A DNA stretch of 64,000 bases from Verrucomicrobiota bacterium (lineage in GTDB: Bacteria > Verrucomicrobiota > Verrucomicrobiia > Limisphaerales > Palsa-1400): NCBI GenBank assembly GCA_049510745.1, contig JBEKYR010000008.1, forward strand, positions 160,001 through 224,000. Direction: 5' to 3'. Shown here one piece after another: positions 1-64,000 of this stretch. Made by a program: the position numbers and the translations under genes. A model generated the notes under the pieces. It did no database searches, had not been told where the DNA came from, and was given only the letters and a program-made list of their open reading frames with translations. How positions within the stretch are numbered: the first letter of the stretch is position 1; the number at the start of each line of letters is the position of its first letter.

Positions 1-3000
1 TGAGCGCGGCGGTCCATTCCATTTCCTTCGTGCCGGAAACCGTGCCGGTGATTTCATCGTTGGTCCACTGCAACATCATTTGCACCGTCACCGGTCCGCC
101 CCGCGCGGCGGAACGAGGGATGCGATTGCTGGCGGAACCGGAGAGGGCGAAACCGCCGTTGAGGGCGTAGGCGGAGCCGTCGAGAAGCAATCGGCCGCTG
201 TAAACGCCGCGCGAATTGACGCTCAGATGGCTGAGCATGCCGGCCGTTTGCTCCGTGACGCCATTGGTCGCGTCGAAGAACAGGCCGCTGTAAATCCCCG
301 CCGTGGCAATGAACGGGTTGGTGACGAAATGGGCCTGCAACGACAGGTTGGAGGCCATGACGAAGTGGAGCGGATTGGACGCGTTCGTGAACGCCCCCGA
401 AGTCCAATTGACAAATAGATTTCCAGCGTCCGGCTTGGCGGACACCGTGTAGCCCTCGCCCAGATTGAGCAGGGCATTGCTGCCCGGACGCGCATTGCCC
501 GCCACCGACGCGCTGCCCGAAACCGTCCCGTTTCCGTCAATGGAAAGGCCGAAGACTGACGGGACCGCGCGGAAAATCCGGCGGGTGACGACCGGAGAGA
601 CGTGGCCGGAGTAATCCACGCTTTGGACCGCGACGATGTTCGTGCCCGGCAAAAGCGCGTTGGCAACGGACCACGCCTTTACTGTGGTCCCGTTGGTCGA
701 GAGGAGCGCGTTGACGCCGGAGGGCTTGTTCGAGCCGGCAAAGACATTGGTAACCCAGCAGACGACATTGGTCACCTGCGCGTTGTCCGACGCCGTCCCG
801 GAAACGGTGGAATTGGTGGTGCGCGCGCCGGGCGCGGGCGACGTAATGGCCACCGCGGGGCGGGTTTTGTCCGCAACGACCGTCAACCGGGCCACGACGC
901 TGGTAACGCTGCGGAAAAAATTGGAAACGACGACGGAATAGCCGGCTTCGTCGCGGAAGGCGACGGGGTTGAGGGTGAGGTTGCTGGTGGCGGCGCCGTG
1001 GATTTCGTTTCCGTCGGTGAGCGCGACGCCGTTCGACCGCCATTGATAAAAGAGAGGCGGCCCGCCTGTGGCGGCGACACGGAAGGTGACCACCCCGCCC
1101 TCCGGCCGGTTGAGTTTGGCGGACGGCTGGACCTTGATGGCGGGCGCAATGGGGAGGGCCAGGACCGCCACCGAACTGGTGGCCGCGCCGTCCAGAAGGG
1201 AGGGGCTGACAACCACCTGGTAATCGCCCTCGTCCGCCGGGTTGACCGTTTTGACGGTGAGCGCGCCGCGGTTCGCGCCGGAGAAACTCGCATTGTCATA
1301 TATATTTGTGCCGCCAAGCTGCCATTGGTAGCCCAGGGCGTTCGGGTCGCCGGCGTGGTTCGTGGCAGTGACGGAGAACGTAACCGCCAGCCCGAGCGGG
1401 CTGATCTGGCCGGCGGGCTGGCTCGTGATGGAAGGAGGGCCGATATTGGCCTTGACTGTGAGCAGGCGGGCGCTGGACTCGAACGCCCCGGCGGAGGCGG
1501 GGGTCCCTCGCGGCATTTGCCGGGCGTCAAAGGCGGGGAAAGAGAGGCCGGGAACGCCAGCCACCGCCCCTGCGGCCGGGCCGCCATCCAGGACGGCCAG
1601 CGTCAACATGGCGAAGCCCGCGACGTTGGTGGGGCCAAGGGCGGGGCCGCCGTTGGTGGAGGAGAGCGTCGGAGCCAGGCCCGGGTCGGTGTAAGCGACA
1701 GTGGTCGAGGTGGCCGCGGCCAGGCTGCCGTCCGAGTTGATGTTGTAGCCGGCATCGGTGACCCCGGCTGCGTTGGGGGAGGGATTGGGTGTCAGAGTGG
1801 CGCCGCCGGAGAGAATGGAGTTGGCCAACCGCAGCGCGCCGGCGCTTCCGCAAATGTCCCAACCTGACGTCTGCCCCGCCGCGCCATTGGCTCCCTGAAC
1901 GCCCGAAGCGGTTCCGCCGGCGCCGCCCGCCAGAGTGTTCGTGGCCAGCGTGCAATTGCGCGCCACGGCCAAAACCGCCGCGCTCGCCAATCCGCCGCCG
2001 GCCGCCGGGCCGCCATCGCCCGCCCGCGCCTTTTGGCCGGCCGCAGCGCCGCCGGCGCCTCCGGCGCAGGAGTTGTTGAGAAAGGTGGTGTTTTCAATTT
2101 CGGCGTTTGTCACGCCGCCGTCGAGATAAAGTCCGCCGCCGGCCGCCGGGCCGCCGGCCAGTCCATCCGAGCCGGTTCCGTCGCTGAAGACCTGGCCGGG
2201 ACCGCTGGCGCCCGCGGTGACAGAATTGGTGTAAAAAAGGCAGCCGGACATGGACAACGACGTTGTCACATAAACCGCGCCTCCGCGAGCCAGGCCGCCG
2301 AACCCGCCGGACCCGGTGTTGCCCGACGAGTAGAGGCCCTGGCCGGCTGCGCCGCCCGCTCCACCCGAACCGGCGAAGCATTCGTTGCCGATGAATTCGG
2401 TGGCCACGAAGACGTTGCCGTTGCCGCTGCTGAAAACGGCCCCGCCCATCGCGCCGCCCCCGTTGCCGCCGTTGCCCCCGTTGCCGCTGAAGACAAATGT
2501 GCCCGTGCCGGCGCCGCCGCTGCCGCCAGCGCCGGCGATCACGGCGTTGGTTCCGAAGACGCAGTAGTAAAGGCTGACCGGACCGAGGCTGAAAATGGCG
2601 CCGCCCGCCGCGCCGCCGCCGCCGCCGCCATCGCTGCCGTTGCCGCTGCCGGGGTCAGCCGCTCCATCGGCGCCACTGGCGTTGGTGGCGGCGTTGCCGG
2701 ACAGGACGCTATTGCTGACAATGAGAGCGCCTTCATTGAAGACGGCGCCGCCGTTGATGCCGATGCCGTTGAGCAGTTGAAGATTGTTCAGGATCAGCCG
2801 GCAGTTGGGATGGACGTGGATGATCCGCGCCGCGCGCTGGCCGTTGATGACGACGCCATTGGTCCCACCGTCGATTTCCACGTTGTTCGAAATCTGCAAC
2901 GTCTGCCCCGCGGCCAGGGTGATGACCGAGCCGCTGAGGAAATTGGTGAGGCAACTGGAGGAGGCCAGGGCGTTGGTGAGAGAAGTGTAATTGGAGATGA

Positions 3001-3088
3001 GAATTTGCCCGCAGGCGACGCGGCCGGCCAACGGCAGCAGGGCGGCGGGCAGCAGCAGTCGAACAATTCTTTTCCAGGGCATCTCCAT
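1..3088 (-). CDS. Large secreted Gly-rich / immunoglobulin-domain surface protein, runs off the left edge (3' partial); paralog of the next gene
   Basis: Absent from the ORF track because it has no stop in the window. Read by hand from ATG 3088: MEMPWKRIVRLLLPAALLPLAGRVACGQILISNYTSL (signal peptide), then GGA(I/V)F-type Gly-rich repeats, DAGYNINSD and Ig-like YQWQL/YQWRSN segments. The reading at the left edge is in the same frame (EMEWTAAL). Collinear with 3096-6857. Confidence 0.85.
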   Translation of the reverse strand, partial: MEMPWKRIVRLLLPAALLPLAGRVACGQILISNYTSLTNALASSSCLTNFLSGSVITLAAGQTLQISNNVEIDGGTNGVVINGQRAARIIHVHPNCRLILNNLQLLNGIGINGGAVFNEGALIVSNSVLSGNAATNASGADGAADPGSGNGSDGGGGGGAAGGAIFSLGPVSLYYCVFGTNAVIAGAGGSGGAGTGTFVFSGNGGNGGNGGGAMGGAVFSSGNGNVFVATEFIGNECFAGSGGAGGAAGQGLYSSGNTGSGGFGGLARGGAVYVTTSLSMSGCLFYTNSVTAGASGPGQVFSDGTGSDGLAGGPAAGGGLYLDGGVTNAEIENTTFLNNSCAGGAGGAAAGQKARAGDGGPAAGGGLASAAVLAVARNCTLATNTLAGGAGGTASGVQGANGAAGQTSGWDICGSAGALRLANSILSGGATLTPNPSPNAAGVTDAGYNINSDGSLAAATSTTVAYTDPGLAPTLSSTNGGPALGPTNVAGFAMLTLAVLDGGPAAGAVAGVPGLSFPAFDARQMPRGTPASAGAFESSARLLTVKANIGPPSITSQPAGQISPLGLAVTFSVTATNHAGDPNALGYQWQLGGTNIYDNASFSGANRGALTVKTVNPADEGDYQVVVSPSLLDGAATSSVAVLALPIAPAIKVQPSAKLNRPEGGVVTFRVAATGGPPLFYQWRSNGVALTDGNEIHGAATSNLTLNPVAFRDEAGYSVVVSNFFRSVTSVVARLTVVADKTRPAVAITSPAPGARTTNSTVSGTASDNAQVTNVVCWVTNVFAGSNKPSGVNALLSTNGTTVKAWSVANALLPGTNIVAVQSVDYSGHVSPVVTRRIFRAVPSVFGLSIDGNGTVSGSASVAGNARPGSNALLNLGEGYTVSAKPDAGNLFVNWTSGAFTNASNPLHFVMASNLSLQAHFVTNPFIATAGIYSGLFFDATNGVTEQTAGMLSHLSVNSRGVYSGRLLLDGSAYALNGGFALSGSASNRIPRSAARGGPVTVQMMLQWTNDEITGTVSGTKEMEWTAAL

Positions 3089-3095
3089 CGCCGGA

Positions 3096-6000
3096 TCACG
3101 GTTTCAATGAGATGAAGCCGGCGTTGGTTTTGGTGACGAAGTAGCCGCCGGCATTGGTCGCATCCTGCAAAAGGGCGGCGTAACCGGTCGTGGTCGCTTT
3201 GCCCTCGCCGTTGCCAAAGATGAGTTTTATCGCGCCCGTTTTCAGATTGATTGTTCCGCGCAAGGAATTGGCCGGGCCTGATTCCGCGACCACCAGGTTG
3301 TTGTCGAAAGAAACCCGGTTTGTCAAGTAAAGGCTGGCATTGGAAATGGTCAAGGTCCCGGCGGTCAGAGGCAGCGCGGCGTCAGCCAGCCAGGCGGAGC
3401 CCTGCACGGAAAGCGAGTTGGTGAAACCGTTGGTGTAAATCCCCGCCGCGGCGGCGGGCTTGATCCACGTGAAGTTGGTTTCACCCTGGGGCGTCCCGTT
3501 GGTCAGGCTGATCCAGCCCAGGAGCAGGCCGGCATTGTGGTAGAGGCTGGCGAACACGGGCACGTTCCCCAACTTTCCAATCGGCACGCTTTGGCTGAAA
3601 GCGGCGCCGTCGGGCAGCGCGCCCGCGAGGGTGAGATAACCAAGGTGGTTGGTCAGAAGCACGTAACCGTAGCCGGGCGGAACCTCGCCGACAACGTTGG
3701 TGGACGGCGGCAGCAGCACGGTGTATTGGCCGGAAACGGCCAACGGGGCCGCCCCCTCCTCGGCACACAGCGCGGATTCCCACCCGCCTTCATTGGTCCC
3801 GGAGACGCTGCCGAGAATCTGATGGTTGGTCCATCCCACCGCCATCACCACGCTCACCGGCCCGCCCCGCGCGGCCGCGCGGGCAATGTGATTGCTGGCA
3901 TGGCCGAAAATGTCAAAGACACCGCCGAGGGAATAAGTGGCGCCGTCGAGCAGGAGTTTGCCGCTGAACCGGCCGAGCGAACCGAGCGTCAGATGGCTGA
4001 TCAGGCCGGCGGTATGCTCGGTGAGGGCCTTGTTGGTCGGGAAAAAGAGTCCGTTGTAAACACCCGCCACCGCCATGAACGGGCTGGGCACAAAATTGGC
4101 CTGGATCGACAAATTGGGGGTCATGACGAAGTGAAGGATGTTGCCGTTGCTGGTGAAGCCGGGCGAAGTCCAGTTTGTCAACAAATAACCCTGGCCCGGC
4201 GTGGCCGACAAAGTGTAGCCCTCGGTCAGATTGAGTTGGGCGCCGTTGGTGGGCCGCGCGCCCCCCGGAGCCGAGGCGCTGCCCGCCACACTCCCTTTTC
4301 CAGTGATGGAAAACGCAAAGGGAGACGGTACGGCGTAAAAGAACTTGCGGACGACAATCGGGGAAACGTTGCTCGAATAATCGACGCTTTGCACCGCGAC
4401 CATGTTCGTGCCCGGGAAAAACGCATTGGTGAGGCTGGTCCACGTCTTTTTGGTCGTTCCATTGGTGGAAAGAACCGCGGAGGTGACGAGGTTCGTGCCC
4501 AGGAAGAAATTGGTTGCCGAGACAGAGACGTTGGTGACCTGGGCGTTGTCCGAAGCCGTGCCGGAAATGACCGCATTGGTGGAGCGCGCCCCGGGGGCGG
4601 GCGAGGTGATCGTCACGGTGGGGGGGGTGGTGTCCGCCTTGACAGTCAACCGGGCCACAACACTGGTGACGCTGCGATAGTAATTGCCCACCACCACGGT
4701 GTAACTGGCCGCATCCTGGAAGGTAACGGGGTTGATGGTGAGGTTGCTGGTGGCGGAGCCGGAGAATTCATTGCCGTCGGTGAGCGCGACCTCGTTGCTC
4801 CGCCATTGAAAAGAAAAAGGCGGCGCGCCGCCGACCTTGACTTTGAAGGTCACCACCGCGCCGTACGGCTCATTGAGTTTGCTGGACGGCTGGGTTCGAA
4901 TGGAGGGGGGAATCTTCACCAGGAGGTAGGCATTGGAGCTGACGGCCTCGCTGTCCAGGAGGGACGGGCTGACGACCACGCGGTAGGCGCCCAGGTCCGC
5001 CGCGCTGATGTCTTTGACGGTCAGAGTGTTGCTGGTGGCGCCGGCAAAACTCGCGTTGTCAATTAGATTTGCGCCGTTAAGCTGCCACTGATACCCCAGG
5101 GGGTTCGGATCACCGGAGTTCGCCACGGCGGTGACGCTGAAGTGAGCGGCGGCCCCGACCCTGGCCGTTTGGTTTGTCGGTTCACTGATGGTGGCCGGAG
5201 CGGTTTCGTAAACAGTGATGCCATTCACTTCAAAGGCGCCCACACTGCCCGGCGTTCCTCTGGGTGCGCCCCGCTCATCGGTGGCCGGGAAGGTCAGGCC
5301 CGGCACGCCTGGAATTGCGTTAGTCGCCGGGCTTCCAGCGATCACCTGCAGTGTCAGCATCGGAGGCCCGGCGCCGTTGGCGGGGCCAAGCGCGAACCCG
5401 CCATCGGCGGTCAAGCCCGCATCCAATCCGGGATTGGCGCTGTTGCGGGTGGTGGAGGTGGACTTGGTCGGGCTGGCATCCGAACTGATGTTGTAACCGG
5501 CGTCGGTGACGCCAACCGCGTTGGAACTCGCCCCGCCCGAAAGAATCGAGTTGGCCAACCGCACCACACCGGCGCTGCAATAAATTTGCCAACCGTTTGT
5601 GCTTCCTTCCAGGCCGTTGACGCCGTTGGTGCCGGAGTCGGAGCCGAAGGTTCCGGGGTCCAGCGTGTTTGTGGCCAGGGTGCAATTGCGGATCATCGCC
5701 GCCGCCGCGCCCGAGAAGATTCCGCCGCCATAAACCGCGCCGCCATTGCCGGCAATGGTCGAAGCTCCCGCTGCGGGGCCGCCGGGGCCGCCCACGCACA
5801 GGTTCCCGAAGAATATGGTGTTTTCAATGTCAGCCGTCGGCGCCGAGTTCGAGAGATAAATCCCGCCCCCGCCGGCCGGAGCGCCGGCAATCCCGTTGGC
5901 GCCGGTGCCATCCGCCAGGAGTTGGGCCGCGCCGCTGCCGCCGCCGACGGCAACGTTATTGAAAAACAGGCAATCGGCCACGAACAACGACCCCGTGGCA

Positions 6001-6857
6001 TAAAGGCCGCCCCCCGCCGCCGCGCCGCCGCCCGCGCCCTGGCCGGAGGCGCCATTGCCGGTGGACAACGCTCCCACGCCGCCCGAGCCGCCCGAGCCGC
6101 CCGAGCCGGCGACGCAGTTGTTGCTGATGAATTCGGTGGCAAAGAAAACATTGCTGTTGCCGGTGCTCATCACGGCCCCCCCGAAAGCCCCGCCCCCCGC
6201 GCCGCCATTGCCGCCGTTGCCGGCGAAACTGCTGTTGGCGCCGTTGCCGCCGATGCCCCCGGAGCCGGCCAAGGCTTGGTTGGTCAGAAACACCGAGAAG
6301 TAAACGCTGACAGGTCCGTGGCTGTAGATGGCGCCGCCCAAGGCGCCGCCCCCGCCCGCCGCGTCCGTTCCGGCGAGGCCGCTGTTGGTGGCGGCGTTGA
6401 TGCCGTTGGTGCCGTTGAAATTGGTGGCGGAGTTGCCCGCGATGATGGCGTTGCTGATGATCAGGGTGCCTTCGTTGAAAATGGCGCCGCCGCCGCCATT
6501 GGTGCTGAGGCCGCGCAACAGTTGAACGTTGTTGAGCACCAACCGGGCGTTGGGATTGACGTGAAACAACCGAAAGAGATTGTTTCCATCAATCACAACA
6601 GTATTGGTCGTGCCGTCGATCATGACGTCGTTCGTGATCTGCAACGTCGGGTAGTTGGGCGTCAAATTGATCACGGCTGTGCCGGCAAAATTGGTGATGA
6701 CGGGGGAGGAGGAGGATTGAATCGCGGCGTTGAGAGAGGTGTAGTTGGACACCACGATGGCCTGCCCGCAAGCGATCCATCCCAGAAAAGGGAGCAGCGT
6801 GGCGAGCGGCAGCAGAACCCGCCTGGGCGGAATAAACCTTTTCAAGAGCGTCTCCAT
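3096..6857 (-). CDS. Large secreted Gly-rich beta-helix-like / immunoglobulin-domain surface protein (~1253 aa)
   Basis: C-terminal part of ORF 3096..8678, true start taken as METLLKRF... (signal peptide, ACG-Q). Contains GGAIFNEG repeats, ATDERGAPR..GAFE (choice-of-anchor Q-like), two Ig I-set-like units (YQWQLNG..LTV..D.G.Y) and a DTTPPTVTITSP Big-like domain. Confidence 0.85.
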   Translation of the reverse strand: METLLKRFIPPRRVLLPLATLLPFLGWIACGQAIVVSNYTSLNAAIQSSSSPVITNFAGTAVINLTPNYPTLQITNDVMIDGTTNTVVIDGNNLFRLFHVNPNARLVLNNVQLLRGLSTNGGGGAIFNEGTLIISNAIIAGNSATNFNGTNGINAATNSGLAGTDAAGGGGALGGAIYSHGPVSVYFSVFLTNQALAGSGGIGGNGANSSFAGNGGNGGAGGGAFGGAVMSTGNSNVFFATEFISNNCVAGSGGSGGSGGVGALSTGNGASGQGAGGGAAAGGGLYATGSLFVADCLFFNNVAVGGGSGAAQLLADGTGANGIAGAPAGGGGIYLSNSAPTADIENTIFFGNLCVGGPGGPAAGASTIAGNGGAVYGGGIFSGAAAAMIRNCTLATNTLDPGTFGSDSGTNGVNGLEGSTNGWQIYCSAGVVRLANSILSGGASSNAVGVTDAGYNISSDASPTKSTSTTRNSANPGLDAGLTADGGFALGPANGAGPPMLTLQVIAGSPATNAIPGVPGLTFPATDERGAPRGTPGSVGAFEVNGITVYETAPATISEPTNQTARVGAAAHFSVTAVANSGDPNPLGYQWQLNGANLIDNASFAGATSNTLTVKDISAADLGAYRVVVSPSLLDSEAVSSNAYLLVKIPPSIRTQPSSKLNEPYGAVVTFKVKVGGAPPFSFQWRSNEVALTDGNEFSGSATSNLTINPVTFQDAASYTVVVGNYYRSVTSVVARLTVKADTTPPTVTITSPAPGARSTNAVISGTASDNAQVTNVSVSATNFFLGTNLVTSAVLSTNGTTKKTWTSLTNAFFPGTNMVAVQSVDYSSNVSPIVVRKFFYAVPSPFAFSITGKGSVAGSASAPGGARPTNGAQLNLTEGYTLSATPGQGYLLTNWTSPGFTSNGNILHFVMTPNLSIQANFVPSPFMAVAGVYNGLFFPTNKALTEHTAGLISHLTLGSLGRFSGKLLLDGATYSLGGVFDIFGHASNHIARAAARGGPVSVVMAVGWTNHQILGSVSGTNEGGWESALCAEEGAAPLAVSGQYTVLLPPSTNVVGEVPPGYGYVLLTNHLGYLTLAGALPDGAAFSQSVPIGKLGNVPVFASLYHNAGLLLGWISLTNGTPQGETNFTWIKPAAAAGIYTNGFTNSLSVQGSAWLADAALPLTAGTLTISNASLYLTNRVSFDNNLVVAESGPANSLRGTINLKTGAIKLIFGNGEGKATTTGYAALLQDATNAGGYFVTKTNAGFISLKP

Positions 6858-6944
6858 AGCGTTAGTTTGATAACAGACTGTTGGTTGCGGATAAACAACA
6901 TTCCTTGGAAAAGGTTTCGCTCCGGTCGCGCCCATACTGGCCGC

Positions 6945-8609
6945 ATGAAGCTGTTTTACACATCCCCGATGAAGTGGAAAGAGCCGGGCACGGCCGGGGC
7001 GCTCTTGCTGCTCACGCTGGCGACGCTGGGCTGTCTGATGCCGTTCCTGGACAAGGCGGTTCACATGGACGATCCGCTCTTTATCTGGACGGCGCGCCAA
7101 ATCCGGTCGCACCCGCTGGATTTTTACGGCTTCCCGGTCGAGTGGGACAGGGCGGAGTTGCCCATGGCCGTCGTGATGCAGAATCCGCCGTTGACGGGCT
7201 ACTATCTGGCAGCGGTCGGCTCGGTGCTCGGCTGGAGCGAGAGCGCGCTGCATTTCGGGTTTCTCCTGCCGGCTTTGGCCCTGGTGCTGGGCGTGTACTT
7301 CCTGGCCCGGAACTTCTGCCGTCATCCGGCGGCGGCGGCTTTGGCGACCCTCGCAACGCCGGTCTTTCTGGTCTCCAGCACGAGCCTGATGTGCGATACG
7401 ATGATGACGGCGCTGTGGGTTTGGGCGATATTCTTCTGGATGGAGGGGCTTCGCCGGCAATGCGCGCTTCGTTTGTTCTTGGCGGCGCTGCTGATCGCGG
7501 CCAGCAGCCTGACAAAATACTTTGGCGTGTGCCTGGTTCCGCTCTTGTTCGTTTATGCGGCGATGCAACAACGCCGTCTGGGCGCGTGGCTGGCCTGTCT
7601 GGGTTTGCCCGTTCTTGTTCTGGCCGGCTATCAGGCTGTAACTTATCGCCTGTACGGAACGGCACTGCTGACCAATGCGGCTGCCTATGCCACCACGCTG
7701 CGGGTGGGAGGCGGGCTGACGGCGAAGCTCCTGCCGGCTCTGGCGTTTACCGGCGGATGCGTCTTCATTTCTCTGGCGGCCGCGCCGCTGCTCTGGGGCA
7801 GGAAAGGCCTGGCCCTCTGCGGCGCCGGCGTGGTCGCGCTGGGGTTGCTCCTCGCCGGGCTTAAGCAGGTGGGGGCATTTTCCCTCATCGACGCCGGGCA
7901 TGTGAAATGGCTGGTGCTGGTGCAAATCGCGGTCTTTGTCTGCGGCGGCGCGTTGATCTTCATCCTGGCGGCGGCGGACGTGTTCGCTCGCAGGGACGCG
8001 GCCTCGGTGCTTTTGTTGCTTTGGACGGCCGGCACGTTTGTCTTTGTTTGGGCGGTGAACTGGACGATTTCGGGCCGCAATATCCTGCCTTTGGCGCCGG
8101 CGGTTTCTTTCTTGCTCATCCGCCGCCTGGAGTCGCAGGCCCCGGCGGAGCGCCCGGAGGAAATCGGCCTGTTGTGGGGGCCGTTGGGCCTCTCGTTGGC
8201 CGTCGGCTTGGCGGTGGCATGGGGCGACTGGAAACTGGCCGATTCGGCGCGGACCGCCGCCTTTGCGCTTCAACAACCATCCGGCCCGCGCTCCGGCAGG
8301 ATGCGATTCGAGGGCCACTGGGGATTTCAGTACTACATGCAACTGCTCGGGGCCAGGGCCGTCAGTGTGACGCACCCGGACTTGGTCTCCAACGAATTGA
8401 TCGTCGTGCCGCTCAATAACACCCATTTGTTTCGACTGCCCGGCGACCGGATCGAGACGGTGTTCCAGTACCATGGCGCCGCCGCCGGCTGGGTGACCCT
8501 GATGAGTGCCGCCGCGGGCGCCGGCTACTATTCGGACGCTTGGGGGCCGGCGCCGTTTGTCTTCGGCCCGGCGCCGACCGAAGATTACGTTCTGTTCCAT
8601 GTCAAATAG
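6945..8609 (+). CDS. GT-C fold membrane glycosyltransferase (family 39 / ArnT-PMT-like)
   Basis: Polytopic membrane protein with [18 protein letters not shown] and SLTKY motifs. Start at 6945 or 6969. Confidence 0.75.
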
Positions 8610-8661
8610 GGACTGAAATTGGCGGTTGGCGGAGGGCGGTTGATTCAGTATCTTCAAGGGC

Positions 8662-9808
8662 ATGTTCGAGAAGATCATTGACCAGTTGCCCGCCGCCGCC
8701 GAAAAAGTTGCCCACCTGCGGAGGTTTCTTTGACGTGCCCAGCGTGCAGAAGCGCCTGGCGGAACTGGACGCTTTGATGGCCCAGGAAAACTTCTGGAAC
8801 AACCGCGAAAAGGCGCAGGGCCTCATCGACGAGGCCAACGGCCTGCGCAAAAGGATCGAACCCATCCTCAAAGCCGAGCGGCAAATCGACGATTTTCGCG
8901 TCATGCTTGAACTGGCCCAAGCGGAGCCGCTGGCCGAGCAGGCCAAACACGACGCGGAAATGGGACAGGAGTTGACCCGCTTTTGCCGGGACCTGGAGAG
9001 CCTGGAATTGAAGGTTTTTCTCAACGGCCCGCATGACAAGAACAATTGCATCCTGGGCATCAACGCCGGCGCCGGGGGCACCGAGGCCTGCGATTGGGCG
9101 GAGATGCTCCTGCGCATGTACCAGCGCTGGGGCGAAGCGCGCGGCTGGGAAATGGAATTGACCGACGTGCTGCCCGGTGAAACCGCCGGCCTCAAAAGCG
9201 CCACGCTCCTGGTGCGCGGCGATTACGCCTACGGCTTTTGCAAGGCCGAGCGCGGCGTCCATCGCCTGGTGCGCATTTCCCCCTTCGACTCCAACAAGCG
9301 CCGCCACACCAGTTTTGCCAGCGTGGACGTGATCGCGGAGATCGAGGAAACCAGCGCGGACATCGTCCTGCCCCCGGCCGAGTTGCAGGTCGATACCTAC
9401 CGTTCCGGCGGCAAGGGCGGGCAGAACGTCAACAAAGTGGAGACGGCCGTGCGCATCACCCACCTGCCGACCGGGATTGTGGCCGCCTCGCAAAGCCAGC
9501 GCTCGCAACACCAGAACCGCGCCACCGCCATGCGCCTGTTGATCTCCAAAATCTACGCCAAACGGCTGGACGAACAAAAGGCCGAGCTGGAGCGGTTCTA
9601 CGGCGAGAAAGGCGCCATCGCCTGGGGCCATCAGATTCGCAGCTACGTCTTCCAGCCTTACCGCATGGTCAAGGACCTGCGCACCGGCGCCGAAACCAGC
9701 AACACCCAGGCGGTGATGGACGGCGACCTCGACCCGTTCGTCAACGCCTGGCTCCGGGCCGGCTGCCCGGCCAAACGCCTGGCGGGAGTGAAGGACGACG
9801 CGGATTAA
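8662..9808 (+). CDS. prfB: Peptide chain release factor 2, translated via programmed +1 frameshift
   Basis: 23-codon first ORF ([10 protein letters not shown]...LRRFL) ends at CTT TGA C (8728-8734). The +1 frame has SPF, GGQ and QIRSY motifs. Confidence 0.97.
8720..8734 (+). promoter_or_regulatory. RF2 autoregulatory frameshift site
   Basis: GGAGG internal SD, then TTT CTT TGA C. Confidence 0.95.
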
Positions 9809-10588
9809 ATGCATATTCTTGACAAAATCGTCGCCCACAAGCGGAGCGAAGCCGCCCCGTTGCCGGCCCGCAACGTCACCGCCCCGGCCATCCGGGCAGC
9901 GCGTTCGGCGCCGCGCGATTTTTTGGGGGCCTTGCAACACCCGCCGCGCGGCGGGATGGCCCTCATCGCCGAAATCAAAAAGGCCTCCCCTTCCGCCGGC
10001 GTTATTTGCGCGGACTTCGATCCCGTCCGCATCGCGCGCCAGTTCGAGGCGGCCGGCGCAAGCTGCCTGTCGGTGCTGACAGACGAACGTTTCTTCCAAG
10101 GCTCGCTCGACCATCTGCGGCAGGTTCGGGCCGCGATCCCTTTGCCGTTGCTGCGGAAGGATTTCATCATCGACGAGCGGCAGATTCTTGAGTCGGCGGA
10201 GAACGGCGCGGACGCGATCCTGTTGATCGTGCGGATTCTGACGGACGCGCAGTTGAAGCATTTTCACAGTCTGGCGGCGGCCGCCGGCCTGGCCGCGCTG
10301 GTGGAGGCGCATGACGAGCGGGAATTGGAGCGCGCCCTGGCCGTCGGCGCGGACCTCATCGGCATCAACAACCGCAATCTGGACACGTTCATCGTGGACC
10401 TGGGGGTGACCGAGCGTCTGGCGGCGGGCGCCAAAGGCAAATTCATCGTGGCCGAGAGCGGCCTTCACACGCGCGCGGACGTGGAGCGGGTGCGGCGCGC
10501 CGGCGCAAGGGCGATCCTCGTGGGCGAGTCGCTGATGAGGGACATTGGCGGGATCGCCGCCAAGATTGCCGAACTGGTTCTGATTTAA
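9809..10588 (+). CDS. trpC: Indole-3-glycerol phosphate synthase
   Basis: IAEIKKASPS, LSVLTD..FFQGS, LRKDF, GINNRNL, VAESG, LVGESLM. Confidence 0.97.
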   Translation: MHILDKIVAHKRSEAAPLPARNVTAPAIRAARSAPRDFLGALQHPPRGGMALIAEIKKASPSAGVICADFDPVRIARQFEAAGASCLSVLTDERFFQGSLDHLRQVRAAIPLPLLRKDFIIDERQILESAENGADAILLIVRILTDAQLKHFHSLAAAAGLAALVEAHDERELERALAVGADLIGINNRNLDTFIVDLGVTERLAAGAKGKFIVAESGLHTRADVERVRRAGARAILVGESLMRDIGGIAAKIAELVLI

Positions 10589-12327
10589 CCATTCGCCGCC
10601 TCCCGCGGTCCGGCGCCTCTTTTCGTTTCCTCGATCAGGCGGGCGAAGGTTTTTGTCTTGGCCAGCAGAGCGGGGTCTTGATCCAATTCCGCCACGGTGG
10701 CGTCCAGGCGCCGGGACCAGTTTTCCAGGCTGACGGCGCCGGGGGTGTTGAAGCGAGCGGTTTGCCCAAAGAGGTCGGTGATCATCACGACGGCGAGCCA
10801 GGAGTTGGATTCGAGAACCCGCCGCAGGCAGGCCTCGTGCAGGCGGTCGGTGAATTGACGCGGGGGCGGCTCGTCGCCAAGGCCGGCAAAGGCCATCAAG
10901 CGCCGGAGTTCGCGCTGGTTTTCCTCGACGTTCCGGCCGGCGTCGATGTTGCCCCAGCATTCCGCCCAGGCGGCGGCCAGCGGCGGATGGTCGTGGGTTG
11001 CGGGTTGGGCCAGCGACAGGCGCGGATACTTGGCCGGATCGCTGTAGCTGCCGTCGTGCTCGCGGAAAAGCGACGGGATGCGAAAACCGGGAATCCCCAG
11101 TTTGTGCAGGGTGACCGGGACATAATCGGGCACGACCCCCAGGTCTTCCGCCACGACGGTTGTGTCGCCGGAAGCTTCCTGCACGACGCGCAAGATTTCC
11201 TCGCCTTGCGCCTGGTTGGCGGCTTTGTGTTCGGGCGTGTCATCGGGAAAGGGCTTGAAGCCGGGCAGCCTGCCGCCGGTTTTGACGGCGGCCTGCGCCT
11301 CGTCCAGCGGCAGGAATTCGGCGTTGCGGTCGGGCGTCCAGGGAAAGGAATAGATGCGGAAGAAGCCGAGGGCGTGGTCGATGCGGTAAAGATGAAAATG
11401 CTTGCGGATGTTGCCGACGCGGGTGCGCCACCAACCAAAGCGGCGGCGGCGCAATTCGTCCCAGCGGTAATTGGGGATGCCCCAGTTCTGGCCCCACTTC
11501 TCCGTGAACGGATCGACCTTGAACACCTTTTCGGGCGGCGCGCCGCCGCTCCAGTCCAGGTCGAAGAGGGCCGGGTTGGCCCAGACATCGGCGCTGTAAC
11601 GGCCCACGCCGAAGGGGATGTCGCCCATGAGAAAGACCCGCTTCTGCGCGCCGTAACTTTTCAGGGCCTGCCATTGATCGAAGGCGATCCATTGCACGTA
11701 GGCGAAGAAAATCTGCTTGCGCGTCAACGCCTCGCGCCGCGCTTCCGGCAGGGCGAGCAGCCAGGTGTGGGCGCGGTGCGGGTCGCGATGTTCGGCCGGC
11801 CAGCGGTCCCAGGTGGGCAGGCCGCCGTTCTCCTCCATCAACGCGCGGAAGAGGGCGTAGTCGGAAAGCCAGTCGGCGTTGTCCGCCATGAAGCGGCGAA
11901 AGGCGGCGGCGCGCGGGGTGTCTTTGCGGAAATGGGACCGCAGGAAACTGCCGAAGGCCGCTTCCAACAATTGGCGTTTCAGCCCCCTGGTTTTCGGATA
12001 GTTGACAGACCCTTGCCGCAGTTCCGCCAGCAAGGCGGGCCGGGCGAGTTCCTGGAATTGCCTGGGCGGCAGGTCCGGCAGGCGGGCTGGCGAGACGGCG
12101 ATGGTTCCCGGATCGATGGCCTGGGAACTGATGGCGTTATAGGGGCTGTTGTCGTCGCTGGTTTCGTTGATCGGCAGGGTTTGGAAGAGGTGCAGGCCGT
12201 GGCGGTGGCACCAATCGATCATTTGGCGCACGCCCTCGGTGTCGCCGATGCCGAGGTCGTCAGCGGTGCGGATGGCGAAGACCGGTTCGAGGATGCCGGC
12301 CAGCGATTGGTCTGGACTTAATTTCAT
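10585..12327 (-). CDS. malQ: 4-alpha-glucanotransferase (GH77)
   Basis: GIGD, QTLPIN, SPY, GDIPFGV, GAPP, GQNWG.P.Y.W, RIDHALGFFR, AEDLG, THDHP. Confidence 0.92.
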   Translation of the reverse strand: MKLSPDQSLAGILEPVFAIRTADDLGIGDTEGVRQMIDWCHRHGLHLFQTLPINETSDDNSPYNAISSQAIDPGTIAVSPARLPDLPPRQFQELARPALLAELRQGSVNYPKTRGLKRQLLEAAFGSFLRSHFRKDTPRAAAFRRFMADNADWLSDYALFRALMEENGGLPTWDRWPAEHRDPHRAHTWLLALPEARREALTRKQIFFAYVQWIAFDQWQALKSYGAQKRVFLMGDIPFGVGRYSADVWANPALFDLDWSGGAPPEKVFKVDPFTEKWGQNWGIPNYRWDELRRRRFGWWRTRVGNIRKHFHLYRIDHALGFFRIYSFPWTPDRNAEFLPLDEAQAAVKTGGRLPGFKPFPDDTPEHKAANQAQGEEILRVVQEASGDTTVVAEDLGVVPDYVPVTLHKLGIPGFRIPSLFREHDGSYSDPAKYPRLSLAQPATHDHPPLAAAWAECWGNIDAGRNVEENQRELRRLMAFAGLGDEPPPRQFTDRLHEACLRRVLESNSWLAVVMITDLFGQTARFNTPGAVSLENWSRRLDATVAELDQDPALLAKTKTFARLIEETKRGAGPREAANG

Positions 12328-12662
12328 GGTCAATTCGGGAAGACTATCCCCGGAGGACGCGGTGTTCGTCAACCTTCCTCCCACCGCATGGATATGCGAG
12401 TGCCAAAAGGGAGGGGGCGGCGCACTGGAGACTCCGTCATGGGATTTTCTGACGATCGGTGGCGAGGGAGTTCATAGTTGAAGAGGGCAGGCTTGTTTCA
12501 TCGATGGGTGTGATACCACAGGATTATGGATGCTGGCAAGAACTTTTTCCCGGAAAATCGCGAGGTCAGAATTAGTGGGTTGGGGAAAGGCGGGGGATTG
12601 CCACGATGGGGCAAAAGCTGTTTTTGCGCGAGTCCTCAGCCGTATCCATGTAGTTGAAAAAT

Positions 12663-12847
12663 GGTAGCGCGACCGTCTCGGTCGCTTCCAGTTGGCCCAC
12701 GCGCCAGCGTCTGCCCGACAATTTGTTCTGATGTCCCGCCGACTGGCTCTGGGTGCCAAACGAATCACCTTTCGGTGAACCCTCTCCGGGATCGAATGCC
12801 TTCGGCGAGACGCCGAAGGCTGCGGGCGAGGACGCCCGTGCTCCCCA
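12663..12847. repeat. REP-like palindrome cluster (GTAG/GGAG-type)
   Basis: GGTAG-C-GCGACCG-TCT-CGGTCGC at 12663-12685. Facing it on the minus strand is GGGAGCACGGGCGTCCTCGCCCG, plus the GCCTTCGGCG-AGA-CGCCGAAGGC palindrome near 12798-12820. Confidence 0.6.
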
Positions 12848-12868
12848 ATCCTTCTGCATCGTTCCGGC

Positions 12869-13405
12869 TCAGTCCGCGAATGGCGTCCAGTTTCCCAAAT
12901 CAGCGGCGGAGACCGCGGGCGGCGAGGGCGGGGACGGTGGCGAAGCCGGCTGGGTTGGCGTCCGCGGTTCTTTGGCTGTCTGGATGTTTGGTTTGTGTTC
13001 TTTGGGGGACTGAGTTTTGGCCGTTTTCCGCTCGAAAACCTGAATTCTTTCGCCGACCAGGGCCAGGAATGCCGGGGATTCGACCTGCAACTGGTGTGCG
13101 GTGACCAGGGCTTCGTCGATCTTGGCGGCGAGGAAGTTCTGGCAGGCTTCTTTGGTGAACGGCGTTTTGGCCGTCTTGAGGAAGCAGCCTTTGCCGGGGA
13201 TGATTCTGATAACGCCGAGGGATTCCAACTCGGCATAGGCCTTGGCGACGGTATTGCGATTCAAGCGCAACTGAGTGGCGAGCGGCCGGATGGTTGGGAG
13301 CGATTCTCCGGTTCGCAAGGCCCCGGAAGCCGCGCCGAAGCGGACCTGATCGACCAATTGCCGGTAAAACGGCACGCCGGACTTGACGTCAATCTGAAAT
13401 TGCAT
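12869..13405 (-). CDS. GntR family (YtrA subfamily) transcriptional regulator with Pro-rich tail
   Basis: GVPFYRQL..Q, LPTIRPLA..L.LNRNTVAKAY.ELE..G..GKG. Confidence 0.9.
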   Translation of the reverse strand: MQFQIDVKSGVPFYRQLVDQVRFGAASGALRTGESLPTIRPLATQLRLNRNTVAKAYAELESLGVIRIIPGKGCFLKTAKTPFTKEACQNFLAAKIDEALVTAHQLQVESPAFLALVGERIQVFERKTAKTQSPKEHKPNIQTAKEPRTPTQPASPPSPPSPPAVSAADLGNWTPFAD

Positions 13406-13445
13406 ACTGTCCTATGACAGTATTACCATGCGGCGGCGGGGTCAA
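13404..13445 (-). promoter_or_regulatory. Sigma70-type promoter with overlapping palindromic operator
   Basis: Minus strand TTGACC-N17-TACTGT. The perfect inverted repeat ATACTGTC-CTAT-GACAGTAT (13404-13423) overlaps the -10 box and start codon. Confidence 0.65.
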
Positions 13446-13514
13446 GAGGATTTGCCGTCTTCAGGTCGCAAGGGATGCATTCCCCTCTTTTTTTGGGTGG
13501 CGGTTTTTGGTTCG

Positions 13515-13636
13515 TAATCTTAATCTTGCTCTTAATCTTAATCGGAATGAATTTCGATGCTCGTGGGTTTAACCAGAGCCAATTCTCATTACCGGTTGCA
13601 CGAGGGAGATTAGATTAGGATTAGGATTAGGATTAA
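13515..13636. repeat. Inverted pair of 6-bp-period tandem repeats
   Basis: (TAATCT)n-like run at 13515-13543 and (GATTAG)n run at 13608-13636. Confidence 0.75.
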
Positions 13637-13649
13637 TCAGCATTCGATT

Positions 13650-14240
13650 ATGAATAGAATCTGGAAAACCCATGTAATCCTGGGGCTTTTGGCGGCGGCG
13701 CTGTCCTGTTCAGGACAGGCCACCAACGAGCTCAGGGACGCCGTTGTCTTAATCATCCGCCACGCGGAAAAACCGGAGAGCGGGAAGGAGTTGACGGTCG
13801 AGGGCGAAGCGCGGGCGCAGGCCTACGTCAAATACTTCGGAGAGTTCCAGCTCGATGGCAAACCGCTCAAGCTGGACAGCCTGTTTGCGGCGCACGACTC
13901 GAAGAACAGCAATCGTCCGCGCCTGACGCTGGAGCCGCTGGCCCAGGCGTTGAAACTGCCGCTGGACAGCAGCTTCAAGGACAAGGAGCCGGAAAAACTG
14001 GCCGCGGAATTGCAGACCAAGCCGCACGGGAAGAACATTCTCGTCTGCTGGCATCACGGGGGGATTCCGGGTCTGGCGCGCGCCCTGGGCGCCGATCCGG
14101 CCACGCTCCTGCCCGGTGGAGCGTGGCCCGACAACGTCTATGGCTGGGTGATCGAATTGCGTTACGACGGGGAAGGCCGGCTGATACCGGGCGAATGCAA
14201 ACGGATCAACGAACATCTCATGCCGAAAGATGTTGAATAA
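13650..14240 (+). CDS. Secreted histidine-phosphatase-fold protein
   Basis: Signal peptide; IIRHAEKP, R..LT..PLA and LVCWHH motifs. Confidence 0.75.
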   Translation: MNRIWKTHVILGLLAAALSCSGQATNELRDAVVLIIRHAEKPESGKELTVEGEARAQAYVKYFGEFQLDGKPLKLDSLFAAHDSKNSNRPRLTLEPLAQALKLPLDSSFKDKEPEKLAAELQTKPHGKNILVCWHHGGIPGLARALGADPATLLPGGAWPDNVYGWVIELRYDGEGRLIPGECKRINEHLMPKDVE

Positions 14241-14358
14241 GAATTTCGTCGTTCGCCCCTTCGCCGCGGTGGGTCCATTTCACTGTTTTTCGGGTAGCCC
14301 CTCCTGCTCGTAATCGTAATGACAACGGGCTGTATGTTTGACTGACTGCGCGCTCAAC

Positions 14359-14736
14359 TCACGGCAGAACGTGCGTCGCCGGGACGATCCGGCAGACCGG
14401 CTTGGCCGCCACGTTTTGGGGAGCATAGCTCGTGGCGAAGGTCCGCGCGGGGTCTGCCGGACACGACGGCAATTCACCGCCGGCTGTGCGGCCCAGGTAG
14501 GGCTGGAGGTCGCTGTCAGCGGGAGTGTCGGCGTCCTGCTTGCGCGATTCCAACGCCCATTGCTGCTTGGCCCCGTCAATGAGGCGCAGGTTGCTGACGC
14601 ATCCGTTCATTTGGGCCGTCAAACGCGCCCGCACGAAGTTGGGGATGGCGATGGAGGCCAGGAGGCCCATGATGGCGACAACGATCATGATTTCCACCAG
14701 GGTGAACCCGGCTGGCCGGGTGATTCTGCTTTTCAT
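14359..14736 (-). CDS. Type IV pilin-like protein (prepilin N-terminal cleavage/methylation domain)
   Basis: G-FTLVEIMIVVAIMGLLASIAIP; C-terminal Cys pair. Confidence 0.9.
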   Translation of the reverse strand: MKSRITRPAGFTLVEIMIVVAIMGLLASIAIPNFVRARLTAQMNGCVSNLRLIDGAKQQWALESRKQDADTPADSDLQPYLGRTAGGELPSCPADPARTFATSYAPQNVAAKPVCRIVPATHVLP

Positions 14737-15014
14737 AACTGCATACCTTTCCGATGCGGCGTGAACCAGGCGGAAGGCGGGTTTATATAAGTGCGAATTT
14801 GTTCACGGATTGCCTTTTGCCAACCGCACCATGCCGTTATTAACCCCTCCCTCGCCGCATGGTTTCGGGTCGGGCGTGACACGGTCCGAGCGTCAGACGG
14901 CAAACGCCCGCCGCTTTTGTTGGCGCGGATCGCGGGTTTTTTAATTAACCGCAAAGAACGGAGAGAAACGCAAAGAACCAAAGGCACAGCAAGCCGCAAT
15001 CAAAAAAGACGTTT

Positions 15015-15097
15015 TTGACAGGATGAACAGGATTTACAGGATAAAATCTTCTTGTTCTTCCATTTCCGAATCCTGTTCATCCTGTTCATCCTGTCAA
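15015..15097. repeat. Inverted repeat built from ACAGGATGA-type tandem units
   Basis: TTGACAGGATGAACAGGATTTACAGGAT ... ATCCTGTTCATCCTGTTCATCCTGTCAA. Confidence 0.8.
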
Positions 15098-15375
15098 TTT
15101 TTTTCCGAGTGTGAACGGTTTTTGGGACAGCAGGGCAAAGCCGCAGGGTGAATATTTCTAATCCTCCGTCTTGCCCTCAGGCACTGGGGAGAGAGAATCA
15201 ATGTCTTCGAGCGCCGGCGCTGACAATTCCAGGCCAGATGAACTGCTGACCGTGCGTCCAATGGCCTTTCCGGGGTCCGAAAATTGGTTGCCGCTCCCGG
15301 CTAATGTGTGGCAGTATTCAGCACGCAACGAAGGCGCCGGCGAACGCCCGGTTTAAGGCGCCGGACTTCCAGAGT

Positions 15376-15451
15376 GCCCCTGTACCTCAAATGGATAGAG
15401 GAGCGGTTTCCTAAACCGTCCATCCCGGTTCAATTCCGGGCGGGGGTACCA
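15376..15451 (+). tRNA. tRNA-Arg(CCT)
   Basis: 76-nt cloverleaf GCCCCTG...CGGGGGT-A-CCA; anticodon arm GCGGT-TTCCTAA-ACCGT; T loop TTCAATT. Confidence 0.95.
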
Positions 15452-15452
15452 A

Positions 15453-16955
15453 TTATGCCGCGCAACATTTCCAGTTGACAGTGCGCATGTCGCCTGTTTC
15501 GGCGAAGGCCAGGTGCATGGCAAAAGCGGCGCTGAGTGTCGCCGGACTGTGCGCGGCTCCCGCCTGCGCCACGTAGTCGCGCAATATGGGGCGGTAATCC
15601 GGATGGGCGCAGTTTTCGATGATGGTTTTGGCCCGCTCCGCCGGACATTTGCCGCGCAGATCGGCGATGCCTTGCTCGGTGATGATGATCTGGACGGAAT
15701 GTTCGCTGCTGTCAAGATGACTGACCATGGGGACGAGGGTGCTGATCTTGCCGCCCTTGGCGGTGGAGGGGCAGGTGAAAATGGAGAGGAACGCGTTGCG
15801 GGCAAAGTCGCCGGACCCGCCGATGCCGTTCATCATGTTGCGCCCCAGCACGTGGGTGCTGTTGACGTTGCCGGTGATGTCCACCTCGATGGCGGTGTTG
15901 ATGGAGAGGATGCCCAGGCGGCGGATGATTTCCGGGCTGTTGGTGATCTCCTGCGGGCGCAGCAGCAGCTTGGAACGAAAGGACTCGATGTTCTGGTAGA
16001 TGTCGCGCAGGACAGGCTGGCTCACGGTGAGCGAACAACCGCTGGCGAAGCGGATTTTCCCCTGGTTGATCAGCGCAATGACCGCGTCCTGAATCACCTC
16101 GGTGTACATGTCAAACCTGGGAATTTTCGGGTGCTCGCCCATGGCCTTGAGCACGGCGTTGGCGGTGTCGCCGACCCCCGATTGAATGGGCAGGAAGGCG
16201 GCCGGGATCAGCCCGCGTTGCAGTTCGGCGGCGAGAAAGTCGGCGACGTTTTCACCAATGCGCGCCGTCGTCTCACCGATGGGGCTGAAAGCGCCCACTT
16301 CATCGGGTTGATTGGTTTCGACCAGGCCGGCGATTTTCTTCGGATCGACTTTGATCGTGGGCACGCCGATGCGGTCGTTGGGGCGGACAATGGGCACCGG
16401 TTTGCGGTGAGGCGGGTCCTCGGGTTCGTAGATGTCGTGGAAGCCGCGCAGCGCCTGGGAATGGAACTGGTTCAGCTCAATCAAAATCTTGTCCGCCACG
16501 CGGCAGAAGGTGGGCGCGGCGCCGACAGAGGAGGTCAGGGTGATTTCGCCGGAAGCGGTGACAGCGCAGGCTTCGATCACCGCGCAGTGGATCGGGCCGA
16601 GAAAGCCATAGCGCACGGCCTGGGGCAACTGCGACAGATGCATGTCATAGAATTTGGTCCGGCCCTCGTTGATGCTTTTGCGCAAATCAGGATCGTTCTG
16701 GTAGGGCGTGCGGAAAAGGATGGCGTTGGCGCGGGCGAGCGAGCCATCCAGCGACTGGCCGGTGGAAGCGCCGGTGATGACGCCGATGCGAAACGGCTGG
16801 CCGGCGGCTTGCGCGTTGGCGGCGCGGGCGGCGATGGCCTTGGGGATTTCCTTGGGAGCGCCGGCGGGCGTGAAGCCGCTGAAAGCGAGCGTTTGGCCGT
16901 TTTGAATCTGGGCGGCGGCCTCGGCGGCGGTGAGACGCGGGAAGGTGTCTTTCAT
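15453..16955 (-). CDS. Succinate/propionate CoA-transferase (acetyl-CoA hydrolase/transferase family)
   Basis: SGFTPAG.PK, QSGVG, YTEVIQD, LRPQEITNSPE, NGIGGSGDF.RNA. Confidence 0.92.
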   Translation of the reverse strand: MKDTFPRLTAAEAAAQIQNGQTLAFSGFTPAGAPKEIPKAIAARAANAQAAGQPFRIGVITGASTGQSLDGSLARANAILFRTPYQNDPDLRKSINEGRTKFYDMHLSQLPQAVRYGFLGPIHCAVIEACAVTASGEITLTSSVGAAPTFCRVADKILIELNQFHSQALRGFHDIYEPEDPPHRKPVPIVRPNDRIGVPTIKVDPKKIAGLVETNQPDEVGAFSPIGETTARIGENVADFLAAELQRGLIPAAFLPIQSGVGDTANAVLKAMGEHPKIPRFDMYTEVIQDAVIALINQGKIRFASGCSLTVSQPVLRDIYQNIESFRSKLLLRPQEITNSPEIIRRLGILSINTAIEVDITGNVNSTHVLGRNMMNGIGGSGDFARNAFLSIFTCPSTAKGGKISTLVPMVSHLDSSEHSVQIIITEQGIADLRGKCPAERAKTIIENCAHPDYRPILRDYVAQAGAAHSPATLSAAFAMHLAFAETGDMRTVNWKCCAA

Positions 16956-16965
16956 AGTCAATCAA

Positions 16966-17721
16966 TCAGTCAATTTCTCTCAAAGAGCGGACTTGATGGG
17001 CGTGGTAAGCGGTTTTGTGGCCGGCCTCGCTCAAAAGCAGCAGCTCCCCATTTTCGCCCACACCGGCAAAAGTCCCGCGGCGGAGGTCGCCATCCAAGTC
17101 GAGTTCGACCCGGCGCGGGCCGCCCCAGAGCTGGTTGACGCGCGGGAGCAGCGCGGAAAAACCGCCCGTTTGCATCTGGCCCACGACCGAGCGCAAGCGG
17201 CTCAGGACAACGCGGGTGAGATGGCGCAAGTCCGGCGGGGAGGCCATTAGATCGGCCAGGCGGACGGTTTGATTTGTCAAGCCGGGATCGTGAGTTTCAG
17301 GGTGATTGAAAACGTTGATGCCGATGCCGGCCACGGCCAGTCCGGGAACGGTCTGTTCGAGCAGCAAACCGGCCAGCTTGCGCTGATCCACCAGCACGTC
17401 ATTGGGCCATCGGACGCGCAACTGTTTCAATCCGATTGACCGCAGCGCATCGCACACGGCCAGGCCCACCGCCAGCGGCAGGGCCTGCCAATCGGAGGCG
17501 TTCGGTCCGGTTGGAACAACGGCGGAGAGCCACAGGCCGCCTTCGTCAGAAACCCAGCCGCGCTGAAAACGTCCCCGCCCGGCGGTCTGGCTGTCGGCGC
17601 GGACGGCCTCCCAGGCGGCAAGATTGGCGGCGACGAGGTTGGTCGAGTCAGTGACCGGAAGCTCATGGACACGCCAGCCCTCACAAAGAAAACAGCAACC
17701 GTCTGTCGCCGCAAGCGTCAT
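16966..17721 (-). CDS. birA: Biotin--protein ligase (no HTH domain)
   Basis: DSTN, QTAGRGR..R.W, WPND, KLAGLL, GIGINV. Confidence 0.9.
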   Translation of the reverse strand: MTLAATDGCCFLCEGWRVHELPVTDSTNLVAANLAAWEAVRADSQTAGRGRFQRGWVSDEGGLWLSAVVPTGPNASDWQALPLAVGLAVCDALRSIGLKQLRVRWPNDVLVDQRKLAGLLLEQTVPGLAVAGIGINVFNHPETHDPGLTNQTVRLADLMASPPDLRHLTRVVLSRLRSVVGQMQTGGFSALLPRVNQLWGGPRRVELDLDGDLRRGTFAGVGENGELLLLSEAGHKTAYHAHQVRSLREID

Positions 17722-18116
17722 GGTTTCAAATCCTCAATCCGCGCCAGCACCTGGCCTTCTTCGACCGCCGCACCGACCGTCGTGAGGATTTCCGCCACTC
17801 TCCCCGATTTGGAGGCAAAGACCGAGGTGTTCATCTTCATCGCTTCGATCGTCAGGATATGATCGCCCTGTTTGACCTCCTGGCCGGGTTTGGCAAGGAT
17901 GGCGATGATTCGGCCGGCGAGAGGGCTGGGCACCTCTCCGGGGCCGGCGCCGGCTTTTGCGCTGGGCGCGGCCGGGGGAGGAGGAGGCGGCGCACTGACG
18001 GGAGGCGCGCTTGCGGAAGGCGGCGGGCCGGCGGGAGAGGCGCCCGGTTCATCGGGGATTTCCACCGTCACCTCGTAGGCTTTGCCATCCACCGTGACGC
18101 GAAGTTTTTTGATCAT
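17718..18116 (-). CDS. Biotin carboxyl carrier protein (transcarboxylase 1.3S / decarboxylase gamma-like)
   Basis: LRVTVDGKAYEVTVE N-terminus, Pro/Ala linker, EAMKM biotinylation motif. Confidence 0.92.
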   Translation of the reverse strand: MIKKLRVTVDGKAYEVTVEIPDEPGASPAGPPPSASAPPVSAPPPPPPAAPSAKAGAGPGEVPSPLAGRIIAILAKPGQEVKQGDHILTIEAMKMNTSVFASKSGRVAEILTTVGAAVEEGQVLARIEDLKP

Positions 18117-18136
18117 AGTTCTTATCGGCAAAATGG

Positions 18137-18484
18137 TTAGCGGACCCTGTGAGACATGAACTGCTCCACGCGGCCTTCCATGGCCCAAATGTTTGGCGCC
18201 CCCGTGGGCGCGGCCGCCTGCTGCACGGCGACAACCCGGTAAGGCCGGTCAAGTACAACCGTGATCGCCGCGGCGATGACAGCAAGAATCTGAGGAGGCA
18301 CCGGTTCCGGCACGGGCAAGGTTTTTGGCGGCGCGGCGACGGGCGCGGCCAGCGCGGGCGCGGAGGCCGCCGGCGGTTCTGACACGGGGGGTGCGGACGG
18401 CTTCTTGCGGGACACCCACAGGTGGTAAAGCGTCACCACCAACAGTGAAATGGCAACCTGGATGAGAAGCGCGGGGATGGACAT
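18137..18484 (-). CDS. Small membrane-anchored protein, OadG/MmdD (delta subunit)-like
   Basis: N-terminal TM helix, Pro/Ala linker, LAVIAAAI, terminal W...GR. Confidence 0.65.
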   Translation of the reverse strand: MSIPALLIQVAISLLVVTLYHLWVSRKKPSAPPVSEPPAASAPALAAPVAAPPKTLPVPEPVPPQILAVIAAAITVVLDRPYRVVAVQQAAAPTGAPNIWAMEGRVEQFMSHRVR

Positions 18485-18490
18485 GGCGGT

Positions 18491-20041
18491 TTAAAGCGGG
18501 ATGGTCCCGTGTTTCTTTGGGGGACGGGATTCGCGCTTGGTCAGGGTGTTGCGCAACGCCAGCGAAATTCTGGCGCGGGTTTCGGAAGGGGCGATGACGT
18601 CAGTGATCATGGCTTTTCTGGCCGCTTCGTAGGGGGAACAGAATTTGTCGCGGTATTCGGCCACCAGTTCCGCTTCCTTGGCCTTCGGGTCCTTGGCGGC
18701 GGCGATTTCCCGCCGGTAGAGGATCTTGACCGCGCCTTCGGCGCCCATGACAGCGATTTCAGCAGTGGGCCAGGCGAAAACAAAATCCGCGCCCATGTCG
18801 GCGCTGCACATGGCCAGGTAAGCGCCGCCATAAGCCTTGCGGAGAATCACCGTGATTTTCGGCACGGTGGCGGAGGCATAAGCAAAGAGCATCTTGGCGC
18901 CGTGGCGGATGATGCCGCCGCGCTCCTGTTGAATCCCCGGCATGAAACCGGGAATGTCCACCAGCGTGACCAGCGGAATGTTGAACACATTGCAGAAGCG
19001 GATAAAGCGCGCCCCCTTGTCCGAGGAATCAATATCCAGCGTGCCCGCCTTGACGGCGGGGTTGTTGGCGACGATGCCAACGACAATGCCTTGAATGCGG
19101 GCGAAGCCAATGACGAGATTGCGCGCCCATTCGGCGTGAACTTCGAGCAGATCGCCATTGTCCACCAGACGGCCGATGACTTTGTAAATGTCCAGGGCGT
19201 CTTTGGCGGATTCCGGGAGCAGGGCGTTCATTTCCGGATCGGCCTTCAAATCGATCTGCGGCGTGGGCCGGTGAGGCGGGTCCAGCAGGTTGTTGGAGGG
19301 GAGAAAAGTGAGAAGGCGGCGGGCAATCTGGATGGCGTGGGCGTCATTGTCGGCGACAAAATGGACGTTGCCACTGATGCTGGCGTTGGTCGCGGCGCTG
19401 CCGATTTCATCCATCGTGCATTTCTGGCCGGTGACAGCCTGGATGACCTCCGGCCCGCAGATGAACATGTTGGCGCTGCCTTTGACCATGATGAGAAAAT
19501 CCATCAAGGCGGGCGAATAAGCGGCGCCGCCGGCGCAAGGTCCGGCAATAATCGCGATCTGAGGCACGACCCCGGAAGCCAGAACATTGCGAAAGAACAC
19601 CTGGCCGTAGGCGGAGAGCGAGGCGATCCCTTCCTGAATGCGCGCGCCGCCCGAATCGTTGAAGCCGATCATGGGGCAGCCCGTTTTGAGGGCGTAATCC
19701 ATCAGGTCGCAGATTTTCTTGGAGTGAATGCGCCCCAGAGCGCCGCCGCCGACGGTAAAATCCTGGCTGAAGGCCGCCACGGCGCGGCCATCCACGGTGC
19801 CGATGCCCGTGATCACGCCGTCGGCGGGCATGGATTTTTCCTCCATGCCAAAGTTGTGGCAATCGTGCTCGGCATGAAGGCCGGATTCCTGGAAGGTGCC
19901 GGTCTGGAAAAGCGCCTCGATGCGGTCGCGGGCGGTCATCAGGCCCTTTTTGCGGCGGGCGTCCAGTTTGTCCTGGCCTCCGCCCGCGCGCGCGGCGGCA
20001 CGCTTCTTTTCGAGGTCATCCACTAATGTTTTAATTTTCAT
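18491..20041 (-). CDS. Acyl-CoA carboxyltransferase beta subunit (PccB/MmdA/transcarboxylase 12S-like)
   Basis: ARDRI..L, DFTVGGG, DSGGARIQEG, GPCAGGAAYSP, RKAYGGAY, KKHG.IPL. Alternative GTG start at 20065. Confidence 0.92.
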   Translation of the reverse strand: MKIKTLVDDLEKKRAAARAGGGQDKLDARRKKGLMTARDRIEALFQTGTFQESGLHAEHDCHNFGMEEKSMPADGVITGIGTVDGRAVAAFSQDFTVGGGALGRIHSKKICDLMDYALKTGCPMIGFNDSGGARIQEGIASLSAYGQVFFRNVLASGVVPQIAIIAGPCAGGAAYSPALMDFLIMVKGSANMFICGPEVIQAVTGQKCTMDEIGSAATNASISGNVHFVADNDAHAIQIARRLLTFLPSNNLLDPPHRPTPQIDLKADPEMNALLPESAKDALDIYKVIGRLVDNGDLLEVHAEWARNLVIGFARIQGIVVGIVANNPAVKAGTLDIDSSDKGARFIRFCNVFNIPLVTLVDIPGFMPGIQQERGGIIRHGAKMLFAYASATVPKITVILRKAYGGAYLAMCSADMGADFVFAWPTAEIAVMGAEGAVKILYRREIAAAKDPKAKEAELVAEYRDKFCSPYEAARKAMITDVIAPSETRARISLALRNTLTKRESRPPKKHGTIPL

Positions 20042-20078
20042 CTGCTTCCATTTTGCCTGAGTCACCGGCCATTGGCCA

Positions 20079-20492
20079 CTATGGACCTGGCTTGGGCATG
20101 CAAAGTTCGGTCAGCACGCCAAAGGTTGATTTGGGATGGAGAAAGGCGACCAGCTTGCCGCCCGCGCCATCAAAAGGTTTTTCGTTAATCAGCTTCACGC
20201 CCGCGCCGGCGGCCTGGCGAAGCTGGCTTTCGACATCATCGGAGCCGAACGCAATATGATGAATTCCGCCGGCGGGGTTTTTCTCCAGGAATTTGGCAAT
20301 GGGACTGTCCGGGCTGGTCGGTTCGAGAAGTTCCAGGTGGACCTCGCCCACGGCAAAAAACGCGGTGCGGACTTTTTGCGAGGCCACTTCCTCGCGGTGC
20401 TGGCATTTGAGGCCGAGCGCCTTTTCATAGTAAGGCACGGCTTGATCCAGCGATGGGACAGCGATGCCGAGGTGGTCAATTCTTGTGATCAT
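20079..20492 (-). CDS. mce: Methylmalonyl-CoA epimerase
   Basis: [31 protein letters not shown]. Confidence 0.93.
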   Translation of the reverse strand: MITRIDHLGIAVPSLDQAVPYYEKALGLKCQHREEVASQKVRTAFFAVGEVHLELLEPTSPDSPIAKFLEKNPAGGIHHIAFGSDDVESQLRQAAGAGVKLINEKPFDGAGGKLVAFLHPKSTFGVLTELCMPKPGP

Positions 20493-21495
20493 AATCTGGT
20501 TTCTCCGGGTAACCGTCGAAGTCCGCCAACAGCAGGCGCGCGGCGGCTGCAGCGGTGATTTCCCCGCGCAGCAGGGATTCCCGGAGTCCGGGAAGACGGG
20601 CCTGCACACGCGGGTGGCGCTCAAAACGGGCTTGCAGCTCATCACGAACCAAATCGGCCAGCCAATCGACGGCCTGTTGTTGACGGCGTTTGGCGATGAG
20701 GCCTTGCGGCTCCAACTCGCGGAAAAATCGTTCGATGCGCTGCCAGACATGAGGAATGCCCTCGCCGGTCCTGGCCGAGCAGAGGGCCGCTTCGGCCTTC
20801 CAGCCGGGCGTGGCCGGTTGCAGATAGGAAAGAGCGGCCTGCTGTTCGAGGCGGGCTTGTTCGGCCCGCTGCCGATTCTCGCCGTCCGCTTTATTGATGA
20901 GAATGTCATCGGCCATTTCGATGATGCCCCTTTTGATGCCCTGCAATTCGTCGCCGGCGCCCGGCAACAAAAGCAGCAAAAAGAAATCCACCATCGAACG
21001 CAGAGCCACCTCGCTCTGGCCGACGCCCACGCTTTCGACCAGGAGCAGATCAAAACCAGCCGCTTCGCACAAAAGCATCGTTTCGCGGGTGCGCCGGGCC
21101 ACGCCGCCCACACTGTCACCGGCCGGTGACGGACGAATGAAGGCGCGCGATTCCCGGCTGAGATTCTCCATCCGGGTCTTGTCGCCCAGGATGCTGCCGC
21201 CGGAACGTTTGCTGGTGGGATCAATGGCCAGGACGGCGACCGAATGGCCCTGGCCAATGAGGTAACATCCGAACGCCTCAATAAACGTGCTTTTGCCCAC
21301 GCCGGGCGCGCCGGTGATGCCGATGCGTTTGGCCTTGCCGGTGTGGGGCAGGAGCTTTTGCAGGACTTTCTGGGCCTTCTTTTCGTGCAGCGGCGACTGG
21401 CTCTCGATCAACGTGACGGCGCGCGAAAGGAGGACGCGGTCGCCGGCCAGCACGCCGGCAACATAGTCATCAATGGTTGGATCAGGAGCGGTCAT
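20476..21495 (-). CDS. meaB: Methylmalonyl-CoA mutase-associated GTPase
   Basis: [52 protein letters not shown]. Confidence 0.95.
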
Positions 21496-23675
21496 GCTTT
21501 GACCCGCGCGCTTAAGCGGGTCAGGACTTCCCTGGCGGCGTCCGGGATGCATGTTCCCGGCCCGAAGACGGCCGCGGCGCCGTTCTCTTTCAAGAACTCG
21601 TAGTCTTGCGGCGGGATGACGCCGCCGACCACGGCCATGATGTCGGAGCGTCCGATCTTGCCCAGTTCCTGGACCAGTTGGACGAGCAAGGTCTTATGGC
21701 CGCCGGCCAGCGAACTGATGCCGACGACATGAACATCATTGTCGGCGGCCATGCGCGCGACTTCGTCCGGCTGCTGAAATAACGGCCCGATGTCCACGTC
21801 GAAGCCCAGATCGGCGTAGGCGGTGGCGATGACTTTGGCGCCGCGATCATGGCCGTCCTGGCCCATCTTGGCGATGAGGATGCGCGGGCGGCGGCCATGC
21901 TTGCGGGCGAACTCGTCGGACAGCCGGCGAACCTGCTCGATCTGCGGGTCCCGCCCATATTCGGATTGATAGACGCCGGACACGGAACGAATGACAGCTT
22001 TGTGGCGATGAAAGATTTTTTCAAGAGCGAAGGAAATCTCCCCCAGGGTGGCGTGGGCGCGGGCGGCGTCAATGGCCAGGGCCAGCAGGTTGCCCGCGCC
22101 GGTTTCGGCCGCGCGGGTCAGGGCGTCCAGGGCGATTTGGACCTTGGGGTTGTCGCGTTCCGCCTTGAGTTTATGCAGGCGCTGGATTTGCGATTCGCGC
22201 ACGGCGGTGTTATCGACTTCACGGAACTCGAGTTTCTCGGCTTTTTCCAACCGGAAAAGATTCACGCCGATGATGGATTCCTTGCCCGAATCGATGCGGG
22301 CCTGGCGGCGCGCGGCCGCTTCCTCGATGCGCAACTTGGGCAGGCCCGTTTCGATGGCTTTGGCCATGCCGCCCAGTGCCTCGATTTCCTGGATGTGCGC
22401 CCACGCCCGTTTCATCAGGGCCTGGGTCAGCGCCTCGACATAATAGGAACCGCCCCAGGGATCAATGACCTTGCAGATGCCGGTTTCCTCTTGCAGGAGA
22501 AGCTGGGTGTTGCGGGCGATCCGCGCCGAAAAATCGGTCGGCAAGGCGATGGCTTCGTCCAGCGAATTGGTGTGCAGCGATTGCGTCTGGCCGAAGGCGG
22601 CGGCCATCGCTTCGACGCAAGTGCGGGCGACATTGTTAAAGGGGTCCTGCTCGGTCAGAGACCAACCCGAGGTCTGCGAATGGGTGCGCAGGGCCATCGA
22701 CTTGGGGTTTTTGGGATGGAACTGCGCGATGATCTTCGCCCACAAGGCGCGGGCGGCCCGCAGTTTGGCAATCTCCATGAAAAAGTCCTTGCCCTGCGCC
22801 CAGAAAAACGAGAGCCGCGGCGCGAAAGCGTCAATGTCAATGCCCGCCTTCAGACCCGTGCGGACATATTCCAGGCCGTCAGCCAAGGTATAGGCCAGTT
22901 CCAGGTCCGCCGTCGCGCCGGCCTCCTGCATGTGATAGCCGGAGATGGAGATGGAGTTGAACTTGGGCATGTTTTTGGAGGCGAACGCAAAGATGTCCGC
23001 CACGATGCGCATGGAGGGGCCGGGCGGATAAATGTAGGTGTTCCGCACCATGTACTCCTTGAGGATGTCATTCTGGATCGTGCCGGAAAGTTGCTCCAGC
23101 TTCACTCCTTGTTCCTCGGCGGCGACGATATAGAACGCCAGCACTGGAAGCACCGCGCCGTTCATGGTCATGGAAACGGAGATGCGATCCAGGGGAATTC
23201 CGCCGAACAATATCTTCATGTCCTCGACCGAATTGACCGCCACGCCCGCCTTGCCGACGTCCGCCAAGGCGCGCGGGTGGTCGGAGTCGTAACCGCGGTG
23301 CGTTGGCAAATCAAAGGCGACGGACAAGCCTTGCTGGCCGGCGGCGATGTTGCGGCGATAAAATGCGTTGCTCTCCTCGGCTGTGGAAAAACCGGCGTAT
23401 TGGCGGACGGTCCATGGCCTGGTGACAAACATGGAGCCATACGGGCCGCGCACATAGGGGGCGAACCCGGGCATCGAGTCCAGATGCTCGCAGCCGTTGA
23501 GGTCGGCGGCGGTGTAAAGGGGCCGGACCTCAATCCCCTCCAGCGTTTGATGCACGCATTCGTCGAATGCCTTGATGACGATTTCCGATTCAAAACGGGC
23601 GCGCCACTGCTCGGGGGTGACGTCGGCGGGAGCGGCGCGAAAGGGGACGGTGGTGAAGTCAGGGAATGTATTCAT
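21492..23675 (-). CDS. scpA: Methylmalonyl-CoA mutase, catalytic B12-binding subunit
   Basis: [40 protein letters not shown]. Confidence 0.96.
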
Positions 23676-25831
23676 AATTGAATTCCGAGGCGGAGATGAA
23701 GCGCAATTAATAATTCAAGCGCGTCGGCGCGGGCGTGAACAAATTCGTCCACGCCGGCCTTCTTGTGGGCTTCGACCTGGCCCGCCGGCAACCCGGCCAG
23801 GACGATGATGGCATCGGCGCGTTGCGCGCGGAGCGCCTGGACCAGGGGCGGCACCAGGGCGGGATATTTGTCGTCGGTCGAACAGATGACCGCAATTCTC
23901 GCCTTGGACTCGGCAAAGGCCCTGGCCGCGTCTTCGGGAGCGCAGAATCCTTCGGGCGAAATGACATTGTAGCCGCCCGCAGCGAAAAGGCCGCGCGAGA
24001 AATCGGCGCGCGCCTTGTAGTCGGCCAGCGCCCCCATGTTGCAGAGAAAGACGCGGGGGCGTTCGATTTTTTGGCTGGCGGCATGGCGGGTCAAGGCCGC
24101 GCGCAGGCGCTCAAAGCCCGCGGCCGCGCGGCTGATCTGCACCGGAGCGATGCGGCTGCACGGGCTGTCGTGAATGCGGATGGCGCGGGCGATCTCCCCC
24201 AGCGTCGCCCCGGCCGCGGCCGCGTCCACGCAGGCGTCGAAGACGCGCGGGCTTTTGAGATCGATCACTTTGCTGAGTTTCTGGAGAACCAGTTCATTGT
24301 CCGAATCTTCCAGGTTGGTCCGATACGAAGTGACCTGAAGGACGCGGCGCTTATAGAAGGCTTCCGTGTCCGAGGCTGGAGGTTCCAGCGCCACTTCCTT
24401 GGGATTGGCGTATTGGTTGACTCCGATGATGGAATCACGACGGCGATGAACGGCCTTTCGTCTCTCCAGAGCGGCCGCCGCCACCGCTTTTTGCGGAAAA
24501 CCCGCCCGCAACGCCGCCTCCATGCCGCCCAGTCTCTCGACTTCCTGAAAGAGCGTCCAGGCGCGGCCGGCGAGGTCGGCGGTGATCGCTTCCACATACC
24601 ACGAACCGCCCGCCGGATCGATCACCCGGCCCAACTCGCACTCCTTCTGGAGAATGAGCTGGGTGTTGCGCGCGATGCGCTGGCTGAAATCGTCGGGTTG
24701 CCGAATGACCTCGTCGAACGCGCCCACCTGCATGCTGTCACAGCCGCCTAAAACGCCGGCCAGGGCTTCGACGGTCGTCCGCAACAGGTTCGTGTAGGGG
24801 TCCAGAACGCTTTTGTTCCACCGCGAGGTGCGCACGTGCAGCGAGAGTCTTTGCGCCTGTTCGCCGCCGCCGGCGACGGCCACGGCGCGCGCCCACAACA
24901 TCCGCAAGGCGCGGAGTTTGGCGATTTCCATGAAGAAATTTGCCCCGACCGTCACGGCAAAACGGATGCGCGGGGCCACGCTCTCGGCGTCGAGGCCGCG
25001 CCGGTTCATTTGCCGAAGATACTCCACGCCGGTGGCCAGGCTGAAAGCGAGTTCCTGCACGGCATGGCCGCCGGCCTCGTGCCAGGAACGGCTGTGGACG
25101 CAGACGGTTTGAAGGTGAGGCGCGCCGGCCGCCGCCCAGCGGAGCAGGGCCGCCATTTCGCGATAGGCCCCTTCGAGCGATTGCGGCAGGCAGCCCTCGT
25201 GGGACAAAACGCCGAGCGGGTCCATTTCAATGCAGCCATAAAGGCAGGCGGGCGCTTTCTTGCGCTGGCGGGCCAGCGCGACCAGGAGCGCGGCGAAGGG
25301 CATGGCGGAGGCCCCGGAGCGGACGAAGAGCGAAGTGTTTCCCAGATCAATGCCTTCCAGCGCGCGGTCCAGGTCATCGACCGTCGCGATGGAGAGTCCG
25401 CCGGAACCGACTTCATCGGGTTGCGCCCAATCGGGGTCGTGGCCGTTGCGGGTGGCCTTGTCCACAACGATGTTCAAGGCGTTCAGGCCCCGTTCCAGCG
25501 AATTGCGGGCGGCGTGATTGAATTCCGTCGGGCTGGAGCAGGTGATTTCCTGGGAAATGGCCCACGGCTGGCGGGCATAGCCGCTGGCCGTGGTCCCGCG
25601 CACAAAGGGGGCGAAGCCGGAAAAGGAATTCAGGTGGGGAAGGTCCGCGATGTCTTCCGGCCGGTAGATGGGCTTGAGGGTGATGCCTTCGTAAGTGACC
25701 GTGAACATTCGCTTGTCAAAAGGCGCGCCTTTCAGCTCGCTCTCGACCAGACGATGCCAGTCGCCATAACCGACGGGCGGGAATTCCGCCAGCAGCCGGT
25801 CTGTCACAGGTTTGGTTTCAGTCGCGTTCAT
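23672..25831 (-). CDS. mutA: Methylmalonyl-CoA mutase, small non-catalytic subunit
   Basis: MCM fold ([29 protein letters not shown]) without the DxHxxG motif; ICSTDDKY. Confidence 0.88.
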
Positions 25832-25846
25832 AACAGTTTCCACGGT

Positions 25847-27316
25847 TCAGCCCTCCAAGGTCTCGACCAGCACGTCGTGCCGCCGGCCATTGAGGGTGAC
25901 GAACAAATGTTTGCCCTGTCCGTTGCCTTGGGCGATGGGAGCCGGACGGTCCAGGGACGGGGCCGGAGAGGCCGGAGCCGCTTTCGGCTTCAACAAGGCT
26001 TCGACTTGCTGGGGGAACATGGCAAAAAGGACGACGATTTCATCTTCGACGGGCAGGCCCTTTTCGGCGCATTGCTTGCGATAGTTTTCCAGGCCGGGTT
26101 CAAGGAGGTCGGCCGGGCGGGCCGTGATAGGCTTTTTGCCGGAGAGCTTCTCGACCTGGGCGAGCACATCGGGATCAATCTGTCCCGGCGTTTTGCCGTA
26201 TTTGCCGAGGGCGACGTCCTGGGCGGGCTGGCAGATCATTTTCCAGCGGCCAAACTTGACGTTCATCATGGCTTGAGTGCCGACAATCTGCGAGGTGGGC
26301 GTCACCAGCGGAATCCAGCCCAGGGCCTGGCGCACCACCGGAATTTCGCGCACGACTTCGTCGAAGCGGTCGGACATGCCTTGCTCTTTGAGTTGGGTGC
26401 GGAAGTTGGAGAGCATCCCGCCGGGGACCTGATAAATGAGAATATCGCTGTCCACCCGCTCGTTGGCGGGGCTGGTGAACTTGGCCAGTTCTTTGTAAAC
26501 GCCCTCGAAGTAGGTTCGCAGTTGCGCCAGTTTTTCCAGGTCGAATTTCGGGCAGCGCGGATGGCCTTCCAGCAGCGCCAACATGCGTTGCGTATCCGGC
26601 TGCGAAGTGCCGTTGGCGAAAGGGGCAATCGAAACCTCGACACAGTCCACCCCCGCGTCAATGGCCGCCAGATAACTGGCCGCGCCCAACCCGGCGGTGT
26701 CATGCACGTGCAGGGTGAGGGGAATGCCGACGGTGCGCTTGAGTTCCTTGACCAGGTCGAAGGCGATGCGCGGTTGGAGAATGCCCGACATGTCCTTGAT
26801 GCCGAGCGAATCGCACCCCATCTTTTCCAAGGCAATGCCCATCTTGACAAAATTCTCGACCGTGTGGACCGGACTGATGGTGTAGCAAAGTTCCCCCCGG
26901 GCGTGCTTTTGGCATTTCCTGACGGCGCGAATCGCCGTCTGGAGATTGCGCAGGTCGTTGAGGGCATCGAAGATGCGGACGATGTCCATCCCGCATTGGC
27001 ACATGCACCGCACAAAGGCCTCCACCACGTCGTCGGGAAAACTGGCGTACTGGACGATGTTCTGGCCGCGCAAGAGGGCCAGTTGCGGGGTTTTGGGAGC
27101 GGCCTTTTTAAGAGCGCGCAACCGGTCAAAAGGGTTCTCGTTGAGAAAACGCAGGCAGGAATCAATGGTGGCGCCGCCCCAGGTTTCCAGGCCGTTGAAA
27201 CCCATCGCGTCCAGGAGGGGCGCGGCGGGCAGCATCTGGGCCGTGGTCATGCGCGTGGCGGCCATCGATTGATGTCCGTCCCGCAGCACCGTGTTATTGA
27301 ATAAAACCGGTTTCAT
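25847..27316 (-). CDS. Pyruvate/oxaloacetate carboxyltransferase (transcarboxylase 5S / OadA N-terminal part)
   Basis: LRDGHQS..ATRM, E.WGGAT, LLRGQN, IFDALND, IKDM.G, HVHDT.G, PGGM.SN, VTPTSQIVG; no biotinyl domain. Confidence 0.92.
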   Translation of the reverse strand: MKPVLFNNTVLRDGHQSMAATRMTTAQMLPAAPLLDAMGFNGLETWGGATIDSCLRFLNENPFDRLRALKKAAPKTPQLALLRGQNIVQYASFPDDVVEAFVRCMCQCGMDIVRIFDALNDLRNLQTAIRAVRKCQKHARGELCYTISPVHTVENFVKMGIALEKMGCDSLGIKDMSGILQPRIAFDLVKELKRTVGIPLTLHVHDTAGLGAASYLAAIDAGVDCVEVSIAPFANGTSQPDTQRMLALLEGHPRCPKFDLEKLAQLRTYFEGVYKELAKFTSPANERVDSDILIYQVPGGMLSNFRTQLKEQGMSDRFDEVVREIPVVRQALGWIPLVTPTSQIVGTQAMMNVKFGRWKMICQPAQDVALGKYGKTPGQIDPDVLAQVEKLSGKKPITARPADLLEPGLENYRKQCAEKGLPVEDEIVVLFAMFPQQVEALLKPKAAPASPAPSLDRPAPIAQGNGQGKHLFVTLNGRRHDVLVETLEG

Positions 27317-27625
27317 AGTCTCCCTCACTGTCACCGCAACGGGGAAAACAGACTAACCGATATTTGTCGAACCACAAGCCAAAATTGCTCAGGGCCGCGA
27401 CAAAAAATGCCAAGGGTCGCGCAAAGGATGCGAAAAGTTTTCCAAGAAAGCCGATTAGTTTTCTTGAATGAATGACTTCGAGGGATTCCGCCCGGCGCGG
27501 CGTAGTAATGAATGTGAACCAAAAGAGTTCCAAGTCGCGCCGTTGAAATAATCGTGGCGACTCTGTTTCTGAACCATTAAAGTGCGAAAGGCGGCGGGCG
27601 GCACTGCCGCCTTCGCTGACATAGT

Positions 27626-27967
27626 ATGAACACAAACGAACCGGGCCAGCAGGACGAGGCGCTTCGCATGCTTCTTAAAGAGTGGCGCACTGACTCTCCG
27701 TTGCCTCCGCGTTTTCAGGAAGCAGTTTGGCGGCGCATTGAACGACCACAGGCGCCGGCGGCGCCTTCAGTCTGGGACGTGATCGCCGATTGGATTGGCA
27801 CGGCGCTGCCACGGCCGGCGTTGGCGGCTTCTTACCTCGCCCTCCTTCTCACCCTCGGCGTGGCCGCCGGTTGGACGCAGGCCCGGCAGGAAAGCGCGCG
27901 GGTGAAGGGTGAACTGGGCGACCGCTACATCCGCACCTTGGATCCTTATCAAGCTCCCCGCCAATAG
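27626..27967 (+). CDS. Putative single-TM anti-sigma factor
   Basis: L..LL.EW....P..RFQ..VW.RI N-terminus and one TM segment; lies upstream of an ECF sigma. Confidence 0.65.
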   Translation: MNTNEPGQQDEALRMLLKEWRTDSPLPPRFQEAVWRRIERPQAPAAPSVWDVIADWIGTALPRPALAASYLALLLTLGVAAGWTQARQESARVKGELGDRYIRTLDPYQAPRQ

Positions 27968-27971
27968 TTCG

Positions 27972-28433
27972 ATGAAGAAAGGCCTTTTCATTCTCGTGCT
28001 CGGTTTGGCCGTGGCGGCGGCGGCTTACGGCTGCGTTTACTTCGTCTGCACGGCGCCGGCGCGCCACCTGGAGCGGAGCAGCCAGCCGGAACTGGCCTGG
28101 CTAAAGGCGGAATTCAACCTGAGCGATTCGGAATTCAAGCGCATTTCAGAACTGCACGCGGCTTACCTCCCTCAATGCGCGGAAAGGTGCCGGCAGGTCG
28201 AGGCCCAAAACCAGCGGCTAAGAGCATTGCTCGCGGCCACCAATCAAATGACGCCGGAGATCGAATCAGCTATTGCGGAAAGCGCCCGCTTGCGTGGCGT
28301 ATGCCAGCGCAACATGCTCGCCCACTTTTACGAAGTCAGCCGCACGATGCCGCCGGAACAAGGACGCCGCTACCTGGCATGGGTGCAGGAAAGAACCTTC
28401 CTGTCGGGTGAAGGCATGATGCGCGACAAATGA
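27972..28433 (+). CDS. Periplasmic heavy-metal sensor (CnrX/Spy-CpxP-like helical protein)
   Basis: TM anchor; WL..E..LS..E...I..LH..Y...C...C; ML.H...V...M.PEQ. Confidence 0.75.
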   Translation: MKKGLFILVLGLAVAAAAYGCVYFVCTAPARHLERSSQPELAWLKAEFNLSDSEFKRISELHAAYLPQCAERCRQVEAQNQRLRALLAATNQMTPEIESAIAESARLRGVCQRNMLAHFYEVSRTMPPEQGRRYLAWVQERTFLSGEGMMRDK

Positions 28434-28572
28434 ACGGGGCGCTTTCAGATTTGACTCGAGGAATGCCATTCATCAAACGACCATCAATCGAAATGAAACC
28501 TGAATGCGATACCGCAAGAAGAACATCAACGCGAATACCAACGGTGAATCACAAAAAACACTGGAATAAAAT

Positions 28573-28872
28573 ATGAAAAAAACATTACTGACCCTCACGA
28601 CACTGGCCCTGTTGGCTGGCCTACCCGCGCTCGTCCGCGCGGGCGACACAAACACTCCGACCAGTTCGACCAACACTGCGGTGAAACCGTATCCACTCAC
28701 TTACTGCCTCGTCTCTGGCGAGAAGATCGGCGAGATGGGCAAGCCGGCTGCCATCACCTACAAGGGGCAGGAAATCAAATTCTGCTGCGGGGATTGTGTG
28801 ACGGACTTCAAAAAAGACCCGGACAAATTCCTCAAAAAGCTGGCAGAGGAAGAAAAAAAGGCGAAGAAGTAA
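28573..28872 (+). CDS. Small secreted YHS/TRASH-like metal-binding protein
   Basis: Signal peptide; C.VSGE...M; Y.GQ.I.FCC..C...F.KDP. Confidence 0.8.
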   Translation: MKKTLLTLTTLALLAGLPALVRAGDTNTPTSSTNTAVKPYPLTYCLVSGEKIGEMGKPAAITYKGQEIKFCCGDCVTDFKKDPDKFLKKLAEEEKKAKK

Positions 28873-28964
28873 TCGTTCGTTGTATTGCACCGATCCGTCG
28901 GCCTCTCTTATGGAAAAACACCGGCGGTCATTGGCAACGCGCTGCGGCTGCGCGGCACGAAATT

Positions 28965-29609
28965 ATGAGTCTCGGCGACAACTCAAATCTCGAAAGCGGC
29001 GGCCCCGGCTTCGCCGCGAGCCTGTCAGCCGCCGACCAACTGGACGGCCAGGAGATGGCGCGATTGGCCGCCGGCCAAGGCGCGGCCCTCAACACTTTGA
29101 TGGAGCGCCACGCGGAGAAGCTGTTTCACTTTCTGGTTCGCGCCTTGCAGAACGAAGAGGACGCGGCGGACCTGGCTCAGGAAACCTTCGTCCGCGTGTA
29201 TCAAAACCGCGCGAAGTTTGATCCGCGCCAGAAGTTCTCCGCCTGGCTCTACGCCATCGCCGGCAATCTGGTGCGCGACCGCTATCGCTGGCGCAAACGC
29301 CATCCGCAGATTTCGCTCGACGCCGCCCATGAGGCCGCTGGAAATGATGTTGGCGAAATGCTTCCGGACCATGCGCCTTCAGCAAGTGAAACGCTGCAAG
29401 GCAACGAACGAGCCGAAGCCGTGCGCCGCGCCATCGCCGCCCTGCCGGAGGAATTGCGCATTCCGCTGATCCTTGCGGAATACGAGGAGAAGTCGCACGC
29501 GGAGATCGGTGAGATTCTTCGGTGCTCGGCCAAAGCCGTCGAGGGGCGCGTCAGCCGGGCGCGCCGGCAGCTTCGCGCCAGCCTCGGCCGGTTGCTGGAG
29601 ACGATGTGA
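28965..29609 (+). CDS. ECF sigma-70 factor
   Basis: AADLAQETFVRV, FSAWLYAIA.N, LP..LR..LIL, S..EI..IL.CS..AV..R..RAR. Confidence 0.93.
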   Translation: MSLGDNSNLESGGPGFAASLSAADQLDGQEMARLAAGQGAALNTLMERHAEKLFHFLVRALQNEEDAADLAQETFVRVYQNRAKFDPRQKFSAWLYAIAGNLVRDRYRWRKRHPQISLDAAHEAAGNDVGEMLPDHAPSASETLQGNERAEAVRRAIAALPEELRIPLILAEYEEKSHAEIGEILRCSAKAVEGRVSRARRQLRASLGRLLETM

Positions 29610-29667
29610 GCCAAACAGTTCAAGGGGTGAGGCGCCCCGGCGGCGTATCACAATCGGAAGCAGGTTT

Positions 29668-31119
29668 ATGCAAACGCATAATCAAAAACGGATCAACACG
29701 TCGCCAAGAATTGGGGCGGACGGAAGCAAATCAGGATGCAATGCCGCCATGGCGGCGGCCAGCCTGACTGTTCTTGGCCTGCTGCTCGGAGGCTGCAAAG
29801 GTGTTCAGCAGCCCGGCGAGCAACAGGCCCGCGGCGATCTGGCGTCAGTCGCCCGTCTGTATCGGCCACAGGGCGAGCGCCCGGCATTGCCCTCGCTGAC
29901 CACGAACGCAGCGTTGGGAGATTTCCTAGCCTACGCCATGCTCAAACAGCCGCAGATTGAAGCCGCTTACTTCGATTGGGCGGGTTCCGTGGAAAACATC
30001 ACCGTCGAGCGCTCGCTGCCGGACCCGCAGTTGACTTTCCAGATGGACATCGCCGACATCGTCACGTCGGTGATGCCCGGTTTTATGCAGCAATTTCCCG
30101 GCCCTGGGAAACTCCGGTTGCAGGCCAAAGCGGCGTCGGCCGAAAGTCAGGCCCGCTACTTCGATTTTGAAAACGCGGTGCTGCAAGCCGCTTTCGCGGT
30201 CAAGCGCGCCTATTACCAGCTCTGGTTTCTGGACGAGAAAATCCGCATCAACCGCGAGATGCTGCGCCTGCTCTCGGAATTGGAGCAGAGCGCGCGGGGA
30301 CAGAACGCCGTGGGCAAAGTCACGTTGCAGGATGTCTATCGCGCGCAAATCGAGCAGGACCGGCTGGCGACCGAGATCGCAAACCTGGAGGACTCGCGCC
30401 TTCCGCTGCTGGCCGAGTTCAAGGCGGCGTTGGGAATGACGCGCGAGCAGCCCGACCCGCCGGCGCCCGGCCAATTTGAAGCCGCCACGCTCGACCTGCC
30501 GCCGGAGCAGCTTTTGGCGGCGGCCTTCGAGCGCAATCCCCGGCTGAAAGCGATGGAAGCCGGCGTGCGCCGTGCTCAAGCCTCGCTGGACCTCGCTTAC
30601 AAGGCGAAGGTGCCCGATTTCAGTCTGGGCCTCATGGCCGATGCGAAGATGGCGCCGGTTCTTTATCGGCCGCTGGCGGGCGCAACCTTGCCGATCTGGC
30701 GCGACAAGATAGCCGCGGAGATGGCCGGGGCGCAGGCGGGCCAGCGCTCCGCCGAGGCCCGGCTCGCCAACGAACAGATCGCGCTCGCGGTGGATTTCGC
30801 TGAAAAAAGCTATGACTACCGGGAGATCAGCCGCAACCTTGCCTTGTTGCAGCGGCAACTCATCCCCAAGGCGCGGATGTCCCTGGAGATTGCGCGCTCG
30901 GGCTATCTGTCGGGCCAGATTGATTTCTTCAACCTGATAGACGCGGAACGAACGCTGCTGGAATTCCGCCTCTCGGAAGTCCAGGAGCGAACCCAGCGGG
31001 AACTGGTGGTGGCCGACCTTTCCTTGCTGATCGCCGGCGTGCCCCCGGCCAACGCGCCTTTGCTCGCTCCTTCCGCCGACGCTCCCGTTGCGGCGCCAAA
31101 ACCTGCCCATGCCAAATGA
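29668..31119 (+). CDS. TolC/CusC-family outer membrane efflux protein
   Basis: Lipobox-like LGGC; LPDP, AVKRAYYQL and Y..G..DF..L.DA motifs. Exact start uncertain. Confidence 0.88.
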   Translation: MQTHNQKRINTSPRIGADGSKSGCNAAMAAASLTVLGLLLGGCKGVQQPGEQQARGDLASVARLYRPQGERPALPSLTTNAALGDFLAYAMLKQPQIEAAYFDWAGSVENITVERSLPDPQLTFQMDIADIVTSVMPGFMQQFPGPGKLRLQAKAASAESQARYFDFENAVLQAAFAVKRAYYQLWFLDEKIRINREMLRLLSELEQSARGQNAVGKVTLQDVYRAQIEQDRLATEIANLEDSRLPLLAEFKAALGMTREQPDPPAPGQFEAATLDLPPEQLLAAAFERNPRLKAMEAGVRRAQASLDLAYKAKVPDFSLGLMADAKMAPVLYRPLAGATLPIWRDKIAAEMAGAQAGQRSAEARLANEQIALAVDFAEKSYDYREISRNLALLQRQLIPKARMSLEIARSGYLSGQIDFFNLIDAERTLLEFRLSEVQERTQRELVVADLSLLIAGVPPANAPLLAPSADAPVAAPKPAHAK

Positions 31120-32948
31120 AACACTCCAATTTTGATATGTCCGCCGGGAAAAACATCGTCCTCTTGTTTCTCGCCGCCACGGTCGCCGCCGGGGCGTTCA
31201 TGGCCGGCTGCTCCAAAAGCCGGGAGAACGGCGGCGCGGCACAAGCGGCAAAAACACTCTACACGTGCGGCATGCACCCGCAGGTGATTCAGGACCATCC
31301 CGGCAATTGCCCGATCTGCGGCATGAAGCTCACGCCGATTCGCAAACAAGCCGGCGTCGAAAACGCCGCCGCCAGCGCGGGCGCCCAGCCCGGCGAACGC
31401 AAAATCAAATACTACAAATCCACCATGATGCCGGGCGAAGCGCGGCCAACGCCGGGCAAGGACAGCATGGGCATGGACATGGTTCCCGTGTATGAAGACG
31501 AAGCCGCCGCCGAGTCGCAGACCATCGCCATTGACCCTGTGACGATTCAGAACATGGGCATCCGCACCGCCGCCGTCGCGCGCGGGCCGTTGCGCCGGAG
31601 CATCCGCACCGTTGGGGTCATTGATTACAACGAGACGACGCTGGGCGACGTGACCACCAAATTCAAGGGCTGGGCTGAAAAGCTTTACGTCAATGCCACG
31701 GGCCAGTTGGTCATGCGCGGCGACCCGCTGTTTGAAATTTATTCGCCCGAACTTTACAGCGCACAGGTCGAGTATCTGCTGGCGGCCGGTTCGCCCGCGA
31801 ACGCCGCGCCCGGCGCGGAAGGCATCCGCGCCAGCGCCCTCACCAAGCTCAAGTTCTTCGACATCTCCGATGAACAAATCGCCGAGTTGGAGCGCACCCG
31901 GCAGCCGCGGAAAACCCTGCGCATCCTGGCGCCGCAGGACGGCTTCGTCGTCGAAAAAAATGTCGTCGAAGGCCAGATGGTGGACTCGGGCATGAAGATT
32001 TACCGGCTGGCGGACCTGGGATTGGTCTGGGTGCAGGCGGACATTTATGAACAGGACTTGGCGTATATCAAGCTGGGCCAGGAGGCGACCGTCACGCTCT
32101 CCTACCTGCCGGACCGCGAGTTTCGCGGGCGCGTCACTTACATCTATCCAAACGTGGATGAGAAAACCCGCACCGCCCGCGTCCGCATGGAGTTCCACAA
32201 TCCGGGCTACTTCCTCAAGCCCGGCATGTTCGCCACCGTCAAAGTGGTCTCCGAGCTGGCGCCGTCCGTCTTGCTGATCCCCGACATGGCCATTCTGCGC
32301 AGCGGCGAGAAGACCACCGTCTTCGTGGCGTTGGACGGCGGAAAGTTTGACCCGCGCACCGTCACGCTCGGGCCGCAGGCGGAGAACGACGACTATCAGG
32401 TTCTCAGCGGGTTGAGCGAGGGCGAGCGGATTGTCACCTCGGGCCAGTTCATGCTCGATTCGGAAAGCCAGCTCCGCGAGGCGATTCAGAAAATGCTCGA
32501 GCCGCGCCAAGCCTCCGCGCGCGCGGAGCGGGAGCGAGCCGTAGCGCCTTCCGCACTGAGCGCCACCAACGCTCCACCCTCCCCGGCCACCGAGGCCGTG
32601 AAATACATCTGCCCGATGCCGGAGCATGTTTCCATCGAATACGACCATCCCGGCAAATGTCCCATTTGCGGCATGACGCTGGTGCCCGTGTCCCAAGCCA
32701 TGCTCAAGAAACTCCAGCCGGGCGGGAAGGTTCTTTACTACACCTGCCCGATGCCGGAGCACAGCGACGTGCGGTCCGACAAACCGGGCCAGTGCCCCAA
32801 ATGCGGCATGACGCTCATTCCGATAATTGAAGCGCCGCCCCTGCCGCCGTCCGCGACCGCTCCCACAAGCAATCCTTCGGGTTCGGCAACTCCCGCCGGC
32901 GCCATGACAATGCCTGAGGGAACGATCATGCCCGGACAAAAGAACTAA
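31116..32948 (+). CDS. cusB: CusB-type RND periplasmic adaptor with multiple heavy-metal-binding domains
   Basis: YTCGMHP..PG.CPICGM.L, PGKDSMGMDMVP, YSPEL..AQ.E, LKPGM, and two C-terminal Y.CPM..H...PG.CP.CGM.L units. Confidence 0.88.
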   Translation: MKHSNFDMSAGKNIVLLFLAATVAAGAFMAGCSKSRENGGAAQAAKTLYTCGMHPQVIQDHPGNCPICGMKLTPIRKQAGVENAAASAGAQPGERKIKYYKSTMMPGEARPTPGKDSMGMDMVPVYEDEAAAESQTIAIDPVTIQNMGIRTAAVARGPLRRSIRTVGVIDYNETTLGDVTTKFKGWAEKLYVNATGQLVMRGDPLFEIYSPELYSAQVEYLLAAGSPANAAPGAEGIRASALTKLKFFDISDEQIAELERTRQPRKTLRILAPQDGFVVEKNVVEGQMVDSGMKIYRLADLGLVWVQADIYEQDLAYIKLGQEATVTLSYLPDREFRGRVTYIYPNVDEKTRTARVRMEFHNPGYFLKPGMFATVKVVSELAPSVLLIPDMAILRSGEKTTVFVALDGGKFDPRTVTLGPQAENDDYQVLSGLSEGERIVTSGQFMLDSESQLREAIQKMLEPRQASARAERERAVAPSALSATNAPPSPATEAVKYICPMPEHVSIEYDHPGKCPICGMTLVPVSQAMLKKLQPGGKVLYYTCPMPEHSDVRSDKPGQCPKCGMTLIPIIEAPPLPPSATAPTSNPSGSATPAGAMTMPEGTIMPGQKN

Positions 32949-32957
32949 AGGGCGATC

Positions 32958-35900
32958 ATGCTCAGAGGCGTCATTGATTTTTCGCTCAAGAACAAATTCA
33001 TCGTTCTGCTCGGCACGGTCACGCTCGTGCTTGGCGGCATTTATGCCGTGCGCAACATTCCGCTCGACGCCATCCCCGACCTGTCGGACGTGCAGGTGAT
33101 CATCTACACCGAATGGCCCGGCCAGGCGCCCCAAATCGTCCAGGACCAGGTCACCTATCCCCTCACGACCAAAATGCTTTCCGTGCCGAAGGCGACCGTC
33201 GTGCGCGGCTATTCTTTTTACGGCTTCTCCTTCGTCTATGTGATTTTTCAGGACGGCACGGACCCGTATTGGGCGCGCAGCCGGGTGCTCGAATACCTGA
33301 ACGGCATGAGCGGACAACTGCCGCAAGGCGTTTCGCCCGCCCTCGGCCCGGACGCCACCGGCGTCGGCTGGGCGTTCATGTATTCGCTCAACTCCACCAA
33401 CCGCGACCTGGCCCAACTGCGTTCGATGCAGGACTGGTATCTGCGTTATCAAATCGCGTCCGTCGAGGGCGTGTCCGAAGTCGCTTCCGTCGGCGGTTTC
33501 GTCAAGCAGTATCAAGTCACGGTGGACCCCGCCCGGCTGCGCGCTTTCCACCTGTCGATTTCTGACGTGGCGATGGCCGTCAAGCGCAGCAACGGCGAGG
33601 TCGGCGGCCGTTCCATCGAATTGTCGGAAAAGGAATTCATCCTGCGCGTCAAGGGTTACGTGCAGAATCTGGACGATCTGCGCAAAGTGGCGGTGGGCGT
33701 GGGTGACAAGGGCGTTCCGATTCTCCTCAGCCAGGTCGCCAACGTCGAACTCGGCCCCGACATGCGGCGCGGCATCGCCGAGTTCAACGGCGAAGGCGAA
33801 ACCGTCGGCGGCATCGTCGTGGTGCGCTACGGCGCCAACGCCCGCCAGGTCATCCTTGACGTCAAGCAAAAGCTCGACGCGGCGATGAAGGGACTGCCGC
33901 CGGACGTGCAATACACCATCGCCTATGACCGCAGCGCGCTGATCCATCGCGCCGTCAAAACGCTCGAAGAAAAGCTCCTTGAGGAAAGCCTCGTCGTGGC
34001 GCTGGTCTGCCTGGCCTTCCTCATGCACCTGCGCAGTTCCCTCGTGGCCATCCTCATCCTGCCCATCGCCGTGCTGATTTCGTTCCTCGTCATGTTTGGC
34101 CAGGGCCTCAGCTCGAACATCATGTCGCTGGGCGGCATCGCCATCGCCATCGGCGCGATGGTCGATGCGGCCATCATCATGATTGAAAACGCCCACAAAC
34201 ATATTGAGCGCGACCACGGCAACAAGCCGCATTGGGACATCATCCGCGACGCCGCGGTCGAAGTCGGGCCGACGCTCTTTTACTCGCTGCTCGTCATTAC
34301 GGTGTCGTTCATTCCCATCTTCACGTTCCAGGCGCAGGAAGGCCGGCTCTTCAAGCCGCTGGCGTTCACCAAGACCTATTCGATGGCTGCGGCCGCGCTG
34401 CTCTCCATCACGCTGGCCCCGGTTTTGATGGGATTTTTTATCCGCGGCAAAATCCCGCCCGAAGAAAAAAACCCCCTCAACCGCTTGCTGCTCTGGCTCT
34501 ATCATCCGGCGATTGACTTCGTCATCAAATGGCGCCGGGCCGTCATTGCCACGGCCGCGTTGCTGGTCGTTTGGGTGTTCTTTCCGTGGAACGCTCTGAC
34601 CGCGCGCCTTTTGCCCGATGGCAAGGTCAAGGAATGGGCCTTCAGAGCCGGGAAATTCTTCCCTTACCAGAACATCGGCCGGGAATTCATGCCGCCACTC
34701 TACGAAGGGGACTTGCTCTACATGCCGACGACTTTCCCCGGCATCTCTCCCACCAAGGCGCGTGAAGTGCTGCAAACCACCGACCGAATCATTCACCGGT
34801 TCCCCGAAGTGCGGAACGTCTTCGGCAAAATTGGCCGCGCCGAGACGGCCACCGACCCCGCTCCGTTCGACATGATCGAAACCACCATCATGCTCAAACC
34901 GGAAGAAGAATGGCCCGCGGTGGACATCCAGGACGATGCCGGCAACATCACCGCCCACCGCCGCCGCACGCCGGACGAATTGGTGGACGCGATGAACGCC
35001 GCCGTGCAAATCCCCGGCCTCAACAACGCCTGGACCATGCCGATCAGGACGCGCATCGACATGCTGGCGACCGGCATCAAGACGCCGGTGGGCATCAAGG
35101 TCGCCGGGCCGGATTTGGCGGAATTGGAGCGCGTCGCTTCGGAAGTCGAGGCGGTGGTCAAAACCGTGCCCGGCACTTTGAGCGCGTTTGCCGAGCGCAC
35201 GATGGGCGGAAACTACATCCAGTTCACCATTGACCGCGACGCCATCGCCCGCTACGGCCTGCGCGTCGGCGACGTGCAGGACGTGCTCGAAGTGGCGCTT
35301 GGCGGAATGCCCTTGACAACCACCGTCGAGGGCTTGGAACGTTACACGGTCAATCTCCGCTACAGCCGCGATTTCCGCGAAAACCTTGGCGCCCTGCGCG
35401 ACATCATCGTGCCCACGCCCGCCGGCGCGCAAGTGCCGCTGGGCCAGTTGGCGAAAATCGAAACCGTCCGCGCCCCGATGGGCATTAAAAGCGAGGCGGC
35501 CGTGCCCAACGCCTGGGTTTACGTGGACGTCAAAGGCATGGACATCGGCACCTATGTGCAAACGGCCATCCGCGCCGTCAACGACGCCGTGGCCAGGGGC
35601 CAAATCCATCTCCCGACCGGCTACAACATTTTTTGGAGCGGCCAATATGAATACATGCAGCGGGCCAAGGCGCGATTGATGCTCATGGTGCCGCTGACGC
35701 TGCTCATCATCGTGCTCATCATTTACCTCAACACTCGTTCAGCCGTCCAGACCGCCATCGTGATGCTCGCCGTTCCCTTTTCGCTGGTGGGCGCGTTCGC
35801 GGCCATCCACTGGCTCGGATACAACCTGAGCGTCGCCGTCTGGGTTGGCATCATCGCCTTGGCCGGCCTGGACGCTGAGACCGGCGTGGTCATGTTGCTT

Positions 35901-36218
35901 TATCTCAACCTCGCCTACGACCAGTGGATCAAACAAGGCCGGATGCGCAACGTCACCGACCTGCGCGACGCCATCTATCACGGCGCCGTCAAGCGGGTCC
36001 GCCCCAAAGCCATGACCGCCTGCGTCATCATCGCCGGCCTGATGCCGATCATGTGGAGCCACGGCGCCGGCGCGGACGTGATGAAACGCATCGCCACGCC
36101 GATGATTGGCGGCGTGGTCACCTCCACCCTCATGGAACTTTTGGTTTATCCCGCGATTTTTTACGTCTGGCGCGCGCCGCGCGTCGAGTCCGTCGCCGCC
36201 ACCCCGGCGGCAACCTGA
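32958..36218 (+). CDS. cusA: CusA/SilA heavy-metal RND efflux transporter
   Basis: PLDAIPDLSDVQVI, GPDATGVG, AIGAMVDA, EFMP.L.EG, TMPI..RIDML, RVRPK.MT. Confidence 0.95.
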   Translation: MLRGVIDFSLKNKFIVLLGTVTLVLGGIYAVRNIPLDAIPDLSDVQVIIYTEWPGQAPQIVQDQVTYPLTTKMLSVPKATVVRGYSFYGFSFVYVIFQDGTDPYWARSRVLEYLNGMSGQLPQGVSPALGPDATGVGWAFMYSLNSTNRDLAQLRSMQDWYLRYQIASVEGVSEVASVGGFVKQYQVTVDPARLRAFHLSISDVAMAVKRSNGEVGGRSIELSEKEFILRVKGYVQNLDDLRKVAVGVGDKGVPILLSQVANVELGPDMRRGIAEFNGEGETVGGIVVVRYGANARQVILDVKQKLDAAMKGLPPDVQYTIAYDRSALIHRAVKTLEEKLLEESLVVALVCLAFLMHLRSSLVAILILPIAVLISFLVMFGQGLSSNIMSLGGIAIAIGAMVDAAIIMIENAHKHIERDHGNKPHWDIIRDAAVEVGPTLFYSLLVITVSFIPIFTFQAQEGRLFKPLAFTKTYSMAAAALLSITLAPVLMGFFIRGKIPPEEKNPLNRLLLWLYHPAIDFVIKWRRAVIATAALLVVWVFFPWNALTARLLPDGKVKEWAFRAGKFFPYQNIGREFMPPLYEGDLLYMPTTFPGISPTKAREVLQTTDRIIHRFPEVRNVFGKIGRAETATDPAPFDMIETTIMLKPEEEWPAVDIQDDAGNITAHRRRTPDELVDAMNAAVQIPGLNNAWTMPIRTRIDMLATGIKTPVGIKVAGPDLAELERVASEVEAVVKTVPGTLSAFAERTMGGNYIQFTIDRDAIARYGLRVGDVQDVLEVALGGMPLTTTVEGLERYTVNLRYSRDFRENLGALRDIIVPTPAGAQVPLGQLAKIETVRAPMGIKSEAAVPNAWVYVDVKGMDIGTYVQTAIRAVNDAVARGQIHLPTGYNIFWSGQYEYMQRAKARLMLMVPLTLLIIVLIIYLNTRSAVQTAIVMLAVPFSLVGAFAAIHWLGYNLSVAVWVGIIALAGLDAETGVVMLLYLNLAYDQWIKQGRMRNVTDLRDAIYHGAVKRVRPKAMTACVIIAGLMPIMWSHGAGADVMKRIATPMIGGVVTSTLMELLVYPAIFYVWRAPRVESVAATPAAT

Positions 36219-36253
36219 AACGGGGTTCACGAGAGAACGCCCGGCCCAAGGTC

Positions 36254-36904
36254 TCACTTTTTGAAAAAGGGCGTTTGCTCCAAGGCGTTGAAGATGAATT
36301 GCACCGCCACCGAAGCCAGGAGCAGCCCGAACAATCGCGTGACCAGCTTGAGCGCCAGGGAGTTGAGATAATGCGCCCCGCGCACCGCCAGCCAAAAGAC
36401 CCAGTAACTCATAAAACACACCAGGGCGATGGCGGCAAAGAGGACCGCAACCTGGGCGATCCCCTTGGCCTGATTGAGCAGAATCAGCACCGTCGAAATC
36501 GCCCCCGGCCCAGCCAGCATGGGCACGCCCAGCGGCGTGATGGCAATGTCATCCTTGGCCGCCCCGGCCGCCACTTCTTCAACCGTCTCTTGCGCGGGCG
36601 AGCGCCGGGCATAAAGCATGTCCAGGGCGATGCGCAACAGGAGGATGCTGCCGGCCATCTGAAACGCCGGCAGCGTAATGCCCATCACCTTGAAAATCAG
36701 ATTCCCGGCCGCGGCGAAAACCACCAGCACTCCGGCCGACACCCAGCAAGCCAGACGCGCCATGCGCAGCTTTGCCGCCGGAGCATCGTTGGGCGTCATG
36801 GCGATGAACGCCGGCACCACCGCGATCGGGTCCAGGATCACAAAGATCGACGTGACCGCCAACAGACTATATTCGCCAAAAGTCATCTCCGGGAATACTG
36901 CCAC
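36254..36904 (-). CDS. MarC family membrane protein
   Basis: DPI..VP.F, IAITPL..P.LAGPGAI. Confidence 0.92.
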   Translation of the reverse strand: MAVFPEMTFGEYSLLAVTSIFVILDPIAVVPAFIAMTPNDAPAAKLRMARLACWVSAGVLVVFAAAGNLIFKVMGITLPAFQMAGSILLLRIALDMLYARRSPAQETVEEVAAGAAKDDIAITPLGVPMLAGPGAISTVLILLNQAKGIAQVAVLFAAIALVCFMSYWVFWLAVRGAHYLNSLALKLVTRLFGLLLASVAVQFIFNALEQTPFFKK

Positions 36905-37019
36905 TCTGCCGATTCAATGGAAACACCGCCGCCTTCTTTAACCAAGGCAAAATCCGCTAAGACCTCGCCAAAAAGCGGCCAGCCAATCCGTCTTCGATGC
37001 GTTAAGCTTACAGAGTACA

Positions 37020-37604
37020 ATGCTGATCGACATGACTGCCGCTCAAGAAGAATCGAACCTCGAGGGCTACCCGCGACAATATGAAACCAGAGCGCGGTTC
37101 GCGGGGCCTCTTGACCTCTTCTTCCGTCCGATCAAGCCCACGGACGCGGCCGCATTGCGGGAACTTTTTCGCTCGCATTCGGAGCAAACCATTCTTTACC
37201 GGTTCTTCACCTCCTGGCGCGAATTACCGCCGGAGCTGCTGCAAAAATTCGTCAACCTCGACTATCGCAACGACATGGCCATCGTCGGGCTGGCCCCGGT
37301 GACGGGCGGCGAACGGATCTTGTGCGTGGGCCGTTATTTTCGAGTGGCCAATTCCAACGACGCCGAACTGGCCATCACGGTGCATGACGATTTTCAGAAA
37401 CGCGGGATCGGGACCTTTCTGCTTCGCTTGTTGCTCAAGATCGCCCGTCAATATGGGATCGAGGTTTTTTCGGCCGACGTTCTGGCCGAGAATCGCGGCA
37501 TGATGCGTCTGCTCTGCAAGGAAGCCGGGAAATTGGAAACCCGCCTGGAAGCCGGCGTTTACCACGTGCGTTTCCCCTTGGGACCTGCCGGGGGAGGCGA
37601 ATGA
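37020..37604 (+). CDS. GNAT N-acetyltransferase (stand-alone Pat-type GNAT domain)
   Basis: RPI.P.D, S..T..YRFF, DY...MA, V.D..Q.RGIGT.LL, VL.EN..M. Confidence 0.85.
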
Positions 37605-37682
37605 CACCGGGATTCCCCTTCACCCGGCCCCGTCCGCGAAGTTTTCTTGCCTTCCGCATGGGATTAAATCATTTTTTTGGCC

Positions 37683-38159
37683 ATGGAATCCCATGAGTTA
37701 TTGCGCGATGTTTTTCAGAAAATAAGCCCAAAACAAGCCGCCGCCGACTTGGGCCTGTCCCTTTCCATGGTCTATAAATGGGCCGAGCCGCCCGAACAAC
37801 GCAGCGGCGCCGCCAATCCCCTGGACCGCGTGGCCGCTTTGATCCGATGCAGCGACGACTCCCGCATCGCCCAGTGGATTTGCCACAAGGCGGGCGGCTT
37901 TTACGTCAAGAATCCACGCAACATCCATCCTCATCCCCTCCACTTGGTCCCCGCCATGAACACCGTCGTCCAGGAGTTTGCCGACCTCTTGTCCGTCATG
38001 GCCGCCGCCGCCAACGACAGCAAGATCACCGCCGCCGAAGCCAAGTCGATCCGCGACCGCTGGGAGGAACTCAAGACGGTCACGGAGGAATTTGTCCGCT
38101 GCTGCGAGGAGGGCAACTTCCGCCCCATCCATGGCGCGGCGCCGCCCGAGAAATTGTAG
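37683..38159 (+). CDS. Phage CII/CP76-like HTH regulatory protein
   Basis: N-terminal HTH (KQAAADLGLSLSMVYKW), NPLDR, C-terminal D..IT..E...I. Confidence 0.65.
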   Translation: MESHELLRDVFQKISPKQAAADLGLSLSMVYKWAEPPEQRSGAANPLDRVAALIRCSDDSRIAQWICHKAGGFYVKNPRNIHPHPLHLVPAMNTVVQEFADLLSVMAAAANDSKITAAEAKSIRDRWEELKTVTEEFVRCCEEGNFRPIHGAAPPEKL

Positions 38160-38163
38160 GCGC

Positions 38164-39771
38164 ATGAGTTCCCCGTTTCGGCGGTCCGCCGGGGTTTGCC
38201 TCCTGGCGCTGCTGGCGGGCGGCGCGCCGCCGCTGCCGGCGGCGGAGGTCATCCAGAGCGATCTGTGTGTTTTTGGCGCCACCTCCGCCGGCGTGGCCGC
38301 GGCCGTGCAGGCCGCGCGCGAAGGCCGGAAAGTGGTGTTGACGGAATTCGGCGGCCACCTCGGCGGCATGACCGCCGGGGGCCTGAGCCAGACGGACATC
38401 GGCAACAAAGGCGCCATCGGCGGCATCGCCCGCGAGTTTTACCGGCGCATGGGCCGCCACTACGGCTCCAACGAAGTCTGGAAGCTCGAACCCGGCGTCG
38501 CGGAAAGCGTGTTCCAGGACCTGATCGCCGGGGCCGCCGTGCCGGTTTACTTCCACCGCCGGCTGGCTGGCGTCAAAACCAGCGGCGCGCGCCTGGCCGA
38601 AATCCAGATGGAGGACGGCTCGGTCTTCCGCGCCAAAATGTTTATTGACGCCAGTTACGAGGGCGATTTGATGGCCGCGGCCGGGGTTTCCTTCTTTGTC
38701 GGACGCGAGGCCAACGCCCGCTACGGTGAAACCCTCGACGGCATCCGCGCCCTCACGCCCCAGCACCAATTCACCGTCGCGGTGGACCCGTATGTCCGTC
38801 CGGGCGATCCGGCCAGCGGCCTGCTGCCGGGAGTGCAGGACCAGGCGCCAGGCCTGCCGGGGGCGGGCGACAACTCCGTGCAGGCTTACAACTTCCGGCT
38901 TTGCCTGACGCAAAACCCGACGAACAAACTGCCCATCGAACCGCCCGCCCACTACGACCCGGCGCAATACGAATTGCTGGCCCGCTACCTGGAAGCCCTC
39001 GTGGCCGCCGGCAAGCCGCCGCGCCTGGGCCAGTTGATCGACCTCCAGCCCATGCCGCACGGCAAGACCGACATCAACAACAACGGCCCCTTCTCGACCG
39101 ATTTTATTGGCGGCAACCAGGGCTACTCCGGCGGCGACTACGCCCAGCGCGCCCGCATCTGGCAGGCGCACGAGGATTACACCCGCGGCTTTCTGCATTT
39201 CCTGGCAGCCAGCCCGCGCGTCCCGGCCCCCCTCCGCGCCGAGATGCAATCCTGGGGGCTGTGTAAAGATGAATTTCAAGACACCGGCGGCTGGCCCCAT
39301 CAACTCTACATTCGCGAGGCCCGCCGCATGGTCTCCGACTATGTCATGACCGAAAACAACTGCCGCCATTCCCTGGCCGTGCCCGACGCCGTGGCGCTGG
39401 CGGCCTACACCATGGATTCGCACAATTGCCGCCGCATCGTCCGCGAGGGCCGCGTGGAAAACGAAGGCGACGTGCAGGTGGGCGGATTTCCCCCCTACCC
39501 GATCAGTTACCGCTCGCTCACGCCGCGCAAGCGGGAATGCGAAAACCTTCTCGTGCCCGTCTGTCTTTCCGCCACACACATCGCCTACGGGTCCATCCGC
39601 ATGGAACCGGTATTCATGGTTCTTGGGCAGTCGGCGGCCGTGGCGGCCGGGCTGGCCCTGGAAAAGAACGTGCCGGTGCAGGAGATTCCCTACGGCCAAT
39701 TGCGCCAGCGCCTGCTGGCGGCCCGCCAGGTATTGGAATGGCCGCCCCCGCCCGCCCCGCCCTCCCCGTGA
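38164..39771 (+). CDS. Secreted FAD-dependent oxidoreductase
   Basis: Signal peptide; VFGATSAGVAAA, GGMTAGGL, FIDASYEGDL, Y.REARR, SIRMEP. Confidence 0.88.
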   Translation: MSSPFRRSAGVCLLALLAGGAPPLPAAEVIQSDLCVFGATSAGVAAAVQAAREGRKVVLTEFGGHLGGMTAGGLSQTDIGNKGAIGGIAREFYRRMGRHYGSNEVWKLEPGVAESVFQDLIAGAAVPVYFHRRLAGVKTSGARLAEIQMEDGSVFRAKMFIDASYEGDLMAAAGVSFFVGREANARYGETLDGIRALTPQHQFTVAVDPYVRPGDPASGLLPGVQDQAPGLPGAGDNSVQAYNFRLCLTQNPTNKLPIEPPAHYDPAQYELLARYLEALVAAGKPPRLGQLIDLQPMPHGKTDINNNGPFSTDFIGGNQGYSGGDYAQRARIWQAHEDYTRGFLHFLAASPRVPAPLRAEMQSWGLCKDEFQDTGGWPHQLYIREARRMVSDYVMTENNCRHSLAVPDAVALAAYTMDSHNCRRIVREGRVENEGDVQVGGFPPYPISYRSLTPRKRECENLLVPVCLSATHIAYGSIRMEPVFMVLGQSAAVAAGLALEKNVPVQEIPYGQLRQRLLAARQVLEWPPPPAPPSP

Positions 39772-39918
39772 GGGCAAACGCATCTCATGTTTTTGGTAGG
39801 GCCGTGCTGCCGCATGGCCACTGATGTTTTGGTAGGGCCGTGCTGCCGCATGGCCACTGATGTTTTGGTAGGGCCGTGCTGCCGCGCGGCCACTGACTAT
39901 TGCAGTGCCTTCAAAAAA
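39632..39918 (+). repeat. Direct repeat A, copy 1 (3' end of FAD oxidoreductase plus REP)
   Basis: Aligns by eye with 44316-44528 apart from two extra 36-bp units. Confidence 0.9.
39789..39896 (+). repeat. Three tandem 36-bp GTAG-type REP units
   Basis: TGTTTTGGTAGGGCCGTGCTGCCGCATGGCCACTGA x3 with no spacers; GTAG followed by the hairpin GGCCGTGC-TGCC-GCATGGCC. Confidence 0.88.
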
Positions 39919-39925
39919 AGCCTGG

Positions 39926-41209
39926 TCAGCAAAATCTGTGGGTGAGGACATCGGGTTCGGGGAGCCTTCCTAACGTGTGATACAAGGCGATCTCCATCGC
40001 ATCTTAGGTGCGAAAGCCATAGGATCGTCTGGTTACCACTCGGATTTTATTGTTCAGACCCTCGACGGCGCCGCTGGAGACTTCGCCTTTGGCTTTGAAC
40101 CAATTCATCAACAACTCTTGATGAGCGCGCAACGTCCGCGCCACTTTCTTCATGGGTTCAATGCGGCTGCGCAAGGCGCGCCACGTCCAATCATCCAAAA
40201 AGTAGCCCGCCCAAGTCAGCGATTTGTAGCTCCTGAAGTGCTGGAACGTTTCCTTGAGGATCCAGGCCCGTGCGGTGGCCAGCTTGCTGGCGACCAAAGC
40301 CTTGAGCTGGCATCGAGCTTTGCCGCGCACCCGGCTGCCTCGCCGCAACAGTTTCCAGCGCATTTCTTTGAGATGCCTGGCTTGGGCTGAGGCCGCAATC
40401 CGCAAGCGGCCGCTTTCGGCCCGGCGCACTTGATCGACGGCCTGGTTCAAGTGCGTTGTGATATGGAACCGGTCCAGCACATGCAACGCCTGGCCCGCCT
40501 TGGCGGCGATGACGTTGAGATAAGGCCGCCACATGTCGCTGCACACAAAGCGCCGTCCTTTGACGGTGTCCTCACCCAGCGCCGCCAGGCCCCGGCGCAA
40601 GGTGGCTTGGGTGCGCCGCTTGCCTCCCCACAATAAACGGCGGCGATCGGGGTCAATCTGGTAAATTACGGTCAGGAAATTATCCGCCCGCTTGCTCTTG
40701 CCCCAGTGGATTTCGTCCACGCCGATTGATTCGACCCCTTCGAGTTTGCGGTGCGCCAAGCCCCATTGCACAAACCACTCCACCGAGCGGTAAACGCATT
40801 CCCAACTGGTGTGGAAGGCCTGCGCTGTCTCGCGCCACGACAAACGCCGCGCCCAGCGGGAAAGAAAGCACATCATGGCAATGGTTACCGGCCGCTTGCC
40901 CTGGCTTCAGGGAACGTGCTCGATGACCACCCCGCAGGTCGGGCAGTTGACCCGCCGGGCGGCGTAGAGAAAGCAGGTCATGATTCCCCACAGCGGCACA
41001 AAGAGCCAGGAACGTTGGGGCAACTGGTCATAGCCGGGGGCCGGCTGCAAGCAGTGGGAGCACTTGGCGCGGATGCCGGCCTTGGGTTGGAGGGTGATCT
41101 GGATTTGGCGGGGGCGGCCTTTGCGGTCGCGCAGCAAGCGGATGTCGTCGTAAACGAAGCCAACAAAGTGTTGAACGGCGTTGAGCAGGGTCTTAACTTG
41201 GAGCTGCAT
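39926..41209 (-). pseudogene. ISL3 family transposase pseudogene
   Basis: Zn-finger (C.HC...V.CP.CG), IGVDE, CSDMW, DRFH, EGLNNK and YGFR motifs; ends LPEP..THRFC. Two in-frame stops (TGA 40907-40909, TAA 40004-40006). Confidence 0.92.
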
Positions 41210-41285
41210 AGCTGGTCTGTCGGCCCGGGTCTGTCGGCCCGGGCCGGGCGCTGAACTTCTATTCACACAACGCAGGTTGATACAA

Positions 41286-42146
41286 ATGCGGACTCTGGCT
41301 CAAGCTTACTGGGACCTGATTCGCGGTGCGAAAAAATGGTTGGCCCTTACTCTTTGCCTTTTCTGCTTCGGATTCGCAGCAGCAGTAGTGTTTGGCATTG
41401 CAAACCCGACCCTGATTGAACAAGTGGTGGAGCACCTTCATGGAAATCCTGAGACGGGATTTCCAGCCTTCGTCCTCTTCCTTAAGCATAACTTGACGGC
41501 CCTGCTTATCATCTGGTGCGGAGGCTTCGTCCCTGCCATTGCCCCCCTGTTCAACATCCTTGCAACGGGATTTATCCTTGGCACCTTGCTCGTGGACAGA
41601 GGAGTTCTCTACTCGTTTCTCTCCATTTTTCCGCACGGCATCGTCGAGATCCCGGCTATCCTCGTGGGGAACGCCTTTTCGTTGAGACTCGGCTTGAGGT
41701 GGATTTTCCAGAAGACTGCAGGCGAGCGCAAGCGGACCTTTGTTACAGATTTACAGAACAGCCTTAAGATCGGTCTTGTGTGCATGTTTCTGATCGTTAT
41801 TGCGGCTATGATTGAGACTTTTGCCACACCCAAAATCCTGGCGGCTTACGAGAGAGGGCATCTGGCCGGTATCGGCGTTCAGCTCGCAGTGCATGAGCAC
41901 CAGCTTACGATTACTCATGTCTTCCCCGACAGCCCAGCCTCGAAAGCCGGGCTCGTTTCCGGCCTGGTCATCCACAAAATTGATGGCGTCGAGACTGCTG
42001 GCAAGGACATCCGGCAATGCCGTGAAATGCTCCACGGCCGGGTTGGCACGAAGGTCAGACTTGAGCTGATCGACACTGCACGAAACCAGACAAACAGCAT
42101 CGAATTGGTGCGGGACTTATTGCCACACTTTTACCTTCCCCTATAG
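41286..42146 (+). CDS. SpoIIM-family membrane protein fused to a C-terminal PDZ domain
   Basis: F..HN, PHGIVEIPAI and AAMIE (SpoIIM); GIGVQL..V.PDSPA.KAGL..G..I.KIDG..G.VGTKV.L (PDZ). Confidence 0.8.
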   Translation: MRTLAQAYWDLIRGAKKWLALTLCLFCFGFAAAVVFGIANPTLIEQVVEHLHGNPETGFPAFVLFLKHNLTALLIIWCGGFVPAIAPLFNILATGFILGTLLVDRGVLYSFLSIFPHGIVEIPAILVGNAFSLRLGLRWIFQKTAGERKRTFVTDLQNSLKIGLVCMFLIVIAAMIETFATPKILAAYERGHLAGIGVQLAVHEHQLTITHVFPDSPASKAGLVSGLVIHKIDGVETAGKDIRQCREMLHGRVGTKVRLELIDTARNQTNSIELVRDLLPHFYLPL

Positions 42147-42492
42147 CCCGCTCAGCGGCTCAGCTCAACTGCAACGTATCCGCCTGCCCTCCGACAGCTT
42201 GGGTAAACCGCTGCGCTGGCCCCCAGAGCACGGCGGATACACTGCTTCACGTTACTCGAATGCGGACAGATCAGCTATTGTTGATCGGGGTCGGAGGACT
42301 TCAGCCCTGCAATTTTTCACAAGCAATTTCTTAGCGGCGCAAGATGGCGGAGGGCTGGGCAGTCAAGGTGGAGCGCAGCAGGGCACGGGGGCACGTGGCG
42401 AGCAATACCTTGACGGCCCGGCCCGGAGCCATAGGCTGGGCGCGGCGCAATTGCTTGGCGCTCCATTGTCTTTCGGCCGTCAGGCCGCTCGA

Positions 42493-42578
42493 CTTCATCC
42501 CCGGCCAACTCTTTGGTGGGGCGACGCCGCGCCCACAAACGGTCATCCCGACAATCTGTTCCAGTCTCCTGCCGAGCC
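42493..42578 (+). repeat. Direct repeat B, copy 1
   Basis: CTTCATCCCCGGCCAACTCTTTGGT...CGGTCATCCCGACAAT.TGTT...GCCGAGCC, also at 45313-45398. Confidence 0.9.
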
Positions 42579-42815
42579 GCTTTGGCGAACCGTCGTCCGG
42601 CTCAGCAGAGTTGTCCGTCCGTGTTTGTCCGTGTCCGCCATAGTTTCAACGAAGGCGGAAGCCTTGCGACGGCGGATACTTCAGCCCTCAAACTGGCCCA
42701 CTTCGAAATGGAAAAATGACCCGAGGAAGCTCGCTTTCGGCGGGACAACGCAGCACTCTTGAGAAAAGAAAAATCTTTTTGATGAATCATTAGCCTGCAA
42801 CGCTCCACTGCTGTG

Positions 42816-44351
42816 ATGAAATTCAAGCAAATACTATTTCTTGTCTTGTTGGCGGTCACGGCTTTGGTTCTGGCGGGCTGCGCGAGCCATCTGCCGAATA
42901 CCTATGTTCTTTTCCCAAAAGCTTCCGTCAACGCACACCCGGCGCGCATGCAGTTGGACACCGGTGCGTCTTCCACCGTGCTGTTCTCTATGCGGGCCAG
43001 GCGGCTGGGCCTGAAATCGGCCGAAATATCCGAACCGACGCCAATGACGTTCGATGGTCAAAGCTTCACGGCACCGCTCCCCATGTTCCGCTTCTCGTTG
43101 TTATTCCGCCTGGCTCTCCTTAGAAAACAATGGGTTCCGCCGGACGGGGTTGTTGGCTGGCCCGAAATCCGGGACAATATCCTGGTCTTCGACGCGGACC
43201 GGCGCACGGTTCGCAGCGTGCAACAACTGCCGCCAGAAACCGCCGGATGGCTCAAATTGAAAGTGGTGCCGGGCGATTGGCTGCTGCTCGAAGTGGCGAT
43301 GGCGGACGGCAAAACCGGCACGATCGAGGTGGATACCGGCTCTGTTTTCGGCGTCGAAATGCCGCCAGCACAGTGGAAGGAATGGAAGGCGGCCCATCCC
43401 AAGTCCTCCTTGCCTTCTCATCTGGGCGGCGCCGGTTCTTTTGGTGTCCACATTTGGCACATGGGTTGGGCGGACGAAATCGATCTCGGGACGCTCCTAG
43501 TGACCGATGTCGTTGTGCAAGACATGCCCGCCGCCCAAGGGGCCGTGATCCAGAGCTGCGCCCCCAACGCCAAAGCCGTCTGGAGCATTGGCATGTGTGC
43601 CCTGAACCGCGTGGACTTGGTGGTGGATGCGAAAAACGGGTTTGCCTACGTCCACCCCAAACCTCCGCCCGGACCGCCTTATCCCGGGGTTGAACGTCTG
43701 GCTGCCCGGCAGGTCATGACCAACCCTCCTGTCACCGGCGGGAATTGGACCGTCGCGGACGACGTGCGATTGAGCCCCGACAACCTTTTCCTCATCTCGG
43801 GTAACTCTAAGCGCAACAAGGACAATTGGGCCGGCGCCCTCGCTGATTTCAACCGCGCCCTGGAAATTAGCCCGAACAATGCCGACGCTTATTCCCGCCG
43901 CGGCGTGGCCAGGCAAATCGAGGGCGACTTTTCGGGCGCCCTCTCAGACTACGACAAGTTCATCGCATTGAAACCTGACGCTTCAGACTGGGAGCGTCTG
44001 TATCGCCAGACTTTGTTGTGGCGGCTGGGCCGGGCGCCGGAAGATTTTTCAAAGTCACTGGCCGGATGCAAGGACGGTTGGACGAAAACCCTCGCCCTGT
44101 TTCTGGCGGAGAAGCTGGACGAAAAGGCCTTGCTCGCGGCGGCGGAGAAGAGCGACGGCGAGCCGGTGCCCCAGCAGAGAGCCTTGGCCTCTTATTATAT
44201 CGGCGTCATGCGTCTGAGCAAAGGCGACAAGGCGGGCGCACGGGATTCCTTTCGCAAATGCCGGGCTGCCGGCATGAAGGGCGATGATGAATATCACTTC
44301 GCCGTCGCGGAGTTGCGGCGGCTGTCGCGGCCGGTCTGGCCCTGGAATTAA
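42816..44351 (+). CDS. Lipoprotein with two retropepsin-like aspartyl protease motifs and C-terminal TPR repeats
   Basis: Lipobox LAGC; LDTGAS and VDTGS; GA.ADF.RALE..P..A.AY..RG TPRs. Confidence 0.78.
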   Translation: MKFKQILFLVLLAVTALVLAGCASHLPNTYVLFPKASVNAHPARMQLDTGASSTVLFSMRARRLGLKSAEISEPTPMTFDGQSFTAPLPMFRFSLLFRLALLRKQWVPPDGVVGWPEIRDNILVFDADRRTVRSVQQLPPETAGWLKLKVVPGDWLLLEVAMADGKTGTIEVDTGSVFGVEMPPAQWKEWKAAHPKSSLPSHLGGAGSFGVHIWHMGWADEIDLGTLLVTDVVVQDMPAAQGAVIQSCAPNAKAVWSIGMCALNRVDLVVDAKNGFAYVHPKPPPGPPYPGVERLAARQVMTNPPVTGGNWTVADDVRLSPDNLFLISGNSKRNKDNWAGALADFNRALEISPNNADAYSRRGVARQIEGDFSGALSDYDKFIALKPDASDWERLYRQTLLWRLGRAPEDFSKSLAGCKDGWTKTLALFLAEKLDEKALLAAAEKSDGEPVPQQRALASYYIGVMRLSKGDKAGARDSFRKCRAAGMKGDDEYHFAVAELRRLSRPVWPWN

Positions 44352-44528
44352 ACCTCCCGGCGCAGGAAATTCCTTACGGTCAATTGCACCAGCGCCTGCT
44401 GGTCGCCCGCAAGGTATTGGAATGGCCGTCGCCGCCCGCCCCGCCGTCCTCGTGAGGGCAAACGCATCTTATGTTTTGGTAGGGCCGTGCTGCCGCGCGG
44501 CCACTGACTATTGCAGTGCGTTAAAAAA
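44316..44528 (+). repeat. Direct repeat A, copy 2 (displaced 3' end of FAD oxidoreductase plus one REP)
   Basis: Encodes AAVAAGLALELNLPAQEIPYGQLHQRLLVARKVLEWP vs AAVAAGLALEKNVPVQEIPYGQLRQRLLAARQVLEWP in copy 1. Confidence 0.9.
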
Positions 44529-44549
44529 GACATTTATTCCAATGAGCGT

Positions 44550-44981
44550 TCATCCGGACTGTAAAGTCTCCGGGTGAACCGTTCGCCAAAGAGCGACAAA
44601 TTCAGCGGGAGTCACCACACGCGCTCCACGACATTTGTCCGGCGGATAGTCAGCCGTATTGCCCGTAACAAGATAATCGGCCGGGGCCGCCAACGCGACG
44701 GCAAGAAACGGCTCGTCGTCACGGTCGGGCAATCCAAATGCCGCAGGGGATGGAGAGACCGAAACACCATCCGCTTCAAGTTTGCTCAGAACGTCCCGGA
44801 CCTGTTGCGGATCGAATTTGAAATGGGGTCGGGCCAAGACTTCCGCATATTCGGAAAGAATGCGCCCATCATAGCATCCTTGCACCACTCCCCGCAGCGC
44901 CAGCGACAGAACTGTCGCGGGATTTCCTTTGCTGTTTAAGAGACCCGACACGAGAACGTTGGTGTCGAGCACAATTCTCAC
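44550..44981 (-). CDS. PIN-domain toxin (type II TA)
   Basis: IVLDTNVLVSGLL, EY.EVL.R, PD.DD.PFL..A, LVTGN..D. Confidence 0.9.
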   Translation of the reverse strand: MRIVLDTNVLVSGLLNSKGNPATVLSLALRGVVQGCYDGRILSEYAEVLARPHFKFDPQQVRDVLSKLEADGVSVSPSPAAFGLPDRDDEPFLAVALAAPADYLVTGNTADYPPDKCRGARVVTPAEFVALWRTVHPETLQSG

Positions 44982-45268
44982 TGCCGGGGGCGGGTTTGGC
45001 GCGCCGCGTCGATTTCCGCGTCAATCTCGTTCAGGGAGAGGCGGAAAGTTCCATTGGCCTCGGCGGACTTTTGCAGCGCCGCCATGGCTTGCAGGGCCCG
45101 CACGCTGCGAAGCGCGGCAAGAGTGGGCCCCAGACTTTCCGAATCGACAGACAGCAAAACCGCCACGGGATCGCCTTGAGAGGTGACGACCAAGCCGTCC
45201 CGATCGGTCGCTTTGAACCATTGCTCGGCCGGTTGCTGTTTCAGTTCATTGATGCTTATCGTGCTCAC
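44978..45268 (-). CDS. Phd/YefM-like antitoxin
   Basis: TISINELK...VVT..G.PVAVL...EI.AEI.AAR; 4-bp overlap with the toxin; GTG start inferred. Confidence 0.8.
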   Translation of the reverse strand: MSTISINELKQQPAEQWFKATDRDGLVVTSQGDPVAVLLSVDSESLGPTLAALRSVRALQAMAALQKSAEANGTFRLSLNEIDAEIDAARQTRPRQ

Positions 45269-45312
45269 TCGGCAAAATCTACCGCATCCGCACCTCAATT
45301 TCCAATCCTAAT

Positions 45313-45398
45313 CTTCATCCCCGGCCAACTCTTTGGTAGGGCAAGGCGGCACCGCCAAGCGGTCATCCCGACAATTTGTTCTGGTTGCCCGCCGAGCC
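45313..45398 (+). repeat. Direct repeat B, copy 2
   Basis: Matches 42493-42578; contains a GGTAGGGC REP-like start. Confidence 0.9.
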
Positions 45399-45606
45399 AT
45401 TTACCCTTTGCGAGGAATTCACCGGCACTCCAAGAGCCTGTTTGCACACAGATCGATGCTGGGATTGTGAGCGCTGCGGGGCGACCTGCACCCAGGCACT
45501 GCGCGAATCAAAAGCTCTAAAAGCGGGCGAATATGAATATGGTGGGCAAGCCTTGCAAAAACAGAAAGGGGCCAACAGCCTTTTCAAGTGAATTCCTCAA
45601 CGCCCG

Positions 45607-46839
45607 TCACAAATTTGGATAGGGAGTCCATCTGTCCATTTGATCATAATTCTTGGAGCCGCGATTGTTGGTTGCCTGCCAGACCACGTCGAAAACGGGT
45701 TTCAAAATCGGGTCCGGTAAAATGTCAAACGTGTCAATTATCAGTTCCGGCAGCGGCAGAATATCGGACTCAAAAGGCGTTGTTTCGTCGAAGTCGCGCC
45801 ACCTGTTATCTGTTCCAATCTCCAGCCCTTTAACTCTGACGAGACTCATCATGAAAACAAATGGTGGTTCAACATTCATCTGCTTGTAAACAGTCAGGAA
45901 ATGATGCAACCCATGACGAGCCATTCCTTCGAGGGAAATTGCATCGAGCACTTTGTGCCGCTTGGCCGCTTTTTCTTCCTCGGAACATAGGCTCTGGCTG
46001 AAATCCAGAAACTTGCAACTGAAAACCGACTCAATCGGGCCGTATCGGAAAACCTGCACATAAGCACGTTTCGTTTGACCAGATGCCGGGAATGACAGGA
46101 AACCATCGAAATTAAACCGTTCCCGCGAAACTGGATCATGAAAGGGCTGGATTGATGCTATTTTCGTGGCAGGAATCGTCAAGTCTTCCATTCCTGCTCG
46201 CCCGCTCGGTCTGAGCGGATAAAAATGGAGAACACAGTGAGGGCACAGAGCAAGCGGAAGCGGGGTCTCTCCTCTTTCGATTTTTGTCAATCTATCTGTG
46301 CGGAAAACTTCAACCCGGCTTTTCAGCGTGGCGGACATGTCACACGCGTTTCGAATCTCCCGCATATCCAACTGGTATTTCCCCGCACTCGTTCTGGAGT
46401 AAAAGGGTGATTGTTTCTCAAACGCAACCATGTGAGGAAAAGCCCAGCTTTTCGGAACGCGAATGACAATCACCCGGCCAGAGGCAAATCCCTCGATTGC
46501 CTTCATTTTGATGCCAGGAATGCGCGGATCAATATGTGACTGCAATACTTGTTCAAGTCGTCGCAGTTCGAGGTCCACATTGATTCCAGGCAGCCCCACA
46601 ATTGCTTCGGGAATTCCGGTTGCCTTTCCTGCTTCGCGTTTATCACGTATTCCGTAAATGAGATCGCCTCCGTCTGCGTTTGCAAACGAGGATACGTCAG
46701 AAAGAAATTCCTTTTTGTCGCTGTTCGCGCTGGCAGGAAGCCGCTCTTTGTATTCAATCGTCCGGGATTCGGCGACTGGGGTCGCAACCAGCGCCTCGAT
46801 GTCTGCCCTTGAAATGGCATCAAATTCTTTTCCAATCAT
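45607..46839 (-). CDS. AlbA_2 / Schlafen-like domain protein
   Basis: ESRTIEYK, DVSSFANADGGDLIYGI, FY.RT..G...LD..EIR; visibly AT-richer than the host genes. Confidence 0.82.
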   Translation of the reverse strand: MIGKEFDAISRADIEALVATPVAESRTIEYKERLPASANSDKKEFLSDVSSFANADGGDLIYGIRDKREAGKATGIPEAIVGLPGINVDLELRRLEQVLQSHIDPRIPGIKMKAIEGFASGRVIVIRVPKSWAFPHMVAFEKQSPFYSRTSAGKYQLDMREIRNACDMSATLKSRVEVFRTDRLTKIERGETPLPLALCPHCVLHFYPLRPSGRAGMEDLTIPATKIASIQPFHDPVSRERFNFDGFLSFPASGQTKRAYVQVFRYGPIESVFSCKFLDFSQSLCSEEEKAAKRHKVLDAISLEGMARHGLHHFLTVYKQMNVEPPFVFMMSLVRVKGLEIGTDNRWRDFDETTPFESDILPLPELIIDTFDILPDPILKPVFDVVWQATNNRGSKNYDQMDRWTPYPNL

Positions 46840-47038
46840 ACCGATCTTTTGAACACTCTTCGACGAAGAATTTTATACGGCAGGCCGCGCCTATGGAGGA
46901 CGTGGCCGTCCGGCTCTGTCCTAAGCCGTTAAAAATTTCGCGGTTTACTGTCCGACTCTCCCGACTACGCCAGATTTGTTTGTACGGTGAAATTCAAACG
47001 CCTTTCCGCCGAGGCGTCAACCCCAATGGTACGGCTGA

Positions 47039-47058
47039 CGACCAACTGATTAAGAGTC
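47039..47058 (-). other. tRNA-Lys(CTT)-like fragment, possible att site remnant
   Basis: Minus strand GACTCTTAATCAGTTGGTCG matches an anticodon loop, 3' anticodon stem and variable loop; no D or T arm. Confidence 0.55.
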
Positions 47059-47163
47059 CGTCTCCGGCTATCGCAAAGAGTTGAGTATCAACAAACGTGG
47101 AATTTTGATGCCATTTGTGGGGCCAAACGGACGGACGCTGTGAAGGTGCCCGGGCGTCTGGAG

Positions 47164-47520
47164 TTAGAAGTCGTACCACTCCCAATTATTAACGCGCGGC
47201 CCGTCCGGAAGAATGACAAGGATGACGACCAGGCGTTTCTCCGTAACGCCATATCTTTCCCACCGGTAAGTCCATGCGGTGCCGTCCCATGGCGCGGGGG
47301 TCGCTTGTCCGTAAACGCTGGCGCTGGTTTCGTCAGGCCGCCCAAGTAGCGCCCGGACATTCTCCGCGGTTTGGCCAGGCCAGAGTCTCAGTGCGGCCTC
47401 TCGCGCCTGCTCCAGGGTGACGCCGTCGCGGTCAGAAGGGGGGTCGGGCCGGAAATCCAACGGCTGCGGGGCTTGGCAAGCGGTCAGCCATAACGCGAGG
47501 AGCGGGACGGCGGTTTTCAT
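47164..47520 (-). CDS. Small lipoprotein (SmpA/BamE-like fold possible)
   Basis: Lipobox LTAC; L.PGQT.E.VR.LLG.P; W.Y. Confidence 0.7.
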   Translation of the reverse strand: MKTAVPLLALWLTACQAPQPLDFRPDPPSDRDGVTLEQAREAALRLWPGQTAENVRALLGRPDETSASVYGQATPAPWDGTAWTYRWERYGVTEKRLVVILVILPDGPRVNNWEWYDF

Positions 47521-48245
47521 GGGTAGAGTTTAGCTCCGGATTCCTTTTTTGGCAACGGAGAAACGGCATTGGCCACGCTGATGATGGCCAGGCGGAGGGC
47601 TTCATTGGTGGGAATGTAAATGTTCATCAACCCATAGTTTCGTTCGATTTTGTCGCAGGGGTCACCCATCGGACCGCCCGCTTTTTAACTTCTCTCGTTG
47701 ATTTCAGCGAACGCGGCGACGGCTCAACCAATCGGATTTTTTGCCACCTCTTTGCCGGCCCCAGGCAGCCTGTCCGGCACGGATAGAGGCGCCAACAAAT
47801 ATCTGTGTCAATCTGTGTGAATCTGTGGCCCGCACCCTTGGCCGTCGGTCCATCCGCCCTCCTTGCCCCACTCACTCATTCACTGATTCACTCATTCTTA
47901 TATTCGCTTTTTTTTCCTTCCGTAGGTTTTTCCCGTTGACAGACCTGTGCTTAAATCGAGCCAGCATGAATGATACATGCAAAAGGCAGACTGCTGAGTG
48001 CGGCCCGGTCAACACCGGCCCGTGGCTCGGAGACCTCTCCCATCGGATCAGCCATTCGTCGCATTCGTCCCCTTGGTCCCATTGGCTCCCCAATCAAGCC
48101 AGTCAAACCATGCATGTTCGCCCTCACGTCCGACATTTGCCGTCTTCTACAGGTGACAAACTTGACGCAAAAACTCAATCCTGCGCCGGTCCAAACGCAG
48201 ACGCCATGCACCGCCAGCATCGGAAACTACCCGTAGAGGCGGCAA

Positions 48246-48341
48246 AAAATGCCGGATTCAAACCGGAAAACGAATTTAAAAACCCGGAAAAATCCGGCCA
48301 AATCCCGGAAAATCCGGCTAAATCCGGCTAAATCGGGCCAA
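48246..48341. repeat. Degenerate ~9-10-bp tandem repeat (AAATCCGGC)
   Basis: AAAATCCGGCCAAATCCCGGAAAATCCGGCTAAATCCGGCTAAATCGGGCCA. Confidence 0.7.
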
Positions 48342-48424
48342 AAAATGAAAATCCACAAAATGCCAGGATTTGGCGACGGCGACCAGTGACGAAAAACCTC
48401 ACAAGTGCCAAAGGAAACGGGTCT

Positions 48425-49495
48425 TCATCCTTCATCCTTCTTCCTTGTTTGCAGCCGGCAGAGCGCCTCCAACACCTTTCGATGCGCGCTCGTGAACGCC
48501 AGTTGTCTTGCCTCTGCCATGCTTTTCCAGGCGCCGGGCGGTTCCTGGCTGACCGGGAGGTTGGCGCGGAAGGCCTCGAGCAGAATCCGCGAGCGCGTGA
48601 TCGTGTGCCGGACCCGGAAAAACGGGCCGCCGCGGCCAATGGAAAACGGGGCGGCCTTACTCGCCAGGTTCCTGGTCTTGACTGGGATTTCGATATTGGG
48701 AAATTCCCACAGGCCCGCGTTCACGCCGCCGCCCGGACGACGCCGCACGAAAATTCGGCCGCGCCGGCGCGCGATGAACGCGATGAAGCGCCGTCGGCGG
48801 GCGGGTGTCCGCCGGGCCGGGGCGGGAAAGTCCCCCACTCGATTCTCCCGCCGGGCGAAACACTCCCGGCACGCCGGACAGAGGGCGCATTTGGGCCGGC
48901 GCGGCAGGCAGATCAAGGCGCCCAATTCCATCAGCGCCTGGTTGAGTTGCGACGGCTCGACGCCGCGCAGCGAGACCAGCGCCCGCGCCAGGTTCCAGAG
49001 TTTGGTGTTGACGCTTTTGCCGCGCGGGTCGCCCGCAATGCCGAAGAGCCGGCTCAACACGCGAATCACGTTGCCGTCGAGGACGGGCGCGGGTTGGTTG
49101 AAGGCGATGCTACAGATCGCCCCGGCGGTGTAACGGCCGACGCCGGGCAGCGCCAGCACATCGTCAAAGGCCTCGGGAAAACGGCCCGCATGGTGGCGCA
49201 CGATCTGCCGGGCGGCGGCTTGGGCGTTGCGGACGCGGTTGTAATAGCCCAGGCCCTCCCACAGTTTCAGGATTTTCGCCAAGGGGGCGCGAGCGAAGGC
49301 CTCCACCGTCGGCAGCGTCCGCATCCATCGCTCAAAATAGGGGATGACGGTCTTGACCTGCGTCTGCTGGAGCATGATTTCGGAAATCCAGACGGCGTAG
49401 GGGTCCCGGGTCTGGCGCCAGGGAAGGTCGCGCGCGTTTATGCGGTACCAGGCGGCCAGTTTTTTCGCGATGCGGCGCATTTTGCGCCGCCACAT
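48425..49495 (-). CDS. mutY: A/G-specific adenine glycosylase
   Basis: RDLPWR, WISEIMLQQT, WEGLGYY.R, LPGVG.YTA, DGNV.RV, C..R.PKC..CP....C. Confidence 0.95.
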   Translation of the reverse strand: MWRRKMRRIAKKLAAWYRINARDLPWRQTRDPYAVWISEIMLQQTQVKTVIPYFERWMRTLPTVEAFARAPLAKILKLWEGLGYYNRVRNAQAAARQIVRHHAGRFPEAFDDVLALPGVGRYTAGAICSIAFNQPAPVLDGNVIRVLSRLFGIAGDPRGKSVNTKLWNLARALVSLRGVEPSQLNQALMELGALICLPRRPKCALCPACRECFARRENRVGDFPAPARRTPARRRRFIAFIARRRGRIFVRRRPGGGVNAGLWEFPNIEIPVKTRNLASKAAPFSIGRGGPFFRVRHTITRSRILLEAFRANLPVSQEPPGAWKSMAEARQLAFTSAHRKVLEALCRLQTRKKDEG

Positions 49496-49597
49496 CTAAA
49501 CCGGAACACTTCAGTTGAACAGGAAGAAACAGGCGGCAGAGGCTTGAAATCGAAGGGCCAATTGACGGGAGATTACGATTACGATTAAGATCAGGAC

Positions 49598-50563
49598 GTG
49601 AAACCGTTGACCAGTTATACGTGCAAATTGACCGACGCCCAGGCGGCGGCGCTGGAGGCGCATTTGCGCGGGCACGATTTCAAATTTCGCGAGGTGCCTT
49701 ACGCCCGTTTTGCCGGGGAAAAGGAGAAAACCAACGTGGTGTTTTACCAGAGCGGCAAGCTCGTCGTGCAGGGTAAGGGAACCCAGGACTTCGTCGAGTT
49801 TGTCCTCGAACCGCTCATTTTGCAGGCGGTCAAGCTGGGCTACGAAACGGTTTTGAACCCGGAGTTGCTCGCCCCGCGCATCGGCGTGGATGAGAGCGGC
49901 AAGGGCGATTTTTTCGGCCCGCTCTGCGTGGCAGGCGTTTATATCAATGAAGCGGTGGTCAAACGCTGGCAGGACGCCGGCATCCGCGATTCCAAGAATA
50001 TCGGCAGCGACCGGAGAATCGCCGAGTTGGCGCAATTGATTCGCGACACGCCGGGCTGTCTGTTCAACGTCGTGCCCATCGGCAACGAAGCCTACAACCG
50101 GCTGCACGCGAAACTCAAAAGCGTCAACACCCTCCTGGCGTGGGGCCATGCCCGCGTCATCGAGAACCTGATGGCCGTCGCCTATCGCATGAACCCAAAG
50201 CCGGTGCGCGCGATCAGCGATCAGTTTGCGCATGACAAAGGCGTCATTGCCAAGGCCCTGATGCCGCTGGGGCGGAGCGTCGAGCTGGTGCAACGGCACA
50301 AGGCGGAGGAGGACCTGGCCGTCGCGGCGGCGTCCATTCTGGCGCGCAATGAATTTGTCACGCGCCTGCGCGACCTGGGCAAACACTACGAGATGGAATT
50401 TCCCAAAGGCGGCTCGGCCGCCGTCGATGCCGCCGCCAAAGAATTTGTCGCCCGGCACGGCGCGGAGAACCTGGGCAAAGTGGCCAAGATGCATTTCCGC
50501 ACCGCCTTGCGCGCCCAAGGGCTGCCCGAACCGCCCAAGGTGAAATGGAAACGGCGCGGGTGA
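49598..50563 (+). CDS. rnhC: Ribonuclease HIII
   Basis: N-terminal TBP-like Y.SGKLVVQG; IGVDESGKGDFFGPL, DSK, DQF, VAAASILAR. Confidence 0.93.
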   Translation: MKPLTSYTCKLTDAQAAALEAHLRGHDFKFREVPYARFAGEKEKTNVVFYQSGKLVVQGKGTQDFVEFVLEPLILQAVKLGYETVLNPELLAPRIGVDESGKGDFFGPLCVAGVYINEAVVKRWQDAGIRDSKNIGSDRRIAELAQLIRDTPGCLFNVVPIGNEAYNRLHAKLKSVNTLLAWGHARVIENLMAVAYRMNPKPVRAISDQFAHDKGVIAKALMPLGRSVELVQRHKAEEDLAVAAASILARNEFVTRLRDLGKHYEMEFPKGGSAAVDAAAKEFVARHGAENLGKVAKMHFRTALRAQGLPEPPKVKWKRRG

Positions 50564-50566
50564 GGG

Positions 50567-51094
50567 CTATTTCTTTTCCGCCGCTTCGAGGCGTTTGAGG
50601 TCTTCGGCCAGAAATTGCGCGACGTCTTTGAATTTTCGGACGTTTTCCGGTTTGATCTCCATCAACGTCTTGTGCGCCTCCAGACAGGCGCGGGTGATTT
50701 CGGCGCGCGACTCGCCGCCGGCCTTGGCCAGCGGCTCGAAATGGTCCGTCAACGGCTCCGCGCCGGAGGTGATCCGAAAGAGATGCGCCACGCCGAGGTT
50801 CTCGAGCACTTCGGCGATGCGCGCATTGGGATTGGACAATTCCAGCGGCGATTCCCGGGGGTTGGCGCCGTCGCAGAATTTCAAGCCGATGCCCGACAAC
50901 ATCCCCAGGAAGGTGCTGTCCATCATGGCGCAATCGCGCAACTCGAAGATGAAGCGGCGGTAGCCGCGCTGCCAGAGTTCGAGGATCAGTTTCTTCAAAT
51001 CCACGCTGCAAGTGAAATCGGCGCGGCCATTGATCCTGACGCAGACCGCCTGGTCACATACCGCCACCATTAAATTTGCCGGAGTCGGATTCAT
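50567..51094 (-). CDS. STAS domain protein (anti-sigma antagonist-like)
   Basis: V.I.GRA.F, MDSTFLG.L, L..LG...LF; C-terminal L.AH.TL....EN..KF.DV. Confidence 0.85.
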   Translation of the reverse strand: MNPTPANLMVAVCDQAVCVRINGRADFTCSVDLKKLILELWQRGYRRFIFELRDCAMMDSTFLGMLSGIGLKFCDGANPRESPLELSNPNARIAEVLENLGVAHLFRITSGAEPLTDHFEPLAKAGGESRAEITRACLEAHKTLMEIKPENVRKFKDVAQFLAEDLKRLEAAEKK

Positions 51095-51133
51095 GAGAAA
51101 ACCGGGGCAATATCCCGCCGGAAAGCCGGGGAG

Positions 51134-52297
51134 TCAAGCGGCGGCGGGCAAAACTGCATTGCCGGCCTGGCCCTCGGGGCGGCTGGCGATGCGCACCAAG
51201 GCCTGCTGCAAGACCAGCGCCGGGTCCAGGTTGCGCGAAATGAGCCTCTGGTTGCACTCCAGCAACAGGGCCATGGCCGCGATCAATTCCTCCCGGCTGT
51301 AGTTGCGCGCCTGCGCCGCCGCCCGATACAACACATACGGATTCAACGCGAGCGGGTTGAATTTTTTGTCCTCGGGCAGCCCTTCGGCCGGAATGCGCGC
51401 CAACTGCGCTTTGAAGCGGTGGAATTCGGATTCCGGTGTGAGCCATTTTTGCGCCATCATTTCCCGCGCGAAAATCAGCGCCCGCACCTTGCTGATCAGC
51501 CCGTAGAGCAGCCCGATCTCGTTGCGTTGCGGGTCGCGCCGCACTTCCCACAACTCCTCGTCCAGGCAGCGCAGCACCTTCGGCAAATCCCGCTCGCCCA
51601 AGGCGTCCCCCAAGGCAAAGGCGCGGGCCTGCTTGTTCCGGGTGACAATGGCATCGACGTCGGCGGCCTCCAGGCGCGGCCGCGCCCCGGCGTAGAGGGT
51701 GAGCTTTTCGATCTCGGAGCGCAACGAGCGGGGGTTGGGGCCGGCATTGGCGATCAAGCTGGCCAGGGCCTCGTCGGAGATTTCCCGGCCCAACTCGCCC
51801 AACGCCCCCAAGGCGAAGGCCTCGGCCTGCTGCACCCAGTCGCTGTCGTCGGCCGACCAGCCGGCCCGGAATTCGACCGAGCCGATTTTCTCCAGCGTCT
51901 TGTAAAAGAGCTTGCGCTTGTCCACTTTCCCGGCGCTGACCAGCAGCCGGACATCGCGCCAGTCAAAGGCCTTCAGTTCCCGGGCCAGCTCGGCGAGCTT
52001 TTCGGTGACGGCCTGGGCGGCGGCGGCGCGTTCTTCGCCCAGGAAATTGCAGTTTTGCAGCCAGACGACTTTGCCGTCGCCGAAGAAAGGGAGGGTCTGC
52101 AAGGCGGCGCGCAGCCTGGCCAGCGCGGCCAGCGCCTCGCCGCTGTTATTGACAGCAGCGTCGATGATTTCGTGGTCCGAGCCGCCGATGGCGGCGCTCC
52201 AGCCCTGGAAGACCTCGCGGGCGCGCTCTTTGACGGCGAATTCGTCCTCGCCACAGACCAGGAGGACGGGGCTTTTGGGGAGGGCGGCGGCGGGCAT
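51134..52297 (-). CDS. holA: DNA polymerase III subunit delta
   Basis: LVCGEDEF, TLPFFG..KVV, DKR..FYK, L.SE.EKL..Y, F.L.DA. Confidence 0.88.
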   Translation of the reverse strand: MPAAALPKSPVLLVCGEDEFAVKERAREVFQGWSAAIGGSDHEIIDAAVNNSGEALAALARLRAALQTLPFFGDGKVVWLQNCNFLGEERAAAAQAVTEKLAELARELKAFDWRDVRLLVSAGKVDKRKLFYKTLEKIGSVEFRAGWSADDSDWVQQAEAFALGALGELGREISDEALASLIANAGPNPRSLRSEIEKLTLYAGARPRLEAADVDAIVTRNKQARAFALGDALGERDLPKVLRCLDEELWEVRRDPQRNEIGLLYGLISKVRALIFAREMMAQKWLTPESEFHRFKAQLARIPAEGLPEDKKFNPLALNPYVLYRAAAQARNYSREELIAAMALLLECNQRLISRNLDPALVLQQALVRIASRPEGQAGNAVLPAAA

Positions 52298-52309
52298 GGG
52301 CGGGAGGCG

Positions 52310-52771
52310 CTATTCGGGTTCCTCGGATTCGCCCGTGTTCTCGTTGATCCGCTCCAGGGTCGCGCTCATGTCTTCGACCTGTTCGAAGAGAGAGGAGGAA
52401 ACGAAGATGGGCCGCTTTTGCGCGGTGGCCAGGGCCAGGCAATCGCTGGGACGGGCGTCAACCTCGACGATTTTGCGTCCCAACTCATTTTCCTGCTGCA
52501 AGATCAGACGGGCGTAAAAGGTCGCGTTTTTCAATTCGGTGATGACCACCCGCTCAATGGTGATGTTGAGGCCTTTAAAGATATTGTTCACCAAGTCGTG
52601 GGTCAGCGGCCGTTCCTTGTGCGTGTCGCGCAGAAACATGCCGATGACGACTCCCATGTTCGGTTCAACCTGGATGACGAACACCTTCCGCGCATTGCCC
52701 AAAAAAATCGCGCAGCCGCTATTCATCGGCAGGATCCCGCGAATTTCCACCGGCAAGACATCATTCTTCAT
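52310..52771 (-). CDS. Bifunctional nuclease family protein (DUF151)
   Basis: RPLTHDL, FYARL, DARPSD..ALA. Confidence 0.92.
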   Translation of the reverse strand: MKNDVLPVEIRGILPMNSGCAIFLGNARKVFVIQVEPNMGVVIGMFLRDTHKERPLTHDLVNNIFKGLNITIERVVITELKNATFYARLILQQENELGRKIVEVDARPSDCLALATAQKRPIFVSSSLFEQVEDMSATLERINENTGESEEPE

Positions 52772-52968
52772 ACCCTCAGGTTAGACGTTTATGCCAAAAA
52801 CTCAAGCGGGCGTTGCGGATGCCCCGGAAACCCGGCCGGGGGCTGCCTTTGACCTTGACAGCAGCCGCGGCGGAAGGGAACGTGGGCACACTGGCGTTGT
52901 GCAGCGGCACTGAACCGCGGCGCGAAACAACAGAGTCGAGGCCGCCGACAGCGCCGGCCCAAAACAAC

Positions 52969-53298
52969 ATGCCCCGCGTTAAAACCGGCGAGTTAAAGGA
53001 AGGAATGGTCGTCGCCAAAGATGTCAAGAATATCGACGACATGCTCCTTCTGCCCGCCAAGGCCGTCCTGACCGGGCGGCAGATCGACATCCTCCAGGCC
53101 TGGGGCGTGGCGGAGCTTGAGGTGGAAGCGTCCGACCTGCTGGGGGACGCCGATCCGCTGGCCCGGCTGCCGCCGGAAGTGGCCGCCCAGTTGGCCGCCC
53201 AGATCAAGGCCCTGTTCTGGCAGGCGGATGATTCCAACCCTGTCTTCGCCGAGATTTTCAAGCTGATGCTCTGGCGCCGTGCGCGCAAAGAACCGTAA
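52969..53298 (+). CDS. Hypothetical protein resembling the N-terminal accessory domain of HD-GYP proteins
   Basis: L.EGMVVAKDV.....LLL.....LT...I..L..WG. Confidence 0.65.
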   Translation: MPRVKTGELKEGMVVAKDVKNIDDMLLLPAKAVLTGRQIDILQAWGVAELEVEASDLLGDADPLARLPPEVAAQLAAQIKALFWQADDSNPVFAEIFKLMLWRRARKEP

Positions 53299-53301
53299 GC
53301 C

Positions 53302-54156
53302 ATGAGGCTGCCCTCCATTACTGAATTGATCAGCGGCATTCCCTCCAGCCTCGGTTCCTGCGGCCCGGTGCTCAAGGAAATCGAAGCGGAATTGCAGTCG
53401 CCCCAGTGCAGCCTCAGCACGGTCGGGGAAGCGATCGAAAAGGACCCCGACCTGACCTCCCGCCTGCTGCGGTTGGGCAACAGTCCCTTTTACGGATACA
53501 GCACCCGGCTGACCAGCGTGGCCGAGGCCGTCAGTTTGATCGGGATTCGCCAGGTGCAGGACCTCCTTCTGGCCTCGAGCATCATTGAACGGTTCGCCGG
53601 CGTGCCGGAGAAATATGTGAGCATGGAATCGTTCTGGCGGCACAGCCTGGCTTGCGGGATTGCCGCCCGGCTGGTGGCCATGGAACGGCGGCTGCCCAAG
53701 CCGGACAAGTATTTCGTGGCGGGGCTGCTGCACGACGTGGGCCGATTGGTTCTCCTTGGGCAGGGCGCGCAGGCGGCCCATCAGGTGTTCCAACTTTGCC
53801 AGAAAGAACGGATGCTCCTGCGGGAAGCGGAAATGCGGGTGTTGGGCTTTGACCACCAGCAGATCGGCGGGGCCTTGCTCCGCCACTGGAGATACCCCAC
53901 CACCCTCATCGAGGCCGTCGCCTGCCATCATCAACCGGCCCTGGCGGAGCTGGGCCGCGAAGAAGCCGCCACCGTTCATTTCTGCGATCACCTGGTCAAC
54001 GCCATGCAGATCGGCTGTTCCGGCGAGCGTTATGTGCCGCCCCTGAACATGAAGGCGTGGGAGCGGCTCCATCTTCCGCTGGAGACGCTGCCCTCGATCG
54101 TCGGCGCCGTGGACGAACAGATCGAGGCGGTGATCGAGGTCTTTTTGAAGCATTGA
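53302..54156 (+). CDS. HDOD domain protein
   Basis: DP.L..RLLRL.NS..YG, FWRHS, AGLLHDVGRL, DH..IG..L..W. Confidence 0.92.
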   Translation: MRLPSITELISGIPSSLGSCGPVLKEIEAELQSPQCSLSTVGEAIEKDPDLTSRLLRLGNSPFYGYSTRLTSVAEAVSLIGIRQVQDLLLASSIIERFAGVPEKYVSMESFWRHSLACGIAARLVAMERRLPKPDKYFVAGLLHDVGRLVLLGQGAQAAHQVFQLCQKERMLLREAEMRVLGFDHQQIGGALLRHWRYPTTLIEAVACHHQPALAELGREEAATVHFCDHLVNAMQIGCSGERYVPPLNMKAWERLHLPLETLPSIVGAVDEQIEAVIEVFLKH

Positions 54157-54159
54157 GGC

Positions 54160-54912
54160 ATGGAACCGCCGGGCGACATTTTTGATTCCATTTATCCCGA
54201 CATGCTCAAGACCGGCTTGGGAAAACTCGGGCTGCTGGATGCGCAACGGGAGTTGCTGGCGCTCTTTTCCGCCCTCGAACATTTCCGCCGCGACCTGCAC
54301 GCGCAGGAAAGCGCCGACGGCATCCTGCGCCTGAGCCAGCAGTATATCCAGGGCCTGAACCTGTTCCGCGCCGCCGGTTTCTGGCTGGTGTCTCCGGCGG
54401 AACTGAGCTTCGAGATTGCGTTGGCGTCGCCGGAATCGGAGCGGGAGCGGCTGGACGGGGTGGTGCGCGGGGAAATCCGCGCCGGCCGGTTTGCGTGGGC
54501 ATTGCGGCAAAGCGCGCCGGTCTTTTTCGCGGCGGGACCGCCCGAAAACCCGGAGCGCGGGCTGCTCCATGCGCTGGCGGTTTCCAGCCAGGTGGTCGGG
54601 ATGTTCTGCGGCCTCCTGCGGCGCGAACTGGCGCCGAACCAGGAAATCGTTTTCAGCCTGCTCTCGTTGCTTTTGGGCGGCAGCGCGGACGCCCTGGCCA
54701 CGTTGCGCAAGACAGCGAGTTTGACCAGCCAGATCAACACCTTGAGCGGGCTGCTGCCCGTCTGCTCGTGGTGCCGGAAGGTCCGCGATGATCGCGGGTA
54801 CTGGGAGCAGATCGAGAAGTATATCAGCAGCCGCACCGCGGCTTCGTTCACCCACGGGATTTGTCCGGAGTGCCGGCAGAAATGGCTGGAGGATCCAGGC
54901 GCCGGCTCGTGA
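54160..54912 (+). CDS. GAF-like sensor protein with C-terminal Cys-rich motif
   Basis: C-terminal LSGLLPVCSWCRKVRDD.GYW..IE.YI......FTHGICPEC. Confidence 0.7.
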   Translation: MEPPGDIFDSIYPDMLKTGLGKLGLLDAQRELLALFSALEHFRRDLHAQESADGILRLSQQYIQGLNLFRAAGFWLVSPAELSFEIALASPESERERLDGVVRGEIRAGRFAWALRQSAPVFFAAGPPENPERGLLHALAVSSQVVGMFCGLLRRELAPNQEIVFSLLSLLLGGSADALATLRKTASLTSQINTLSGLLPVCSWCRKVRDDRGYWEQIEKYISSRTAASFTHGICPECRQKWLEDPGAGS

Positions 54913-55089
54913 GGTTCTCGCGCGGAGGCCGAAGAAAAAAACTGTTTCTTTTTCCCTCTCCGCGCCTTGCGCGAGCATTCCCGCTCGGAGCGTTTTCACA
55001 CAGCGGAAACGATTCATTCCCAGATCGGCACGAGACGAAGAATTTTATCCTGCACCCGATGGTTTAGACTTGTCCGATTTCAATTTGCG

Positions 55090-55353
55090 TCAAATCGTTG
55101 AAGTCATTTTTGCTGAAGACCGGACATCCCTGTCTGCGCGGAGGGCGGCGCGGATGGCGTCCCGGCTGACTTTGACCGGCAACATCAGAAAACCTTCCCG
55201 CGTGCGGATGGGCTTTACTACAGGAACTTCCTTTTCCACCAATTGCACCACGCGCACACTTCCATCCGGCTGGCGGGAGGCGTCAAACGCGGTGCGCGGC
55301 GGAAATAAATCAGCGGAGCAGATGCGGCCATTTTTATCAGCAACCAATTTCAT
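55090..55353 (-). CDS. Small hypothetical protein, AbrB/MazE-like antitoxin possible
   Basis: D..GRI N-terminal motif; AIRAALRADRD helix. Confidence 0.5.
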   Translation of the reverse strand: MKLVADKNGRICSADLFPPRTAFDASRQPDGSVRVVQLVEKEVPVVKPIRTREGFLMLPVKVSRDAIRAALRADRDVRSSAKMTSTI

Positions 55354-55461
55354 AATGGGATTATCCCATAAGCCGGAGCAGTTTCAAGGGCATTTTCCAA
55401 AGCTGTTTTCCCGCCCGGGGGCGTCACAAAGGGCAAACCCGGCAGGCCAACCTTCCGAGGT

Positions 55462-55728
55462 TCAAATCGAGGCCGGTTTGTCGGAAGCGCGCAGGTGCCG
55501 GCGGCACCTGAGAATGACGGCTTTCTGGAATACATGAAACTCCGGCTTGGGCGGCGCCAACCGATCATAGCGGTTTGCGATTTCCTGGTGGAATACGCGC
55601 TCCGCTTGGTCGCGTTCGGCTGAGAATGGATCGAGGGCGTGCGCGAACTTGTCATAGAGTTGGGCCAGGCTCGCAATCTGCTCCCGGGAGATGGCCTCTA
55701 CGAGTGCATCTGGTGGAGGCGTTGGCAT
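55462..55728 (-). CDS. Hypothetical protein
   Basis: Helical, protein-like composition; overlaps the 3' end of the upstream ORF. Confidence 0.55.
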   Translation of the reverse strand: MPTPPPDALVEAISREQIASLAQLYDKFAHALDPFSAERDQAERVFHQEIANRYDRLAPPKPEFHVFQKAVILRCRRHLRASDKPASI

Positions 55729-56057
55729 CTGTTTCTCAAGTCGAGCACCCGGTCGTAGAAAAACGCCGCGCCGCAATCGGGGTGGGCGAGCGACAACTGG
55801 TGGAGCCGTTTGGCGAATTCATCGCATTGGGAAACCATCGTACCCCACCATCCCGCGACCTTTGCCAAGTCCTCCTCGCGGCGCGCGAACTGGACCACGA
55901 ACTTGTAGATGGTCAGCAGTTGGGCCTCCAGTCGCGCGGCAGCATCGTTAAACGGCACACAAACGTCTTGCGGCAGGGTCGCCACTTCCTGGTCAAATGC
56001 GGCCAGCGTTGACTCGGCCAATACCTTGACATCCGATTCGGTTAGACATTCTGTCAT
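55698..56057 (-). CDS. Hypothetical protein
   Basis: 119-aa helical ORF with ATG start and protein-like composition. Confidence 0.6.
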   Translation of the reverse strand: MTECLTESDVKVLAESTLAAFDQEVATLPQDVCVPFNDAAARLEAQLLTIYKFVVQFARREEDLAKVAGWWGTMVSQCDEFAKRLHQLSLAHPDCGAAFFYDRVLDLRNRCQRLHQMHS

Positions 56058-56174
56058 CGCGGCACAAGCCTATTCAAGAAACCCAAGCGTGTAAAGCTCG
56101 CAACGCGCTCCCCGAAATCAACCGCATGCTTCCGTAAGTGCCATCAGTACCCCATCCACGGGGGTTGAGGCGAC

Positions 56175-56735
56175 TCAACGTTTCAATAATTCGGCAACAT
56201 CGACGATGGCGTCCGGGAAGCGGGCGGGGCTGGCCTGGTCTCCGGCGTTTAGGATTTTAGACGAGCCGTAGCCGGTGAAATGCGGCTCGCGATAAACCTC
56301 CAGCGTCCCATTGACCAAATTCACGATCCACACCTCCGCGATGCCGGCGCGTCCGTAAGCCGGCAGCTTCACTTCACGGTCGGACTCCAGCGTCGAGTCA
56401 GACACTTCGATGAGCAGGAAGACGTCTTCGGGTCCGGGGTGGCGGCTGGTGTAATCGTCCGCCGCCGGATTGAGCAGCATCAAATCGGGCTGCGGCTCGG
56501 AATAGTCATCCAGATGAACAGGGTTTCGCACCGACAGCAACCAGCGATCCTTTGATAACGGGGTGAAAAGACGGTTGAGCCGTCTAACGATACCGCCATG
56601 ATATGGGCTAATTCGTGGTGTATCGATGATTTGGCCGTCGAGCAGTTCCACGCGGGCGCCCGGGCGGAGCACGCCGGTTTCACCCATGCGGTAATACTCC
56701 TTGACGCTAAAACGATGCCGGGGCTGCATCGGCAT
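56175..56735 (-). CDS. Uma2 family (DUF820) endonuclease
   Basis: RVEL.DG.I, SEPQPD, IEVSDSTL..DR..K...Y..AGI.EVW.V. Confidence 0.92.
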   Translation of the reverse strand: MPMQPRHRFSVKEYYRMGETGVLRPGARVELLDGQIIDTPRISPYHGGIVRRLNRLFTPLSKDRWLLSVRNPVHLDDYSEPQPDLMLLNPAADDYTSRHPGPEDVFLLIEVSDSTLESDREVKLPAYGRAGIAEVWIVNLVNGTLEVYREPHFTGYGSSKILNAGDQASPARFPDAIVDVAELLKR

Positions 56736-56738
56736 GGG

Positions 56739-57911
56739 CTAAATCTTCCCGTAAAACTCTTCGACCACGGCGCGGAAATTGTTCTCGGCCACGTTGATGA
56801 TTTTCATCTCGCGCTCGGCGCTTTCCACCGAATCGCTGGCGTGGGCGGCGTTGACCATGATGGTGGAGCCGAACTCGCGGCGCACGGAACCGGGCGGCGC
56901 TTTGGAAGGATCGGTCGGCCCCAGCACGTCGCGAATTTTCCCGATGGCCGCGACTCCTTCGTAAATGAGCGCGATACACTTTTCGGTGCCGGGCTGGGTT
57001 AACAGGGCCGGGTCGCACTCGGCGGGGGAGCGGCCGGACATGAATTTGACGATGTTCTCAAACTGGTTGTCGCCAAAAGAGGGTCCGAGGATTTCCCCGA
57101 GTTGTTTCTCGTCCCCCGGCGGCACCTTGAAACCGAATTCCTTTTCCAAGGCCGCCTTGGCGCGGGCGGCGACGACGTCTTTGAGCTTGGTGCGCAAGAC
57201 CTCGCGGACGGGGCTGTAAAACTCGGAGGCCTCGGCCACACTCATGCGATGGACTTTGATGCCGACAATGAAAAGACCGGTGCGCGAAAGGAAATCAATG
57301 ACGTTGCCGGGCCGCCCGGTGGCGAAGCGGAAATTGTCCGGCTTGATGAGGACCAGGGTGCGCTGGGGCGTTTCGCCCGGCCCATAGGCCAGCGTGCCGT
57401 TGACAATGCCGCCGTCGGAATCCGAGTAGCGGGCCCAGAGTTTGAGTTTCAGGCCCGCTTCTTCCGGCATGGGCGAGGCCAGCACGGCCGGCTCGAAATA
57501 GCGCACCTGGTCGTGTTCGTCCATGACGAGGTCGCCGTAGGTGTCGCGGATGGTCTCGCCCCCGTGGCGGCCGGGGGCGATGTTGCCGATGACGGAGCGG
57601 GTTTTGCGCACGGCTTCCTCGCCGCGGAACAAGAGCATCATGACGCGGCGGTGCCGCTTGCTCTTCGGGTCCGGGGCCAGATTGCGCAGGATGTAGTCGC
57701 GGATCAATTCCTGGACGCGGCGGTCTTGCGGATCGGCGGCGGAAATGATGAGGTCTGAGTATTGCTGGACCAGCTCGGCGCTGGGGGCGAACATGCGCGC
57801 CGCCACCAATTCCAGTCCGGTGCGGGTGATCAAACGCGCCAGGATGCCGCCGGTGCGCGATTTGTGCAGCGTGTAGGGGGTGATGATGACGTAGGCCAGT
57901 TGTTGCGCCAT
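56739..57911 (-). CDS. ndk: Two-domain nucleoside-diphosphate kinase
   Basis: C-terminal domain: TLVLIKPD, GPTDP..A.PGS.R..FG, NAAHASDS. N-terminal domain is degenerate. Confidence 0.85.
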   Translation of the reverse strand: MAQQLAYVIITPYTLHKSRTGGILARLITRTGLELVAARMFAPSAELVQQYSDLIISAADPQDRRVQELIRDYILRNLAPDPKSKRHRRVMMLLFRGEEAVRKTRSVIGNIAPGRHGGETIRDTYGDLVMDEHDQVRYFEPAVLASPMPEEAGLKLKLWARYSDSDGGIVNGTLAYGPGETPQRTLVLIKPDNFRFATGRPGNVIDFLSRTGLFIVGIKVHRMSVAEASEFYSPVREVLRTKLKDVVAARAKAALEKEFGFKVPPGDEKQLGEILGPSFGDNQFENIVKFMSGRSPAECDPALLTQPGTEKCIALIYEGVAAIGKIRDVLGPTDPSKAPPGSVRREFGSTIMVNAAHASDSVESAEREMKIINVAENNFRAVVEEFYGKI

Positions 57912-57918
57912 AGGGAAG

Positions 57919-58116
57919 TCAGCTTGGCTGGTTGGTGGGCTTGGAAGCAGTGGCTGTCGTCGCGGACGCTTTGCTGCCGCCAAGGATTTTGAACATCACC
58001 ACGCCGCAAGTCGGACACTTGCCCTTGATCGCTTTGCGCCCATTCTTCATCGTCTCTTCAACGGCCTCGGCAATTTCTTTTTTTGCTTTGCACTTAAAAC
58101 AATATCCTTCAGCCAT
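57919..58116 (-). CDS. DUF5679-like small zinc-ribbon protein
   Basis: YCFKCK.K.E......MKNGR.A.KG.CP.CG..MFKI. Confidence 0.85.
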   Translation of the reverse strand: MAEGYCFKCKAKKEIAEAVEETMKNGRKAIKGKCPTCGVVMFKILGGSKASATTATASKPTNQPS

Positions 58117-58275
58117 AAAATCGGACTCGACAAGACGCTTCAAGCAGTCCCGTCGCAGTGCCGGCAGTGTAAAGGTTAGACCTTGCAACCGTCAACTCGT
58201 AAAAGTCCGCCTGATATGTAAGTCCTTCTTAAATAAGATGATATGCTGGGACGGCTTTTCGTCAAAAGAACGCGG

Positions 58276-59760
58276 CTACGGGGCTTTCGAGGCGATTTTG
58301 CGCAGTTCCGTTTTCAGGATCTTGCCCGTCGCGTTATGCGGCAGGGCGGACACAAAAACCACGCGCCGGGGAATTTTGTAGTCGGCCAATCGCTCGCGCG
58401 CGAAGGCCAGCAGCGGCCCCTCCTCCAGTTGGACGCCCTCGTGCGGCGCGACAAACGCCAGCGGCTGCTCTCCGCGCCGCGCGTCGGGCACGCCGATGAC
58501 GGCGGCTTCCCTGACTCCGGGATATTTGTAGAGGATTTCCTCAATCTCGCGGGGATAGACGTTGATGCCGTTGACCAGGAGCATGTCCTTCTTGCGGTCG
58601 GTGATGTAGAAGTAACCGTCGGCGTCACTGTGGCCGATGTCGCCGGTCAAGAGCCAGCCGTTGCGCAGGACGTGGGCTGTGGCGGCGGGCTGATTCCAGT
58701 AGCCCTGCATGACGTTGGGGCCGCGCACACAGACTTCGCCCGTCTGCCCTGGCGGCAGCATCTCCCCGGCCTCGTTCTGAATGGTGACCTCGACGTTGGC
58801 AATGGGTTTGCCAATCGATCCCGCCTTCCACGGGCCGCGAATGGGCTGAAAGGAAACGACCGGACTGGCCTCGCTCAAGCCGTAGCCTTCGAGCAGCGGA
58901 ATGGGAAAGCAGGCGGTGAATTCCCGCAGCGTTTCGGCCGGCAACGGCGCGCCGCCGCTGATGCACAGGCGCAACGGAAAGGCGGGCGGCACCGCGCTGC
59001 GCGCCAGGGCGCGAAAGAATTGCGGCACGGCCGGCAGCAACGTGGCCTGATGCTGGAGGATTTCCAGGAGGACATTCTTGGGCGGATGCAGCGTTTTAAT
59101 GAGAACCATTGAGCCGCCGACCAGCATCGGCAGCAGCAGGCCGACCGTCAGCATGAAACTATGAAACAGGGGCAGGACCACGACAAACCGATCCGTCCCC
59201 ACCGCTTCGAGCGCCACGCGGCAACTCTGCACGTTGGCCAGCAGATTGCCGTGGGAGAGCATCGCCCCCTTGGGATGGCCGGTGGTGCCCGATGTGTAAA
59301 CGAGCACCGCCAGGTCCGCCTCGGTCAAATCGGAAGGGGCCGCCGCGCCGGCGTCCTCCAGCCGGCCAAAGGAGCTGGCGCGGAGCGATTTCAATTCGGG
59401 GCGCCCGGCCGCCAATTTTGCCAAACCCTCATCCATCGTTTCATCCACAATCAGAACATTGATGCCGGCATCGGCGAGAATGAAGCTGACTTCAGCCGGC
59501 TTGAGAAAATTGTTGATCGGCACCGCCACCGCGCCCGCCTGTAAAATGCCGAAGAGCGCCGGGACAAATTCCGGGCAATTCCTGAGCCAGATTCCGACCC
59601 GGTCGCCGCGCCGGACGCCGAAGCCAGCGCGCAACCGTTCCGCCACCCAGAGGGACTGCGACCAGAGATCGAGGTAAGAGAAGCGGGCGTCGCCCCAAAA
59701 GAGGGCGGTCTTGGCGGGATCGCCGCGGGCGTTGGAAGCGAAAGCGAGTGCCAGGTTCAT
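58276..59760 (-). CDS. Long-chain fatty acid--CoA ligase
   Basis: YTSGTTG.PKG, EGYGLSE, RGPNVM.GYW, TGDIG, DRKKD, TGKI.K. Confidence 0.93.
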   Translation of the reverse strand: MNLALAFASNARGDPAKTALFWGDARFSYLDLWSQSLWVAERLRAGFGVRRGDRVGIWLRNCPEFVPALFGILQAGAVAVPINNFLKPAEVSFILADAGINVLIVDETMDEGLAKLAAGRPELKSLRASSFGRLEDAGAAAPSDLTEADLAVLVYTSGTTGHPKGAMLSHGNLLANVQSCRVALEAVGTDRFVVVLPLFHSFMLTVGLLLPMLVGGSMVLIKTLHPPKNVLLEILQHQATLLPAVPQFFRALARSAVPPAFPLRLCISGGAPLPAETLREFTACFPIPLLEGYGLSEASPVVSFQPIRGPWKAGSIGKPIANVEVTIQNEAGEMLPPGQTGEVCVRGPNVMQGYWNQPAATAHVLRNGWLLTGDIGHSDADGYFYITDRKKDMLLVNGINVYPREIEEILYKYPGVREAAVIGVPDARRGEQPLAFVAPHEGVQLEEGPLLAFARERLADYKIPRRVVFVSALPHNATGKILKTELRKIASKAP

Positions 59761-59920
59761 TGAAGTTCCGAATGTTCCCAAGGGGGCCGGAGAAGCGCAA
59801 GGTTGAAAGGGTCGAAATATCAGGGTAGGGGCCGCTTTGGTTTGCTTTGCCTGATCTTGGGTTGTGGGCTACTTTGAATTTCCGCTGGCACGTTGACCGC
59901 AAAAGCGGCACGTTGCCAGC

Positions 59921-60052
59921 ATGATTAAACCGAAGAAGAAGCGCAAGGGAGATGCGGCCCAAGTCGCTTAAAGCGTCATGCAGGAGGTTATCCGAATGAG
60001 CAATAAGCCCATTGTCGCCCCGCCCGCCACAAAGCCCAAGAAAAAGCGGTAA
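59921..60052 (+). pseudogene. Small basic protein, interrupted
   Basis: MIKPKKKRKGDAAQVA*SVMQEVIRMSNKPIVAPPATKPKKKR*, just inside the left TIR. Confidence 0.45.
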
Positions 60053-60099
60053 TTTTCGGGCTTTCTTCATGGGCGGAATTGGGGCTTTATGCGGTGATT

Positions 60100-60699
60100 A
60101 TGCCGAAACCGCAACCGAAGCGCTCCAAGGTCAAAAAGGACACCCCAACGCGTAGGCTTAAATTTGCTGGTCAAATCAGGGAGTGGGCCAAAAAAGATAT
60201 TGTGACCGCAACATTTTTCGCGCAAAGAGGGAGAATATTCAGCGACATGGAATTGGCATTGGTGTGTTATTACTTCATCTGGGATAAATTTAAAGTCCTG
60301 CAATCCGGTCAAAATCCAATCGAACAAGGAATTTTGGGGGAACTATGGACAAAGGAGGTGTCGGACGCATACTCAAAAAACATTTCGCAACTTTTTGCCC
60401 AAGATCGAAGAAAACTATGCGGGATATTCTTGAATGCAGTGGAAAACCGCGATGCTGGAAAGATTTTAGAGATTGCCAAGGCGGTCAAATTCTTAAAGAC
60501 ATTCAAAGAGAATAGCGACCATTGCCGGGCTGGCATCTTGGGTTTGAAAAGTGTACTGGATAAAAATAACCGAAAAATGCCAATCAGCGAACTGGCGCGG
60601 GCGGTCAAATGGCCTGCAAGTGACGCAAAGCACGGATTTTGGAGACTTCGCAGAATCGCCAAGGAATTGAATTTCCCGCTGGAGCCTCAACACAAATAA
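60100..60699 (+). CDS. Hypothetical passenger protein, possible C-terminal HTH
   Basis: 199-aa AT-rich ORF; MPISELARAV.W......WRLRRIAKEL. Confidence 0.65.
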   Translation: MPKPQPKRSKVKKDTPTRRLKFAGQIREWAKKDIVTATFFAQRGRIFSDMELALVCYYFIWDKFKVLQSGQNPIEQGILGELWTKEVSDAYSKNISQLFAQDRRKLCGIFLNAVENRDAGKILEIAKAVKFLKTFKENSDHCRAGILGLKSVLDKNNRKMPISELARAVKWPASDAKHGFWRLRRIAKELNFPLEPQHK

Positions 60700-60887
60700 G
60701 GCCGTGCAAACCGCGATAATGTGTTGAGTGTGTTTCAACTTCATAGGGTAAATTCCCCTCACGGAACTGCAATTCCGCAATAGGCGCATGTAATTTAGAA
60801 ACCGCTTTGTGTCCAATGCCCGCGCCGGGTGTTTTGCAGTTGGATGCGAGGCGGTTTTCGTTTTTGCGATTATGAAATTAAAACGGT

Positions 60888-60981
60888 CGCGCTTGCGTAG
60901 CCATTAAGGGCGGATACGTGGAGCGCGGACAAATGGGCACGGCCCGCTTGGTGATTCTTTGGCAAGACAACCAAGCGGGCC
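60888..60981 (+). ncRNA. Two strong hairpins upstream of the tRNA-like RNA (leader or separate structured RNA)
   Basis: CGCGCTT-GCGTA-GCC...GGC..TACGT..GAGCGCG (60888-60928) and GGCCCGCTTGGT...ACCAAGCGGGCC (60941-60981; 12-bp perfect stem). Confidence 0.55.
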
Positions 60982-60996
60982 GCAAACGTAATGAAT

Positions 60997-61092
60997 GGGG
61001 CCAGTCCCCTTTGGCTGGACGCCGTAACGCGGGTTTAGACCGCTAGGGGCATTGTGTAATGCAATGGGGTTCGACTCCCACTGGTTCCACCA
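60997..61092 (+). ncRNA. Non-canonical tRNA-like RNA (9/3 allo-tRNA-like; Ala identity elements; UUA in anticodon-like loop)
   Basis: GGGGCCAGT pairs with ACTGGTTCC, followed by A-CCA. T arm GGG-TTCGACT-CCC. Internal hairpins GGC-TGGAC-GCC, GCGG-GTTTAGA-CCGC and CATTG-TGTAATG-CAATG. Confidence 0.72.
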
Positions 61093-61248
61093 TTTACGCG
61101 GATACAGAACCACAGTCTGCCGCTGAAAGCAAGACTTTTCTGGCCCATTTCGACTGCGACAGGCCAGATTTGACGATTGTCGCATCAATTGTTTTGCGCT
61201 CGCCAGCCGTGAACCGGAGTTTTATGGCGTGCAAACAGGACAACATAC

Positions 61249-61797
61249 CTAGTCCGCCATCTCGCCGGTAAAAAACTCCACTATTTGTTCTTTTGTTCGC
61301 GGCTTGGTGCCGCGCTTCTGCACTACTTCGTGGTAAACTAAATAGAATCCAGTCCAGACGTCAGATTCATCGCCCTTTTGCTTTCTTATCACCTGGTCAA
61401 AACACGTCTCCCAGTAATATTGAATGTAAATCGAGTAGTCGCAATAAATCCTACTTTTCTGCATTTCATGGTCTTCAAGCGCGGAGCCAAGATCATTAAA
61501 GAAATCAATTATATCCTCGCTTATGTCGGCTGGTTTATCCAGGTTTTCCAAGATTATTTTTGCGGCTTTTTGGCGCTTTGGTTCAAGCCGTTCCCAGCGT
61601 TCCTCGAAGTAATTGGCCCTTTCTTCGGCTTTTTCACCCCACTTGAACCGAGATATGAGAACGCAAAGGATTGCGCTTATGATAAACCATTTGCCTGCAA
61701 TCGCGTGGTCTTGTGATGCGATGGCGGCAAAAAGCGGGGCACCAACTAACACAACCAGCCCCTCCGCTCGAATCCATCTGTGGAGCCAAGGAAACAT
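61249..61797 (-). CDS. Hypothetical membrane-anchored passenger protein (DUF4760-like C-terminus)
   Basis: Two N-terminal TM segments; II.FF..LG.......I...Y..YI.YYWE. Confidence 0.65.
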   Translation of the reverse strand: MFPWLHRWIRAEGLVVLVGAPLFAAIASQDHAIAGKWFIISAILCVLISRFKWGEKAEERANYFEERWERLEPKRQKAAKIILENLDKPADISEDIIDFFNDLGSALEDHEMQKSRIYCDYSIYIQYYWETCFDQVIRKQKGDESDVWTGFYLVYHEVVQKRGTKPRTKEQIVEFFTGEMAD

Positions 61798-62093
61798 TTG
61801 GCCAGATTGACCCTAAATCCGATGTTGAAAAGGCATTTTTTGAGCCTGTTTTGCTTTCACATCCCGAATTTATACCACTACTATTCAGAAAATACGTGCT
61901 TCATGTTGAATATCAGAGGTTTACAAATCGCGCCGCAGAGCGGCGGCGCGATTTGTAAGATCTCTCAATTTCTCCGTTGACAGGTTCTTGGCTGAAAACG
62001 CGGCGGGCGCGATTACAAGCTTCAAAGTAGCCCACTACCTGGCCTTGACTGGGCTTGACCGGACAAGGAGGAAGGCAGGATGAATTCAGCGGT

Positions 62094-63434
62094 TCAACGG
62101 CGGCGCGCCGTCAACGAGGAGGGTCGGGATTTCTTCCGGGTGCTTTTCGCCGCCGCCGGTTTTGCGCCTGTCCGGGCGTGTTGTTCCATCGCGGCTTCGA
62201 CCCGGGCGCGGTCGGTTTCGACAAAGCACTGGAGTTGTTCGGCGGAGGGCAGCACCGTGAGATAGCGGGAAACGAAGAGGCGGTTGTCCATGCCCGCCGT
62301 GGCGAACTGCACCTTGGTGTGGTCCTTGTCGCTACAGAGGAGGATGCCGACGGGCGGTTGATCGCCCTCCGCCATCATGCGGTCCTTAAAATAGTTGAGG
62401 TAATAATTCATCTGGCCCGCGTCGCCGTGTTGGAAGGGGCGGACTTTCAGATCGAGCAGGACGTGGCAACGGAGGCGCCGTTGATAGAAGACCAAATCCA
62501 CGTAGTCGTGCTCGTTGCCAAGGGTCACCCGGAACTGGCGGGCCTCGAAACAAAAGCCCGTGCCGAGTTCGAGCAGGAATTTTTGCAGGTGGTCGAGCAG
62601 GGCCGTTTCGAGATCGCTCTCGGTGTATTGCGGCAATTGGGCGAGGCCGGTGAATTCGAGGACGTAGGGATCGCGGATCAGGTCTTCGATGGTTTCCTGC
62701 GGCTCTTGAGCGCGGGCGCGTTTGATGACGGCGGCTTTATTTCTGGAAAGACCGGTCCGCTCAAAAAGGAGTGACCCAATCTGGCGTTGAAGCTGGCGCT
62801 TCGACCAGTTGCCCTTGAGACACTCGTTTTCATAGAAGGCGCGCTTTAGCGGGTCGTCGATGCGAATGAGTTCAAGGATGTGCGTCCAGGAGAAATGAAG
62901 GACGGCTTCGGGAGAAAGAGGCGTTATGCCGGAAGATTGGCCAACCCGTGGTTGGCCAATTCCGTAACCGGTGGTGACGGAATGACCAGCCAGACCAGAG
63001 GTTGCCGGCGCGCTCAATTCCGTAAGCGGTGAGGACGGAATTTTGCCGCCAAAAGCGCGCCGGGAAATCCTCACCGGTGGTGAGGATTTTTGACTCCCAC
63101 CGCCTGGCAGAAGGAGACGATTGCCCAATTCCCTCACCAGCGGTGAGGAAATCTTTGAGCCAAGTTGAGGATAAACTCCGTAGAGCAGGCGTGTGCGTTC
63201 CAACATCTGAACGCTTAAGCCACCGATCCCACGTTGTTTCAGGTCAGCGGCAAGCCGTGACAACAATCGGACTCCGTATTTCGCGCGATCCTCGCCATTC
63301 TGCTCGAATTCCACGAGGTATGCCCCAACCAGCCAGTTACGGATGACGAGGGATTGATTGACGACGGCGGCGGCGCGACCGAGCAACTCCCGGCTGGCCG
63401 AATCAATCGCTTTGACAAGTTGATTGTATCTCAT
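62094..63434 (-). CDS. YhcG/DUF1016 family PD-(D/E)xK nuclease-domain protein
   Basis: W.VG.Y.VEFEQ.GEDRA.YG, SWTH, R.FYE, WS.R.L.RQI, DPY.LEF, FLLELG.GF.F, GQMN.Y. Confidence 0.92.
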   Translation of the reverse strand: MRYNQLVKAIDSASRELLGRAAAVVNQSLVIRNWLVGAYLVEFEQNGEDRAKYGVRLLSRLAADLKQRGIGGLSVQMLERTRLLYGVYPQLGSKISSPLVRELGNRLLLPGGGSQKSSPPVRISRRAFGGKIPSSPLTELSAPATSGLAGHSVTTGYGIGQPRVGQSSGITPLSPEAVLHFSWTHILELIRIDDPLKRAFYENECLKGNWSKRQLQRQIGSLLFERTGLSRNKAAVIKRARAQEPQETIEDLIRDPYVLEFTGLAQLPQYTESDLETALLDHLQKFLLELGTGFCFEARQFRVTLGNEHDYVDLVFYQRRLRCHVLLDLKVRPFQHGDAGQMNYYLNYFKDRMMAEGDQPPVGILLCSDKDHTKVQFATAGMDNRLFVSRYLTVLPSAEQLQCFVETDRARVEAAMEQHARTGAKPAAAKSTRKKSRPSSLTARRR

Positions 63435-63779
63435 GGGCGTCAGCGGGTGGCGTCACAAACTTCGTGCAGATGTCGCGCTCGCTGAGGGCCTCTTTCTCGG
63501 CTGAGGCCGTTCCAACTTCCGGTCGAGCGCACCGGCGGCGGCAACGACACGAGGGAGATCAAGGTGTCCAGTCGGGGGCGCTTGCCCGGCGATTGGTGAA
63601 ACTTTCGCGTCTTCAGCCATTGTGACTTCCGAGAGGATGGGCCGTAATGAGCAGACTTGCAGCAAAAAACGTCCTCCCGGGTGACTTGGGCGGGGCGGAG
63701 CGCATGAAGGCATTTGCAATTTTCGCGCGCGGAGATACAATAGGAGGAGTTGTTGAACCGGTTCAATCGTTGTTTTTCT

Positions 63780-64000
63780 ATGAGTTGGATGCTTTTTGCT
63801 TTGATGACGGTCGTTTCGTGGGGGCTTTATGGAATCTTTCTGCACAGCGGCCAGACGGCCATGGCGGACAAATCCAACGGCCTCTTTAAATCGTTCTTAT
63901 TCGTCGGCCTGGCTTACTTCTTGACAGCCGTGCTCGCCCCGCTGGCCATGCTGGCGACGCGCAAGACGGACTGGAGTTTTCCAACCGCCGGCATGGGATG
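63780..64000 (+). CDS. Membrane protein (EamA-like possible), 3' partial
   Basis: MSWMLFALMTVVSWGLYGIFLHSGQ...FLFVGLAYFL.AVLAPL; open to the window end. Confidence 0.7.
   Translation, partial: MSWMLFALMTVVSWGLYGIFLHSGQTAMADKSNGLFKSFLFVGLAYFLTAVLAPLAMLATRKTDWSFPTAGMG

Follow-up and report, generated by a model that had tools for sequence, protein, structure and literature searches.

Passenger-carrying elements of the IS1 family are already known. We take ends of the form GGnnnTG to be the motif of this family, and the ISMhu11 subgroup may be the right name for passenger-carrying, single-ORF IS1 members like the elements described here. In type VIII toxin-antitoxin systems, such as CreTA and SdsR/RyeA, both the toxin and the antitoxin are RNAs. 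Among features of tRNA that matter below, a G3:U70 pair and A73 are established alanine identity elements, and C at position 37 is not canonical.

The closest described RNAs are the (9/3) allo-tRNAs, which have a 12-bp branch split 9/3, a long variable arm, G3:U70 and a UUA triplet; the supplement lists two (9/3) UUA sequences, one of them with A73 (PMC5389517). Toxin-antitoxin systems or a transposon gene are frequently found close to genes for allo-tRNAs (PMC5389517). When converted to amber, G3:U70 allo-tRNAs inserted alanine in E. coli, and missense allo-tRNAs arrested growth (PMC5389517). Transposon-linked UAU allo-tRNAs were inactive in translation in 6/6 cases, and two were lethal (PMC5389517). 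The discovery paper left the biological role of these RNAs open (PMC5389517).

Here we describe a tRNA-like gene in a 64,000-nucleotide stretch of DNA from a Verrucomicrobiota bacterium (GCA_049510745.1, JBEKYR010000008.1:160001-224000), referred to below as the window. The gene lies in an element that shares the 19-bp inverted repeats and 8-bp duplication of the IS1 family. Autonomous IS1 elements encode their own DDE transposase, whereas the window copy has none, although its relatives do; our searches turned up no description of a tRNA-like slot with antisense signals in the family. Like the (9/3) allo-tRNAs, the window RNA combines a 9/3 branch, a long variable arm, G3:U70, a UUA triplet and a link to a transposon. 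In contrast to them, it has an extra covarying helix between the acceptor and the D/anticodon arms, a 5-nt D-like loop where allo-tRNAs have a long D-stem with a tetraloop, and G32. Its sequence words are absent from the allo-tRNA table of PMC5389517, and the five-stem-junction fold presented there (S5) may be similar to it.

The arrangement proposed below, an RNA toxin acting on translation and an RNA antitoxin, here predicted from sequence, would resemble type VIII systems such as CreTA and SdsR/RyeA. It would differ from them in that a chargeable tRNA mimic would serve as the toxin and its complete cis-antisense copy as the antitoxin, with no CRISPR link. The GGGG start, G3:U70, A73, CCA, T-arm and long helix next to the acceptor also recall the tRNA-like domain of tmRNA. 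However, the window RNA is 96 nt rather than ~350 nt long, lacks a tag ORF and pseudoknots, has no D-loop at the junction and is split 9/3. We rejected its identification as a tmRNA, since it has no tag frame and is too short, and the host has its own tmRNA on another contig (C29).

Results

An element with IS1-type ends and no transposase

The features of the element, which is 2180 bases long, are collected in Table 1. Its inverted arms are complementary at 18/19 positions, and the flanking 8-mers, TGATCTTG and TGGCCTTG, are identical at 6/8, a level of identity attained by 0.7% of 200,000 random 8-mer pairs drawn from the window. The GC content of the interior is 0.48, compared with 0.61 for the window. 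An AMP-binding (acyl-CoA ligase) gene adjoins the element on the left and a YhcG/DUF1016 gene on the right. In both relatives from the same genus, similarity to the window is gone by ~59808, outside the left end. The same element, with 0 differences and the same flanks, is present in two metagenome contigs (L182 and L184); this identity indicates that it is not an assembly artefact, and the two contigs and the window copy may come from the same population.

Table 1. Features of the element and its borders (window coordinates)
Feature	Position	Strand	Remarks
Left copy of 8-bp target duplication	59852..59859	.	6/8 versus right copy
Left terminal inverted repeat	59860..59878	+	one change versus family consensus
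Small basic ORF, 43 codons	59921..60052	+	conserved at family left end; in-frame TAA at 59969-71
199-aa ORF, variable gene slot	60100..60699	+	unnamed family; mostly helical
Hairpin A with T-run	60797..60865	+	terminator-like; z -3.9; homologues in L128, L132, L139
Hairpin B	60940..60982	-	minus-strand T-run (antisense terminator-like) in many relatives; T-run weak here
tRNA-like RNA	60997..61092	+	9-bp acceptor, 3-bp T-stem, G3:U70, A73, encoded CCA, long variable arm
50-aa ribbon-helix-helix-like ORF	61094..61246	-	NikA/MbpA-like; Pfam NikA-like E 9e-6, just under cut-off
Antisense promoter-like site	61104..61132	-	-35 TTGCTT, 17-nt spacer; -10 degenerate here, fits in most relatives
Deletion junction, transposase region lost	61225..61250	.	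predicted by comparison with complete elements
182-aa passenger, convergent	61249..61797	-	hydrophobic N-terminus; DUF4760-like, lead only
Perfect 16-bp inverted repeat	61921..61958	.	upstream of 182-aa gene; z -8.5
Right terminal inverted repeat	62021..62039	-	equals family consensus exactly
Right copy of 8-bp target duplication	62040..62047	.	

An initial, sequence-only reading had proposed an AT-richer element with these termini and flanking repeat, lacking a transposase ORF and carrying an interrupted small basic ORF, a 199-aa ORF, a structured RNA and a further, convergent gene. All of this was borne out, the convergent gene being the 182-aa ORF. A tblastn search with a related transposase as query found no similarity inside the element, which is thus non-autonomous. 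The 50-aa ORF was absent from that cargo list. No homologue of the 16-bp inverted repeat was found among the loci compared.

The ends define a family of IS1-type elements

In a scan of a species collection, the exact 19-mer end was present in at least 123 loci, 80 of which were retrieved with long flanks. Among the matches listed, the named records are mostly Acidobacteriota, with a few Verrucomicrobiota and others, and paired ends delimit 43 distinct elements. Named loci with close transposases suggest that the host is probably one of the Verrucomicrobiota. The 8-bp duplication, perfect in 28 of the 43 listed elements and at least 6/8 identical in 36, is the family norm, as the sequence-only reading had supposed. 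The suggested IS1-family origin also holds: among the same 43 listed elements, these ends surround a full transposase in eight (element size 1716-3922 bp) and a partial one in five, the remaining 30 having none (32-1179 bp). The relatives' transposases are 275-280 aa long and match Pfam DDE_Tnp_IS1 at or near its cut-off; against NCBIfam transpos_IS1 they score E 5e-13, below the cut-off.

Two relatives, L142 (3204 bp) and L183 (3328 bp), are complete, with the same ends, perfect duplications and the same left-end gene as the window copy. Their order is small basic gene, variable gene, hairpins, tRNA-like gene, small gene, transposase and passengers, and the RNA that they share with the window lies 337-353 nt ahead of the transposase gene. 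In the window this order is preserved up to and including the RNA and the reverse ribbon-helix-helix-like ORF. That ORF loses its homology to the relatives near 61225, and position 61249 marks the end of the convergent 182-aa gene. The window element is almost certainly an internal-deletion derivative of a passenger-carrying IS1-family element that lost its transposase region at about 61225-61250, and we are equally confident that its two ends were retained, together with the genes at the left end, the RNA cassette and a single passenger at the right.

The window element is single-copy in the host genome. Three further copies of the ends were found there. One element (C2:26127-27202) has a 7/8 duplication and only the C-terminal 90 residues of a transposase; a second (C7:106989-108350) has a perfect duplication and a single 414-aa gene but no transposase; the third is a lone end (C18). 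The only further transposase matches were a short remnant and a truncated copy (42%) bounded by different ends. The host assembly (94% complete, 85 contigs) yielded no intact cognate transposase, nor did it yield the many near-identical copies with a helper that mark an active MITE or a mobilised cassette. Mobilisation in trans, which the sequence-only reading had proposed, therefore found no support in this genome, and, given the lack of an intact helper transposase in the assembly, the window copy seems to be a relic and not an active vehicle. Decay is visible in its left end, duplication, small ORF (TAA) and antisense -10 box; the RNA has no broken helix. By itself, the window copy looks like an ordinary decayed derivative, a single relic.

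Protein genes vary around the RNA

In the seven other distinct homologues of the small basic ORF, the codon at the position of the in-frame TAA is TAC or TAT in five and CAC in two. The 199-aa protein belongs to a family with 158 representatives at E<=0.001, found in 3/31 genomes of the host's family and 2/301 of its order. It matched no Pfam family at its cut-off and had no Atlas match at 0.9. Its structure model (pLDDT 96) is mostly helical, and the C-terminal part looks like a helix-turn-helix. Comparison with the PDB gave a best sequence E of 0.084 and no Foldseek match at E<=0.001; the best VIA Z, 6.4, was to helical hairpins, with no clear structural match. Homologues of the 50-aa ORF lie between the RNA and the transposase in eight loci (L147, L165, L195, L208, L209, L228, L230 and L233). 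For the 182-aa protein, eight homologous entries are listed, one of which is this same sequence, and it occurs in 1/301 order genomes, that of the host. The DUF4760 lead rests on an Atlas feature score of 0.93, with the family on 33% of that cluster's members, and there is a weak match to SLATT below its cut-off.

The genes adjoining the RNA differ between elements. In one locus (G008), hairpin A and a more distant transposase come after a 199-aa homologue, and no sense tRNA-like gene was detected upstream of this transposase. Neither the 199-aa nor the 182-aa protein is tied to the RNA, and the fixed tRNA-plus-protein module that had been suggested from the window alone was not upheld.

Structure and distribution of the tRNA-like RNA

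The window RNA starts with GGGG, has a canonical T-loop and presents UUA in the central loop GUUUAGA. An extra 5-bp helix sits on the acceptor and encloses D-like and anticodon-like hairpins; the D-like loop, judged by eye, has 5 nt, and the anticodon-like loop region contains G32. Folding z-scores were -3.1 for the RNA and -3.9 and -5.3 for the hairpins. We aligned six homologous sequences (window, L142, L144, L166/L186, L183 and L185). Of the cells in paired columns, 96% were paired, and five pairs showed two-sided change, two of them in the extra helix. None of 500 shuffles scored as high, and slid controls were 42-54% paired, although six related sequences are few and kin can outscore shuffles. 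The acceptor and T-arm are the best-conserved parts of the alignment. Given that the extra helix makes the fold other than a plain cloverleaf, decoding by this RNA cannot be assumed.

Standard searches did not recover the gene. ARAGORN with default settings made no call at its position, and Rfam over 57000-64000 returned three matches at E<=1, none at gathering score, the one on the RNA being a 13-nt T-arm match (E 0.51). No sense promoter could be pinned down for the RNA in the window. An RNA model found no new members: all six matches in 26 sources were its training sequences. This exact RNA is rare, occurring in 4/31 family genomes, 1/151 order genomes and four metagenome stretches, two of which are the window's own sequence. 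A pattern of the 9/3 type gave 0 matches in viral_contigs. One locus (L185) has the same 9/3 RNA with both of the antisense signals described below, and without these ends or a transposase.

A tRNA-like slot upstream of related transposases

Among the matches listed, we collected 55 distinct transposases that were at least 43% identical to the L128 protein and for which the start and at least 500 nt of upstream sequence were included. A tRNA descriptor found a tRNA-like gene upstream of 20 of these 55 listed transposases, on the transposase strand in 19/20, and 50-350 nt from the gene; five shuffles of the upstream regions each gave 0/55. Such a gene preceded 9/9 transposases with at least 71% identity and, as judged by the descriptor, 0/22 with 55-65%; none was detected upstream of 35/55. 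The RNA slot is native to this IS1-type family, and what occupies it varies. The sequence-only reading had suggested a search for recurring tRNA-like RNAs in the cargo of related elements, and they do recur; it had also treated the tRNA mimic as the peculiar cargo of a transposase-less vehicle, and here it proves to be a native part of autonomous relatives instead.

The scaffolds in the slot vary and include the 9/3 type, canonical 7/5 types, forms whose D-arm is shrunken and a single body of the Ser type. G3:U70 and A73 are present together in 17/20. The best-scoring loop triplet is NUA in 15 of 21 RNAs, window included (10 UUA, 2 CUA and 3 GUA); of the other six, four have an NUA loop in another register and two have none. 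CCA is encoded in only 9/20, and position 37 is often C. A similar cassette of hairpin and tRNA-like gene precedes an IS1595 transposase (L150).

Predicted opposite-strand signals around the RNA

Hairpin A is perhaps the end of a separate small RNA. For the signals on the minus strand, we used a promoter pattern just past the 3' end of the RNA (TTGnnn, 16-18 nt, nAnnnT) and a terminator pattern past its 5' end (a long GC-rich hairpin, then a minus-strand T-run). The test set held 24 RNAs: 22 from insertion sequences, the window and L185. The promoter pattern was found in 16/24, the terminator pattern in 16/24 and both in 13/24, counts that are not independent because the cassettes are related, were picked by hand from descriptor and ARAGORN matches, and were scored with patterns defined after inspecting these sequences. 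A sense-strand terminator was found in 1/24. Among all 76 ARAGORN calls in the host genome, four had the promoter pattern, two the terminator and none both, and the promoter pattern occurred in 49/769 background windows.

Where a reverse regulator gene exists, its Leu-Leu codons coincide with the -35 motif. Six loci in which no overlying reverse gene was seen have the promoter pattern as well (L142, L183, L143, L144, L149 and L196). The window copy fails both strict patterns, its -10 box having no A and its T-run being short. The bracketing by promoter and terminator predicts an antisense RNA across the whole tRNA-like gene.

Discussion

As a tentative reading, to which we give rather less than an even chance, the RNA cassette may encode a toxic misreading tRNA silenced by an antisense RNA, an RNA-only addiction module. 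The tRNA-like gene would give an RNA charged by the host alanyl-tRNA synthetase (AlaRS), as G3:U70 and A73 suggest. Its UUA, CUA or GUA loop would misread UAA, UAG or tyrosine codons, with toxicity as the result. TAA and TAG end 1984/4625 long open frames in the host genome, which would make readthrough costly. Transcription from a promoter directly past the CCA end would run back across the gene and stop at hairpin B, and the resulting cis-antisense RNA of ~150-180 nt would silence the tRNA-like gene. Together, toxin RNA and antisense would protect the element from loss, and it is plausible that addiction would act through RNA rather than protein. In the window copy these antisense signals seem to have decayed, so that its module may have become neutral or silent.

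Several observations sit poorly with this addiction model. The window RNA is intact, yet the antisense patterns failed there, and a functional toxin would be expected to require a functional antitoxin. Where the reverse regulator gene is present, hairpin B could serve simply to terminate its mRNA. The extra helix, like G32 and C37, is unlike what a decoding tRNA has, and the transposon-linked UAU allo-tRNAs were inactive in translation in 6/6 cases (PMC5389517). The model is also weakened by the encoding of CCA in only 9/20, by the 35/55 transposases for which the descriptor detected no tRNA-like gene, and by the failure to pin down a sense promoter in the window.

A different role, which we regard as unlikely, is that of a decoy or anti-phage RNA, in which the tRNA mimic would sequester AlaRS, an anticodon nuclease or some phage factor recognising a UAN-box loop, and the antisense signals would only tune its level. 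Consistent with such a role, the identity elements and NUA loop are kept on unlike scaffolds, several of them ill-suited to decoding, and the IS1595-linked locus (L150) and the locus with neither ends nor transposase (L185) carry a similar cassette and the same RNA, respectively. However, the neighbours of the RNA vary and include no constant partner such as a cognate nuclease or a defence gene, and the search of viral_contigs with the 9/3-type pattern returned nothing.

The conservation of the acceptor and T-arm, together with the regular position of the gene 50-350 nt upstream of the transposase and on its strand in 19/20 cases, might instead point to a role in processing or insulation, in which RNase P and 3' nucleases would cut read-through transcripts at the tRNA-like fold and convergent transcription would shield the transposase promoter. 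However, G3:U70 and the NUA loop are kept although such a function requires neither, and the RNA is missing from many relatives; we consider this explanation quite improbable.

Lower still in our estimation is a private suppressor, an RNA that reads a stop or a chosen codon in a gene of the element itself and thereby gates transposition. The idea is suggested by the small ORF of the window, which is broken by TAA, the codon that a UUA anticodon reads, and by short K/R-rich frames ending in TAA or TAG that, by eye, precede hairpin B in several relatives. However, TAA interrupts only 1/8 distinct small ORFs, and the transposases of RNA-bearing elements are open frames. The transposase stop is TAA in 12/19 elements with the RNA versus 12/32 without it, and there is no excess of ATA codons (1.3 per transposase gene with the RNA versus 1.2 without). 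The apparent conservation past the transposase stop better fits, by eye, an overlapping gene in another frame. Readthrough of the transposase stop and codon gating were tried as candidates and rejected for lack of support, the frames being open and ATA not in excess.

That the cassette is a hitch-hiker with no selected role in these elements is very unlikely: the copies of the ends in the host genome are all defective and the window copy shows decay of one end as well as of its duplication, small ORF and -10 box, but the compensatory changes and the recurrence of alanine identity and loop on unlike scaffolds point to selection, and the window RNA itself has no broken helix.

Returning to the toxic-tRNA module, a broader form of the proposal is that an alanine-charged UAN-box tRNA mimic with a full-length cis-antisense antitoxin constitutes a portable cassette, found on IS1, before IS1595 and outside insertion sequences; this we think possible but doubtful. 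An IS1 tRNA cassette or an antisense-controlled toxic tRNA is undescribed, beyond the allo-tRNA papers, in the literature searched, which covered a minority of subscription journals. Passenger-carrying IS1 elements and transposon-linked allo-tRNAs are known; what appears to be new, in that our searches did not find it, is a swappable tRNA mimic with alanine identity and a UAN-box loop, bracketed by antisense signals.

The value of the window copy is as a pointer to the family cassette. With one slot, many tRNA-like genes and a predicted antisense RNA with defined ends, the element family offers a test bed for the role of allo-tRNAs. If the portable addiction cassette is real, it would explain the clustering of allo-tRNAs on mobile DNA. 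If the toxin-antitoxin reading is true, these elements would carry a new class of toxin made of tRNA; if it is false, the RNAs would still be candidate stop-suppressor or decoy scaffolds with an unusual fold.

Region between the variable gene and the tRNA-like RNA

The conserved stretch 3' of the variable gene contains an extended -10-like site followed by hairpin A and a T-run, an arrangement also found at the compared loci L142, L145 and L146, and perhaps encodes a separate small RNA of ~110 nt. Upstream of hairpin B, inspection by eye revealed either a conserved AGAAGAG-like motif or short reading frames rich in K and R, whose stop codons differ (TAA, TAG, TGA). In genome G008, L146 carries a tandem pair of irregular tRNA-like genes convergent on a transposase; one has a Leu-type body, and a hairpin with an A-run, similar to hairpin B, precedes the pair. 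Divergent tRNA genes, with UUA (stop) and UAU calls among them, form arrays on three small contigs of the host genome (G000:C73, C74, C75) and likely represent a mobile or phage tRNA cluster.

Coordinates of the features discussed
Feature	Position	Strand	Remarks
Conserved stretch with hairpin A	window 60740-60865
K/R-rich frames or AGAAGAG-like motif	window 60873-60908		by eye; also L142, L147, L150, L183, L185, L228
Perfect 16-bp inverted repeat	window 61921-61958		z -8.5
YhcG/DUF1016 gene	window 62094-63434	-
Direct and inverted repeats	window 62957-63152		within apparent insert of YhcG/DUF1016 gene
tRNA-like gene pair	L146:5448-5641		G008:C6
Own-genome insertions	G000:C2:26127-27202; window 59852/62040

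Variable-slot genes and other window features

Pfam searches with the variable-slot genes of L142, L147, L130, L139 and L183 returned no match. By eye, several variable-slot genes have faint motifs in common (LL.FL.WW, W.PEQII, FFQW) and may constitute one divergent family separate from the 199-aa protein. In the YhcG/DUF1016 gene, an apparent insert separates two DUF1016_N stretches. The 16-bp inverted repeat had no homologue among the loci compared.

Minimal elements and insertion sites

At nine loci (L006, L034, L047, L063, L078, L093, L098, L103, L110), two overlapping ends make up the whole element (32-38 bp), most of them flanked by a perfect 8-bp duplication. These are possibly internal-deletion end products or precise-loss scars of the IS family. 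Both own-genome insertions lie in similar GTCAAG(G/C)CC repeat tracts, whose tandem form occurs six times in the host genome; this may reflect a target preference.

What the first reader, a model, noticed from the sequence alone, without database searches (positions are those of the whole stretch)
60997..61092. Non-canonical 9/3 tRNA-like RNA with alanine identity and a stop-reading (UUA) loop, carried as transposon cargo
Seen: a 96-nt segment with a 9-bp acceptor stem (GGGGCCAGT/ACTGGTTCC, G3.U and G4.U wobbles), discriminator A, encoded CCA, and a normal TTCGACT T loop on only a 3-bp stem (9+3 = the usual 12-bp acceptor/T stack). It also has a 7-nt loop GU-UUA-GA on a 4-bp stem and a long variable-arm-like hairpin. 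CCCCT (61006-61010) can additionally pair with AGGGG (61045-61049), which would enclose the D-like and anticodon-like hairpins in an extra junction that no standard cloverleaf has. Established: G3.U70 and A73 are AlaRS determinants, and 9/3 allo-tRNAs are known from environmental bacteria. Inference: an alanylatable tRNA mimic that could be an ochre suppressor, an anticodon-nuclease decoy, an RNA antitoxin or an Ala donor. It is too short to be tmRNA and has no tag ORF.
Basis: partly seen in the sequence, partly recalled or inferred. Interest (0 to 1): 0.9.

Follow-up and report, generated by a model that had tools for sequence, protein, structure and literature searches.

The report
Transposon-borne six-helix allo-tRNA, ochre anticodon
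This is a real, evolutionarily conserved tRNA-like gene of the rare, already published "9/3 allo-tRNA" kind, marked for alanine and with a loop matching the UAA stop codon; it has one extra helix not described before and rides inside a small jumping-gene element.

Summary
ARAGORN and Rfam's curated thresholds miss it; the best Rfam hit is tRNA-Sec at 20 bits.

It is not chance. I found 12 distinct homologues (4 of 31 genomes of the same family, 13 of 28 metagenome loci). In these, 96.8% of base-pair cells pair and 7 pairs show compensatory changes. The extra CCCC/GGGG helix pairs in 12 of 12 and covaries at two positions.

G3.U, A73 and the triplet UUA are invariant. Position 37 is G or C and position 32 is G, both odd for a decoder.

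The RNA is true transposon cargo. In the window it lies in a 2,180-bp low-GC element (59860-62039) with 19-nt inverted ends and no transposase. Five relatives have perfect 8-bp target duplications, and most carry an IS1-like transposase.

Two covarying leader hairpins precede the RNA. A small ribbon-helix-helix gene converges on its 3' end.

The closest known kind is the (9/3) allo-tRNA with UUA and G3:U70 (Mukai 2017). This is a new structural variant of it. Alanylation is likely; decoding of UAA is unproven.

The parts
59860..59878 (+). Left terminal inverted repeat of the transposon (GGTTGTGGGCTACTTTGAA)
   Evidence: Found by motif scan and read. It matches the reverse complement of 62021-62039 at 18 of 19 positions. 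The same repeat family bounds the homologous elements.
62021..62039 (-). Right terminal inverted repeat of the transposon
   Evidence: The flanking octamers 59852-59859 (TGATCTTG) and 62040-62047 (TGGCCTTG) agree at 6 of 8, so the target duplication is degenerate. Five relatives have perfect 8-bp duplications.
59860..62039 (.). Whole 2,180-bp non-autonomous IS1-like transposon (cargo element), low in GC
   Evidence: GC is 0.44-0.53 across it against 0.59-0.64 in the flanks. Element GC is 0.48 against 0.603 for the genome. No ORF inside it matches a transposase family.
60079..60699 (+). 206-aa ORF of unknown function inside the element (possible cargo gene)
   Evidence: ORF list. No Pfam or NCBIfam match. 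Not similar to the ORFs at the same place in G014 or L032. Whether it is a real gene was not shown.
60830..60862 (+). Terminator-like hairpin plus T run just upstream of the conserved RNA unit
   Evidence: Consensus scan found 1 site against 1.1 expected by chance, so this is weak on its own. The sequence is shared with G014.
60888..60928 (+). Leader hairpin 1 (HP1)
   Evidence: RNAalifold on 9 loci predicts it, and 3 of its 7 pairs keep pairing through changes on both sides.
60940..60982 (+). Leader hairpin 2 (HP2), a 13-bp GC-rich stem ending 14 nt before the RNA's 5' end
   Evidence: Seen in all 12 loci by eye. RNAalifold finds 5 of its 8 pairs with changes on both sides.
60997..61092 (+). 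The tRNA-like RNA: six-helix (9/3) allo-tRNA variant, including A73 (61089) and encoded CCA (61090-61092)
   Evidence: The covariance models score it at 115 bits (R1) and 95.5 bits (R2).
61006..61049 (+). Extra helix (61006-61009 with 61046-61049) enclosing the D-like hairpin (61012-61015 with 61021-61024, loop UGGAC) and the anticodon-like hairpin (61029-61032 with 61040-61043)
   Evidence: 12 of 12 sequences pair at all 4 positions. Two positions covary: UA 7 / CG 5, and CG 11 / UA 1. RNAalifold predicts the helix on its own.
61033..61039 (+). 7-nt loop GUUUAGA; UUA (61035-61037) sits at the anticodon position
   Evidence: UUA is invariant in 12 of 12, although the metagenome search pattern left all 7 loop positions free.
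61094..61246 (-). Small ribbon-helix-helix (NikA-like) gene converging on the RNA. Its TAA stop (61094-61096) begins 2 nt after the CCA. This copy lacks the basic N-terminal arm of its relatives.
   Evidence: Pfam NikA-like scores 26.1 bits here (cut-off 27) and 28.9-31.2 bits in three relatives.
61249..61797 (-). 182-aa ORF inside the element, weakly SLATT-like
   Evidence: NCBIfam SLATT_5 at E 0.002, 17.6 bits against a cut-off of 60. This is only a hint. No Pfam match.

Best explanation
Window 60997-61092 is a functional passenger gene of an IS1-like cargo transposon. It encodes a structurally elaborated (9/3) allo-tRNA.

Shown:
- The RNA folds into six helices: a 9-bp acceptor stem, a 3-bp T stem, a variable-arm hairpin, and a new 4-bp helix (nt 10-13 with 50-53). 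The new helix closes a three-way junction that holds a D-like hairpin (loop YGGAY) and a 4-bp anticodon-like hairpin.
- All variable helices covary.
- G1-C, G2-C, G3.U, A73, the T loop and the loop triplet UUA are invariant.
- The gene moves as part of an element bounded by inverted repeats, with 8-bp target duplications.

Inferred, in order of confidence:
1. It is transcribed with a structured leader (two covarying hairpins). Like a tRNA, it is cut by RNase P at G1 and trimmed at the 3' end. CCA is encoded in this copy, as in the host's own tRNA genes.
2. The 12-bp acceptor/T minihelix copies the top of the host tRNA-Ala, so AlaRS charges it with alanine.
3. The charged RNA pairs its UUA triplet with UAA codons and acts as a weak alanine-inserting ochre suppressor. 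It would be weak because the loop has G32 and G/C37 and the stem only 4 Watson-Crick pairs. It has to be weak or tightly controlled, because UAA ends about a quarter of the host's long open frames.
4. The converging ribbon-helix-helix protein is the element's regulator.

Steps 1 and 2 I hold at about 0.7. Step 3 I hold at about 0.4. The confidence given for this explanation is for the whole chain, including step 3; the identity as a transposon-borne allo-tRNA variant alone I hold at about 0.9.
For: Structure and conservation:
- 12 distinct sequences were found: 4 of 31 genomes of the family, and 13 of 28 metagenome loci that matched a loose pattern.
- 96.8% of 348 pair cells pair, against 38.6-49.0% when partners are slid by 1-3 columns. 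Seven pairs change on both sides, and 0 of 500 shuffles reach the observed values.
- RNAalifold predicts the same six helices without being told.

Identity marks:
- G3.U is present in 12 of 12 and A73 in 12 of 12.
- The three chromosomal tRNA-Ala genes of the host begin GGGG and end CTCCACCA. Two of the three have the same T loop, TTCGACT.
- 47 of 50 core host tRNA calls encode CCA, as this copy does.

Loop:
- UUA is invariant in 12 of 12, although the search pattern left the loop free.

Precedent:
- Published (9/3) allo-tRNAs with G3:U70 and a wild-type UUA anticodon were processed, charged (mainly with Ala and Ser) and used by E. coli ribosomes once the anticodon was changed to CUA (PMC5389517, section 12; restated in PMC7590224, passages).

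Cargo status:
- Inverted repeats lie on both sides in 6 of 12 distinct loci. Perfect 8-bp duplications flank 5 of those 6.
- The transposase family is in 22 of 31 family genomes, but the RNA in only 4 of 31.
- A GC trough coincides with the element.
Against: - There is no expression evidence at all. No RNA run holds the stretch.
- No sigma-70-type promoter was found between 60600 and 61400.
- Position 37 is C in 8 and G in 4 of 12, position 32 is G in all, and position 33 is C in one. From recalled tRNA knowledge, 37 is nearly always a purine and 32 a pyrimidine in decoders.
- The anticodon stem has only 4 Watson-Crick pairs. The fifth position pairs in 4 of 12 (by eye from the alignment printed).
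- The tRNA core topology is changed, so an L shape is not assured.
- CCA is encoded in only 4 of 12.
- UAA is a normal stop in the host: it ends 27% of open frames of 350 codons or more. A strong suppressor would therefore be harmful.
- The published allo-tRNA(UAU) group, also linked to transposons, was inactive in E. coli translation (PMC5389517, section 16).
- No gene in the elements needs UAA read-through.
Confidence: 0.45

Rival explanations
1. It is a non-decoding tRNA mimic that serves the transposon itself. The tRNA shape recruits RNase P, 3'-end enzymes or AlaRS. The RNA (charged or not) then acts as a processing signal or regulator of the neighbouring ribbon-helix-helix and transposase genes. 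Its transcript runs antisense into the ribbon-helix-helix gene and towards the transposase gene. The invariant GUUUA(G/C)A loop would be a binding site, not an anticodon.
For: - The loop flanks are unusual: G32, and C37 in 8 of 12.
- The 4-bp anticodon stem never varies while the other stems do. That fits sequence-specific recognition.
- Two covarying leader hairpins are conserved together with the RNA.
- The ribbon-helix-helix gene ends 2-6 nt from the RNA's 3' end in 7 of 7 loci where it is intact.
- A GTAATAC motif lies directly after the RNA and again, as an inverted pair, around the -35 box of the transposase promoter.
- The published allo-tRNA(UAU) group was inactive in translation and was proposed to belong to transposons or toxin-antitoxin systems (PMC5389517, section 16).
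Against: - An exact UUA at the exact anticodon position of a 7-nt loop with U33 (11 of 12) is what a decoder needs.
- The alanine marks are fully kept.
- No target for the loop was found. The UAA triplet in the D-to-anticodon linker (10 of 12) does not covary with the loop.
- The transposase family mostly lives without this RNA (22 of 31 genomes against 4 of 31).
- The window's copy is kept intact although its element has no transposase.
Confidence: 0.3
2. It is a decoy or spare part against tRNA-targeting nucleases, or some other defence-related tRNA mimic carried by the mobile element.
For: The neighbourhood outside the element has nuclease and defence-type genes: Uma2 (56175-56735) and a YhcG PDDEXK nuclease (62094-63434). 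Inside the element there is a weak SLATT-like ORF. One relative sits by a WYL regulator.
Against: No anticodon nuclease or tRNA-modifying toxin family was found next to the RNA in the window or in the 5 further loci scanned. The neighbours differ from locus to locus apart from the ribbon-helix-helix gene and the transposase. The UUA loop matches no ordinary host tRNA that could need protecting.
Confidence: 0.07
3. It is a decaying relic: an old allo-tRNA or tRNA-Ala-derived pseudogene, or the joined ends of a deleted tmRNA, with no present function.
For: The window's element looks old and immobile. It has no transposase, one mismatch between its repeats and a 6-of-8 target duplication. The own genome holds only fragments of the transposase.
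Against: - All 29 model pairs are intact in the window copy.
- Compensatory changes across 12 sequences show selection on the fold.
- The host's real tmRNA is intact on another contig and unlike this RNA in sequence, judged by eye.
- There is no tag reading frame and no tmRNA match in ARAGORN or Rfam.
Confidence: 0.05

Closest known systems
(9/3) allo-tRNA with UUA anticodon and G3:U70 (Mukai et al., Nucleic Acids Res 2017, PMC5389517; supplementary table rows 638 and 647)
   Same: - 9-bp acceptor plus 3-bp T stem, giving a 12-bp branch.
- Long variable arm.
- G3.U, and A73 in one of the two listed species.
- UUA anticodon, with a GC-rich anticodon stem that starts CGCGG (by eye).
- Best Rfam match is tRNA-Sec, the model through which allo-tRNAs were discovered.
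- Soil or peat origin, and a link to mobile elements.
   Different: - Ours has four extra nucleotides on each side that form a covarying helix (10-13 with 50-53) around the D-like and anticodon hairpins.
- D hairpin: 4 bp with a 5-nt loop, instead of a long stem with a tetraloop.
- Anticodon stem: 4 rather than 6 pairs.
- Loop: GUUUA(G/C)A instead of CUUUAAA.
- None of seven signature strings of our family (8-15 nt) occurs in the paper's supplementary file, whose main table has 731 rows.
allo-tRNA(UAU) group and the irregular polycistronic tRNAs of Acidobacteria (same paper, section 16)
   Same: Non-standard junctions ('five-stem-junction structures', an extra loop between the acceptor and D stems). 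Association with a transposon-related protein and with toxin-antitoxin-type genes. Doubtful translational activity.
   Different: The anticodon and body sequence differ. Their figures are not held, so I could not compare their junctions with ours in detail. No inverted-repeat or target-duplication analysis is given in the sections I read.
Selenocysteine tRNA (Rfam RF01852)
   Same: Long acceptor stem, long variable arm and overall length. It is the only Rfam family that aligns end to end.
   Different: The score is 20 bits against a gathering score of 47. Ours has a UUA rather than a UCA anticodon, a G3.U/A73 alanine-type end, and a 9/3 rather than an 8/5 or 9/4 split. The host has its own tRNA-Sec on contig C19.
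tmRNA tRNA-like domain
   Same: G3.U, A73, alanine identity and a T loop.
   Different: No tag reading frame and no pseudoknots. It has an anticodon-like arm. ARAGORN calls no tmRNA here and finds the real one on C29 with the tag ANQELALAA.
IS1-family insertion sequences carrying passenger genes
   Same: DDE transposase matching Pfam DDE_Tnp_IS1 (33.7 bits, cut-off 24.1) and NCBIfam transpos_IS1 (73 bits). About 19-nt terminal inverted repeats beginning GGT. 8-bp target duplications.
   Different: The NCBIfam score is below that model's cut-off of 100, so the transposase is a distant member. The transposase is a single ORF with no frameshift seen. I found no paper that describes an IS1-family element with a tRNA passenger. 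The searches were made; one search gave 22 papers, of which I read parts of three.

Membership tests
(9/3) allo-tRNA (Mukai 2017) | 12-bp acceptor branch split 9 + 3 | tested here: met
   The 9 acceptor pairs and 3 T-stem pairs are 100% paired in 12 of 12 sequences. A 7/5 alternative is impossible by inspection.
(9/3) allo-tRNA (Mukai 2017) | Long variable arm | tested here: met
   5-bp stem with a 6-7-nt loop. 96.7% of cells pair, and 2 pairs covary.
(9/3) allo-tRNA (Mukai 2017) | tRNA-Sec-like D arm (long stem, tetraloop) directly after a 0-2-nt linker | tested here: not met
   The D-like hairpin has 4 bp and a 5-nt loop (3-nt in one sequence). It is separated from the acceptor stem by the 4-nt strand of the extra helix plus 1-2 nt.
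(9/3) allo-tRNA (Mukai 2017) | Longer (6-bp) anticodon stem | tested here: not met
   There are 4 invariant Watson-Crick pairs. The next position pairs in 4 of 12.
(9/3) allo-tRNA (Mukai 2017) | [quoted passage not shown] | tested here: met
   RF01852 aligns at 20.0 bits, E 0.21, over model positions 1-91.
(9/3) allo-tRNA (Mukai 2017) | Use in translation (charging and decoding) | not testable with these tools
   This needs aminoacylation and read-through assays. Published relatives worked only after their anticodon was changed to CUA.
Alanine-accepting tRNA or minihelix | G3.U70 wobble in the acceptor helix with A73 | tested here: met
   G3.U in 12 of 12 and A73 in 12 of 12. The host tRNA-Ala genes have the same top four 5' bases and the same CTCCA end. 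That these marks suffice for AlaRS is established knowledge, as cited in PMC5389517.
Canonical elongator tRNA (Rfam RF00005; ARAGORN) | 7/5 cloverleaf detected by the standard models | tested here: not met
   No ARAGORN call and no Rfam tRNA hit at gathering score. In the permissive scan one lower-scoring overlapping match to a family of the same clan was left out in favour of tRNA-Sec.
tmRNA | Tag reading frame and pseudoknot domain between the two halves of the tRNA-like domain | tested here: not met
   The RNA is 96 nt with no tag. ARAGORN finds the genuine 351-nt tmRNA on C29.
IS1-family transposon | DDE transposase of the IS1 family | tested here: inconclusive
   Relatives: Pfam PF03400 passes its cut-off in 3 of 5 proteins scanned (33.7, 27.0, 24.2 bits against 24.1). 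NCBIfam transpos_IS1 scores 73 bits, below its cut-off of 100. The window's own element has no transposase.
IS1-family transposon | Terminal inverted repeats and short target-site duplication | tested here: met
   Repeats of 17-20 nt lie at both ends in 6 loci. 8-bp duplications are perfect in 5, and 6 of 8 in the window.

The most novel reading that the evidence does not exclude
The RNA represents a naturally evolved new tRNA core. The usual D stem is replaced by a long-range helix between nt 10-13 and the start of the variable region, with the D-like hairpin hung on a three-way junction. Despite this it is still charged by AlaRS and accepted by the ribosome. An IS1-like transposon family would then spread a self-limited alanine-inserting ochre suppressor, together with its own ribbon-helix-helix regulator and structured leader. 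Stop-codon read-through would thus become a mobile, switchable trait in peat and soil bacteria.
Probability: 0.25. Interest if true: 0.8.

Novelty: new variant of a known kind. Interest (0 to 1): 0.55.

Why it matters
Allo-tRNAs are one of the few natural departures from the universal tRNA cloverleaf. They are already used as chassis for genetic-code expansion.

This family adds a covariation-backed sixth helix that rewires the tRNA core while keeping an alanine-type acceptor end and an ochre anticodon. If it is charged and decodes, it widens what a ribosome-compatible tRNA can look like, and it gives a ready-made orthogonal scaffold.

The work also turns a loose published remark (allo-tRNAs lie near transposon-related genes) into a precise picture. 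The RNA is a passenger of an IS1-like element with defined ends and target duplications, and it travels with a small ribbon-helix-helix regulator and a structured leader.

That makes an open question testable: why do mobile elements carry suppressor-like tRNAs? One can delete the RNA from an intact element and measure read-through, host fitness and transposition.

Tried and rejected
- **tmRNA remnant.** Rejected. An intact tmRNA lies on C29, and this RNA has no tag.
- **Ordinary decayed tRNA.** Rejected by the covariation. The 27-nt match in G018 is just the 3' end of an ordinary tRNA-Ala-type gene.
- **Search of one genome per species (genome contigs).** A loop-free pattern gave 16 loci, none related by model R1; the best match was 14.8 bits, E 0.51. 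The three related genomes found through the genome search did not appear there, so that collection seems not to hold them.
- **Viral-contig scan.** 0 matches.
- **Order and phylum samples.** No match in 150 other genomes of the order (R1) or in 150 other genomes of the phylum (R2). In both, only 27 candidates per genome were scored under strict filters.
- **First attempts to find inverted repeats.** Comparing the DNA right next to the RNA and the transposase failed. The repeats lie further out and were found only with longer flanks.
- **Direct repeat in G014.** A 13-nt direct repeat at -150 and +1514 lies inside the element and is not the target duplication.
- **Self-regulation by read-through.** Rejected.
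  - Intact transposase ORFs have no in-frame TAA and end in TAA (3) or TGA (1), with no conserved extension.
  - The ribbon-helix-helix gene ends in TAA in 7 of 7, but the read-through tails differ in frame and length: 0, 4, 16 and about 19 aa.
  - A scan for in-frame TAA with 50 or more open codons on both sides found nothing shared between elements.
- **Leader peptide.** An ATG (GTG in one) is kept at about -125 in the 10 loci I read there, but I saw no consistent ribosome-binding site and the peptides differ (by eye). Not pursued.
- **Expression.** No RNA holder was listed for the stretch.
- **Laying contigs of 4 DNA runs on 59400-62500.** No contig joins across the element, so no empty site was seen. 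Other contigs share only the repeat ends, or 34-41 nt of the RNA's 3' part.
- **Earlier findings of this scan.** Searches by place and by sequence gave nothing.
Full report
**1. The observation**

- 9-bp acceptor stem GGGGCCAGU/ACUGGUUCC, with G3.U and G4.U.
- A73 and an encoded CCA.
- 3-bp T stem GGG/CCC around the loop UUCGACU.
- 4-bp stem GCGG/CCGC around the loop GUUUAGA.
- A variable-arm hairpin.
- CCCC (61006-61009) facing GGGG (61046-61049).

The minimum-free-energy fold contains all of these. It scores -44.6 kcal/mol against -34.5 +/- 3.2 for 200 dinucleotide shuffles, and none of the shuffles folds as well.

The standard detectors miss it. ARAGORN and Rfam at gathering thresholds report only tRNA-Arg(CCU) at 15376-15451. 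A permissive Rfam scan gives tRNA-Sec end to end at 20 bits, against a gathering score of 47.

The sequence is single-copy in its 5.6-Mb genome. That genome has an intact tmRNA elsewhere.

**2. Relatives and covariation**

BLAST and a first covariance model (R1, built without the extra helix) found the RNA in 4 of 31 genomes of the same family: G000, G014, G028 and G015. It was found in none of 150 other genomes sampled from the order. A second model (R2) found none in 150 other genomes sampled from the phylum. Both wide searches used strict filters and scored only 27 candidates per genome.

- A pattern that fixed only the anticodon stem and T arm, and left the loop free, found 28 metagenome loci. 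Thirteen of these match R1 at 83-115 bits.
- The same kind of pattern found 16 loci in the one-genome-per-species collection, none related. It found none in viral contigs.
- Seventeen copies collapse to 12 distinct sequences.

On the model-fitted alignment A7:
- 96.8% of 348 pair cells are standard pairs, against 38.6-49.0% when the 3' partners are slid by 1-3 columns.
- Seven pairs show changes on both sides.
- No shuffle of 500 reaches the observed pairing, double-change counts or covariation score.
- The alignment was fitted to the structure, which favours it. However, RNAalifold on a plain MAFFT alignment of 9 loci predicts the same helices unaided.

**3. The extra helix is real**

Columns 10-13 pair with 50-53 in 12 of 12 sequences. 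They occur as CCCC/GGGG (4 sequences), UCCC/GGGA (7) and CCUC/GAGG (1). That is two positions with strictly compensatory changes and no broken cell.

- The helix encloses a D-like hairpin and the anticodon-like hairpin. The D-like hairpin has 4 bp and the loop YGGAY. Its stems UGGC/GCCG, CAGU/GCUG, CACC/GGUG and CAGC/GCUG covary.
- Three rows are offset by one column in A7, which explains the 'unpaired' cells counted there.
- The four-way junction of acceptor stem, extra helix, variable arm and T arm has almost no linker nucleotides.
- Counting layers, the extra helix (4) plus two non-Watson-Crick positions plus the anticodon stem (4) equals the ten layers of a normal D-stem/anticodon-stem stack. 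This is my inference from the secondary structure, not a tested model.

**4. What is invariant**

- Invariant in all 12: G1-C, G2-C, G3.U, A73, the T stem, most of the T loop, the four anticodon-stem pairs and the triplet UUA.
- Less tRNA-like features: position 32 is G in all. Position 33 is U in 11 and C in 1. Position 37 is C in 8 and G in 4.
- CCA is encoded in 4 of 12.
- The window copy encodes CCA, as do 47 of 50 core tRNA calls in its host.
- The host's three chromosomal tRNA-Ala genes share the GGGG start and the CTCCACCA end. Two of them also share the T loop.

**5. Genomic setting: the RNA is cargo of a transposon**

A 17-nt motif found at both ends of the G015 locus recurs in inverted pairs around the RNA in 6 of the 12 distinct loci.

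| Locus | Element size (bp) |
|---|---|
| window | 2,180 |
| G014 | 3,204 |
| G028 | 3,889 |
| G015 | 2,528 |
| L032 | 3,328 |
| L044 | 1,863 |

- Five of the six have perfect 8-bp target duplications directly outside the repeats. The window has 6 of 8.
- In L026, L037/L041 and L045 only the right repeat was found. L028 has a forward copy downstream. In L043 and L047 none was found with up to 4 mismatches; L047 is a short contig.
- In the window the element is 59860-62039. It coincides with a GC trough of 0.44-0.53 against 0.59-0.64 in the flanks.

The transposase:
- In L002, L032, L005 and L006 an intact ORF of 276-281 aa lies 250-450 nt downstream of the RNA on the same strand.
- L044 and L045 have broken versions.
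- It matches Pfam DDE_Tnp_IS1 and, below cut-off, NCBIfam transpos_IS1.
- The window's element has none. Its genome holds only fragments.
- The transposase family occurs in 22 of 31 family genomes, often in several copies, but the RNA in only 4. The RNA is therefore a passenger of a subset of elements, not a core part of the insertion sequence.

**6. The conserved cassette around the RNA**

Upstream, two hairpins (window 60888-60928 and 60940-60982) are kept in all loci, with compensatory changes.

Downstream, what looked like conserved non-coding DNA is a small gene on the opposite strand.
- It is 55-64 aa in six relatives with an assigned start. The window's copy is 50 aa (61094-61246) and lacks the basic N-terminal arm.
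- It matches the ribbon-helix-helix families NikA-like and DUF6290.
- Its stop codon is TAA in 7 of 7 loci and begins 2-6 nt after the RNA's last aligned base.
- In L043 the gene lacks that stop.
- L002, L032 and L037 have no such gene, and G028 keeps only a 23-codon stub.

Between this gene and the transposase lies a promoter-like TTGACA, flanked by inverted GTAATAC motifs. A third copy of the motif sits right after the RNA.

**7. Tests of function**

- UAA is an ordinary stop in the host. It ends 27% of open frames of at least 350 codons, against 57% for TGA. There is therefore no recoding, and a strong suppressor would be costly.
- No element gene needs read-through. Transposase ORFs are uninterrupted, the tails past the TAA stops of the ribbon-helix-helix and transposase genes are not conserved, and no shared in-frame TAA exists.
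- No neighbouring gene points to a nuclease-decoy, antitoxin or alanine-donor role.
- No RNA-seq run holds the locus, so expression is untested.

**8. Comparison with what is known**

Mukai et al. 2017 (PMC5389517). I read the outline, part 1 of section 12 (which stops at the heading of section 16), section 16 itself, and searches of the supplement. I did not read the selC* tRNA-Cys section. The paper reports:
- allo-tRNAs with 8/4 or 9/3 branches;
- that (9/3) species include the UAA-reading anticodon;
- that some carry G3:U70;
- that allo-tRNA(UAU) species have odd junctions, were inactive in E. coli, and lie near transposon-related and toxin-antitoxin genes.

Passages from the 2020 review (PMC7609411) and from Mukai 2020 (PMC7590224) repeat this.

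Our RNA meets the 9/3, variable-arm and tRNA-Sec-likeness criteria. It does not have the long D stem with tetraloop or the 6-bp anticodon stem. None of seven signature strings of the family occurs in the supplementary file. I could not see the paper's figures, so a similar junction drawn there cannot be excluded.

Searches for IS1-family elements with tRNA passengers, and for transposon-borne suppressor tRNAs, gave nothing relevant.

Unchecked notes from this scan report similar IS1-type elements in other phyla carrying allo-tRNAs, sometimes with a ribbon-helix-helix gene and a folded leader. I used them only as leads. The codon-matching idea from one of them, tested here for TAA, was not borne out.

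**9. Verdict**

The finding is real and well supported as a structure-conserved, transposon-borne tRNA-like gene. It belongs with the (9/3) allo-tRNAs of alanine type and ochre anticodon, as a new structural variant with a sixth helix and a conserved leader and regulator cassette.

Alanylation is the best-founded functional inference. Weak ochre suppression is the leading but unproven mechanism, at about 0.4. A non-decoding, element-serving mimic is the main rival.

Noticed in passing
own genome contigs C73 (2821-4468), C74 (7082-11223) and C75, outside the window: Three short contigs carry dense tRNA gene arrays (11, 8 and 4 ARAGORN calls). One call is a 77-nt 'tRNA-Stop' with anticodon UUA and loop AUUUAGU. 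The array's tRNA-Ala genes have an unusual T loop. This could be a phage-like or mobile tRNA array, and a second ochre-anticodon tRNA candidate in the same assembly.
   Followed up: partly
window 61025-61028 and the same linker in the relatives: The linker between the D-like hairpin and the anticodon stem contains the triplet UAA in 10 of 12 sequences (AAAAA and CAAAC in the other two). UAA is complementary to the invariant UUA of the loop. A small pseudoknot that hides the anticodon is conceivable, but no covariation supports it.
   Followed up: partly
L028, L047, L044, L045 (relatives), region antisense to the RNA: If the TAA stop of the ribbon-helix-helix gene were read through, the next in-frame stop in these four loci is the TAA formed by the antisense of the RNA's own UUA anticodon, giving a tail of about 19 aa. 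The frame differs in the window, L006 and L026, so this is probably coincidence.
   Followed up: yes
relatives L044, L045, L006: between the ribbon-helix-helix gene and the transposase, and directly after the RNA: The motif GTAATAC occurs three times: once right after the RNA's 3' end, and as an inverted pair flanking the TTGACA box upstream of the transposase. This looks like operator sites for the ribbon-helix-helix protein or the transposase. The window copy has a diverged form (GCGGATAC).
   Followed up: no
window 60873-60908 and the same place in the relatives: An ATG (GTG in one) followed by AAR-TTA is kept about 125 nt upstream of the RNA, in the 10 loci I read there. It opens short, non-conserved reading frames (11 codons ending in TAA in the window). 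I saw no consistent ribosome-binding site. It may be a promoter or transcript-start element rather than a leader peptide.
   Followed up: partly
window 56175-59781 and 62094-63434: The element sits between an AMP-binding enzyme gene (58276-59781, -) and a YhcG/DUF1016 PDDEXK nuclease gene (62094-63434, -). Nearby are a 414-aa protein with three nucleoside-diphosphate-kinase stretches (56739-57983, -) and a Uma2 endonuclease-like gene (56175-56735, -).
   Followed up: no
L051 (G014), -150 and +1514 relative to the RNA start: An exact 13-nt direct repeat (AACTGAGGCGGTT) lies inside the element on either side of the RNA-transposase block. The left copy is part of a terminator-like sequence shared with the window (60848-60862).
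   Followed up: partly
G028 and G015 elements, after the transposase gene: A conserved ORF of about 100 aa follows the transposase in both elements (the cluster L006_1196_1510 / L040_1482_1796). It is a further passenger gene of unknown function.
   Followed up: no
window 62009-62060: In three of the four DNA runs laid, contigs over 1 kb long (1,392-3,458 nt in X2 and X6; X10's is 254 nt), from elsewhere, match the right repeat plus about 21 nt of its outside flank with 5 differences. The insertion site may itself lie in a repeated sequence.
   Followed up: no
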